From an uncultured Candidatus Saccharibacteria bacterium (GTDB lineage: Bacteria; Patescibacteriota; Minisyncoccia; Phycocordibacterales; CAYGHQ01), in assembly GCA_964349845.1 (NCBI GenBank), contig CAYGHQ010000002.1, positions 1-38,601 on the forward strand: 38,601 bases of DNA, in the 5' to 3' direction. The notes below the pieces were generated by a model. That model did not search any database. It was not told the origin of the DNA and saw only the letters and a program-made list of their open reading frames with translations. This document shows positions 1 to 38,601 of this stretch, one piece after another; within the stretch, counting starts at the first letter, position 1; the number at the start of each line of letters is the position of its first letter. The position numbers and the translations under genes were made by a program.

Positions 1-40
1 ATTATACTTATTTTAAACGATCGTTTAAAATAAGTCTAAT
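1..40. repeat. CGATCG-centred palindrome, copy of the 4556-4601 sequence (may be cut by the window edge)
   Basis: attatacttattttaaacgatcgtttaaaataagtctaat pairs around a20|t21 with one mismatch. The sequence matches the palindrome at 4556-4601. Confidence 0.85.
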
Positions 41-74
41 GTGTTTTATATCTATTTTTGTATTTTAGGCCTAT

Positions 75-110
75 TTTTATCCGTTCATAAAATTTTATCC
101 GTTCATAAAA
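75..110. repeat. 18-bp tandem direct repeat x2 (ttttatccgttcataaaa)
   Basis: Two exact adjacent copies at 75-92 and 93-110 in a non-coding leader. Confidence 0.8.
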
Positions 111-468
111 AACTAATTTCTTGTAAACACATTGCGCAACCATAATCGCCTACAAAAATATTACACCACGTTTTTAAAAATCATGTGCCCATTTTCATAC
201 GATCGTAAGTTATTGGTAAAAATCGTAAAATAACCTTAATTCAAGCCGTTTTTTGGTGACCATTTGAAAATGATTGACCCAGTAGTAGATTTTGGTCTTA
301 ATTTTTTGGGCGATTTTAGGGGAATTTCCTTTATTTCGCTACCGAATCAAAATTGTGGATTTTTTTGTTTAACTTTGAATTACGGAGCTCGGAATTTTAG
401 TATTTTCTGTCATTCCCGTCCCCGCCTTCGCGAGGGTAAACTCCGGGGGGAATCTAGGGTTTTATTAC

Positions 469-3400
469 CTAATTCTCCATTTCCGCCGGAGCCTGTCCTA
501 GACTGCGATCGGAAGCGGAAATGACAGAAACATCTTTCATTGTTTCCCTTAGTTTGCACCATTCGCAATCCTTCTCCCCGCAGGTTTTGTCCCAGAAAGA
601 AAAATCTAAAATTTCCAAAGCGGTTTTTTGGATGGTTTGTTTGAGCTCTGAAACTTCATCGTCGCTGATTATGAATTTTTCCTTGCGGTACCTTCCTTTT
701 TCGTCCGGTTCAAGAAAATCTATTTCCGCCGAAACCATTTTAAATCCATTTTTATTTCCCTTTGGACAGGCGTTACAATGTCCATGCCCGTCTAAAAGCA
801 ATTTGTAAAAAACAAGCTGGCGTTTGTAATTCCCGTCGGAAGATTTCGTTTTTCCCTCAATTTCGTTCCTTGTTTTTTGCCTGCCTGTCTTGTAATCTAC
901 CACATTGACTTCGGAGCCGGAGAGAATTTCAATTTTATCCAAGTTTCCCCGGAGAGGAAGGTTGATAATTTCTTTCCCCTTCTCTATCGGAAGCAATATG
1001 CCTGAAATTTTATATTCCGTCAGAGAATTCCGAGGCCAGGAATTTTTGTAAGCTCCGTAGTATCCGGAAAGAGCTTTCTCCCCTTTTTTCAAAGCTTCAG
1101 CGAAATCTTTGGAAGAAACAGGCAGACGCTTCAGAGAATTTTCAAACGCAAAAATAAAATCCTTTTTTGATAAGTCTTTTTCCTCCCGATACCTGTCAAA
1201 AAATATTTTAAGAGCGCTGTGGATAGCCGTTCCGTAAAGAAGCCACTTGTCTTTAGCCGAAGGAAGCCGGATCAAGTTGTTGAAAAAATATTTCCACGGA
1301 CATTCAAGATAGGAGTTTAAAGCTGAAACATTCAGACCCTGTTCCAGAAAAAGATGGGATAAGTATTTTTTATCGCGAAGATCAACGCCAAAAGAGCGAG
1401 GGGGCGCGAAAAGCAAGGTTTTGTCTTCCTTCCCCCCTGCCCGAGGGGGGTGAGAAGCGAATACTTGGAGCTTCGCAAGACTCTTTCTGCTCGAGTCATC
1501 GAGAGCGAAAGAGTGGACAGCTCCAGTATGGAGGGCGAGTCTGCGAGCGGGGGGGGTGGGAGGAAAGGGAGAATTAGAATCACCCGACACGCATTCTTTG
1601 TGTTCATCCGAAATCTCTTCCAAAAAAGGCGAAGGGAGAAGCCCCCTGCCGTCATCATTTTTCAAATGATAAGTAGCAATTACCTCCTTCCTGGCTCTAG
1701 TCAAAGCGACATAAAAAAGCCTTCTTTCGTCATCAAGCTCTCCCGGCGCAAAATCCGAAGAAACCAAATTTTGAGGGAGGGAAAATTCATGCTTCCCCCT
1801 GTTATTTCCCCACACCCCATTGTTGGCTCCCATGATATACACATAGTCAAATTCCAAGCCCTTTGACTTGTGAGCCGTCATAAGCTTCACCGCTTCCGCC
1901 CCGATATCCTCCTCTTTTTTTCCGATAGGAATTTCATGTTCTTCCATAACCCTCAAATGCTCCAAAAAATCCGATAGGCTCGCTCCCCTTGCAGATTCTT
2001 CCATACGCTTTGCTTCATCAAAAAAAGAGGTTATTTCTTCCATGATTTTAGCCGACCCATTTTCATTGAGCACAAAAGGCAAAAGTCCCGATTCCCGGAC
2101 AACAGCTTCAAAAACTTCCGCAAGCCCGCGGTTTTTTGCCATCCGATTCCATAAAATAAGCTTCTCGGCAAAATACAAAAATTTTTCCGGCAATTCAACG
2201 CCGGCTTCTTTGAGCTTCCTGTCGCTCTTTAAAATATCCATAAGGCGAAACTTTTCGCCAAACCTCGTCTCTAAAATTTTATAAACATCAAGATTTGAAA
2301 GACCCAGAAAATCAATAAAAAGAGCCTCGGCTAAAAGGTGTTCCTTTGACAAATCGGCGATAACTTCAAAAAGCGCCCGAAGTTTTCTCGCGTAAAGGCT
2401 CTCCAGAATGTTCGTCTCGGCAAATACGGCAAAAGGAATGCTTGTTTTCTCAAAAAGCCTTCGCAGGGAAAGCGCCTCCCGGTTTCTCCTAAATAGCACG
2501 GCAATTTCTCCAGGCAGAGCGCCTTCTTTTATTTTTCTTCCAATATCTTCCATGATAAATTTCCTTTCTTCTTCCGAATTTTCAAAATCCATCATGCGTA
2601 TTTTAGCCGCTTTATAGGCTGTTTTCCCTAAAAGCCTTACTGGCAAGAATCCTGGGGCATGGACCCCCTTTTCAATAAGGCTGTGGGAGGCATCCAGAAT
2701 CGCCTGATTTGACCTATAATTTTCCGAAAGATTTATGACGAGAGCCTGCGGATAAAGTTTTTTAAAATACAAAAAATTTCCGATTGAAGCTCCCTGAAAT
2801 CGGTAAATCGCCTGCTTCTCGTCTCCCACGATAAAAAGATTGGGGCTTTCGTGAAAATTAGCCAAAAGTTCCAAGAGTTTGTTCTGAGACAAGTTCGCGT
2901 CCTGATGCTCATCCGCTAAAATATATTGATACTTTTCTTGAAGCTCTAGAAGAAATTCTTTTTTCTTCCCCAGAGCCCGGACAGTCTCCACGATCATATC
3001 TTCATAATCGTACAGTTTATTTTTTCTTAATTTTTTTTCGTAAGCGCGGTAAACCGCAAGAAGATCCTTGTCTCTTCCTATTTTCTTTTTTAGGGTTATG
3101 TATTTCCCTTTCATTTCGCCCTTGTGAGCGCCTTTTTCGTGATAAAGATCGGGAATTAATTCAAAATTCTTCTCTTCCTTTTTTACAAATTCGGCATATT
3201 CCGCCGGATCTATATCATCCCTTTTTAAGTCTCTAATATGCCTCAAAACGGGCTTTAAATAATGATAAGGGGAGTTGAAAGTTTTTATGCTCGGCAAATT
3301 TTCTTCATCAAAAATTCTTCTCATTAGGGAAACTTGATCAATATCAGAAGCGGGTTTCGCTCCCATGATTTCCGGAAATTCTTCCGGATAAAGAGAAATG

Positions 3401-3702
3401 ATATCGTTGCAGAATCCGTGGAAAGTGCAGATATTCACCTTATAGGCTTCGGCGCCGATGATATTTAAAAGCTTCCGGCGCATGGAGTGCGCGCCGGACT
3501 CGGTAAAAGTGAGAGCCAAAATCGCGTCCGCCGGAATGTCCGTCCTCTTTAAAATATTGGCGATCCGCAAAGTGAGAATGGTGGTCTTCCCCGTGCCCGG
3601 GCCGGCCACCACCATGACAGGCCCCTCTATGGAATCCACCGCCAACTTTTGCTCTTTATTAAGTTTTTTATACAATTCCGCAAAACGTTGATCCGCAGGC
3701 AT
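469..3702 (-). CDS. UvrD/PcrA-family ATP-dependent DNA helicase fused to a C-terminal PD-(D/E)XK (Cas4/AddB-like, Cys-cluster) nuclease
   Basis: 1077-aa ORF. Helicase motifs: Walker A GPGTGKT, DEHQD, YRSNQ, LMTAHKSKGLEFD, LFYVALTRAR. C-terminal nuclease: VVDYKTG core plus cysteines CPWKYF...CGEKDCEWC. Confidence 0.9.
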   Translation of the reverse strand: MPADQRFAELYKKLNKEQKLAVDSIEGPVMVVAGPGTGKTTILTLRIANILKRTDIPADAILALTFTESGAHSMRRKLLNIIGAEAYKVNICTFHGFCNDIISLYPEEFPEIMGAKPASDIDQVSLMRRIFDEENLPSIKTFNSPYHYLKPVLRHIRDLKRDDIDPAEYAEFVKKEEKNFELIPDLYHEKGAHKGEMKGKYITLKKKIGRDKDLLAVYRAYEKKLRKNKLYDYEDMIVETVRALGKKKEFLLELQEKYQYILADEHQDANLSQNKLLELLANFHESPNLFIVGDEKQAIYRFQGASIGNFLYFKKLYPQALVINLSENYRSNQAILDASHSLIEKGVHAPGFLPVRLLGKTAYKAAKIRMMDFENSEEERKFIMEDIGRKIKEGALPGEIAVLFRRNREALSLRRLFEKTSIPFAVFAETNILESLYARKLRALFEVIADLSKEHLLAEALFIDFLGLSNLDVYKILETRFGEKFRLMDILKSDRKLKEAGVELPEKFLYFAEKLILWNRMAKNRGLAEVFEAVVRESGLLPFVLNENGSAKIMEEITSFFDEAKRMEESARGASLSDFLEHLRVMEEHEIPIGKKEEDIGAEAVKLMTAHKSKGLEFDYVYIMGANNGVWGNNRGKHEFSLPQNLVSSDFAPGELDDERRLFYVALTRARKEVIATYHLKNDDGRGLLPSPFLEEISDEHKECVSGDSNSPFPPTPPARRLALHTGAVHSFALDDSSRKSLAKLQVFASHPPRAGGKEDKTLLFAPPRSFGVDLRDKKYLSHLFLEQGLNVSALNSYLECPWKYFFNNLIRLPSAKDKWLLYGTAIHSALKIFFDRYREEKDLSKKDFIFAFENSLKRLPVSSKDFAEALKKGEKALSGYYGAYKNSWPRNSLTEYKISGILLPIEKGKEIINLPLRGNLDKIEILSGSEVNVVDYKTGRQKTRNEIEGKTKSSDGNYKRQLVFYKLLLDGHGHCNACPKGNKNGFKMVSAEIDFLEPDEKGRYRKEKFIISDDEVSELKQTIQKTALEILDFSFWDKTCGEKDCEWCKLRETMKDVSVISASDRSLGQAPAEMEN
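1425..1572. repeat. Family-A palindromic element copy lying in frame inside the helicase-nuclease CDS
   Basis: Aligns base for base with the intergenic copy at 19240-19350 (tgagaagcga..gctccgcaagactctt..gctcgagt..gagtggacag..ggtgggag). Translates on the minus strand as SPFPPTPPARRLALHTGAVHSFALDDSSRKSLAKLQVFASHPPRAGGKEDK, in the linker between the helicase and nuclease domains. Confidence 0.8.
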
Positions 3703-3801
3703 GTTATAATTATATACCTCTCTTTAAAAAGTTTGCATGGCGTAAAATTAAAACAACTGATATAATTTTTCCAAAGAGCAAAATCTTACAAGAAGGAAGT
3801 T

Positions 3802-4083
3802 ATGCTTCAAAGAAGACACCAAATTATTTGGGGAACTTTTGAAAAAGCGAGAATAAAGACAAAAACAAAACTCCTCGAAGCCATTTCACGGGGCAAAATC
3901 AGGCCAAGACTTACTCCCGAAGCGGAGGAAGACTTGATTCAAGCTTACAGCGATTTCTATATTGAAACCGCCGGAAAAAGAAGATTTCCATTATTTTTGA
4001 TTCCTTCCAAGAGACTGCGAAATCTGGAAACAGATAAGGAAGGAAGCGGCGATTGCGCAAGCAATCGCCGCAATTTTTATTGA
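3802..4083 (+). CDS. Hypothetical protein (93 aa)
   Basis: ATG preceded by aaggaag SD. No recognisable motif. The stop codon lies inside the inverted repeat at 4074-4094. Confidence 0.4.
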   Translation: MLQRRHQIIWGTFEKARIKTKTKLLEAISRGKIRPRLTPEAEEDLIQAYSDFYIETAGKRRFPLFLIPSKRLRNLETDKEGSGDCASNRRNFY

Positions 4084-4318
4084 AACTGGTTCTAATGAGC
4101 CGGCTTAGATCTCCCGACAAATTCTGAAGTGATTTTCTAGAACCAGCCGGAGTGGAAACCGCTAAAAATATGATTAAAATCCAATGATTATTTTTGCGGG
4201 AAAATTCATCAGATGGATTTTCCCGCCACTCGCCCCGTTAGAAAGTTAATGTTTATTATCTTGTAACTAAAGAATATAAAGGTAACCGCATATTCTCTAG
4301 AACCAGTTTCAATAAAAA
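4074..4318. repeat. 245-bp element bounded by 21-bp perfect inverted repeats (tttttattgaaactggttcta / tagaaccagtttcaataaaaa)
   Basis: IR-L is at 4074-4094 and IR-R at 4298-4318. A partial third copy tctagaaccag is at 4136-4146. An inner hairpin gcgggaaaat..attttcccgc is at 4196-4226. Confidence 0.75.
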
Positions 4319-4560
4319 CGGCTTAGCCAAAACCTTAAATTTCTGCTGTCCTTCAAATTCTTCAGGATGGTGAAGGAATTGAATCCACGGATTGCATATT
4401 TTTCCTCAAGAGACAAACTCTGTAATGGTTTAGACGATAGGGATAAATCTGCAATCCTCGTTCGTCCACGGATGTCAACGATGACCTGTTGACTAGAAAT
4501 TTGATGGTTTGGGTAGCCGTTTTCACTCCGACTGGTTATTAAACAACGGTCAAAACCCAT
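4309..4560 (-). CDS. Hypothetical protein (83 aa), possibly a gene remnant
   Basis: ORF only. The ATG lies inside the 4556-4601 palindrome and the stop lies inside IR-R. No motif recognised. Confidence 0.3.
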   Translation of the reverse strand: MGFDRCLITSRSENGYPNHQISSQQVIVDIRGRTRIADLSLSSKPLQSLSLEEKYAIRGFNSFTILKNLKDSRNLRFWLSRFY

Positions 4561-4601
4561 TAGACTTATTTTAAACGATCGTTTAAAATAAGTCTAATGG
4601 G
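4556..4601. repeat. 46-bp perfect palindrome with an AACGATCGTT core
   Basis: ccattagacttattttaaacgatcgtttaaaataagtctaatgg pairs perfectly around 4578|4579. It lies just downstream of the mpg stop (minus strand). Confidence 0.9.
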
Positions 4602-4662
4602 AAATCAAACTGTTTTGTCCGCTAAAATAATTTTTTCAATCGTACCCGCCCCCCACTTCATT

Positions 4663-5211
4663 TCATCTTTCAATCAAAAATCTGTAAAGTTTTTTTGACC
4701 AAACGGGGCCCGCGTAATCAACGCCGATTCTCGGCGTCTTTTTTATGATAATTTTCCTTTTCCCGCCATTCTCTTCTTCCTCTTCAATCCACAGTCCCGT
4801 TTCCGGAGAAACTTTTTTTCCGTTTAAATTTTTATCCGCCTTAAAAAGCCTGGCTACCCTCCCCGGCCCTTCCGCTTCCTCCACTCCGCGGATAAGCACC
4901 GCGGATGGATAGCCTTTTTTCCCCGTAACAATATTGATCATGTAATGCACCCCGTATACGAGATAGATATAAAACACTCCTCCTTCTTCCCACATTATCT
5001 TGTTGCGAGGCGTTTCCCCGCGGGAAGCATGTGAAGCCAAATCCTCCGGCCCGCCATAAGCTTCCGTTTCGGTTATTCGAAAAGAAATTTCTTTTCCGGC
5101 TATCCTGCCAGCAAGAAATTTTCCAAGAAGGCCTTCCGCGACTTCCAAAGAAGATCGCCGGAAGAAATCTTCTTTTAAGACTTTTTTCCCGTCTTTCTTG
5201 GCGCGATTCAT
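4663..5211 (-). CDS. mpg: DNA-3-methyladenine glycosylase (Mpg/AAG family)
   Basis: Family motifs ITETEAYGGPEDLASHA, GGVFYIYLVYGVHYMINIV and SAVLIRG. The ATG at 5211 is preferred over the TTG at 5256 used by the ORF track. Confidence 0.85.
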   Translation of the reverse strand: MNRAKKDGKKVLKEDFFRRSSLEVAEGLLGKFLAGRIAGKEISFRITETEAYGGPEDLASHASRGETPRNKIMWEEGGVFYIYLVYGVHYMINIVTGKKGYPSAVLIRGVEEAEGPGRVARLFKADKNLNGKKVSPETGLWIEEEEENGGKRKIIIKKTPRIGVDYAGPVWSKKLYRFLIER

Positions 5212-5343
5212 ATTTACAAAACAGACTTTTAAAGATGTAACTTTGTTTTCAAACAAAGATTTATAGTAAGCATAGGGAGCGATCGATCTCTCTTATCTTA
5301 AAGACTTAATCAAGATAGGCTCTCCGCGAAAGCGGGAAATATT

Positions 5344-5523
5344 ATGTGGCAAAACTATATCACAGCCCTTTTGGGGCTTTGGGTGATTATATCACCCTTT
5401 CTGGGGTTCTCCTTAAGCAACCTTAATACCAATCTGGTAATTTCCGGAGTCCTTATTATCATCTTCGGCCTTTGGGGAGCTATGACCGAACCCGGAGATG
5501 AAAGAACCCGTTCAAGAGCGTAG
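5344..5523 (+). CDS. Small two-TM membrane protein (59 aa), SPW-repeat-like
   Basis: MWQNYITALLGLWVIISPFLGFSL...VISGVLIIIFGLWGAMTEP. Below the ORF-track cutoff. Followed by an intrinsic terminator at 5560-5587. Confidence 0.5.
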   Translation: MWQNYITALLGLWVIISPFLGFSLSNLNTNLVISGVLIIIFGLWGAMTEPGDERTRSRA

Positions 5524-5559
5524 AAACAAATTAAACGCTCTTGAAATAATTTAAAGAAA

Positions 5560-5587
5560 CATTCCGCATTGATGCGGAATGTTTTTT
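5560..5587 (+). terminator. Rho-independent terminator
   Basis: Stem cattccgca/tgcggaatg with loop ttga, followed by tttttt. Confidence 0.8.
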
Positions 5588-5684
5588 AAAATTATTCCAT
5601 TTAAATTGTTCCGATCGCGGTTCTCCACAGATTATCAACTTCCTAAAAATTTTGGAGGGAAATGCCTCGTGCTAAAATCAGGAC

Positions 5685-7070
5685 ATGTCCATCAAAGCGA
5701 ACAAAAGCAGTCTGCGGATCCCTCCTCAAAACATTGAAGCGGAGATGGCGCTTCTTGGGAGCGTCTGCCTCCGCCCCGAGGCGATTTATGAAGTCGTGGA
5801 CGTTATCCGCGACACTTCTTTCTATTCCGAAAAACATAAAAAAATCTGGCGGACAATGCTTGAGCTTCTAAACAAGGGCACGCCGATTGACCTCCTCTCG
5901 CTCTCTTCCCGCCTCAAAGAAAAAGATTGGCTGGACCAGCTGGGCGGAGCCTCTTACCTTACCGAGCTTGTGAATGTCGTCCCTTCTTCCGCCAACGTCA
6001 AGCACTATGCCGAGATCGTCCACAAAAAATCAATGATGCGCGGGCTTATTGAAGCGTCCGAATTCATCTCCAGCCTGGGATTCAACGAGGAGGGCGAACT
6101 GGAAGAACTCCTGGATCTGGCGGACAAAAAGCTTTTTGAAGTTACAAACTATTCCGGCGCGCGCAAATTCGTGGAACTTAAAGATCAGCTTGGCGAAGCT
6201 TGGGAAAGGCTGGACAGACTTCACAAGTCCGGAAACGAGCTTCGGGGGGTTCCAACGGGCTTCAAGGAACTGGACGATAAGCTGTCAGGGTTTCAAAAAT
6301 CAGATCTTATAATTTTGGCCGCCCGTCCTTCCATGGGAAAAACTTCTCTTGCCTTGGATATAGCCCGCCAGACCGCCACTAAGCACAATACTCCGGTGGG
6401 AATTTTTTCTTTAGAAATGAGCGCGCAACAGCTCGTAGATAGGATGATTTCCGCGGAATCTCGCGTTGACGCTTGGAAACTTCGCACCGGACGCCTTTCC
6501 GTTGAAACAGAATTCAGCCAGATCCGTGATTCTTTGGACAGGCTGTCCAAGGCGCCGATTTTTATTGACGATCAAGCTGGAAATAACATTCTGCAGATGA
6601 GGTCGGTTGCAAGAAAATTAAAACGGGAAAAAGGCTTGGGGCTTATCATCGTGGATTACCTCCAGCTTATGGCTCCGACCCAAACCCGCAATTCCGATTC
6701 AATGGTTCAGCAAGTTACCGAAATTTCCCGATCTCTGAAGCATCTGGCCCGCGAGCTTGAAGTTCCTGTTTTGGCGTTATCCCAACTTTCGCGCGCCATT
6801 GAACAGCGCGGAGGCAAGCCTCGCCTTTCCGACCTTCGCGATTCGGGATCCATTGAGCAGGATGCGGACGTTGTAATGTTTATACATAGAGAAGATAAGT
6901 ACAATGAAAATTCAGATAAGCCGAACATTGCCGAGATTTTGATTGAAAAGCACCGAAACGGCCCTACGGGAGTGGCGCAACTTTACTTTGACGACAAGAA
7001 AACAACGTTTTTGAGCCTGGAAAAGAGCGATTTTAGCGATTTCGCGACAAACGCGAACGAGACGTTCTAA
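5685..7070 (+). CDS. dnaB: Replicative DNA helicase DnaB
   Basis: IPPQNIEAEMALLGS N-terminal motif, Walker A ARPSMGKTS, IIVDYLQLM, LSQLSR, RDSGSIEQDADVV. Confidence 0.95.
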   Translation: MSIKANKSSLRIPPQNIEAEMALLGSVCLRPEAIYEVVDVIRDTSFYSEKHKKIWRTMLELLNKGTPIDLLSLSSRLKEKDWLDQLGGASYLTELVNVVPSSANVKHYAEIVHKKSMMRGLIEASEFISSLGFNEEGELEELLDLADKKLFEVTNYSGARKFVELKDQLGEAWERLDRLHKSGNELRGVPTGFKELDDKLSGFQKSDLIILAARPSMGKTSLALDIARQTATKHNTPVGIFSLEMSAQQLVDRMISAESRVDAWKLRTGRLSVETEFSQIRDSLDRLSKAPIFIDDQAGNNILQMRSVARKLKREKGLGLIIVDYLQLMAPTQTRNSDSMVQQVTEISRSLKHLARELEVPVLALSQLSRAIEQRGGKPRLSDLRDSGSIEQDADVVMFIHREDKYNENSDKPNIAEILIEKHRNGPTGVAQLYFDDKKTTFLSLEKSDFSDFATNANETF

Positions 7071-7178
7071 GAAGGGATTAGGGGTTAGCCACTAGCCACT
7101 AGGGAAAATTCTTTTTTCGGAAATTCGCGAAGCGAATTTCCGAACCCTAATCCCTAGTCCCTAACACCTAGTCCCTTC
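7071..7178. repeat. Symmetric intergenic element: 7-nt-periodic TAG-containing arms around a central hairpin
   Basis: Left arm gaagggattaggggttagccactagccactaggg. Centre cggaaattcgcgaagcgaatttccg (7118-7142). Right arm aaccctaatccctagtccctaacacctagtcccttc. gggattaggg pairs with ccctaatccc. Confidence 0.8.
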
Positions 7179-7183
7179 TTCAT

Positions 7184-7801
7184 ATGGATACTATCAACAA
7201 ACTAATTGAATATTTCCGCGAATTTCCGGGAGTTGGTCCCAGGCAAGCCAAGCGCTTTGTTTATTTTTTGCTTGCCAGAAACAGCGCGATTTTAGAAGAG
7301 ATTGCCCGCCTGATTCTTGAACTTAAGAAAGAGATAAAAACCTGCTCCTCTTGTTTTCGTTTTTTTCCCAAAGATTTATCCAAGTCCCCTCTTTGCGATG
7401 TTTGCCGGGACGGGAGCCGCGACCGCTCCTCTCTCATGGTTGTAGCCAAAGACGTTGATTTTGAAATAATTGAGAAAAGCCGTTCGTACAGCGGATACTA
7501 TTTTATTTTGGGCGGGACAGTGCCGATTTTGGAAAAAAATCCGGAAATGAGAGTGCGGGCGGACAAACTTCTGCAAAGAACGGAGGAGAAAGCCTCCGAA
7601 GGGCTGAAAGAAATAATTGTCGCCATGAATCTTAACCCTGAAGGAGAAAATACCGGATACTATATTCAAAATCTTCTAAAGCCGGTGGCGGAAAAATTAA
7701 ATCTCAAAGTTTCCGTTTTGGGGCGGGGGCTTTCCACGGGAACAGAACTGGAATATTCGGACGCTGAGACGATCAAAAACGCTCTTAAGAATAGGGATTA
7801 G
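7184..7801 (+). CDS. recR: Recombination protein RecR
   Basis: HhH motif FPGVGPRQAKRFVYFLL, C4 zinc finger CSSC...CDVC, Toprim-like C-terminal half. Confidence 0.93.
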   Translation: MDTINKLIEYFREFPGVGPRQAKRFVYFLLARNSAILEEIARLILELKKEIKTCSSCFRFFPKDLSKSPLCDVCRDGSRDRSSLMVVAKDVDFEIIEKSRSYSGYYFILGGTVPILEKNPEMRVRADKLLQRTEEKASEGLKEIIVAMNLNPEGENTGYYIQNLLKPVAEKLNLKVSVLGRGLSTGTELEYSDAETIKNALKNRD

Positions 7802-7871
7802 GGAAGTTAGCAGGTAGTAGCGAGTAGTTAATAGAAGATAAGGCCGGATTTTGCTTCGCAAAATCCGGCTA

Positions 7872-7898
7872 TTGACTTATTAGAGTACTTAGTATAAT
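7872..7898 (+). promoter_or_regulatory. Candidate sigma70-type promoter (TTGACT-15 nt-TATAAT)
   Basis: ttgact at 7872-7877 and tataat at 7893-7898. The spacer is short by 1-2 nt. Confidence 0.45.
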
Positions 7899-8070
7899 AT
7901 TAAAAAACTATGGATAATGCATACAAAAAAATAGGCGCGAAACGCGGGAACAGAAAAAACCCCGCACTTTTCGCTGTTTTAATGTTGCCTATCTCTTCTT
8001 TTCTTATGGAAAAGTTAAAATTGCGCTGTGTTTTAAGCATTTGAATTTACAAAATTTTTCGAATCCTTCA

Positions 8071-8096
8071 AACGCCGCGCACACCGCGGCGTTTTA
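8071..8096 (+). terminator. Rho-independent terminator
   Basis: Stem aacgccgcg/cgcggcgtt with loop cacac, followed by ttat. Confidence 0.6.
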
Positions 8097-8151
8097 TATT
8101 CCCTTAGGGAATATAAAAGTTCTTTGACTTTCAACAAAATAAGGAGAAAAA

Positions 8152-9948
8152 ATGAAAAAGCCGGAATTACCGTCTGTAGACGATAAAAGCAACCCTTTGA
8201 TATTCCTATTTGCAAAAATGTGGAAATATTCGGAGGGCAATAGGAAAAAAGTGGTCTGGTATTGGACTATGTTTATAGTAACAATTTCAATCTCACTTTT
8301 CTGCCTGCCCCTTCTGTGGGCAACAATAATGGATACCGTCCAAAAGAACGGAATCACGCAAGAAAGCATCGGGAGACTGCTACAGCTCTTGGCTCTAACT
8401 CTATTTATTGAATTCTTTTTCTGGTGCTTCCACGGACCGGCCCGCCTTATAGAACAGCTTAATGCTTTCAAAGCTCGGGTCAATTATCGAAAACACCTTC
8501 TCAAAGGAGTAATGACTCTTCCTTTGGAGTGGCACTCGGAACACCATTCGGGAGATACGATAGATAAAATAGAAAAAGGCACAAGATCTCTTTTTGAATT
8601 TTCAGAGGGATCTTTTGAAATAATCTACGGGTTAGTGCTCCTGGCAGGAAGCTATTCTATGCTTGTCTACTTGAGCTACCCAGCGGCCTTTATTGTTCTC
8701 GCAATGATTCTCACAACTGTGTTTATAACAACGCGGTTTGATAAAATCCTGATAGCTCAATACAAGGAACTCAATCATTCCGAGAATCAAATTTCCGAAA
8801 GCATGTTTGACGCAATAAGCAATATTGGAACAGTCGTAGTTCTTCGAGTTGAACAGCTAATCTACCGGGCAATCATAGGCAAGGTAGAAAAACCGTTTCC
8901 GCTCTTCAAACGAAACATCTGTTTGAACGAGTTAAAATGGTTTTTAACGAGCATGTGCTGCGCGGTCATGACCGTTGCAGTGCTGGCCGTTTATTTCTGG
9001 CAGAATCTTGGCGTCAAAGAAGGAATTCTTATCGGCAATATTTTTCTTCTTATCAAATACCTGGAAAAAATCAGCGAGCAGTTCTACAGATTTACTTATA
9101 TGTACAGCGATATTCTAAAAAGAAAATCGCGGCTATTGAATTCTGAAGAATTGGCAAAAGATTTCCGGGAAGAAAGTTTCACTAATCATGTCCTCCCCAG
9201 CGACTGGAAGGTATTGGAAATAAACAGACTTAATTTCTCTTATGGAAAAGAGGGAAACGGGGATCATCATCTCAAGAATATTTTCCTTTCCATTGGGCGG
9301 GGCGAAAAGGTTGCCCTTGTGGGAGAAACCGGAAGCGGAAAGACAACTTTCTTAAAGATCATGCGAAATCTTTACCACCCGCAGAGTTTGGAACTAAAGA
9401 TTGATGGGAATAATGTTCCCGAGGGATTTGAAGGAATTTGCCGGGCTATTTCTCTCATTCCGCAAAATTCTGAAATATTTACGACCACCATTCTCGGAAA
9501 CATAACCATAGGAGCGGAACACAGCATGGAATCTGTCCGTTTCTTTACCGATATAGCTCGTTTTACGGAAGTGGTAGAAAGATTGCCGCGCAAGTTTGAT
9601 TCGTCAATCAAAGAGAAAGGCGTAAACCTCTCGGGAGGAGAACAGCAGAGATTGGCGCTCACTCGAGGCTTGCTCGCGAGCCAGGACAAAGAAATAGTTC
9701 TTTTAGATGAACCTACAAGCAACATTGATCCTGATAACGCGATGAAAATTTATCAAAATATCTTCAAGGGATTTCCCGGGAAGACAATAATTTCATCCTT
9801 ACACAGCCTGCACCTTCTTCACCTTTTTGATCGGATAGTCATGTTCAGAGATGGACAAATTATCGGATCCGGAAGTCTCGGTGAATTGCTTGAAAAATGT
9901 TCAGAATTCAAGACATTATGGAAACAATGCGACAAAACACTGTCGTAA
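8152..9948 (+). CDS. ABC exporter, fused permease/ATPase (MsbA-like type)
   Basis: N-terminal TM half. Walker A GETGSGKTT, signature LSGGEQQR, Walker B LLDEPTSNID. SD aaggag upstream. Confidence 0.9.
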   Translation: MKKPELPSVDDKSNPLIFLFAKMWKYSEGNRKKVVWYWTMFIVTISISLFCLPLLWATIMDTVQKNGITQESIGRLLQLLALTLFIEFFFWCFHGPARLIEQLNAFKARVNYRKHLLKGVMTLPLEWHSEHHSGDTIDKIEKGTRSLFEFSEGSFEIIYGLVLLAGSYSMLVYLSYPAAFIVLAMILTTVFITTRFDKILIAQYKELNHSENQISESMFDAISNIGTVVVLRVEQLIYRAIIGKVEKPFPLFKRNICLNELKWFLTSMCCAVMTVAVLAVYFWQNLGVKEGILIGNIFLLIKYLEKISEQFYRFTYMYSDILKRKSRLLNSEELAKDFREESFTNHVLPSDWKVLEINRLNFSYGKEGNGDHHLKNIFLSIGRGEKVALVGETGSGKTTFLKIMRNLYHPQSLELKIDGNNVPEGFEGICRAISLIPQNSEIFTTTILGNITIGAEHSMESVRFFTDIARFTEVVERLPRKFDSSIKEKGVNLSGGEQQRLALTRGLLASQDKEIVLLDEPTSNIDPDNAMKIYQNIFKGFPGKTIISSLHSLHLLHLFDRIVMFRDGQIIGSGSLGELLEKCSEFKTLWKQCDKTLS

Positions 9949-9963
9949 TTCCTTAATAAAATC

Positions 9964-9999
9964 AACCGCTGGAGTTTTTTGCAAAAAACTCCAGCGGTT
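9964..9999. terminator. 36-bp perfect palindrome acting as a terminator
   Basis: aaccgctggagttttttgcaaaaaactccagcggtt, directly after the ABC gene stop. Confidence 0.75.
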
Positions 10000-10043
10000 T
10001 TGTTATGTTATAATTTAAGGGTATTATCATAACTTAGAAATTT

Positions 10044-10913
10044 ATGAAAAATTTTTTTGTACAAATTAAAAACAGCGTCTACAGCCCGGAATTTTACGCA
10101 AGACTGAAAGAAACGGGATTTAAAGGAGGCTTCGGACATTATTTCCGGCTAGCTCTTGTCTTGGGACTTCTTTTAACCATTTACTTTTCAATTACTTTCA
10201 TTCCTCTTATCAATGCGTTCTTTTCCGAAGCTAACGCCAGGGAAATCATGGGTCTTTATCCGGCCAATCTTGTCGTAACCATAAAAAACGGGCAGGCAAA
10301 TTCAAACGCCAAAGAGCCATATTTCGTAAAAACTCCCGATCTTTTAAAAAATTGGGGCAAAAATCCGCCCAAACAAAACTCTTCTATTGAAAATATAATC
10401 GTCATTGACACCCAAAGCGAATTTTCCATTTCCAAGTTCCGCGAATACAAGACTGTTTTTCTCCTGGCCAAAAACGCCATCATAAGCTTGGACAATAACA
10501 ATTCCATTTCAATACAAACCCTGGAAAAAATCCCCGACACAACCATCAACAAAGAGCTCGTTGATTCTTTAGGGAATAAAGTTATCCCTTACCTTAAATT
10601 TATCGCTCCGATAATTATTCTTATGTTCTTTATCGGCCTGCTTTTTTATTACGGTATCATGCTAGCCTATATGCTTATACTGGCTCTCGTCATTCTCCTT
10701 ACGGCTTACCTTATCGGAGAAAAGTTTTCTTACGGAGAGGCTTTTAAAGCGAGCCTCTATCTTGTTACCGCCTCCCTCATCTCGGAATTCATTCTTTGGC
10801 TCTTTTTCCTTCCGACGCCGTTTCTCGTTCCGACTTTCCTCACGATAATCATATTTATTTTAAACTTCAGGAATATCCCGCCCGCTCTGCCGATTGCGGA
10901 GCAAAAAGAGTAG
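10044..10913 (+). CDS. Polytopic membrane protein (DUF1189-like)
   Basis: 289 aa with one N-terminal TM, an extracytoplasmic segment and 3-4 C-terminal TMs. The family call is from memory of the N-terminal pattern. Confidence 0.55.
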   Translation: MKNFFVQIKNSVYSPEFYARLKETGFKGGFGHYFRLALVLGLLLTIYFSITFIPLINAFFSEANAREIMGLYPANLVVTIKNGQANSNAKEPYFVKTPDLLKNWGKNPPKQNSSIENIIVIDTQSEFSISKFREYKTVFLLAKNAIISLDNNNSISIQTLEKIPDTTINKELVDSLGNKVIPYLKFIAPIIILMFFIGLLFYYGIMLAYMLILALVILLTAYLIGEKFSYGEAFKASLYLVTASLISEFILWLFFLPTPFLVPTFLTIIIFILNFRNIPPALPIAEQKE

Positions 10914-10931
10914 GGTTGGAGAAATCCTGTC

Positions 10932-10999
10932 GGCCGGAAAAATAAAAAACTATTCTCAAATTCTTAAGAATTTGAGAATAGTTTTTTATTTTTCCGGCC
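10932..10999. terminator. 68-bp perfect palindrome between convergent genes (GGCCGGAAAAATAAAA clamp family)
   Basis: ggccggaaaaataaaaaactattctcaaattcttaagaatttgagaatagttttttatttttccggcc. It shares the outer 16-nt arms and the total length with 25283-25350. Confidence 0.8.
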
Positions 11000-11021
11000 T
11001 CCGCTTCTGCCTTTGTTCCGC

Positions 11022-11513
11022 TTACTCCACTTTCAAGAGTTCAATTTCAAACACAAGGGTAGAATTCGCCGGTATTCGCCCCATCGGCTGGTTTCCATAT
11101 CCAAGCCCCGGCGGAATAACAAGCTTTCTCTTGCCCCCTACTTTCATTCCCTCCACTCCCCTCTCCCACCCCTGAATAACTCTTCCTTCTCCCAACGTGA
11201 AAGAAAAAGGAGCTTCTCTGTCGTACGAGCTGTCAAATTTCGTTCCGTTTGTAAGGGTGCCGACATAATTTACCGTGATTGTTTTCCCGGAAACCGCCGT
11301 CTCGCCCTTTCCCACAACCAAGTCCTCAATTTTCAAAGCCTCCGCGCTGCCGCCCGCGCTATTATTATCTGTGTTCATATCAATTGCTCCGGTATTTTCT
11401 TCCGGAGTAGTTGGCGGGAAAAAAATCCCCCCGATATTAAAAAATAATCCGACTATCGCTAATGCCGCTGCCACCCCCAGCCACTCTCCCATATTTAATT
11501 TTCGCATACTCAA
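11022..11513 (-). CDS. FKBP-type peptidyl-prolyl cis-trans isomerase, membrane-anchored
   Basis: VNYVGTLTNGTKFDSSYDR..FSFTLGEGRVIQGWERGVEGMKVGGKRKLVIPPGLGYG. N-terminal TM segment. Confidence 0.9.
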   Translation of the reverse strand: MSMRKLNMGEWLGVAAALAIVGLFFNIGGIFFPPTTPEENTGAIDMNTDNNSAGGSAEALKIEDLVVGKGETAVSGKTITVNYVGTLTNGTKFDSSYDREAPFSFTLGEGRVIQGWERGVEGMKVGGKRKLVIPPGLGYGNQPMGRIPANSTLVFEIELLKVE

Positions 11514-11572
11514 AAAAAATTAGATTTATAATTTAAAGATAATTGTATCACACGGACGAAAAATTAAAAAAT

Positions 11573-11601
11573 TTGCATTCAAAAACCTTTAAGTGTATAT
11601 T
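11573..11601 (+). promoter_or_regulatory. Near-consensus promoter (TTGCAT-17 nt-TATATT)
   Basis: ttgcat at 11573-11578, a 17-nt spacer, tatatt at 11596-11601. No ORF follows. Confidence 0.6.
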
Positions 11602-11606
11602 AAGAG

Positions 11607-11900
11607 GGACAGCGGTTTGAAATCTCTTCGGAGAAAGACGGCATTGATGCGGTCATCAGTGAAAAATGAGCGGTGTAAATAATGCCGAGACCGATAGCTA
11701 AGGCTTAAACAGCGCTAGTAGAAAATTCTTCATCCTTTCTTGCGCTGTGCCGAAGCTTCGGGCGCGGGAGCGAACAAAGTTTCCGGTGATCCACAAGGAA
11801 AACCAGACTTAACGCTTCTTGCGGTTACCAAACCGCAAAACGCGCGGTAGAATTGCTGTCACCCACAACATAGCCTTGCGAATCCTTTCGCAAGGTTTTT
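11607..11900 (+). ncRNA. Candidate structured ncRNA of about 290 nt, class unknown
   Basis: Own promoter and intrinsic terminator (ccttgcgaa-tcct-ttcgcaagg + ttttt, 11874-11900). No ORF. The 5' gggacagc pairs with the 3' gctgtcaccc. Internal tetraloop hairpins include ctc-ttcg-gag, gccgaagcttcgggc and ttgcggt-taccaa-accgcaa. Confidence 0.45.
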
Positions 11901-11933
11901 ATATTGGAAAATTAAAACATAAAAATCTCAATT

Positions 11934-12386
11934 CTATTCTGTTTTTTCAAAAACCCTTATAAACTTGGCTCTTATCTCCCCGTCTTCCCCCGGGTCGCCG
12001 ATTATAACCAAATTATCCCTCTCCTTGATATCCATAAGAAAAATATCGGACGTTCTTTTTCTTATGGACGTGCTAGAAGAAATTTTGACCGATCTCTCGT
12101 TGCCGTCCTCTCCTTTAATGACAATAGTGTCCCATTCTGTTTTCAAAACTTCTCCGGACGCGCCGTGAGCATTCATAAATCCGCCTCCGCGCGGAGACGA
12201 AAACATTCCCAAAAACATCATCTGCGGTCCGCCAAAAATCCTCTGATAGTTCTCGCCCCACCTGTACGAGAACATCGCCTTTCTGTAGCCGGTTGCCTCG
12301 CCCGCCTTAAAAACAGCGAGAAGAATGAGAACCCCTCCGATTATTAAAATAACGGCTCTCCGCGATTTTATTTTTTGAATATCCAT
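11934..12386 (-). CDS. Hypothetical membrane-anchored protein (150 aa)
   Basis: N-terminal TM AVILIIGGVLILLAV followed by a soluble domain. No motif recognised. Confidence 0.6.
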   Translation of the reverse strand: MDIQKIKSRRAVILIIGGVLILLAVFKAGEATGYRKAMFSYRWGENYQRIFGGPQMMFLGMFSSPRGGGFMNAHGASGEVLKTEWDTIVIKGEDGNERSVKISSSTSIRKRTSDIFLMDIKERDNLVIIGDPGEDGEIRAKFIRVFEKTE

Positions 12387-12443
12387 AAAATATAATGCTA
12401 ACCCGCGAATAGGGAAATCCTATTCGTAGATTTGAATCTTGTT

Positions 12444-12666
12444 AGAGCCTGTTTATAATCTAATGCCCTGATAAAATCTTCAAATTTCGTTACGAGGATT
12501 GCAGATTTTTCCGAGAGATAGCGAGCTCTCTTGAGGAAAAATGTGTAATCCGCAGCCCGCCCGAGCCGTACCGGCTTCGGTACGGGCGGGTAGAAATTTG
12601 AAGATTTTAGCGGGCAAAACATCTGTTTATAATATAGTTTTGGCGGTTAGATTATAAACAGGCTCT
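12444..12666. repeat. Nested palindromic intergenic element
   Basis: Outer 20-bp IR agagcctgtttataatctaa (12444-12463) / ttagattataaacaggctct (12647-12666). Middle IR cttcaaatttc/gaaatttgaag. Core hairpin cccgcccgagccgtaccggcttcggtacgggcggg (12556-12590), which recurs at 38304-38337. Confidence 0.8.
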
Positions 12667-13118
12667 TAGCTCATAATCATTCTTCTTGACTCCATCATTC
12701 TTTTAAGATCAAGGATAAACGGCGGTCCGGCCAGAAAAACAATAAAAAGGGAAGCAAAAATAAGCATAAGGCTTCCCGCCGGCATAGACTCAAGAAGAAA
12801 AAGACCGGTTTCCCGCCAATAATCTAAAATTGCCCCTCCGTCCATAAAAATAAGGGAAAGAGCTTCCGTGAATCCGCTCCCAAAAATATCTTCAAGAAAA
12901 AAGATGACTGCCGGAACAAGAGAAATGGCTGAAATTCCGAATATCGCCCCGTGTAAAATCATTTTTTTTCGGATTTTTCCAGCTTCAAGAAGGGAAATAT
13001 TCACCATGACCTTGCGGGAGAGCCCGGCCGGCAGATCAGCAAGAAAAGGGTTTGATAGGGGGATTTTTTTGCTCATTAGGCTAAATACGAGGCTTAGGGC
13101 TTTTTGGGTGCGATCCAT
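12666..13118 (-). CDS. Hypothetical membrane protein (150 aa from the ATG)
   Basis: 3-4 TM segments. The ATG at 13118 is preferred, because the GTG extension to 13145 is one arm of an 18-bp inverted repeat (cctttcgtttttgaaaag / cttttcaaaaacgaaagg). Confidence 0.55.
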   Translation of the reverse strand: MDRTQKALSLVFSLMSKKIPLSNPFLADLPAGLSRKVMVNISLLEAGKIRKKMILHGAIFGISAISLVPAVIFFLEDIFGSGFTEALSLIFMDGGAILDYWRETGLFLLESMPAGSLMLIFASLFIVFLAGPPFILDLKRMMESRRMIMS

Positions 13119-13523
13119 CGCTCGCCTTTCGTTTTTGAAAAGCACGGATATTCGCCTACTGGCGAATTCCTCCGCTCGTCAATCAAGAAAATAATCAGCT
13201 CCAAAGCTCGTCCTCCCGGCGAACTCGTCCCTCGTAAGACTCGGGACTCAAACAGCGCCTCCGGACGGCTTTGTCGCTGTTATTTTCTAATTGACTGCGC
13301 GAGGCTTTTCAAAAACGAAAGGCTCGCTTGGTTGGTAGGGAACTCCGCAAGACTTTCTAAAATTAAAAGGCTTGCCCTGTAGAGAAGTCATCTTTTTATA
13401 TTCTATAACTAAAAGATATGAGGATTGCTATATATTTATTTAGTAACTTTATAAACAATATCAACTTCTTGTACGTAGCTCGCTTGGTCGGGAAGTTGTA
13501 TTTATTAGAGTTTTTTCTTTTTC

Positions 13524-13740
13524 CAACTCCGCGAAAAGATATAATAAAATCTTGTAAATTCAACATTGCGGAGGAGCAATTTTTGTCAACGACCACTTCT
13601 TTTTTCAACTTTACGAAAAGATATATAGTAAGGCAAGATTTTCTTAAAATCTACATTGCGGAAGCCGTATCCCCTCTTCTCAACCTCACAAAAAATATAG
13701 TTAGTTTGCTCACAAAATGAGCATTGCGGAAGCCGGCCAG
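13524..13740. repeat. Three divergent tandem units (82, 75 and about 60 nt) with conserved anchors and a covarying hairpin
   Basis: The units start at 13524, 13606 and 13681 with caacNNNNc(g)aaaa(g)atata. Each contains a different small hairpin (aagat..atctt; agatttt..aaaatct; tgctca..tgagca) followed by cattgcgga(a/g)g at 13564, 13654 and 13722. Confidence 0.6.
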
Positions 13741-13870
13741 CATGGTCTGTCAAAGACCCCGAGCGAGTCTTCGAGCGAGGGGCTCTTGACAGTGGCCGGC
13801 TGAGCATAGGAAAAGCCCGCGCTGGCGGGCTTTATCCGTGCTCATTTTGTGAGCAAACTAACTATATTTT
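13692..13870. repeat. 32-bp perfect inverted repeat enclosing nested hairpins
   Basis: aaaatatagttagtttgctcacaaaatgagca (13692-13723) is the reverse complement of 13839-13870. Inner pairs include agccggcca/tggccggct. The terminator gcccgc-gctg-gcgggc (13811-13830, minus strand, T-run) serves the KH gene. Confidence 0.85.
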
Positions 13871-14176
13871 CAAATCCTCCATGGCCTCGTCCACCGTCTT
13901 CGTCGCTCTTTCTCTCGGAGCTCCCCCTTCCGGCTCATTGATCTTCAAGTTTACTCGGGCATTGTTCTTCATCCCGACAACCCGAAGAAGAGTCCGGATA
14001 GCCTTGGCGGTATTTCCCATTCTGCCGATAATTTTTCCCATATCGGCCGGATTGACGCCCAAAGTAAGAAGCACGCCCATTTCGTCAACCGTTCTCGCGA
14101 TTTTGACATCGTTCGGATTGTCAACAAGGGCTTTTATGACATAATCCAAAAACTGTACATCTCCTTCTTGTTTCAT
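13862..14176 (-). CDS. KH-domain RNA-binding protein (YlqC/UPF0109 type)
   Basis: LTLGVNPADMGKIIGRMGNTAKAIRTLL contains the GXXG KH motif. 104 aa. Confidence 0.9.
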   Translation of the reverse strand: MKQEGDVQFLDYVIKALVDNPNDVKIARTVDEMGVLLTLGVNPADMGKIIGRMGNTAKAIRTLLRVVGMKNNARVNLKINEPEGGAPRERATKTVDEAMEDLKI

Positions 14177-14192
14177 TTTTATAAATTATTAT

Positions 14193-14380
14193 TTTGGCGC
14201 ACTCCTTCGTTGCTTCGTTCCGCTCCTCCCTCGCCGTATTACTATACGTCTTGGTTCGGTGCTCACTCGCTTCTTACAGAAGCTGTCCACTCATTGGATA
14301 TTTTGTTCGTCCGAAACGGACTCCAAAATATCTCAATGAGTCTTGCGAAGCTACGCCTCTCACCTCGGATTGCATCCAAA
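14193..14380. repeat. Family-B element carrying a nested family-A unit (about 14268-14366)
   Basis: Both flanks match the uninterrupted family-B copy at 16801-16926: tttggcgcactccttcgttgcttcg...ctcactcgc on the left and cctcggattgcatccaaa on the right. The interior cttcttacagaagctgtccactc...gtcttgcgaagctacgcctctcacc matches family A (17042-17114). Confidence 0.8.
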
Positions 14381-14646
14381 ATAATAAATTTCTAACCATT
14401 TCGTTCTGGTAATTTCGCGCAGTATTTCGACCGCTTGCGGGATATCTTTCTTCCGCTAATGATTTACTGTGCTTGCCCCGCACCAATTTCACAAAATATC
14501 AATTACCACTAGAAGATATTTATACTTAAAACATCTTAAAAAGATAAGATAAATATCGGTAAAATTGGTGTTGGGGCTTGCCCTCCGTTTAATTGAAGGG
14601 CTAATATACTATAACAAATCTTTTGGCGAAATCAATACATGGGTGT

Positions 14647-14712
14647 GGAAAAGCCGGAAAATGAAAAAGGGACGCCCGTACGGGCGTCCCTTTTTCATTT
14701 TCCGGCTTTTCC
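14647..14712. terminator. 66-bp perfect palindrome after the 14718 gene
   Basis: ggaaaagccggaaaatgaaaaagggacgcccgtacgggcgtccctttttcattttccggcttttcc. Confidence 0.8.
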
Positions 14713-14717
14713 GCTAC

Positions 14718-15173
14718 TTATCTCCTCCCTCTCCCTCTGCCCCTGTCTTCCCTATCTTCCCTGTCTTCGCGCCCTCCGTGCCTGTCAAACACTTGAATAG
14801 TGGAAGTTCCGACTGTTATAAAATCATCGTCATCCAATTCAATCCCCTCTCGGAAATGCCTGACTTCGTGAACTCGGAGAATCTGCGGAGTGGTAGTTCC
14901 AGTTCCCGGCACCGTTATAAAATGATTTCCCCGCCCCCTGTTTCTCCCCGACAAATGAACGATCGTTGAAGTGGCTGTCGTAGAAACGTTTGAACCCAAT
15001 ATTCTTACAACGCGATCTTCCGAATGATCTCCAAGCGAGCGGTGAATTTCAACTTCATTTGTTTCCCTGCTTCGCTCTAGAATTCCGTGAGCGTCTGCAT
15101 AGGATGTCCCCAAAGCTCCCGCCGATACAATAGCCAGCCCCGCAATTAACATTCTTGAAAATTTATTTTTCAT
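14718..15173 (-). CDS. Secreted hypothetical protein with an Arg/Asp/Gly-rich tail
   Basis: Signal peptide MKNKFSRMLIAGLAIVSAGALGTSYA. C-terminus GGREDREDREDRGRGRGRR. Confidence 0.6.
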   Translation of the reverse strand: MKNKFSRMLIAGLAIVSAGALGTSYADAHGILERSRETNEVEIHRSLGDHSEDRVVRILGSNVSTTATSTIVHLSGRNRGRGNHFITVPGTGTTTPQILRVHEVRHFREGIELDDDDFITVGTSTIQVFDRHGGREDREDREDRGRGRGRR

Positions 15174-15284
15174 ATTTTTGTTTAACTCTAAATTAATAAT
15201 TTTTGTCTCTGCATTCTAGATGACGGCTGTCCGGATGCTTTCTTACGCAATTTTCATTTCTGCAACATAATGTAAGGCTGGTCA

Positions 15285-15320
15285 AAAAAAATGGCTCCAG
15301 TATACTGGAGCCATTTTTTT
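15285..15320. terminator. 36-bp perfect palindrome flanked by A-run and T-run (bidirectional terminator)
   Basis: aaaaaaatggctccagtatactggagccattttttt, overlapping the stop of the 15319 gene. Confidence 0.8.
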
Positions 15321-16275
15321 ACTTATCTTCATCTCCGCCCCTTCCTCTTCCTTTCCTATCCTCCTCTCTTCCCCCATTATCATCAACCTTGCTGTCATCC
15401 ATTTTGGGAGCATCGTCTTCCCCGCTTCCCCTCCTCCCGACTTCAATTTCCAAATTTCCCCCGCTGTTTTCAATGCTTGAGGACCCGCTTCGGCTATCAT
15501 CTTCTTTCCTGATTTCCCCAGACTGCGCTTCTTGGGATGATAGACCGCCTTTCTCTCCTTCCCCCTTGTTTCCTTTGTTTATTTTTTCCGCGTCTTCATC
15601 TTTCCCCCTCTGTCTTCCATGCCCCGATTCCCCTTTTCCCCGAACCTCCCAAACAGGCTGTCCGAATTCATCAGTCGTCAGAGTTATCGCATAATTCAAG
15701 AATTCCCTGTGATCCTCCAGTACCCCGCGATGCCTTTCTATTTCCCTTTCGGCTTCATCTTCTTTTCCTTTTTCCCTAAGACGCGAAATTTGCCCCTCTA
15801 GCGCGGAAGACCTGTCCTCCACTTCCTTAAGAAGGACCGAGGCCGAATCTTTATCAAGCCTTCCCTCTTTGGAAAGTTTTTCTATTTCGTCAATCCTTCT
15901 TCCGATAATGCGATTTTCAAGAACCGCTTTCTTCTCCGGAGAAACGGCAACCAGCCGAAGCGCCCTCTCGTTAATTTGAGTTTTAACCGGATAAAGAATA
16001 TCCCCCGGCGCCGAGCCTTCAGCGGCAAAAACAACGCCGGAACCGGACAAAGCAAAAATGAGAAAGGCCGCTATGCCGTATCGGAAAACAGGATTCCGGC
16101 CAACCGCCAGAAAATACAAACCCGAAAAAGGAGACGATATTCCTTTTCCCGTTTTTGCTTTGCCCCCGGAAATTCCCGCGTAAGAAAAAAGATTATTTCT
16201 CATCTTTTCTTTGGCTTCCGCGGAAAGCCCGACATTCCGGAGGCTATTAAGTTTTTTGATTAATTCCTCATTCAT
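15319..16275 (-). CDS. Putative anti-sigma / DUF5667-like membrane protein
   Basis: 8-nt overlap with the ECF sigma gene. Single TM YGIAAFLIFALSGSGVVFAA. Coiled-coil outer domain and a long charged Gly/Arg/Asp/Glu tail. Confidence 0.7.
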   Translation of the reverse strand: MNEELIKKLNSLRNVGLSAEAKEKMRNNLFSYAGISGGKAKTGKGISSPFSGLYFLAVGRNPVFRYGIAAFLIFALSGSGVVFAAEGSAPGDILYPVKTQINERALRLVAVSPEKKAVLENRIIGRRIDEIEKLSKEGRLDKDSASVLLKEVEDRSSALEGQISRLREKGKEDEAEREIERHRGVLEDHREFLNYAITLTTDEFGQPVWEVRGKGESGHGRQRGKDEDAEKINKGNKGEGEKGGLSSQEAQSGEIRKEDDSRSGSSSIENSGGNLEIEVGRRGSGEDDAPKMDDSKVDDNGGREEDRKGRGRGGDEDK

Positions 16276-16780
16276 AAAATTCCCTTAGTTTGTTAATAGC
16301 CCGGTTTATCCTTACGGACACGCTGTTTTCGCTCTCTTTGACTATCTCCGCTATCTCTCCTATTTTAAGCCCTTCAACGTATCGGAGAGTAAGAATTTCT
16401 CTGTCCCCATCCGAAAGGCCTTTCATAAGCTTCAGCATATTTTTGATTTCAGCCGAAAGGCTGGAGTCTCCGCCGGAAGACTCGTCCGGCGGATCAAACC
16501 CCCCTTCGTAAAGAGAATCGGCCGACACTTCTTTTTTCTTCCTGTACCAATCTATAACCATATTGCGGGAAACCCCGTAGAGAAACGCCTTGGCGTTAAG
16601 CACTTCTCCCTCCGTTTGAAGATAATCCCAAAGCTTCATAAAAGCCTGCTCCGCAAGATCTGTGGCAAGCTCTTTATCCCCTGTTTTAAAGTAGCAAAAA
16701 CGGAAAATCGCGTCCGAGTAATCATCATAAGCCTTTATGAAAAATTCTTCGTTTTTATTTCTCATATAGTAGACGTGCAA
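16268..16780 (-). CDS. ECF-type RNA polymerase sigma-70 family factor
   Basis: Region 2 FRFCYFKTGDKELATDLAEQAFMKLW. Region 4 LSDGDREILTLRYVEGLKIGEIAEIV. The track start is a TTG; an ATG is present at 16765. Confidence 0.9.
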   Translation of the reverse strand: MHVYYMRNKNEEFFIKAYDDYSDAIFRFCYFKTGDKELATDLAEQAFMKLWDYLQTEGEVLNAKAFLYGVSRNMVIDWYRKKKEVSADSLYEGGFDPPDESSGGDSSLSAEIKNMLKLMKGLSDGDREILTLRYVEGLKIGEIAEIVKESENSVSVRINRAINKLREFYE

Positions 16781-16800
16781 ATAGGCAAATTCTTACACTA

Positions 16801-16926
16801 TTAGGACTGACGCGTTTGGCGCACTCCTTCGTTGCTTCGCTCCGGCAAATCCTCGCCATATTCCGAATATGTCTCGGATTTTTCCTCACTCGCGCCTCGG
16901 ATTGCATCCAAACGCGTCAGTCCTAA
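16801..16926. repeat. Family-B palindromic element, uninterrupted copy
   Basis: Outer stem ttaggactgacgcgtttgg...ccaaacgcgtcagtcctaa. The interior matches 14193-14380 minus its insert. Confidence 0.85.
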
Positions 16927-17041
16927 CTATTTTTATTATATACGAAATCGGCAAAAAATGTGTGGATAAACAAAACCCCGCCGAAACCTTTGGTTTCGGC
17001 GGGGTTTTTAATAATGTTTTCCTAGTGGCTAGTCCCTAAAC

Positions 17042-17114
17042 CTTACAGGTTCTGTACACCTTTCGCATTCCGAGTACAGAATGCTCAAGGTCTTGCGAAG
17101 CTACGCTTCTCACC
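17042..17114. repeat. Family-A core unit
   Basis: cttacaggttctgtacacctttcgcattccgagtacagaatgctcaaggtcttgcgaagctacgcttctcaccc. Matches 17685-17765, 19427-19502 and 14271-14366. Confidence 0.85.
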
Positions 17115-17125
17115 CTAGTCCCTAT

Positions 17126-17518
17126 TTACGACTTCGGCGCTTCCGCAGGGGCAACACTTTCTTTAACGGCTTCGGTCGCAGGAGTTCCATTTAAAGCAAC
17201 CGGGGTTTTAGCTCCCTTATCCCCTTCTTTTTCCTCTTTCTTTATGGGCTTTTTCTTGGGAAGAGCGTTAACTTTCTTGCCTTCAATTATTTTTTTATCA
17301 ATAAGAAAATTATAGACCGTATTTGAAAGCTGGGCGCCTTTTTTCATCCAATCTTTCACCTTCTCCGCGTCAATTTCCTTGATATTATGGACCGGATCGT
17401 AAGTGCCCAAAACCTCCAAATAGCGTCCGCTTTTGGCGCTGTTTTGCGACTCCGTCAAAACGATGCGGAACACCGGAATATTCTTCCTGCCCACCCTTTG
17501 TAGCCTGATTTTTAACAT
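17126..17518 (-). CDS. rpsP: 30S ribosomal protein S16 with a Lys/Ala/Pro-rich C-terminal extension
   Basis: MLKIRLQRVGRKNIPVFRIVL...YLEVLGTYDP. Confidence 0.95.
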   Translation of the reverse strand: MLKIRLQRVGRKNIPVFRIVLTESQNSAKSGRYLEVLGTYDPVHNIKEIDAEKVKDWMKKGAQLSNTVYNFLIDKKIIEGKKVNALPKKKPIKKEEKEGDKGAKTPVALNGTPATEAVKESVAPAEAPKS

Positions 17519-17573
17519 AAGAGATATGGTAACAGAACATTAATGAAAAAGCAAATTAATTTTTCCAGAGTCT

Positions 17574-17791
17574 TCCTTCTCCCCTGCCCGAGGGGAGAAA
17601 GCCGGTACTCCGGCAAGAGGGGGGGGAGAAAGCAACCACTGAAGTTTCTCTCTTCCACCACCCCAGCTCGAAGACTCGCCCTTCTTACAGAAGCTGTACA
17701 CCTTTCACATTTTGGGTACAAAATGTTCAAGGTCTTGCGAAGCTCCTTAGGGTCGCTTCTAACCCTCCTCAGGCAGGAGGGAGGAAAACCC
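17574..17791. repeat. Family-A composite element (CCCCTGCCCGAGGGG module + core unit + CCTCAGGCAGGAGGG module)
   Basis: Collinear, in the same orientation, with 19350-19607. Confidence 0.85.
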
Positions 17792-17840
17792 TTTTAGAGT
17801 GTTCCGCGTCCGTTCCGCACAATTCTGCATTTACAAAAAA

Positions 17841-17870
17841 AGCGGGGAAACACTTTAGTGTTTCCCCGCT
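17841..17870 (-). terminator. Intrinsic terminator of the 180-aa ORF (hairpin h1)
   Basis: On the minus strand: agcggggaaacac-taaa-gtgtttccccgct followed by ttttttt. Confidence 0.8.
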
Positions 17871-17922
17871 CCGAACTATGGCGAACTGTAGCGTGCAACA
17901 CGAGACTATACTTCACGGCACT

Positions 17923-18465
17923 CTACCTAACTAAACAGCGAAACTGCCCGAAATGTTTCTTAGGAGGATGAAACAATCCAATTCCCGATTTTCCCGCTTC
18001 GTAAAAAATCTTTTGAAGCAAGGAATCCGGAATGGAATCTTCGGCAGAAACTTGAAACTCAAGTTTCCAATCTCTGAACATAGGCGCGACAACCAAAATC
18101 ATTCTGTTGGATTTTTGCATTGCATGTTGCCTACTTGTATAGACTGTCCAATTAAGTCCACCGGAACGGCTCTTTAGCTGAAGAAAACCTGCTCGCAAAT
18201 AAATTGCCGATTGCAATTTAGTGAAACTAACCTGTTTTCCATCAATAACAATTTTTGAACAAGCAACTCTGATTGAGTTCCAAAGCCATTCTGACGGAAC
18301 TGCGGGATTGCCTGATTCGTCTTTCATCATTTTTTCCAAAGCTTCTTTCTCCAAAGAAACGCCGTTTGAAGCGTGAGATGAAATCTCTTCCCGTCTTTGA
18401 TGATTCGCGATTTTATGCAGAAGCAAAGGGCTTGTACCCAAAAGCGCCAATGACAATGTTCTCAT
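17923..18465 (-). CDS. Orphan 180-aa protein, family not recognised
   Basis: ATG with aaaggaga SD 6-7 nt upstream and its own terminator. N-terminus LLGTSPLLLHK. The C-terminal GIGLFHPPKKHFGQF loop is faintly RAMP-like, which is a weak observation. Confidence 0.7.
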   Translation of the reverse strand: MRTLSLALLGTSPLLLHKIANHQRREEISSHASNGVSLEKEALEKMMKDESGNPAVPSEWLWNSIRVACSKIVIDGKQVSFTKLQSAIYLRAGFLQLKSRSGGLNWTVYTSRQHAMQKSNRMILVVAPMFRDWKLEFQVSAEDSIPDSLLQKIFYEAGKSGIGLFHPPKKHFGQFRCLVR

Positions 18466-18518
18466 AAATTCTCCTTTCTTTTTCTTTTTTTATCTTATCA
18501 TATCCGTGAAATTTCGTC

Positions 18519-18560
18519 AAATACAATCATTTTACGCGATCGCGTAAAATGATTGTATTT
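18519..18560. repeat. 42-bp perfect palindrome with a GCGATCGC core
   Basis: aaatacaatcattttacgcgatcgcgtaaaatgattgtattt, located between the array terminator and the 180-aa ORF. Confidence 0.9.
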
Positions 18561-18624
18561 AATTTTAATTTTTTCTTTATCTTCTGTTGCCATCTGCGTT
18601 TGTTCCTCATAGTTCCACATTTAT

Positions 18625-19160
18625 AAAAAAGCGGATGAAGATTTATCTTCATCCGCTCATTGCGTTAACAGACCGTGCTTCGGGGCGCTACACGCCACCG
18701 GAGATGGCTTCGCGCTACGCCGCCAAAAGAACTACAGCGAAACCCGCAAGCGGGTTTCGCTCCATACTCTACAATACTCTGCGGGAGAGAGCGCGACGAC
18801 ACGACACTGAACCGAAGAAGCTAGCGGGAAAAATTGTCTGACAATTTTTCCCGCTCCGTAGATGACCATACTAAGCCGGACATTGCTTGACCCAGCGCTA
18901 CCGAACCCGACACCAAATTTTAGCAAGAAATCATAAATGATTTCTTACTCCATACAAGACAACACATCACTACACAGCGCTTAACTCTAGGAGACACTGC
19001 ATCACTAGATAAACTAGCGAGAAAGGCAAACCTTCCTCGCTCCGAACGGAACTTGACCCCGCGTCACCGGACGTTGCGATGCCACGGCTTGGGACGCTGT
19101 GCCCAACATTGTAAATTTTATTTTCAAGGACCAAATGGCCTGTAAAAACAAACCTCTGTC
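18625..19160 (-). ncRNA. Candidate about 535-nt transcript of five hairpin-terminated units
   Basis: Hairpins at 19016-19041, 18922-18949, 18823-18855, 18736-18761 and 18631-18656. Stems are 11-15 bp, all different in sequence, and all but the terminator hairpin (18631-18656) framed AGC...GCT. Two stems have mismatches that become G.U pairs only on the minus strand. Only the last hairpin carries a T-run. Confidence 0.45.
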
Positions 19161-19166
19161 CTTTGA

Positions 19167-19195
19167 TATATAAGCATAAAATGATTTATTTGTAA
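19167..19195 (-). promoter_or_regulatory. Near-consensus promoter (TTACAA-17 nt-TATATA) facing the hairpin-unit array
   Basis: On the minus strand the -35 is at 19195-19190 and the -10 at 19172-19167, with an exact 17-nt spacer. Confidence 0.55.
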
Positions 19196-19239
19196 ATCTT
19201 GATTTATTTTTTAAATGTTTTTTCTTGGTTTTGGTTTTT

Positions 19240-19607
19240 CCCCTTCTCCCCTGCCTGAGGGGTGAGAAGCGACCTTAGGAAGCTCCGCAAGACTCTTCGA
19301 GCTCGAGTTCCCCGAGGGCCGAAGAGTGGACAGTTCCTGTAAGGAAGGTGTCGGTACTCCGACGGAAAGGTGGGAGAAAGTATTATTGAAAATCTCTCCC
19401 ACCACCCCTGCTCGAAGACTCGCTTCTTCTTACAGAAGCGGTATACCTTTCGCATTCTGACTACAGAATGCTCAAGGTCTTGCGAAGCTACGCTTCTCAC
19501 CCTCCTCAGGCAGGCCCGCCTGCCATCGCCCTGCCCACCTACCACGACTGCTGTCGGGCATGTCGGGCAAGGCGGAGGCAGTGGCGGGCAGGAGGGGAGG
19601 AAAACCC
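19240..19607. repeat. Family-A double element (two copies head to head) with a further 75-bp palindromic insert at 19515-19589
   Basis: 19240-19350 aligns with 1425-1572. 19350-19607 aligns with 17574-17791, except for the extra block cccgcctgcc...gtggcgggc. Confidence 0.85.
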
Positions 19608-19730
19608 TCACCCTCGCAGATCTCCAAAAATTAATTATTTGCTCTCCCTTCTTTCCACACAGTAGTGGGGGGGTCGAAAAAAAGAAAACCGCCGAGCGAA
19701 CTCAAGCGGTTTTTTGATTTTCTTATTCTC

Positions 19731-20360
19731 CTAGAGGCGGAGCTCCCCGCCAGCAACCAATTGTTTGGCTGTCCGTAGAAGCTCAAGAAAAGTGCTTCTC
19801 ATATCGTACGACCACTCTCCTTCATCCGGAGCGGTTTCTTCCGCATACCACAGAAGAGCGCTAGCCTCTTGCCCGCCAATCTTCGTGCCAAATGAGGTTT
19901 TGGTATAATCTCCATTGATTATCACCAAATGCGTGCTTGCGTAAGAATGTTTTCCCGGGTCGTGACAGAAACCGGAACGATTGACTCCGTTTATCTGCGG
20001 AGCGTACTGACGCATACAGACAGGATGATCCCACCCCAAGGGCAAGGAAATATGGAGACCGAGATCCTGTTTCCAATGCCGTTTAACGGCATCTTCCAGA
20101 GCCTCGTATCTATACACAACTCCTCCAATAAGAGCCAGTTTGTTCGGAAAACGCCCTGTTTTCCTTTTAATAACAGCGCCGTAAATTTTGCCGTCTTCCA
20201 TACGGACAGCAATACTGTCCGCCGTTCCTACTGCGCCAAGAATAGCACGCAAAGGATAAATTTCCGGATCAACGCTACCGTCGCAGTTGACCAGAGATAC
20301 AAGATTTTTCCTTTTGGCCAATTCAACAGCCAATTCTCTCGTAGAGATATTTTCAATCAT
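19731..20360 (-). CDS. NUDIX-fold protein with a degenerate Nudix box
   Basis: GGVVYRYEALEDAVKRHWKQDLG fits the GX5EX7R spacing but lacks the REUXEE glutamates. Confidence 0.55.
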   Translation of the reverse strand: MIENISTRELAVELAKRKNLVSLVNCDGSVDPEIYPLRAILGAVGTADSIAVRMEDGKIYGAVIKRKTGRFPNKLALIGGVVYRYEALEDAVKRHWKQDLGLHISLPLGWDHPVCMRQYAPQINGVNRSGFCHDPGKHSYASTHLVIINGDYTKTSFGTKIGGQEASALLWYAEETAPDEGEWSYDMRSTFLELLRTAKQLVAGGELRL

Positions 20361-20540
20361 TACAACCTCCTTTAAAAGTGCTTGCCAAAAATTTCTTCTG
20401 ATAATCCGGCAAAACCAGATTATCTTTTACTACCCTCTATTATAACCCCAAACACTTATTTTTGTCAAGCGTTTCGGAAAGAATTTTCAAATTTCTTTAG
20501 AAAAAGGGCAAAATACGCCTTAAATTCAGCCTTTTTCAAC

Positions 20541-20582
20541 CCTCCGCTCAAAATCATACGATCGTAAGATTTTGAGCGGAGG
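20541..20582. repeat. 42-bp palindrome with a TACGATCGTA core (1 mismatch)
   Basis: cctccgctcaaaatcatacgatcgtaagattttgagcggagg, downstream of the msrAB stop. Confidence 0.85.
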
Positions 20583-20715
20583 TATTTCATTATCATAAGA
20601 AATACTTATCATCAAAATAAGAAGTATGAGAAACGGATTTTCCTCCGCGTTAATCCGCTCTTTGCCCTTCCGCCACTTCATGCAAAGGAAAGTTTGTTCC
20701 GCGTCCTGTCCGCGT

Positions 20716-21657
20716 TTAGTCCGCATTAGACTCAAAATCAAGATCCTTGGAATTGACGCAAAAACGTTTTCCGGAAGGAGTGGGACCGTCGTCAAAAACG
20801 TGCCCTAAATGGGAACCGCATTTTCCGCAGATAACTTCCGTTCTCTCCATTCCCAAGCTAGTGTCAGGAGCAAGTTTAACGGCGCCGTCTTTTATAGCCC
20901 GGTCAAAAGACGGCCAGCCAGACCCGGAATCAAATTTGGCTTCCGAGGAAAAAATCTCGTTCCCGCAGACCGCGCACCGGTAAATTCCTTTTCGATTTTC
21001 ATGCAGAAGCTTCCCCGTAAAAGGCGGCTCCGTCTTTTTCCCCTCTCCCCCTGCCCGAGGGGGAGTGCCGAGTCCGCGAGGCAAAGGGGTGGGAGATTCT
21101 TCTTTCTCCAGTATTTTATTATCTTGATCTTCTTTTTTTCCCCCCAGTATAATCACCCCGATAGCCACCGGATCTCCAGCCTTGTTTTCTTTTTTGGCTA
21201 AATAATCCTGATGGTATTCCTCGGCCAGGTAAAAATCTCCAGCCGGAACTATCTCTGTAACAATTTTACCGGAATGTTTGCCTGATTTTTCCTCCGCCTC
21301 CTTTGACTCTCTCGCCTGAAATTCCTGCGCCGGGTTATGAAAAAAAACAGCCGAGCGATACTGCTCCCCCACATCCATTCCCTGCCGATTCAAAGTTGTC
21401 GGGTCGTGGATTTTCCAAAAAATGTTGAGAAGCTCTTTATAAGAAACTTTCATGGGATCATACTCCACCCGGACTGTTTCCGCGTGGCCCGTCTTGCCCG
21501 AACAAACATCTTCATAAGAAGGATTTTTCACTTTTCCTCCCGCGTACCCCGCTGTCGTTTTTTTCACTCCCGGAACTTCTTTAAAAGCTTCCTCCACTCC
21601 CCAAAAACACCCCGCCGCGAAATCCGCGATATGCGTTTTTTTGTCGTTGTTTTCCAT
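20716..21657 (-). CDS. msrAB: Bifunctional methionine sulfoxide reductase MsrA-MsrB
   Basis: MsrA part: [10 protein letters not shown]...YHQDYL. MsrB part: CAVCGNEIF...GWPSF...[16 protein letters not shown]. Confidence 0.93.
21037..21097. repeat. Family-A CCCCTGCCCGAGGGG module in frame in the MsrA-MsrB linker
   Basis: tttttcccctctccccctgcccgagggggagtgccgagtccgcgaggcaaaggggtgggaga aligns with 17574-17630. It encodes [21 protein letters not shown]. Confidence 0.75.
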
Positions 21658-21764
21658 ATCTCTTAACTACAACACAAAAAAGAGGTACCGGGTGATAACT
21701 CTAAAAAAATAAGACTTCCGCAAGGAAGTCTTACCCTAGTGGCTAATTCTCTAACCTCTAGTCC

Positions 21765-21917
21765 CTACTTGAGAGGATTCTCCCCTTGTATCACCCGTAC
21801 AAGAAACATAATTATGGCCGCCACCAAAAGAAGATGGATAAACCATCCGATGCTATAAACCCCTATTACTCCCAAAAACCAAAGAATGAGAAGAATAACT
21901 GCGATTGTTACTAACAT
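21765..21917 (-). CDS. lmo0937-family small membrane protein (50 aa)
   Basis: MLVTIAVILLILWFLGVIGVYSIGWFIHLLLVAAIIMFLVRVIQGENPLK. Below the ORF-track cutoff. Confidence 0.7.
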   Translation of the reverse strand: MLVTIAVILLILWFLGVIGVYSIGWFIHLLLVAAIIMFLVRVIQGENPLK

Positions 21918-21969
21918 AGTATTTGCCGCTCAAAGAGCGAATGATTCAATTTATAAATTACGACCGTTT

Positions 21970-22191
21970 TTATCTTGACCGGCCCCTTCTTCTCAATATC
22001 ATTCTCCTTCCCTGCGATAGGCCGATAGCAACCGCCTGCCTTCTTCCTGCCACCCTCTTCCCGCTCCGCCCCATGCGAAGCCTGCCCTGCTTCCACTCAT
22101 GCATGGCTTTTCTTACCTTGCTTTGTATTCCCCGGCTCCGCGTTCGAGAACTGCGGCTCTTTGTTCTTGTTTTTGTTATTGTTCTTGGCAT
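21970..22191 (-). CDS. Small basic protein, DUF6496-like
   Basis: MHEWKQGRLRMGRSGKRVAGRRQAVAIGLSQGRR matches the family pattern recalled from memory. Confidence 0.6.
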   Translation of the reverse strand: MPRTITKTRTKSRSSRTRSRGIQSKVRKAMHEWKQGRLRMGRSGKRVAGRRQAVAIGLSQGRRMILRRRGRSR

Positions 22192-22363
22192 AAAAATTAA
22201 AGAGTAGTTAGTAGATAGTAGCTAGTAGGAAAACTAAAGATTTTTTCTACTTTCTATTTGCCACTGACTACCGCAAACTGTCTTATAATACTGTTCTCTG
22301 CCCCTATTTAGTGTAACTGGCTAAACACGCAATAAATTACATGCAAAGTTTTAAGCAAAAAAG

Positions 22364-22384
22364 GGCGGACGCGAAGCGTCCGCC
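22364..22384. terminator. Bidirectional intrinsic terminator
   Basis: aaaaaag-ggcggacgc-gaa-gcgtccgcc-ttttttt, downstream of the 861-aa gene. Confidence 0.85.
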
Positions 22385-22410
22385 TTTTTTTGTATCTTCC
22401 TATAAATATT

Positions 22411-24996
22411 TTATCTCGTCGCCTTGATTTGATCTATAACCGCCTGAATTCCCGCCAGCGCGTTAGCAATGTTCCGCAGTTTTTCCGCCTCGCTTGTCGT
22501 TCCGCCACTTTCCGGCGAGGTTGGAGAATTCGGAGCTCCAACCGTAACTGAATAGCCGTTGTCGTTCACATTTACTGTCGGAGTAATGTGTGCTCCGGAA
22601 GTTGCTCCAGTCATTTCAAGAACTCCATATAAAGGCAATCCCCAGCTGTATGACGCGCCGGCAATAGCAGAAGCGGAAATATTGCATCTGAGATCAATTG
22701 TTTTGACAGAGCCTTTGGCCACAACAATGGGAGTATCAAAAACAAAATTATAGTTCGCAGTGCTCGCGTAAGAGGGATTAACAACCTTTGTGCCGGTAGT
22801 CAAAGCGGTAGAACCGTCAAATAACTGGCAATTAGTGAGATCGGTAGATTTTCCGAGAGAATATGTGAGCTTTGCCATCAATGTGGTAAATTTCATGTCC
22901 TCAATTGAGCCGGTCGTGTCAAGATTGAATCTCGCCATTGCCGCTCCTGCCCCACCGGCAACCACAGAAGAACTTACCGGAGAAACGACAGAAGCGGAAA
23001 GTTTGCCGTAAGTCCCGACCTGATAATCCCACGGCTTAGGCTGTTGATTGAGAGGCACAGAGCCGTGGAAAGTCACATTGGAAGAAAGAGTGAGAGTTGC
23101 GGAAGAAGCATTTGTCGCGTTTCTTATTACAAAGTAAGCAGGGATAGGTGTAACTGCGGGAATTTCGGCTAAACCTGATCCGAATTTATACCACTTCCCA
23201 TCTTTATAATAGTATGTGGCCGAAGCGGAATCGTTCCATGCAGGTTTGTTATCTCCTGTTCTAAAAACAAAAACCATTGCATCACTAAGAAGCACGCTTT
23301 TAGCCGATGGAAATCCCCCGTTTGAAACATCCCCAAACGTCAGCGTCCCGCTCTTTACCTGGAAGTAGTGATCATGCCCGGGAGTGAGAGTAACAGATTG
23401 AATCGGTGGAGGAAGCGGAATTGGGGAAATGATACTGAAATGTGAGTCGCTTGTATCCGCTACGCCTATTGGAGAAGTGCTGATTCGAATTTTATAATTA
23501 CCGCCAGTCCACTTAAAGTCTGATGGAATAACCCATGTATATAAACCATTGCCGGAAACATTGGAAATATTTTCTGCTATAGTAGTTAGACCCGTAGTTA
23601 CTCCGCCATCCGTATTAACCAAATCAATTAAAACCCATGGATAAGAAGAAACATTACTTGAGCTCCATTTTATATATTGAGTTGTCCCTGGTTCCCATAT
23701 CTCTCCCCCATTCGGCGAAAGAACAGTAATAGAAGGAGTAGTGCTTACATTACTCACCTCCACCGAAATGAAAGATTGCGCCACGAGTCCTTTCGCATCA
23801 GTTACGGTGAATCCAACTTTGTACATGCCTGCGGTGGCGTAACTATGAGTGAATGATGTTGTTTGAATTGCTGAAGATGTAATTGAATTTGAGCTCGCTC
23901 CCCCTCCGGAAGCGCCGGTATTGTCCCCCCAATTTATGCCGTATGAAAGCGAACCATTTTCCGGATCATGCGCTTTAACTGTCCATGTTCCCGTTTCGCC
24001 CGCCTTTAATGTCGTCGGACCGGTAACGCCGTCAATGATGGGAGGGAGATTAGTTTGCAAACTAGAGGCAATAGTGAAATAAGAATCGCTTGAATCAGAA
24101 GCACCTATTGGAGAAGTACTAATACGGATTTTATAACTGCTTCCTAACCACTTGAAGTCAGGAGGAATAGTCCATAAATATGTCCCTGTTCCAGATGTAT
24201 TGGGTAAATTTTCTGCAATAGTAGTAGCACCTATATCACCGTACATATCATTTTTAATGTTCAAGTCAATCAAAACCCAAGGATAACTAGAAGAAATATT
24301 GCTTGAATTCCATTTTATATATTGAGTTGTTCCAGGTGTCCACGTTTCTCCCCCATTAGGCGAAAGAACAGTAATGGAAGGCTGGATTGTACCGCCTGAA
24401 CACTTATTTTTTACCGAATCTGATATATAGCACTTGTTACTGACACATTGCTCGTGCGCAAAACCTCCACCAACACAAGTCAATTCTTTGCAATCATTAT
24501 CGGTTTGACAAGAATAAGTCGGCGGAGGAGTAACAGGGGGACGATTGTTTCCGCATCCATACAACTTATTTAATTTCGCCCGGGTGGAAGCGCCGAGAAA
24601 ACCAGTGCCACGGCGGAGATTGTTTGGGGTCAAAATTTCAGAAGCATATTTTTCCTGAAATTCAGAAACGTAGGAAGCCAGATTTTCGTTGAATTCTTCT
24701 TGGGAAAGATTTTTCGCGGTAGCGCTGTCAACAATTCCTTCCCTGAAAAATGCTTTGAGCAAAGGAGCGATAGCCTCGCTTCTGTCCCCCACTCTTAAAT
24801 TTTTATTAAATGTATAGCAAAAATCTCCTTCGGTGCCCTGCATTTTTGCAAGTTCCTCTTGAAGAAGCTTTATTTGAGCAAGAAGCGCCTGGATTTTCGC
24901 CTGAAGTTCGGCAGTCGCGTTAGAGCTTTGCCCAAAAACCAAACTCGGAACGAATATCAAAGAGAACACCAACAAACCGATGATTTTGTTTCGCAT
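22411..24996 (-). CDS. Large secreted/surface protein (861 aa): coiled coil, two paralogous 105-aa repeats, PKD domain
   Basis: Signal peptide. Repeats SITVLSPNGGE.W.PGTTQYIKW...YKIRISTSPIG at nt 24066-24384 and 23437-23745. PKD-like WGDNTG...FTHSYATAGMYKVGFTVTD. Confidence 0.85.
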   Translation of the reverse strand: MRNKIIGLLVFSLIFVPSLVFGQSSNATAELQAKIQALLAQIKLLQEELAKMQGTEGDFCYTFNKNLRVGDRSEAIAPLLKAFFREGIVDSATAKNLSQEEFNENLASYVSEFQEKYASEILTPNNLRRGTGFLGASTRAKLNKLYGCGNNRPPVTPPPTYSCQTDNDCKELTCVGGGFAHEQCVSNKCYISDSVKNKCSGGTIQPSITVLSPNGGETWTPGTTQYIKWNSSNISSSYPWVLIDLNIKNDMYGDIGATTIAENLPNTSGTGTYLWTIPPDFKWLGSSYKIRISTSPIGASDSSDSYFTIASSLQTNLPPIIDGVTGPTTLKAGETGTWTVKAHDPENGSLSYGINWGDNTGASGGGASSNSITSSAIQTTSFTHSYATAGMYKVGFTVTDAKGLVAQSFISVEVSNVSTTPSITVLSPNGGEIWEPGTTQYIKWSSSNVSSYPWVLIDLVNTDGGVTTGLTTIAENISNVSGNGLYTWVIPSDFKWTGGNYKIRISTSPIGVADTSDSHFSIISPIPLPPPIQSVTLTPGHDHYFQVKSGTLTFGDVSNGGFPSAKSVLLSDAMVFVFRTGDNKPAWNDSASATYYYKDGKWYKFGSGLAEIPAVTPIPAYFVIRNATNASSATLTLSSNVTFHGSVPLNQQPKPWDYQVGTYGKLSASVVSPVSSSVVAGGAGAAMARFNLDTTGSIEDMKFTTLMAKLTYSLGKSTDLTNCQLFDGSTALTTGTKVVNPSYASTANYNFVFDTPIVVAKGSVKTIDLRCNISASAIAGASYSWGLPLYGVLEMTGATSGAHITPTVNVNDNGYSVTVGAPNSPTSPESGGTTSEAEKLRNIANALAGIQAVIDQIKATR

Positions 24997-25030
24997 AAAA
25001 TTTTTAGAACCTGCATGTTTGATGTCTTAA

Positions 25031-25132
25031 TTCTCCCTTTATAAAGGGAGTCCTTTGTACTCAAAGGGAGGGATTTTTAAAATCCTCCGGCTGAATACAT
25101 CCACCTCCTTTAAGAAAGGAGGATTTAAGAAC
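25031..25132. repeat. Family-D hairpin cluster
   Basis: ctcccttt-ataa-agggag, then aaaatcctccggct..ccacctcctttaagaaaggagga. The second half recurs at 37163-37218. Confidence 0.75.
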
Positions 25133-25282
25133 CAAATCGATAGGTTTTGATTTATAAATCAGCTTTGCACGCCTTCTTTAGGGATGTAAAACTACCCAAA
25201 AAATACCACAGGAGGGGGTTGAAGTAAATATTTGAGCTGTTGATAACTCGCGCGCGAATTACGCAATCAAAAAAAGATAGAA

Positions 25283-25350
25283 GGCCGGAAAAATAAAATT
25301 TAGCAAAATGAAACGATCGTTTCATTTTGCTAAATTTTATTTTTCCGGCC
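25283..25350. terminator. 68-bp perfect palindrome (GGCCGGAAAAATAAAA clamp, AACGATCGTT core)
   Basis: ggccggaaaaataaaatttagcaaaatgaaacgatcgtttcattttgctaaattttatttttccggcc, located 30 nt after the DUF3999 stop. Confidence 0.85.
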
Positions 25351-25379
25351 CCAAACCAAACAATTCCCAAAGAGGATTT

Positions 25380-26729
25380 TTAACGCACGTCCCCACTTTT
25401 CCCAATTTCGTCCCTTCCCTCCTCCAAAGAATTTTTCTGGGCAGTCGCCTTGAAATTTTTGCTGATATAAAAGTACAGAAAAATCGCTACAATAACTACT
25501 ATTATTACAAGCAGAACATTGAGAAGATACGGGTATCTTTCCGTAAAGGGCGGTTTGGTTTCCGGAGGAACGACAAAATCCGCATTAGCCTGTTCAGCGC
25601 CAAGTAAGGCTTCTGGCATGCCAGCTACTTCAAGATACTGGAAAAAACGCGCCAAATCATATTTTGGAGAACTCGCCTTTTCATTCCCGTAATAAAGAAG
25701 ATAACTAAGTTTCGGATCAGCTTCAAAAGCGACCATTCTTGAAATCCCGCTTATTTCCGCGTAATTTTCAAATTGAATCGACTTATTATCATCATTCCAA
25801 ACAATGGCTCTTATGTAGCGCGAGTATTGTTCCGGATACTCCACGGTCATTGAGGATCCTTTAAACTTAGGGGTGTCTAAAGAAAAGACATACCCTTGAG
25901 CAATATTCCGCCAGTTTTTCCCGTCATCCCCCGACTGAAGAGAGATTCTCCTGTTGAAATTATTTTCTTTTGAAGAAAAACTTATTTTACTCGTCGGAAA
26001 TCCTCGGACACCCAAATCAGCCTTAAGAATTACAGCTTTCAAATCGGCATTCTCTTCTTTAATCAAAGAAACGCGGGAAATATTTTCTGAAGCTTTGCTT
26101 AATTCGTACCGTAAAACATTGGCTCCTGATATATTCACTTCCCCTTCTCCGCCTCCGGCAATCACGACTTTAATATATCTTCTGGAACTTTCCGGATAGC
26201 GGACAGAAAGACCGCTTGCGCTAAAATTCGCATTTTTATCCGTAAAATTGAATATATATCCATCCGAAGCCAGTATTTTCCATCTTGAATCGGAGGTATC
26301 CATCAAATTATCCCCGGAATAGACGGAAACTCGCTTTTTAAAATTCTCAGAATAAGTTCCTATTTTTATCTCATTATGGAGAACCCCCGCCTTCCCCAAA
26401 TCAAGAATAAATGAGACTTCGCCGGTTTCCGGATTTTTCCCCTTGTCCATCATGACAGAGGAGTAAAAATCGCTCACGGAAGAAGCTTTTAAAACTGTAA
26501 GCTGATAAGGGATTTCCTCTCCTTCCCCGGAAATAACCCGAATATCCCTGTAGTCTACTCCCATTTTTGACGACTCTTTATCCAATTGGAGCTTAATGTA
26601 TTCAAGGCTTTCAATTTTTGGAAGATTTATTTCTTTTTTCCACTGCCAATCTTTTTCGCTAAAATCCGCAAAAGCCAAAATCGGCAGAGCCAGAGCAAAA
26701 ATAGAAATCAAAATTAAGTTTTTTTTCAT
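25380..26729 (-). CDS. DUF3999-like secreted protein with a C-terminal TM anchor
   Basis: Signal peptide, 449 aa, C-terminal TM YLLNVLLVIIVVIVAIFLYFY. Adjacent to a DUF2339-like gene, which is the known pairing. Confidence 0.7.
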   Translation of the reverse strand: MKKNLILISIFALALPILAFADFSEKDWQWKKEINLPKIESLEYIKLQLDKESSKMGVDYRDIRVISGEGEEIPYQLTVLKASSVSDFYSSVMMDKGKNPETGEVSFILDLGKAGVLHNEIKIGTYSENFKKRVSVYSGDNLMDTSDSRWKILASDGYIFNFTDKNANFSASGLSVRYPESSRRYIKVVIAGGGEGEVNISGANVLRYELSKASENISRVSLIKEENADLKAVILKADLGVRGFPTSKISFSSKENNFNRRISLQSGDDGKNWRNIAQGYVFSLDTPKFKGSSMTVEYPEQYSRYIRAIVWNDDNKSIQFENYAEISGISRMVAFEADPKLSYLLYYGNEKASSPKYDLARFFQYLEVAGMPEALLGAEQANADFVVPPETKPPFTERYPYLLNVLLVIIVVIVAIFLYFYISKNFKATAQKNSLEEGRDEIGKSGDVR

Positions 26730-26740
26730 ATTTTTAAATT

Positions 26741-28621
26741 TTAAATTACTTCTTGAAGCTTGTTTTTATACTTTGCATACAGGAAAGAAGCGGAAAGAGC
26801 AATGAGGCCGAAAGCGATGAAAGAAATGATGCGGTAACCCATGCCGAGGCTCCAAACATCTATAAAAACCTTAACAGCTGTAACAAAGAAAAAGACAATA
26901 CCCATCATTCGAGCCACACGAACTTTTTTCCAGAAACCAATAATGATAAGAAGAACAGCATAGAAAGCCCAGAATACGGAAACAACCGTGTTCTTCTCAT
27001 TTTTTAGGTTTGTCCGATTTTCCGCCTGATTTTGATAAATTACCCGCGAAACGGAATCATCATAATCCGTTATCCCCATCTGTCTTCTTTCCTCAATCTC
27101 CGATATATATTTTCTTTCAGCTTCAAAAGTTTTTTTCTGATAAAAGCTTCCAATTTCCAAAGTAGTCGCAAAAACAGTCAAAATATTAGCAAGAAGAACC
27201 ATTGCAATAATCGCTCTCTTCGCTTCCTCTCTTTCGTTGGAAGCGCCGCCCATTTCATCTATTGCAGAATGATAAAGATAAGCTATTCCGTAGGAAACTA
27301 TCACAGCAACAAGCCCTGTCAAAAAATATTTATTTAGAAAAATGGAGTAGTCAACCGTTCCATGGCGCGGGTAGGCTTCTAGAGCAAAATAGCGGATAAG
27401 ACCAGCAGTTAAAACCAGAAAACCGAATACTCTCATGGAGGGCATGTTAGTCTTGAAAGAAACTGCAAAAATAACCAGAGCTTCAACAAACCAAGCAAAA
27501 GTAATCCAAAAACCCTTAAGTTCCAGAGGTATGGCTATTGTTAGAAAAACAACCGCCAAACCGGAAAAGTAAAGCGCCAAAAGAGTATCCTCTTTGGAAC
27601 GCAAGCGGGCAATGTAGGAAAGAAGGAAATAAACCAAAGCAAGAATAACGGCAAAGAACCCTAAAACAAGATGATAATGAGATTCCAATATGATATAGGA
27701 CGCAAAAGAATAGAGGGCGGCATTAGCGGTAATGAGAAACAGATCAAATCCGGTTGTTTTTTCCTGCCGGACAAGATGGTGAAAACTGGAAGCCAGGAGG
27801 TAAATTACAAAAAACAAGCTTAGGAAAAGAAAAGTTGGAACAATCTGGCTTTCCGAATAATACCTGATAAACCACCCTACAAAAATGAAAACTGTTCCCC
27901 AAAACCCCAGATAATTAAGCTTAACCCAATGGCGGAAAAAAGCGACAGCCAAGATGCCAATATCAAGAACTGCGACGTAAGAAAAAAGTCCTGTTAAATT
28001 ATTGACTCCGGTAGAAAGAAGGACAGGGGTAAGGAAACCGCCTAAAATTCCTATAGCGGCAAGGTGCATTGTTCCTCCTAACACGCTTAACACGACCGCC
28101 AATATGGTAATGACGATCATAAAAAGAAAGGCTGTCGGCTGGCTGATAAGATGGTAAAAAGAGAAAGCGCTGAAAATAGTAAGATAAAAGATGCCGATGC
28201 TTCCGCCGGATAGAATATTGGAATAAACTAAATATTTTGAACGCAAATATTGACCGACTACCAAAAACCCCGCTCCGGCAATAAGGCCGATAATTACCCT
28301 GCCTGTTTCCCCGATGTAATTGTTGGAGAAAGCCCATTTTAAAAAGAAAGAAACGCCCAAAATCACCGCTATTATTCCGATTTTTCCAAGCCATCGGCCT
28401 CCGGTTTCTTCGGAAAGAGCTTTTTCGTTTTGAATTTGAGCCTGACTTTTTTGAAGAATGTCCGGTTTTTTAACATCTTCACTTGCCACAACAGGAATTC
28501 CCGCCACACGGAAAGATTCCTCTGTTTTTTCAAATCTTTCCACCCGCTTATCCAATCCATTTATTTTTTCCTCAAGCTCCGCAAGTTTTGATAAAATAAG
28601 GTTAAATTTTTCTTCTTCCAT
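26741..28621 (-). CDS. DUF2339-like polytopic membrane protein
   Basis: N-terminal coiled coil (LAELEEKINGLDKRVERFEK) followed by about 20 TM segments. Confidence 0.75.
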   Translation of the reverse strand: MEEEKFNLILSKLAELEEKINGLDKRVERFEKTEESFRVAGIPVVASEDVKKPDILQKSQAQIQNEKALSEETGGRWLGKIGIIAVILGVSFFLKWAFSNNYIGETGRVIIGLIAGAGFLVVGQYLRSKYLVYSNILSGGSIGIFYLTIFSAFSFYHLISQPTAFLFMIVITILAVVLSVLGGTMHLAAIGILGGFLTPVLLSTGVNNLTGLFSYVAVLDIGILAVAFFRHWVKLNYLGFWGTVFIFVGWFIRYYSESQIVPTFLFLSLFFVIYLLASSFHHLVRQEKTTGFDLFLITANAALYSFASYIILESHYHLVLGFFAVILALVYFLLSYIARLRSKEDTLLALYFSGLAVVFLTIAIPLELKGFWITFAWFVEALVIFAVSFKTNMPSMRVFGFLVLTAGLIRYFALEAYPRHGTVDYSIFLNKYFLTGLVAVIVSYGIAYLYHSAIDEMGGASNEREEAKRAIIAMVLLANILTVFATTLEIGSFYQKKTFEAERKYISEIEERRQMGITDYDDSVSRVIYQNQAENRTNLKNEKNTVVSVFWAFYAVLLIIIGFWKKVRVARMMGIVFFFVTAVKVFIDVWSLGMGYRIISFIAFGLIALSASFLYAKYKNKLQEVI

Positions 28622-28710
28622 AATTTTAGTCTTTATAATGTTTTAATGCCATAATCCTACACCTTAAAAAAAAATTATTCTATGTTTTGCTGGGGATAAC
28701 CAGAGAGACC

Positions 28711-28778
28711 GGCCGGAAAAATAAAATTTAGCAAAATGAAACGATCGTTTCATTTTGCTAAATTTCATTTTTCCGGCG
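28711..28778. terminator. Second copy of the 25283-25350 palindrome (2 substitutions)
   Basis: Identical left arm. The right arm has c for t at 28766 and g for c at 28778. It lies after the helicase stop. Confidence 0.85.
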
Positions 28779-28814
28779 CTGTTTTTTACTCCTCTTTTTT
28801 CTTTCCTTTCTCTT

Positions 28815-28847
28815 CCCTAGTCCCTAGTGGCTAACACCTAGTGGCTG
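28815..28847. repeat. Heptad-periodic CTAG/CTAA repeat
   Basis: ccctag tccctag tggctaa cacctag tggctg. Stops start at 28818, 28825, 28832 and 28839, an exact period of 7. Confidence 0.85.
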
Positions 28848-28849
28848 TC

Positions 28850-30514
28850 TTAAATAAACAGCCTCGCCTTTCTTATCTCCTCATATGTAAAATCGTCCGG
28901 CAGAGCTTCTTTGGCTGGACCGATGGGATAATAGCCATCGCGAATGCCATTTTTCCTAAAAATCGCGCGGATTTTTTCCAAGCGGGCCGGAGGAAATTCG
29001 TCTTTCAAGTACGAAAGGTCAAATTGCGGATCAACCGCTTTTATTTTCTCAATATGCCCCAAAATCGTATCCTGCGTAAAACCTCTCGCCTTCACTATTT
29101 CCATAAACGGCATCTTCTCTTCAAGAAGCCTTTTTGTCTCGGAAACAGTAGTAGGCTTTTTTATTTTCACTTTTTTCCCTTTCTTCCCTTCCGGCGCCAC
29201 TTTCCGGAGAAACTCTTCCTGTCTTTTCGCCACTTCTTCTCTCTCCATACTCAATAATTCTCCCCGATCCCCTTCCGATTTTTCCCGAAAATTTCCATCA
29301 AAATCCAAAACTTCTTCATTCACCTTGAGTGCCGTTTCATTCAACCCGCGAAGCGTGAGCCCCGAAAGAGAACGTACCCGGGAAAGCGCCACATAACCCA
29401 TTCCCCTTTCAAATGCCCGCGAGAGATCCACTTCCGCCGCATCCAAACTCATTCCCTGGCTCTTGTGCACCGTAATCGCCCACGCCAAACGGAGAGGAAG
29501 CTGAGTAATCTGCGCTTTGATTCTCCCGTTTTCCTCTATCATCCAGTTGGCCGGTTCGGTAACTTTTATCGTCTCTCCCCGGATTGTTTTGACCGCAACC
29601 CCCCACCCTCCCGCATCCGAAACGACCCCTACTGTTCCGTTCACATACCCCTCCTCATAATTATTTTTAACAAACATCACCCGCGCGCCGATTTTCAAAC
29701 GCAGTTTCTCCGGCGCCAAGCATCCTTTTTTCAAAACCGCAACGATGTTCGGATTTCCTTTCTCCATCATCTCGTACTCAAAAACTTTTCCTGGAAGTTT
29801 TGCCAATTCTCTTTCATTTTCCGCGCCAACATCAACATTATGCGAATACAGTTTAGTCGGTTCAAAATTTCCCTCCGGTTTTTTATTGAATCTGTTTTTC
29901 AAATATTCGTATTCCCTCTCGGATACATCATTTCTTCTGATAGCGTTCAAAACTTGGAGATACGCCTGATCGCTCTGGCGGTACTGCTCCTCCAAATAAC
30001 AGATTTTAAGGCCAAGATTTTTCCACGTATCCGAGTGGTACGCGAAAAGAGCTTCCGGTTCTCCCGCGCGGGACACCGGCGGAAGCTGAAAAAAATCTCC
30101 GCAGAAAACCACCTGAAGCCCGCCAAAAAACTCGTTGTTTCTTTTGAAACTTCTGACAATCTTCTCCACAAGATCCAGCCGGAAATGATGAAGCATGGAA
30201 ACTTCGTCAACGATAAGAATTTTAGCTCTCTCAAATCTTTTCCAAAGATACTGCCTCTCCTCCAAATCTTCAATATCGTAGTCCGAAAGGCTATCGCGAA
30301 CGCCAAGACCAGACCATGCGTGGATAGTCATCCCGCCCATGTGAGTGGCGGCAATGCCGGTGGAGGCGGTAACGCCAAGCGCGTCCCCCGCCCCATTATC
30401 TTCCAAATAGTTTATGTATTGGTTCAAAAGATGGGTTTTTCCGCTTCCCGCCGCGCCGGTTATGAAAGCGTTATGTCCCATCTTTAGAATTTCCAAAGCT
30501 TCTTGTTGAGTCAT
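28850..30514 (-). CDS. PIF1/RecD-like AAA helicase with a C-terminal HTH-like domain
   Basis: Walker A GAAGSGKTH, Walker B DEVSML, GDFFQLPPV, ITVHKSQGMS. The ATG at 30514 is preferred; the TTG extension to 30565 lies in repeat DNA. Confidence 0.88.
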   Translation of the reverse strand: MTQQEALEILKMGHNAFITGAAGSGKTHLLNQYINYLEDNGAGDALGVTASTGIAATHMGGMTIHAWSGLGVRDSLSDYDIEDLEERQYLWKRFERAKILIVDEVSMLHHFRLDLVEKIVRSFKRNNEFFGGLQVVFCGDFFQLPPVSRAGEPEALFAYHSDTWKNLGLKICYLEEQYRQSDQAYLQVLNAIRRNDVSEREYEYLKNRFNKKPEGNFEPTKLYSHNVDVGAENERELAKLPGKVFEYEMMEKGNPNIVAVLKKGCLAPEKLRLKIGARVMFVKNNYEEGYVNGTVGVVSDAGGWGVAVKTIRGETIKVTEPANWMIEENGRIKAQITQLPLRLAWAITVHKSQGMSLDAAEVDLSRAFERGMGYVALSRVRSLSGLTLRGLNETALKVNEEVLDFDGNFREKSEGDRGELLSMEREEVAKRQEEFLRKVAPEGKKGKKVKIKKPTTVSETKRLLEEKMPFMEIVKARGFTQDTILGHIEKIKAVDPQFDLSYLKDEFPPARLEKIRAIFRKNGIRDGYYPIGPAKEALPDDFTYEEIRKARLFI

Positions 30515-30530
30515 AAATTTAAAAAATTTA

Positions 30531-30791
30531 AAAATCCGAAATCCGAAGCACGAAATCCGAAACAAACAAAGCCAAATAAAGAAAATTCAAATATCTAAAC
30601 CCCGTATAGAAGTTATCTTTTAATATTCTGTAAACGAAGAGATGAGGGTAACCATATCTTCTCTTGTAATCTTATATATCGTGTTAACTTCTTGTACGGG
30701 GTAAACAGGGAATTATTCTTGGTTTTCGGTATTTTGAATTTTCTTTATTTTCGGGATTTGTTTCGTATTTCGTATTTCGTGCTTCGGATTT
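30531..30791. repeat. 260-bp symmetric element with aaatccg heptad arms and an inner hairpin
   Basis: The left arm aaatccgaaatccgaagcacgaaatccgaaac...aaataaagaaaattcaaa is mirrored at 30730-30791. The inner stem is ccccgtatagaagtta (30599-30614) / ttaacttcttgtacgggg (30684-30700). Confidence 0.8.
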
Positions 30792-31530
30792 AGATGGATA
30801 GCACCTGTTTCTTAAACGCCAAAAACTCCCGATCCAGCGCTCCGAACTTTTTATAATCCGCCGTACTCAAAGACTTCAGAGACTTATCCAATATCTCCAC
30901 CACTTCCTTTAAAACCCTGCCGGTGTATTCGTAATCGGTTTTTTCAAACATATTCGCGTTGTTTTTCATATTCCAAACATTGCAAAGCTGGCGATAAGTT
31001 TTGGTCATAAGAGTAATGGAATACCACAAAAGATCCGCCGCTTCTTCGGAGAGAAGCCATGGCGATTCTTTCTTGATGGCGCTTTTCCCCAAGCGGGAAA
31101 CTTTCTTCATCCAGTTATAAACTTTATCCGACAATGGAAATTGGTCCGGCGTAGGAGGCTCTTTTATTTCCGGAAGATCGGAAAGATCAATGCCGAGCTT
31201 ATCCGCCTCTTTCTTAAGCATTTCTATTGCCTCTTCCAGAGAAGAGGCGATTCCGTCAAAAAGAATCTCGGGAGATTCCGGATTTTTGCCTTTTTTGATA
31301 ATCTTTTCATCTTCCTTCGCCATTCTTCCGCAAATCGGACAATCCGGGCTTCCGCAAGGAACTCTTTTCCAAGAGCAATCCATCCATTTGGGCATTATTC
31401 CTTCATCCAAAGGAGACAAAAGTTCCTCTCCGAAAGACATTTTTATCCCCGCCGGCTTTACGAGCTTTTTCTTGGTTGCCGACACTCCAACCCTCTTTTT
31501 CGCAAATTTTTTCTTTTTGTTCTTGTCCAT
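30790..31530 (-). CDS. Hypothetical protein with a Lys-rich N-terminus and a CxxxxC-x-CxxC zinc-ribbon-like motif
   Basis: 246 aa with CGSPDCPICGR. No family recognised. Confidence 0.6.
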   Translation of the reverse strand: MDKNKKKKFAKKRVGVSATKKKLVKPAGIKMSFGEELLSPLDEGIMPKWMDCSWKRVPCGSPDCPICGRMAKEDEKIIKKGKNPESPEILFDGIASSLEEAIEMLKKEADKLGIDLSDLPEIKEPPTPDQFPLSDKVYNWMKKVSRLGKSAIKKESPWLLSEEAADLLWYSITLMTKTYRQLCNVWNMKNNANMFEKTDYEYTGRVLKEVVEILDKSLKSLSTADYKKFGALDREFLAFKKQVLSI

Positions 31531-31549
31531 GAGATTATTTTACACCATG

Positions 31550-31609
31550 CCGGCAAAAACGCCTCTTGCAAATCATCCATGGATGATTTGCAAGAGGCGT
31601 TTTTGCCGG
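31550..31609. terminator. 60-bp perfect palindrome
   Basis: ccggcaaaaacgcctcttgcaaatcatccatggatgatttgcaagaggcgtttttgccgg, after the 31623 gene stop. Confidence 0.8.
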
Positions 31610-31622
31610 GCTGTTTTATACA

Positions 31623-31982
31623 TTATTTTAACTTCAGTCTGCCGGCGTTCCAAATTAAGAAAGTAAGGAAAAAATAGAAAAAAATATCAACTAAAAAATA
31701 AAAAGAGTGAAAATAGAAATCGCCGTCTCTTGTCAAAATAATTTCTTTAGGCCAGCCGTAAATCTTGGCCGGGGGAAGCCCTCCCCGGCTCCCCAAAACA
31801 AAAAGAGAAAGCCCCGAAAGAATCACGGCAAAACCCGCGCAAATCAAAATTTCCCTTTTTTCGGGAAACCTTTTATTTTTCAAGTAAGGATAAAGAGAGG
31901 TGAGGAAAAAAATAAAAACTACTCCTACAACTTCAAGAATGGGCAAGGTGGAAAAATGCATAAAAAAATAAATTCTAAGCAC
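31623..31982 (-). CDS. Hypothetical 4-TM membrane protein (119 aa)
   Basis: Hydrophobic segments throughout. No motif recognised. Confidence 0.5.
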   Translation of the reverse strand: MLRIYFFMHFSTLPILEVVGVVFIFFLTSLYPYLKNKRFPEKREILICAGFAVILSGLSLFVLGSRGGLPPAKIYGWPKEIILTRDGDFYFHSFYFLVDIFFYFFLTFLIWNAGRLKLK

Positions 31983-32146
31983 TAAACCCTAAATTCTAAA
32001 CAAATCCTAAATTATAAATAACAAACAAGAGAGTCTTCGGTTGGGAACATTGGAATTTAGAATTTTCGCCCGCCTGCTAACGCCTGAGCGTAGCGATGGC
32101 GGGCAGGGGCTTTGTTTAGAGTTTAGTATTTAGAATTTAGAGTTTG
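31982..32146. repeat. Symmetric element with 7-nt-periodic CTAAA arms
   Basis: The left arm ctaaaccctaaattctaaac has TAA at 31983, 31990 and 31997. It is mirrored by gtttagagtttagtatttagaatttagagtttgg. The inner hairpin is cgcccgcc..ggcgggc. Confidence 0.75.
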
Positions 32147-32159
32147 GATATCTAAAGGA

Positions 32160-32747
32160 TTATCTTAAAAACCTCACTGACGACAAAATCCCCGGGAAAT
32201 CTCTTTTTGTAATATCTTCCGGAGAATTGTAAGTGGCGGAAAACATGTAAATATTCGTCCCTGTCGCAACCACCGCGCTGTCTCCCCGATAAAGCCCGTC
32301 CCAAGTATAGGAAACTGCCGGCAATCCGCCAACGGTAGTTGAAGCCATTCCTCCTAACGCAAGATTCCAATTTGAATTTTGAATATTTGTCGTTACCCAC
32401 TTTGAAACAAATTCGCGATTTTGATTCGGATGAATATCCAAAGTTATGGCCGGAGGACCCTCCGTATTCGTTATCCTTCCCTCCCTGATAGCTTTATTGG
32501 TTTCGTTGTCTTCCGTCAAAATTACACTGTAATATCGCCCCGTACTTGTCGCCCCCATCTGCCTTTCTTCCAGAAAATACGTCGGAGGATATTCAAAAGA
32601 AACCCCATAAGTTTGGTTGCTGTATGTTTTGGAAGCCGCCATCCCATTATCTTCCCCGTCCTCCGCGGAATAATAAACAAAATAGCCGATCAGCGCCAAA
32701 GCGATAAGCAAAACCAATATCCCCCACATTTGTCTTTTCGTGTTCAT
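32160..32747 (-). CDS. Membrane-anchored extracytoplasmic hypothetical protein (195 aa)
   Basis: N-terminal TM WGILVLLIALALIGYFVYY followed by a beta-rich domain. Confidence 0.65.
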   Translation of the reverse strand: MNTKRQMWGILVLLIALALIGYFVYYSAEDGEDNGMAASKTYSNQTYGVSFEYPPTYFLEERQMGATSTGRYYSVILTEDNETNKAIREGRITNTEGPPAITLDIHPNQNREFVSKWVTTNIQNSNWNLALGGMASTTVGGLPAVSYTWDGLYRGDSAVVATGTNIYMFSATYNSPEDITKRDFPGILSSVRFLR

Positions 32748-32805
32748 ATCCTTAATAACTATCGATTTTGAATAGTGAGTAACATATTAGGACTTGCGCA
32801 TTTAG

Positions 32806-32957
32806 TGTCATTCCCGCGAAGACATCTTCCTCCTCCCCTCAGTCGAGGGGAGGTGCCGAAGCCCCATCAAATTCTTCGGGGCAAGGCGGAGGGGAGGTGT
32901 TAAGATTTCTTCAACTCCCCCACCAACTCCCCCTCGTCTGAGGAGGAGAGGAAACCA
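32806..32957. repeat. Family-C element cluster
   Basis: cctcccctcagtcgaggggagg, tgccgaag..cttcggggca and ccaactccccctcgtctgaggaggagaggaaac. The last block recurs at 37126-37157. Confidence 0.8.
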
Positions 32958-32972
32958 CCTACAAAATTTAAG

Positions 32973-33458
32973 TTAAACCTGTCCCACAATCACCGCATAA
33001 TTCTTCCCGTATTTTTTGGCGCACTTGGGGCAGGTGGTATACCACATGTAATACTTTTTGATTTCCATATTTTGCGTCTTGGCGTAATTTTCAAAATCCT
33101 TGCGCCACTTTCCCGTATCCTTGAAATTTCCTTCATAAACCTTACTTAAAAACTTTCCGCTCAAGGTTGTATTTATAGCATTAGGAATTTCCCTATCCAC
33201 AGCCACATACAAATCCATATTCCATTTGGAAGTATGGTCGGAAAGCCCCATCCATTCGGGCGCCTCCCCTCCCGCTTTTTCAATTTTGCCCATCATCCGC
33301 GTAACGACAGAACCAAAATTCATCGGCATGTAAAATAAAGTAAAAACCTTATCTTTGATAAATTTTTTATTGCTCCACTCAAAAACTTTCCCATCCCACG
33401 GCGCCGGATTAAATTCCGGACAGCACTCCGCTTTCTGTTTCTGCAAATCTTCGCTCAT
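32973..33458 (-). CDS. Conserved hypothetical protein (161 aa) with a C-terminal TTCPKCAKKYG motif
   Basis: Good ORF with GC content like the core genome. Family name not recalled. Confidence 0.65.
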   Translation of the reverse strand: MSEDLQKQKAECCPEFNPAPWDGKVFEWSNKKFIKDKVFTLFYMPMNFGSVVTRMMGKIEKAGGEAPEWMGLSDHTSKWNMDLYVAVDREIPNAINTTLSGKFLSKVYEGNFKDTGKWRKDFENYAKTQNMEIKKYYMWYTTCPKCAKKYGKNYAVIVGQV

Positions 33459-33520
33459 TTTTTTATTTTTTATTTTAATAATTTTTCTAATTTATCAAAC
33501 ACGACTCTTTTCCAATACAT

Positions 33521-33910
33521 TTAGCAACACTCCAAATTATGAATGGTTTTATAAGTATCAACAATTTTTCTCAAAATCGGTAATTTAAAATTACTATTAT
33601 CATCCATAAAATCAAATGTTGGATTGCCTATGATAGATATTATTTTCTCTTCCTCCAAATTACTGAACCATTTAATAACATCGGGATATGCCGTCATAAA
33701 CCATTTAGAATATCCCAATGGCTGATTAAGGATTGATGCCATCCAGTAAATTGTTTCCATAGCATTATCGCTAATATCATTTTGATTGTGTAACTTTGCC
33801 GTTGCTTGATATATCTCTTTTGTTTCATTTTTTATGATTTCAGAATTGGTTAAAAACTTAGTCATATTGATATTATCTTGTGTTAAAAATTTTTTTATAT
33901 CTTTTTCCAT
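33521..33910 (-). CDS. Hypothetical protein (129 aa), last gene of the AbiE-linked operon
   Basis: 7-nt gap to the upstream gene. AT-rich codon usage like the rest of the islet. Confidence 0.55.
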   Translation of the reverse strand: MEKDIKKFLTQDNINMTKFLTNSEIIKNETKEIYQATAKLHNQNDISDNAMETIYWMASILNQPLGYSKWFMTAYPDVIKWFSNLEEEKIISIIGNPTFDFMDDNSNFKLPILRKIVDTYKTIHNLECC

Positions 33911-33917
33911 ATTTTAT

Positions 33918-34292
33918 TTAGTAACAAACCTGCACAATAATTTGAGTAATGCCAACTATAGTGGCAATAATTAAAGAACCAATTGCAATATAGATTGCTT
34001 TTCTGCTACTTTCTCTTGCTTCTTTTAACTCATCATAATCTGTTACCATAGAAACTAATTCAGAGGGTGCTGTCCAAAAATTATTACCTTCTGAATCCTT
34101 TCTAAATTCTCTGTTGAACTGTCGTCCCGGAGGATTTTGAATATTTTCAATAAAAAAGTTTCTTATGTGTATGTAATCAACACTGTATGGGTCTTTTTCT
34201 AAAAAGGTCTCCAGCTCCTTCAAGCTAAATTCTTTCTGTTCTACACAAAATCTTGCCGCCGCTATTTGCCATGGTTCATTTTTATATCTCAT
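33918..34292 (-). CDS. Hypothetical tail-anchored membrane protein (124 aa)
   Basis: C-terminal TM AIYIAIGSLIIATIVGITQIIVQV. 5-nt gap after the abiEii stop. Confidence 0.6.
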   Translation of the reverse strand: MRYKNEPWQIAAARFCVEQKEFSLKELETFLEKDPYSVDYIHIRNFFIENIQNPPGRQFNREFRKDSEGNNFWTAPSELVSMVTDYDELKEARESSRKAIYIAIGSLIIATIVGITQIIVQVCY

Positions 34293-34297
34293 AATTT

Positions 34298-35590
34298 TTA
34301 CTTTAGCAAGTCGTCAAAATCGCATCTAATCAGGTCTTCTTTTCGTAGAACAATTTGTTCCTTCGGATTCAGGTTATGAGCAGATACACGAATAAGTTTT
34401 GTCGTCAGTGTATCGCCAACAATTTCGTAATTAACTTTTTTCAAGTAGGCCTCAATTTTTTCATAGAATAAAGAAGCGTATTCTTTCTGTTTTTTTTCTG
34501 ATGTTGGACGACTGCTAGAACCATTTACTGAAAACTCTATGCTGTCACTCACTACATTGTTGATTGGAAACGAAACCTCAATATCTTTGAAAAGAAACCA
34601 GAGCTCGCTTAAGTTGTATATGATACGCACACTATCGCCCTCTTTCGTGTCATACTCAAAAATGAAGGAGAACACATCAGTCCGAAGGTCTTCAAACACA
34701 CGCACTCTTTCATATTTTGATATGGTTCTGATTTTATACTTATCGCGCAACTGAAAAAAAGTGTCGCGCCAATTCGCAAGCCAATTAGTTATGTAACGCG
34801 AGTCAAGAAAGAGCGGCGAGAGATCATTTTTTAGATTTTCTTCGCTTACATTGTTCATTTTTATCGCAAGTTTTGTGAATAGTGTCCGATAATCTTTTGC
34901 TTCTTCCACATTTTTCGCCCTAAGATAATCAAGGTCTGGCACAATCTTTTTATTCATATACCAAAGCAAATCGTAGATATCTCGCCCCTTCTCCTCGTAT
35001 ACCGCCTTACCTATGCCACGCTTACCACGCAAGAAGATAGCGGCTATTTTACTCGCCATAAGAGAAGATAGATTGTATGTCCGTATGGCAAAAGACATCT
35101 GCCCATGGTTTTTCGTTATGCGTTCAGTTACGATGCCAGTCGAAGCAGGAAAGTAATTGATATCAATTTTAATGTCTATCCATTCGGATCGAAATCCAGG
35201 AATCAAGTTTCCGACATTGAATTTGAGTTTTATGCCTCTATTATTAGTAATAGTAATTTTTAGAAATTTGGAGTCAATGCTATATACTTTTGAAAAGTGT
35301 TTTTCTGCTTCTTCTTTTAATTCGCCCAAAAAATCATTATCAAATTTATGATTCAACTCAAAATCCAAATCAACGGACATACGGTCAAGGTCGTAGCAAA
35401 TACGAAGCGCCGAACCGCCATACATTATCCATTTACTGTATTCTGGGTGATGATAAATGAAATCAAGAACATAAAACTGTAGCTCTTCCTTAAGAGTATT
35501 GAGTCGTATCTCAGGGTCGGTAATACTAATACCATAAACCGAAAGACCATCAATTCTGCTTTTTAAAACTGTTAGTATCTGCTCACTCAT
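34298..35590 (-). CDS. abiEii: AbiEii/AbiGii-family nucleotidyltransferase toxin with a long C-terminal extension
   Basis: NTase motif YGGSALRICYDLDRMSVDLDF. 430 aa, compared with roughly 250-300 aa typical for the family (from memory). Confidence 0.85.
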   Translation of the reverse strand: MSEQILTVLKSRIDGLSVYGISITDPEIRLNTLKEELQFYVLDFIYHHPEYSKWIMYGGSALRICYDLDRMSVDLDFELNHKFDNDFLGELKEEAEKHFSKVYSIDSKFLKITITNNRGIKLKFNVGNLIPGFRSEWIDIKIDINYFPASTGIVTERITKNHGQMSFAIRTYNLSSLMASKIAAIFLRGKRGIGKAVYEEKGRDIYDLLWYMNKKIVPDLDYLRAKNVEEAKDYRTLFTKLAIKMNNVSEENLKNDLSPLFLDSRYITNWLANWRDTFFQLRDKYKIRTISKYERVRVFEDLRTDVFSFIFEYDTKEGDSVRIIYNLSELWFLFKDIEVSFPINNVVSDSIEFSVNGSSSRPTSEKKQKEYASLFYEKIEAYLKKVNYEIVGDTLTTKLIRVSAHNLNPKEQIVLRKEDLIRCDFDDLLK

Positions 35591-36200
35591 AGAGATATGT
35601 TTTTATTTTTTCATAAAATTTGTTTCGCTCCAATTCGTCCATTTCCTCAATGTCTATTCGCAATTCCTCTACTATTTTTTTGATATCGTTAAACTTAATG
35701 CCACGAAACTGATGGGTTCTAAAATACAATAAATCAAACAACGCTTTTGACGGAGAAGCGACAAAAAAATCAAATTTTCCCTTCACAAGCAAATGATCGG
35801 AAAAAAGCTCTTTTTTGATTGACTGGTATGAGAACATTCCGGCCTTTGTTTCGTAACTTCTTGTTACTTTTGGTGTAATTGAAGTAATGGAATGTATAGC
35901 TTCTGTGACGAGATTGTAATACTGGAGCGCAGTCCATGAGCTTACATACGATGGCGTGCGAATAATATTTGCAAGGTAAAAAGAATACGAGATGTCACTC
36001 TTATTTTTTGCGAAAAAATCGGCTGATACATACAGCCCTCTTCTAAGTGGCAAAATGTCCCGATGCTTCAAAAAACGGCTAATATAAGTATCAACCGTGC
36101 TGTTTTTTAACCCCAACTGACCACCAAGCTGATGTATAGTATTTTTACTAAAATGGGGTAAATTATTAAGCTGTTCCAACAGATTTTTTTTACTTTTCAT
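35583..36200 (-). CDS. abiEi: AbiEi-family antitoxin / transcriptional regulator
   Basis: N-terminal wHTH STVDTYISRFLKHRDILPLRRGLYV. ATGAGTGA 8-nt overlap with abiEii. Confidence 0.85.
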   Translation of the reverse strand: MKSKKNLLEQLNNLPHFSKNTIHQLGGQLGLKNSTVDTYISRFLKHRDILPLRRGLYVSADFFAKNKSDISYSFYLANIIRTPSYVSSWTALQYYNLVTEAIHSITSITPKVTRSYETKAGMFSYQSIKKELFSDHLLVKGKFDFFVASPSKALFDLLYFRTHQFRGIKFNDIKKIVEELRIDIEEMDELERNKFYEKIKTYLYE

Positions 36201-36430
36201 AATTATGACAATAGTGTATCATATGTGAAATAGGCAGTCAAAGAGCTTAATGCCTGCCCGCTTCTTTGTTGGTTTTCATTCAAAAAATCCTGTCCCTCGT
36301 CGCGGACTCCTCGGGAGAAATGGAGTCAGTCCTATAGTTTTTTTGCGTTCTAATTTGATTTTGAAATTATACTGCACTTTTTAAGAATGATGGTGGCTAA
36401 CCCCATTTTTCCTCAATTTTTCCTTCGTAA

Positions 36431-36787
36431 TTATTTGATACCAATACTAGCCGTAATATCGTCAAAAGACTTTTTTACAGAACTGACGACTTGATAAATT
36501 TCCATTGGAGCCATTAAAACTCCTGCCTGTGTAGATGTGGAGCTTGTTTGGTATAGATAAATTATTGCCTTAAGAAAATTAACATAATTTCTATTGATCA
36601 TGTATTTGCGTTTGTTGTAAGATGCAAAATGATTGATAAGTTGTGTCCATTTTCTATCAACGACTAACCTATCAGATGCTACTCCAGAACATGGACCTTC
36701 TAAATCATTACTCAAATACTTTATTACAATCGGACGAAGTTTTTCAATTTTTGACTCAATTATTTTATTGAGAATTTTGTATATCAT
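36431..36787 (-). CDS. Hypothetical protein (118 aa)
   Basis: AT-rich ORF between tRNA-Gln and abiEi. No motif recognised. Confidence 0.5.
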   Translation of the reverse strand: MIYKILNKIIESKIEKLRPIVIKYLSNDLEGPCSGVASDRLVVDRKWTQLINHFASYNKRKYMINRNYVNFLKAIIYLYQTSSTSTQAGVLMAPMEIYQVVSSVKKSFDDITASIGIK

Positions 36788-36966
36788 GATTTATTTTATA
36801 CTCCTTGGTCTCGGAATTTTCTTCCCCTACGAATATTTGCCCCGTAAAATGAAATAAGAATTTCATCACGGGGCTCACGTAAAATTTATAGGTATGCACT
36901 TACACCACCGAACATTTTAGCTCGAGGCTTGCCACGTGATGAGCGAGTCTTCGAGCGAATTTTACG

Positions 36967-37040
36967 TGGCTGCGGGGGAAGGAGTCGGACCTTCATACCA
37001 GGATTCAAAGTCCTGTGTCCTACCGTTAGACGACCCCGCA
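36967..37040 (-). tRNA. tRNA-Gln: tRNA-Gln (anticodon UUG), CCA encoded
   Basis: Minus strand: tgcgggg tc gtct aacggta ggac a cagga cTTTGaa tcctg gtat gaagg tccgact ccttc ccccgca g cca. The acceptor stem has 7 bp with U1-A72 and G73, as in bacterial tRNA-Gln. U8, a 4-bp D stem, a 5-bp anticodon stem and a 5-bp T stem are present. Total length is 74 nt. Confidence 0.9.
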
Positions 37041-37113
37041 ATATAGCAAAATCATACTTGAAAAAGGAGGAGTTTTCAAGTAGAAAGAGAAAAGAGGGGT
37101 CAAGCAGAGAAGA

Positions 37114-37218
37114 ACACCTCCCCCTCCAACTCCCCCTCGACTGAGGGGGAGAGGAAACAAGAAAAATCCTCCGGCTCCAAGGCCAGCCACCTCCTTTAAA
37201 AAAGGAGGAATCAAAACC
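37114..37218. repeat. Family-C unit followed by a family-D unit
   Basis: cacctccccctccaactccccctcgactgagggggagaggaaac, then aaaatcctccggctccaaggccagccacctcctttaaaaaaggagga. Confidence 0.8.
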
Positions 37219-37237
37219 AAAAGAATACTTAAATTTT

Positions 37238-38272
37238 TTAAGAAGAAGAGGTGAGTTTTATGACGGCAAGCTCAAGGGGAAGCTCGGGGAGGTAGGCGCG
37301 AGAAATTTCCGCGTCGGCTTCAAGAAGAGCGACTAAAACGGACGAGTTTATTTTGGACTCTTTTTTCCTGGCGATTTCTTTGAGAAAAGCAAAGTCCGTT
37401 TCGGAGAGATCGTCTTTGATTTTCTTTTCCATATCGGGAGCGTAGCGGAGAAGTAAAATCATCCGGATTTTCTGGAGAATGAGCTTCAAATAAACCGAAA
37501 TATCCACGTTTATTTTTTTCGCCTCCTCAATTGCCAAAAGCCCGTCGCTCGCGTCTCCCGCCTCAATGGCGGAAATAAAGTCATTAACTAACTCGCTTCG
37601 CGGAGCGCCTGTCGCCCGCAAAACTTCTTCCGGAGAAATTTTCTTGTCGCTTGAAGCGCTAATCACTTTCTGGAGAATTCCTTCGGCGTCGCGGAAAGAG
37701 CCTTCGCTTAAAATGGCGATAAGCTCGGCGGAAGAAGGTTCAAGAGCGAAGCCCTCTTTTTTGGCGATAGAAATGATGAGATTTTTTAAAATTTCCTGGC
37801 TGGGTTTCTTGAAGCTGAAGATCTGGCACCTGGAAACTACTGTCTCCGGAATTTTGTCCATCTCGGTGGTCGCCATAATGAAAATGGCGTGCGCCGGCGG
37901 CTCTTCCAAGGTTTTAAGAAAAGCGTTCCAAGCGTCTTTGGTGAGCATATGGACTTCATCCACGATATATATTTTGTATTTGGAATTGAACGGGAGAGAA
38001 TTGACGGACTCGCGGATGGCGCGGATATCGTCTATCCCGCGATTTGAGGCGGCGTCTATTTCGTAAATGTCATTATCGGAAGAACCGAGGGATTTGGCGA
38101 AAATCCTGGCCACGGAAGTTTTGCCTGTCCCGCGCGATCCGGCAAAAATGTAGGCGTGGGAAACTTTCTCAAGCTTGATGGAGCCTTCCAAGATATCGGT
38201 AACATGCTCCTGTCCCAAGACTGATTTCCAGTCCCGCGGACGATATTTGCGATAAAGAGCGGTTTCAGACAT
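37238..38272 (-). CDS. dnaX: DNA polymerase III subunit gamma/tau (short form)
   Basis: YRPRDWKSVLGQEHV, Walker A GSRGTGKTS, DEVHML, VSRCQ. Confidence 0.93.
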   Translation of the reverse strand: MSETALYRKYRPRDWKSVLGQEHVTDILEGSIKLEKVSHAYIFAGSRGTGKTSVARIFAKSLGSSDNDIYEIDAASNRGIDDIRAIRESVNSLPFNSKYKIYIVDEVHMLTKDAWNAFLKTLEEPPAHAIFIMATTEMDKIPETVVSRCQIFSFKKPSQEILKNLIISIAKKEGFALEPSSAELIAILSEGSFRDAEGILQKVISASSDKKISPEEVLRATGAPRSELVNDFISAIEAGDASDGLLAIEEAKKINVDISVYLKLILQKIRMILLLRYAPDMEKKIKDDLSETDFAFLKEIARKKESKINSSVLVALLEADAEISRAYLPELPLELAVIKLTSSS

Positions 38273-38303
38273 ATCCTTAAAATTTCTAATTGACCTAATT
38301 AAC

Positions 38304-38337
38304 CCCCGCCCGAAACGTACCGTTTCGGTACGGGCGG
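38304..38337. repeat. Second copy of the cccgcccg..gtac..cgggcggg hairpin
   Basis: cccgcccgaaacgtaccgtttcggtacgggcggg, compared with 12556-12590. Both are followed by gta(g)a(a)atttc. Confidence 0.8.
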
Positions 38338-38601
38338 GTAATTTCTAATAAAATTAAAAAATCAGCAAATATAAAAATTATAAACCTACACCCGTAATTA
38401 TAGAGGAAAAAGGGATTTAAGAAAAGAAAATGGCCGTTGCGATTGGAATCGCAACGGCCAAACTTCATTCATCTCTGAAACCACAGAAAGATGATGAAGC
38501 AGTTGCCAAGCTTTAATAGCTTAGCATATGACCGATAATTTAGCAAATAATGCACTGGGTTAGTATACACTTGACACTAGATTGAAGCTTGAAAACAATG
38601 A

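What the first reader, a model, noticed from the sequence alone, without database searches (positions are those of the whole stretch)
17841..19195. Promoter, five covarying hairpin units, terminator, 180-aa orphan ORF: a type III TA-like RNA-array/protein module
Seen in the sequence. (1) The minus strand has a near-consensus promoter, TTACAA-17-TATATA, at 19195-19167. (2) Five consecutive units follow, each a 61-79-nt body plus a hairpin. The hairpins are at 19016-19041, 18922-18949, 18823-18855, 18736-18761 and 18631-18656, with 87-105-nt spacing. (3) The stems are 11-15 bp and share almost no sequence. All except the array-ending one (18631-18656) are framed AGC(G/A)...(C/T)GCT and are preceded on the minus strand by GG (tatGG|AGC, tacGG|AGC, ttcGG|AGC). 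(4) The two imperfect stems (18922-18949 and 19016-19041) have C.A or A.C mismatches on the plus strand. These become G.U wobbles only on the minus strand, which is the signature of selection on a minus-strand RNA fold. (5) Only the last array hairpin and the one after the ORF (17841-17870) carry a T-run, so they are real terminators. (6) The ORF (17923-18465) has a strong SD and a sixth unit-like 3' UTR ending in ttcGG|AGC-hairpin. (7) A 42-bp GCGATCGC-core palindrome sits between the array terminator and the ORF. Established knowledge: type III TA loci (toxIN, cptIN, tenpIN families) have the order promoter, tandem RNA repeats, Rho-independent terminator, then a roughly 170-200-aa endoRNase toxin that processes and binds the repeats. 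Inference: this may be an analogous RNA-repeat/protein pair. Here the repeats are long and conserved in structure rather than in sequence, which I do not know from any described family. ORF180 shows no similarity I can recognise to ToxN or AbiQ. Its C-terminal GIG...FGQF loop is only faintly RAMP-like.
Basis: partly seen in the sequence, partly recalled or inferred. Interest (0 to 1): 0.8.

Follow-up and report, generated by a model that had tools for sequence, protein, structure and literature searches.

The report
VIPR RNA-guided system in a CPR bacterium
The hairpin array and its 180-aa neighbour are a VIPR system, a CRISPR-like RNA-guided DNA-binding module first described in 2026 preprints; its six guide RNAs are built from about 12 five-base repeats and a hairpin, and it is not a toxin-antitoxin pair.

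Summary
The type III toxin-antitoxin reading does not hold.

Each unit body is a tract of 10-13 pentamers (x-G-Y-N-N), in fixed register with a GG|AGC...GCU hairpin. In-phase GY fills 58 of 72 pentamers (P = 4e-47). This periodicity occurs only at this locus, and only on the minus strand.
- **Conservation.** The same pattern holds in 142 units from 24 related Patescibacteria loci: G 72-82% (falling to 54-64% in the two most distal repeats) and Y at least 94%, every 5 nt.
- **The protein.** ORF180 folds confidently (pLDDT 90) as a minimal Cas7-like RAMP. Its family profile hits the solved "SUSP1 Vipr protein" (PDB 36pp, E = 3e-4).
- **Identity.** This matches VIPR (Viral Interference Programmable Repeat; bioRxiv 10.64898/2026.04.26.720920 and .720927). 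In VIPR, a ~20 kDa Vipr protein coats a ~100-nt vrRNA made of 9-16 pentamer repeats plus a structured tail, and reads DNA through the variable NN positions. The authors list YNNNG as an alternative repeat consensus.
- **Relatives.** Most related loci also carry a CasDinG-like helicase and a second Vipr paralog. The window has neither.
- **Targets.** None were found.

Verdict: a new member of a recently described kind.

The parts
19167..19195 (-). Possible array promoter, TTACAA-17-TATATA.
   Evidence: Read directly from the sequence. It matches sigma-70 poorly (3/6 and 4/6) and the scan did not call it. It lies about 55 nt upstream of the first pentamer tract.
19016..19108 (-). vrRNA1. Pentamer tract 19108-19042 (13 repeats, 2 degenerate), then GG and hairpin 19041-19016.
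   Evidence: Register shown; hairpin. The body is about 80% identical to a unit in locus L003, where the protein is only 51% identical.
18922..19006 (-). vrRNA2. Tract 19006-18950 (11 repeats), then GG and hairpin 18949-18922, which has one U.G wobble.
18823..18912 (-). vrRNA3. Tract 18912-18856, then GG and hairpin 18855-18823 (16-bp stem).
   Evidence: The body is conserved with L002 unit 3579.
18736..18813 (-). vrRNA4. Tract 18813-18762 (10 repeats), then GG and hairpin 18761-18736.
18624..18724 (-). vrRNA5. Tract 18724-18658 (13 repeats, 3 degenerate), then TG and hairpin 18657-18630, then a T-run. This is the array terminator.
18516..18563 (.). 48-bp palindrome with a GCGATCGC core, between the array and the gene. 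It may act as an operator or bidirectional terminator. It is not specific to the module.
   Evidence: Similar CGATCG-centred palindromes lie at 1-40, 4556-4601, 20541-20582, 25283-25350 and 28712-28777.
18492..18520 (-). Promoter-like site for the vipr gene, TTGACG-17-TAAGAT with an upstream TG.
   Evidence: It is the only promoter-like site the scan found in 17600-19500. It overlaps the end of the palindrome.
17923..18465 (-). vipr gene (ORF180). It encodes a 180-aa minimal RAMP protein, with an AGGAG Shine-Dalgarno sequence upstream.
   Evidence: AF2 model pLDDT 90, pTM 0.84. Foldseek top hits are Csm3/Cas7, Cas7-11 and type VII Cas7, E about 1e-5. The family HMM hits PDB 36pp_D 'SUSP1 Vipr protein' at E = 2.9e-4. 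It matches phrog_4652 at E = 2e-7. There are 59 homologues.
17834..17937 (-). vrRNA6. Tract 17937-17871 (13 repeats), which overlaps the last ~15 nt of the ORF. Then GG, hairpin 17870-17841 and a T-run terminator.

Best explanation
The locus is a VIPR (Viral Interference Programmable Repeat) system in the chromosome of a Patescibacteria (CPR) bacterium.

Anatomy. It has one vipr gene (ORF180) and six vrRNA genes, five in an upstream array and one downstream. Each vrRNA is about 90-105 nt. It consists of a short A/U-rich leader, 10-13 pentamers of the form x-G-Y-N-N, then GG and a 26-33 nt hairpin closed by A-U, G-C and C-G pairs.

Mechanism, inferred by homology to the SUSP1 and P. fulva systems. 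One Vipr protomer binds each pentamer, so about 12 protomers form a helical filament. The filament sequesters the conserved G and Y bases and presents the variable NN dinucleotides. These read double-stranded DNA through a gapped code (NN, skip, NN, ...). The result is silencing of a target, most likely a phage or another mobile element.

What is shown here. The RNA anatomy, its strand specificity, its conserved linkage to the protein, and the protein's RAMP fold and relationship to Vipr.

What is inferred. Transcription and processing, filament assembly, DNA targeting, and the identity of the targets.
For: **Pentamer code in the window.** GT autocorrelation peaks at lags 5, 10, 15, 20, 25 and 30 (17, 17, 9, 12, 11, 9), against 0-7 at other lags. 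Period-5 windows occur only at this locus and only on the minus strand. In-phase GY fills 58 of 72 pentamers against a background of 0.091, P = 4e-47.

**Pentamer code across relatives.** In 142 units, G is 72-82% at -6, -11 ... -46, falling to 64% and 54% at -51 and -56. Y is at least 94% at -5 to -55. Both are phase-locked to the hairpin, and the other positions are near-uniform. Unit spacing is quantised in steps of 5 nt: 84, 89, 94, 99, 104.

**RNA-level folding.** Stem mismatches are G.T 144 against A.C 16, and GG precedes 119 of 149 hairpins. Each stem position shows 4-6 pair types.

**Linkage to the protein.** Units flank ORF180 homologues on the gene strand in 26 related loci.

**The protein.**
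- AF2 pLDDT is 90.
- Foldseek finds Csm3/Cas7 hits with probability 1.00 and TM 0.5-0.6. Among viral models the top hits have TM 0.70 and 0.62, the second named 'Cas system-associated RAMP superfamily protein'.
- The family HMM hits SUSP1 Vipr (36pp_D) at E = 2.9e-4. The N-terminal strand with H17 aligns, as does the G-loop (GIGLFHPPKKHFGQF against GVGDWRP--RFGRF).
- The paralogous p228 family hits SUSP1 Vipr at E = 3e-7. It aligns to the ORF180 family with hhalign probability 97%.

**Literature.**
- The preprint 10.64898/2026.04.26.720920 defines VIPR as a ~20 kDa RAMP plus ~100-nt vrRNAs of 9-16 pentamer repeats with a structured 3' tail.
- It lists YNNNG as an alternative consensus. It reports helicase or nuclease accessory genes in types III-V, and 25% of systems in cellular chromosomes.
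- The cryo-EM preprint 10.64898/2026.04.26.720927 shows one protomer per repeat, 12 protomers in all, with H17 and the G-loop Asp reading G1.
Against: - The link to solved Vipr is weak at the sequence level. The E-value is 3e-4, it rests mainly on the C-terminal 60 residues, and tblastn against phage genomes finds nothing.
- The canonical first G of GGY is not conserved here (A 29-38%, G 14-35%).
- The 3' tail is a plain hairpin whose stem sequence differs between units. In the SUSP1 clade the tail is an invariant pseudoknot.
- No accessory (vap) gene lies next to the window's vipr. The neighbours are rpsP and a Nudix-like gene.
- No target was found under any gapped rule in the window or in the held loci. 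Exact NNx patterns for four vrRNAs found nothing in IMG/VR.
- Expression, processing and binding are untested.
Confidence: 0.88

Rival explanations
1. Type III toxin-antitoxin-like module. ORF180 would be a toxic endoRNase. The repeat RNA would be cut into units that bind and neutralise it.
For: The layout is promoter, tandem RNA units, terminator, then a ~180-aa protein gene. The RNA-protein linkage is conserved. RAMP proteins include RNases such as Cas6 and Csm3, and the family has invariant His and Arg residues (H17, H22, R25, H114).
Against: - The top 50 Foldseek hits shown are all CRISPR-complex chains, chiefly Cas7-type RAMPs. None is ToxN or AbiQ.
- There is no Pfam hit and no PADLOC defence or TA model hit.
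- The units are 87-105 nt with no sequence identity to one another. ToxI-type repeats are near-identical and 34-40 nt long.
- A TA model does not explain the pentamer G-Y register with free N positions. It matches VIPR guide RNAs.
- vrRNAs also follow the gene and flank helicase genes in relatives.
Confidence: 0.04
2. Degenerate or derived type IV-like CRISPR-Cas remnant. The array would be a fossil CRISPR array whose repeats have drifted while keeping their hairpins. ORF180 would be a shrunken Csf2/Cas7 working with a CasDinG helicase.
For: - In 14 of about 16 related loci with enough upstream DNA, the gene upstream of the ORF180 homologue is a 610-640 aa helicase.
- The two helicases scanned (L004, L007) match PADLOC typeIV_DinG best, at E = 2e-37 and nearly full length.
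- The fold is Cas7-like.
- Hairpin plus variable segment resembles repeat plus spacer.
Against: - There are no identical repeats.
- No Cas1/2, Cas5, Cas6 or Cas8 profile hits were found for the p228 or ORF180 families.
- The periodicity is 5 nt with fixed G-Y. Acquired spacers cannot have this, and Cas7 filaments use a 6-nt period.
- The window has no helicase.
- The published phylogeny places Vipr outside all CRISPR RAMPs.

This rival is better seen as an evolutionary neighbour of the best explanation than as an alternative to it.
Confidence: 0.06
3. Ordinary dispersed intergenic repeats or terminator hairpins with no specific tie to ORF180.
For: The window carries other dispersed elements, including CGATCG-core palindromes and a 75-nt repeat family that flanks the module.
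Against: AGC..GCT hairpins and period-5 tracts occur nowhere else in the 38.6 kb window. In the related loci shown, they flank ORF180 homologues and their partner genes, always on the gene strand.
Confidence: 0.02

Closest known systems
VIPR systems (Vipr protein plus vrRNA). Experimental models are Escherichia phage SUSP1 and the Pseudomonas fulva prophage (type II). Sources: bioRxiv 10.64898/2026.04.26.720920 and 10.64898/2026.04.26.720927; PDB 36pp.
   Same: - A single small RAMP of about 20 kDa with an RRM core, thumb and G-loop.
- Guide RNAs of about 100 nt, made of 9-16 pentamer repeats followed by a structured 3' tail.
- vrRNAs arranged both upstream and downstream of the gene.
- No CRISPR array and no adaptation genes.
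- H17 conserved.
- About 12 repeats per RNA, the same number as the 12 protomers in the SUSP1 structure.
   Different: - The repeat is x-G-Y-N-N (the authors' 'YNNNG' alternative), not G-G-Y-N-N.
- The G-loop reads GIGLFHPPKK-FGQF instead of GVGDWRP-RFGRF. The Asp that reads G1 in SUSP1 is Leu here, which fits the loss of G1 (inference).
- The tail is a plain hairpin with covarying stems that differ between units. Only GG and the three closing pairs are fixed. SUSP1 has an invariant pseudoknot.
- The host is a cellular CPR chromosome, and there is no vap gene beside vipr.
- Relatives carry two Vipr paralogs and a CasDinG-like helicase.
Type IV-A CRISPR-Cas (Csf complex plus CasDinG/Csf4).
   Same: A Cas7-like RAMP. 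In related loci there is an adjacent DinG-family helicase whose best defence-model match is typeIV_DinG. Interference without a nuclease is plausible.
   Different: - No CRISPR repeats.
- No Cas5, Cas6 or Cas8.
- A 5-nt RNA register with a fixed sequence, rather than a 6-nt register on acquired spacers.
- The protein is about half the size of Csf2.
- The window itself has no helicase.
Type III toxin-antitoxin systems (ToxIN, CptIN, TenpIN).
   Same: The order promoter, tandem RNA units, terminator, then a ~180-aa protein that binds its own RNA.
   Different: - The protein fold is RAMP, not ToxN.
- Units are 87-105 nt and dissimilar in sequence.
- The RNA is a guide scaffold, not an antitoxin pseudoknot.
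- There is no evidence of toxicity.
TRAP-trp leader RNA (11 G/UAG triplets at about 5-nt spacing).
   Same: A protein oligomer reads a short conserved motif repeated about every 5 nt along an RNA.
   Different: The fold is unrelated. TRAP forms a ring that regulates attenuation and has no guide function. I considered it only as an analogy before VIPR was identified.

Membership tests
VIPR | Vipr protein: a small (~20 kDa) single-RRM RAMP with a G-loop and thumb, related to SUSP1 Vipr. | tested here: met
   The protein is 180 aa. The AF2 model has pLDDT 90. Foldseek finds Csm3/Cas7 at E about 1e-5 and probability 1.00. The family HMM hits 36pp_D 'SUSP1 Vipr protein' at E = 2.9e-4 with H17 and the G-loop aligned. 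The paralogue family A2 hits it at E = 3e-7 and aligns to A1 at 97% probability.
VIPR | vrRNA: 9-16 tandem pentamer repeats with conserved G/Y positions and hypervariable N positions. | tested here: met
   There are 10-13 pentamers per unit, and 58 of 72 have GY in phase (P = 4e-47). In 142 units from relatives, G is 72-82% (54-64% in the two most distal repeats) and Y is at least 94% every 5 nt, with the N positions near-uniform.
VIPR | Canonical GGY/NN (YNNGG) motif. | tested here: not met
   The position before the conserved G is A 29-38% and G 14-35%. The motif is x-G-Y-N-N. This equals the 'YNNNG' alternative consensus the authors report for some types. The locus therefore fits the family as the authors define it, but not the type II motif.
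VIPR | Structured 3' tail capping the repeat tract. | tested here: met
   A 26-33 nt hairpin follows directly after GG. Covariation and G.U asymmetry support RNA folding. The tail is a simple hairpin with a variable stem, unlike the SUSP1 pseudoknot.
VIPR | Minimal locus, with vipr flanked by ncRNA-bearing intergenic regions and no CRISPR array or cas1/cas2. | tested here: met
   Five vrRNAs lie upstream and one downstream. There are no identical direct repeats. The neighbours are rpsP, a sigma factor, a Nudix-like gene and MsrAB.
VIPR | Accessory vap gene next to vipr. | tested here: not met
   There is no adjacent accessory gene, and no helicase or p228 homologue anywhere in the window. In 14 of about 16 informative related loci a DinG-like helicase lies upstream. 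The preprint calls two-gene loci typical rather than universal.
VIPR | Processed vrRNAs of about 100 nt that co-purify with Vipr in a one-protomer-per-repeat filament. | not testable with these tools
   This needs small-RNA sequencing, pull-down or cryo-EM.
VIPR | Gapped (1-nt skip) recognition of DNA targets in competing mobile elements. | tested here: inconclusive
   No match beyond the shuffled null was found in the window or in the held loci. Exact NNx patterns for vr1, vr2, vr3 and vr6 gave 0 hits in IMG/VR. Mismatch-tolerant searches of large collections were not possible.
Type III toxin-antitoxin (ToxIN/CptIN/TenpIN) | Toxin with a ToxN/AbiQ endoRNase fold. | tested here: not met
   The top 50 Foldseek PDB hits shown are all CRISPR-complex chains, chiefly Cas7-type RAMPs. 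There is no Pfam or PADLOC hit.
Type III toxin-antitoxin (ToxIN/CptIN/TenpIN) | Antitoxin made of near-identical tandem direct repeats of about 34-40 nt. | tested here: not met
   Units are 87-105 nt. No direct-repeat family was found among them.
Type III toxin-antitoxin (ToxIN/CptIN/TenpIN) | Rho-independent terminator between the RNA array and the protein gene. | tested here: met
   The hairpin at 18657-18630 is followed by a T-run.
Type IV-A CRISPR-Cas | CRISPR array of conserved repeats with acquired spacers. | tested here: not met
   The hairpin sequences differ between units, and the 'spacers' carry a fixed 5-nt G-Y register.
Type IV-A CRISPR-Cas | Csf1, Csf2, Csf3 and Cas6 subunits. | tested here: not met
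   ORF180 and p228 have no PADLOC or NCBIfam Cas profile hit, and ORF180 and the L004 p228 have no Pfam hit.
Type IV-A CRISPR-Cas | CasDinG (Csf4) helicase. | tested here: not met
   It is absent from the window. It is present in related loci, where PADLOC typeIV_DinG PDLC01439 scores E = 2e-37.

The most novel reading that the evidence does not exclude
This Patescibacteria clade may be a distinct VIPR lineage that links VIPR to type IV-A CRISPR. Three features point that way.
- The full loci carry two Vipr paralogs. One (p228) has the canonical GDWRP G-loop. The other (the ORF180 family) has an LFHPPKK loop.
- They carry a CasDinG-like helicase.
- Their vrRNAs have a relaxed code (x-G-Y-N-N) and covarying hairpin tails.

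The window would then hold a stripped-down, helicase-free version that acts as a pure RNA-guided repressor in a cellular chromosome. It might regulate host or episymbiont genes rather than phages. The held text of the preprints does not describe this architecture, but its figures and data files, which I could not read, may do so.
Probability: 0.3. Interest if true: 0.7.

Novelty: new member of a known kind. Interest (0 to 1): 0.55.

Why it matters
VIPR is a newly reported mode of RNA-guided DNA recognition and has been proposed as the ancestor of the CRISPR RAMP proteins.

This locus is a clean cellular example from the Candidate Phyla Radiation, a group thought to be largely devoid of CRISPR. 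It has six well-delimited guide RNAs and a variant repeat code. The G-loop substitution (Asp to Leu) matches the loss of the first conserved G.

Its relatives combine two Vipr paralogs with a CasDinG-like helicase. That bears directly on how VIPR-like systems might have given rise to class 1 CRISPR effectors. It also offers a very small protein and guide RNA for programmable DNA binding.

For the scan itself, the lesson is that a raw-sequence reader picked out a true RNA-protein system but missed its defining periodicity.

Tried and rejected
- **Rfam.** At gathering thresholds over the whole window, only tRNA-Gln at 36970-37040 matched. With permissive E-values over 17000-19800, only sub-threshold microRNA-like hairpin hits appeared. 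The array belongs to no Rfam 15 family.
- **tRNA scan.** Nothing in the array.
- **Pfam, NCBIfam and PADLOC on ORF180.** No hits.
- **tblastn of ORF180 against 50,697 phage genomes.** No match.
- **Sequence clustering of unit bodies.** Only a few cross-locus families emerged. Most bodies have diverged beyond recognition.
- **Ideas dropped.** I considered attC sites, REP/RAYT elements, group II intron domain V, CsrB-like sponges and a TRAP-like ring binder. I dropped them once the fold search and the PDB profile hit pointed to RAMP and Vipr.
- **Target prediction, all negative.**
  - Complementary and gapped searches in the window.
  - Skip rules 0-3 against all held loci, which found only homologous vrRNAs.
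  - Exact NNx patterns of 22 specified bases for vr1, vr2, vr3 and vr6 in IMG/VR.
- **Literature.** A first search (Cas7-like, DinG, Patescibacteria) was swamped by authors named Ding. A review of DinG-like proteins mentions no such CPR system.
- **VIPR type.** The held text and supplement of the preprint do not say which VIPR type carries the helicase or covers CPR. The type could not be assigned.
Full report
**What is in the sequence**

On the minus strand, 19200-17830 holds the following, in order:
- a weak promoter-like site (TTACAA-17-TATATA, 19195-19167);
- five consecutive units, each ending in a hairpin (19041-19016, 18949-18922, 18855-18823, 18761-18736, 18657-18630), the last followed by a T-run;
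- a 48-bp palindrome (18516-18563), overlapped by the only consensus-scan promoter in the region (TTGACG-17-TAAGAT, 18520-18492);
- a 180-codon ORF with an AGGAG Shine-Dalgarno sequence (18465-17923);
- a sixth unit, whose hairpin (17870-17841) is followed by a T-run.

- The promoter is not near-consensus (3/6 and 4/6 matches).
- The array-ending hairpin is also framed AGCG...CGCT.
- The palindrome belongs to a window-wide class of CGATCG-centred palindromes.

AGC...GCT hairpins occur nowhere else in the 38.6 kb window.

The bodies between hairpins have a strict 5-nt periodicity.
- GT autocorrelation on the minus strand is 17 at lags 5 and 10, and 9-12 at lags 15-30. Other lags give 0-7.
- Windows with at least 6 in-phase GT per 60 nt occur only at 19021-18752 and 17961-17862. 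They are found only on the minus strand, across the whole window.
- Anchored on the hairpin start, each unit reads as 10-13 pentamers x-G-Y-N-N, followed by GG (TG in unit 5) and the hairpin.
- GY is in phase in 58 of 72 pentamers. The background frequency is 0.091, giving a binomial P of 4e-47.
- The sixth tract starts inside the last ~15 nt of the ORF.

**The protein**

- ORF180 has no Pfam, NCBIfam or PADLOC hit. It matches phrog_4652 (function unknown) over its full length.
- It has 59 homologues at 42-60% identity, all hypothetical proteins from metagenomes. In the eight genome-collection loci the homologues sit in Patescibacteria or unclassified-bacterium MAGs.
- Residues H17, H22, R25, W60, H114 and W133, and the C-terminal GIGLFHPPKK-FG-F, are invariant.
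- AlphaFold2 with this alignment gives pLDDT 90 and pTM 0.84.
- Foldseek against the PDB returns only CRISPR-complex chains, chiefly Cas7-type RAMPs, in the top 50: Csm3, Cas7-11 and type VII Cas7 (E about 1e-5, probability 1.00, TM 0.5-0.6).
- Against viral models, the top hits are an uncharacterised virus protein (TM 0.70) and a 'Cas system-associated RAMP superfamily protein'.

A ToxN/AbiQ fold is excluded.

**Conservation of the RNA-protein pairing**

I fetched 27 related loci, 26 of which carry close homologues of ORF180.
- In these loci, hairpins of the same type (GG|AGC...GCT) lie on the gene strand, upstream and downstream of the ORF180 homologue. The last one before or after a gene usually carries a T-run.
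- I pooled 142 non-redundant units and aligned them on the hairpin start. G is 72-82% at -6, -11 ... -46, falling to 64% and 54% at -51 and -56. Pyrimidine is at least 94% at -5 to -55. The three other positions are close to uniform. That makes about 12 pentamers, locked in phase to the hairpin.
- Unit spacing is quantised in 5-nt steps (84, 89, 94, 99, 104), and the hairpins are mostly 26-28 nt.
- Stems covary, with 4-6 Watson-Crick or wobble pair types per position.
- With a strand-symmetric detector, mismatches are G.T 144 against A.C 16, and GG precedes 119 of 149 hairpins. This is strong evidence for selection on an RNA fold of the gene strand.
- Most bodies have diverged beyond recognition. 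Window unit 1 and unit 3 are exceptions. Each has a clear homologue in a locus whose protein is only 51-56% identical, so at least some variable positions carry conserved information.

**Identification**

A profile of the ORF180 family hits one solved structure, PDB 36pp chain D, 'SUSP1 Vipr protein', at E = 2.9e-4. The N-terminal strand aligns (MRTLSLALLGTSPLLLH against MKLLNIKITGTRPFLSH, with H17 in both), as does the G-loop region.

Two 2026 preprints describe VIPR (Viral Interference Programmable Repeat) systems.
- A ~20 kDa ancestral RAMP (Vipr) works with ~100-nt vrRNAs made of 9-16 pentamer repeats (YNNGG), capped by a structured 3' tail.
- vrRNAs lie singly or in arrays beside the gene.
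- There are seven types, and types III-V carry helicase or nuclease accessory genes. About 25% of systems are in cellular chromosomes.
- Some loci use the alternative repeat consensuses NNNGG, YNNNG and NNNNG (10.64898/2026.04.26.720920).
- The cryo-EM study shows one protomer per repeat, 12 in all, forming a helical filament. The filament sequesters GGY and presents NN for gapped pairing that skips every third DNA base. H17 and the G-loop Asp read G1, and an Arg and a Trp read G2 (10.64898/2026.04.26.720927).

The window's units fit this description point by point, and their repeat is the YNNNG variant. In ORF180 the G-loop Asp is replaced by Leu. This is consistent with the loss of the first G, although that link is my inference.

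**Context in relatives**

- In 14 of about 16 loci with enough upstream DNA, a 610-640 aa DinG-family helicase lies upstream of the ORF180 homologue. Scanned for two of them (L004 and L007), it matches PADLOC typeIV_DinG best, at E = 2e-37 and nearly full length.
- Where the sequence extends far enough (L004/L020, L005, L006, L019), a 228-235 aa protein (p228) lies further upstream. It is a second Vipr paralog. Its profile hits SUSP1 Vipr at E = 3e-7, it has the canonical GxxDWRP...RFGRF G-loop, and it aligns to the ORF180 family with hhalign probability 97%.
- vrRNA units sit between all of these genes. In some loci they also sit beside PemK-like and NYN-domain genes.
- The window, and locus L011, have neither the helicase nor p228. 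The contig is only about 38.7 kb, so these genes could lie elsewhere in the genome.
- A distant phage relative (L009, 23% identity) has a 7-pentamer GYNNN tract immediately upstream of its gene.

**Mechanism and its limits**

By homology, I propose the following.
1. The array is transcribed.
2. It is cut into six vrRNAs.
3. Each is coated by about 10-13 ORF180 protomers.
4. The filament binds double-stranded DNA through the variable dinucleotides and silences the target.

None of these steps is shown here.

I could not find targets. Nothing rose above the shuffled null in the window. Nothing turned up in the held loci under skip rules 0-3. Exact NNx patterns for four vrRNAs gave no hit in IMG/VR. 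For this variant it is unknown whether two or three positions per pentamer pair with the target.

**Verdict**

The finding is real and biologically rich. It is a member of a kind of system already described in April-June 2026. The type III toxin-antitoxin interpretation is rejected. A type IV CRISPR remnant is a related but poorer description.

What may still be new is the clade-specific architecture: the relaxed code, covarying hairpin tails, two paralogs and a CasDinG-like helicase. I could not check this against the preprint's figures and data files.

Noticed in passing
window 1-40, 4556-4601, 18516-18563, 20541-20582, 25283-25350, 28712-28777; also 10932-10999, 14645-14714, 31550-31609: Long perfect palindromes (20-35 bp arms) sit in intergenic regions. 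Several are centred on CGATCG. The copies at 25283-25350 and 28712-28777 are near-identical (GGCCGGAAAAATAAAATTTAGCAAAATGAAACGATCG...). They are probably bidirectional terminators or a palindromic mobile element family. The one inside the VIPR locus is a member of this class.
   Followed up: partly
window 17042-17116, 17684-17758, 19429-19503 (direct) and 19260-19344 (inverted): A dispersed repeat of about 75-150 nt (core CTCAAGGTCTTGCGAAGCT; 3 matches against 0 expected) brackets both rpsP and the VIPR module. The copies at 17732-17765 and 19260-19293 form an inverted pair around the module. It may be a MITE-like element or mark an insertion boundary. No Rfam match.
   Followed up: partly
window 17923-17937: The pentamer tract of the sixth vrRNA begins inside the last ~15 nt of the vipr coding sequence, so the 3' end of the mRNA and the guide RNA overlap. 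The downstream unit shows the same overlap in L011 (tract 5531-5605, gene end 5549).
   Followed up: partly
L004 817-3584, L005 101-3207, L006 1-3241, L019 339-3570, L007 1966-3804 and others: Related Patescibacteria loci carry a CasDinG-like helicase (PADLOC typeIV_DinG, E = 2e-37) just upstream of the ORF180 homologue. Several also carry a second Vipr paralog (p228) with the canonical GDWRP G-loop. vrRNA units lie between every gene.
   Followed up: yes
L007 282-674 and 1090-1578; L001 729-1079; L025 162-551: PemK/MazF-like toxin genes, and in L007 an NYN-domain RNase gene, are interleaved with vrRNA units in some related loci. This may reflect a defence-island context or a role in vrRNA processing.
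   Followed up: no
all related loci (142 units): Spacing between successive hairpin starts is quantised in 5-nt steps (84, 89, 94, 99, 104, 109 nt). Units therefore gain or lose whole pentamers.
   Followed up: partly
window 22224-22251: An isolated hairpin, AGTAGGAAAA...TTTTCTACT, resembles the vrRNA tail frame. It has no GG prefix and no period-5 tract next to it, so it is probably unrelated.
   Followed up: no
L009 3936-4000 (IMG/VR UViG_3300005077_000420): A phage contig encodes a 23%-identical relative of ORF180. A single 7-pentamer GYNNN tract lies immediately upstream of the gene. This suggests that phrog_4652 as a whole corresponds to phage Vipr proteins.
   Followed up: partly
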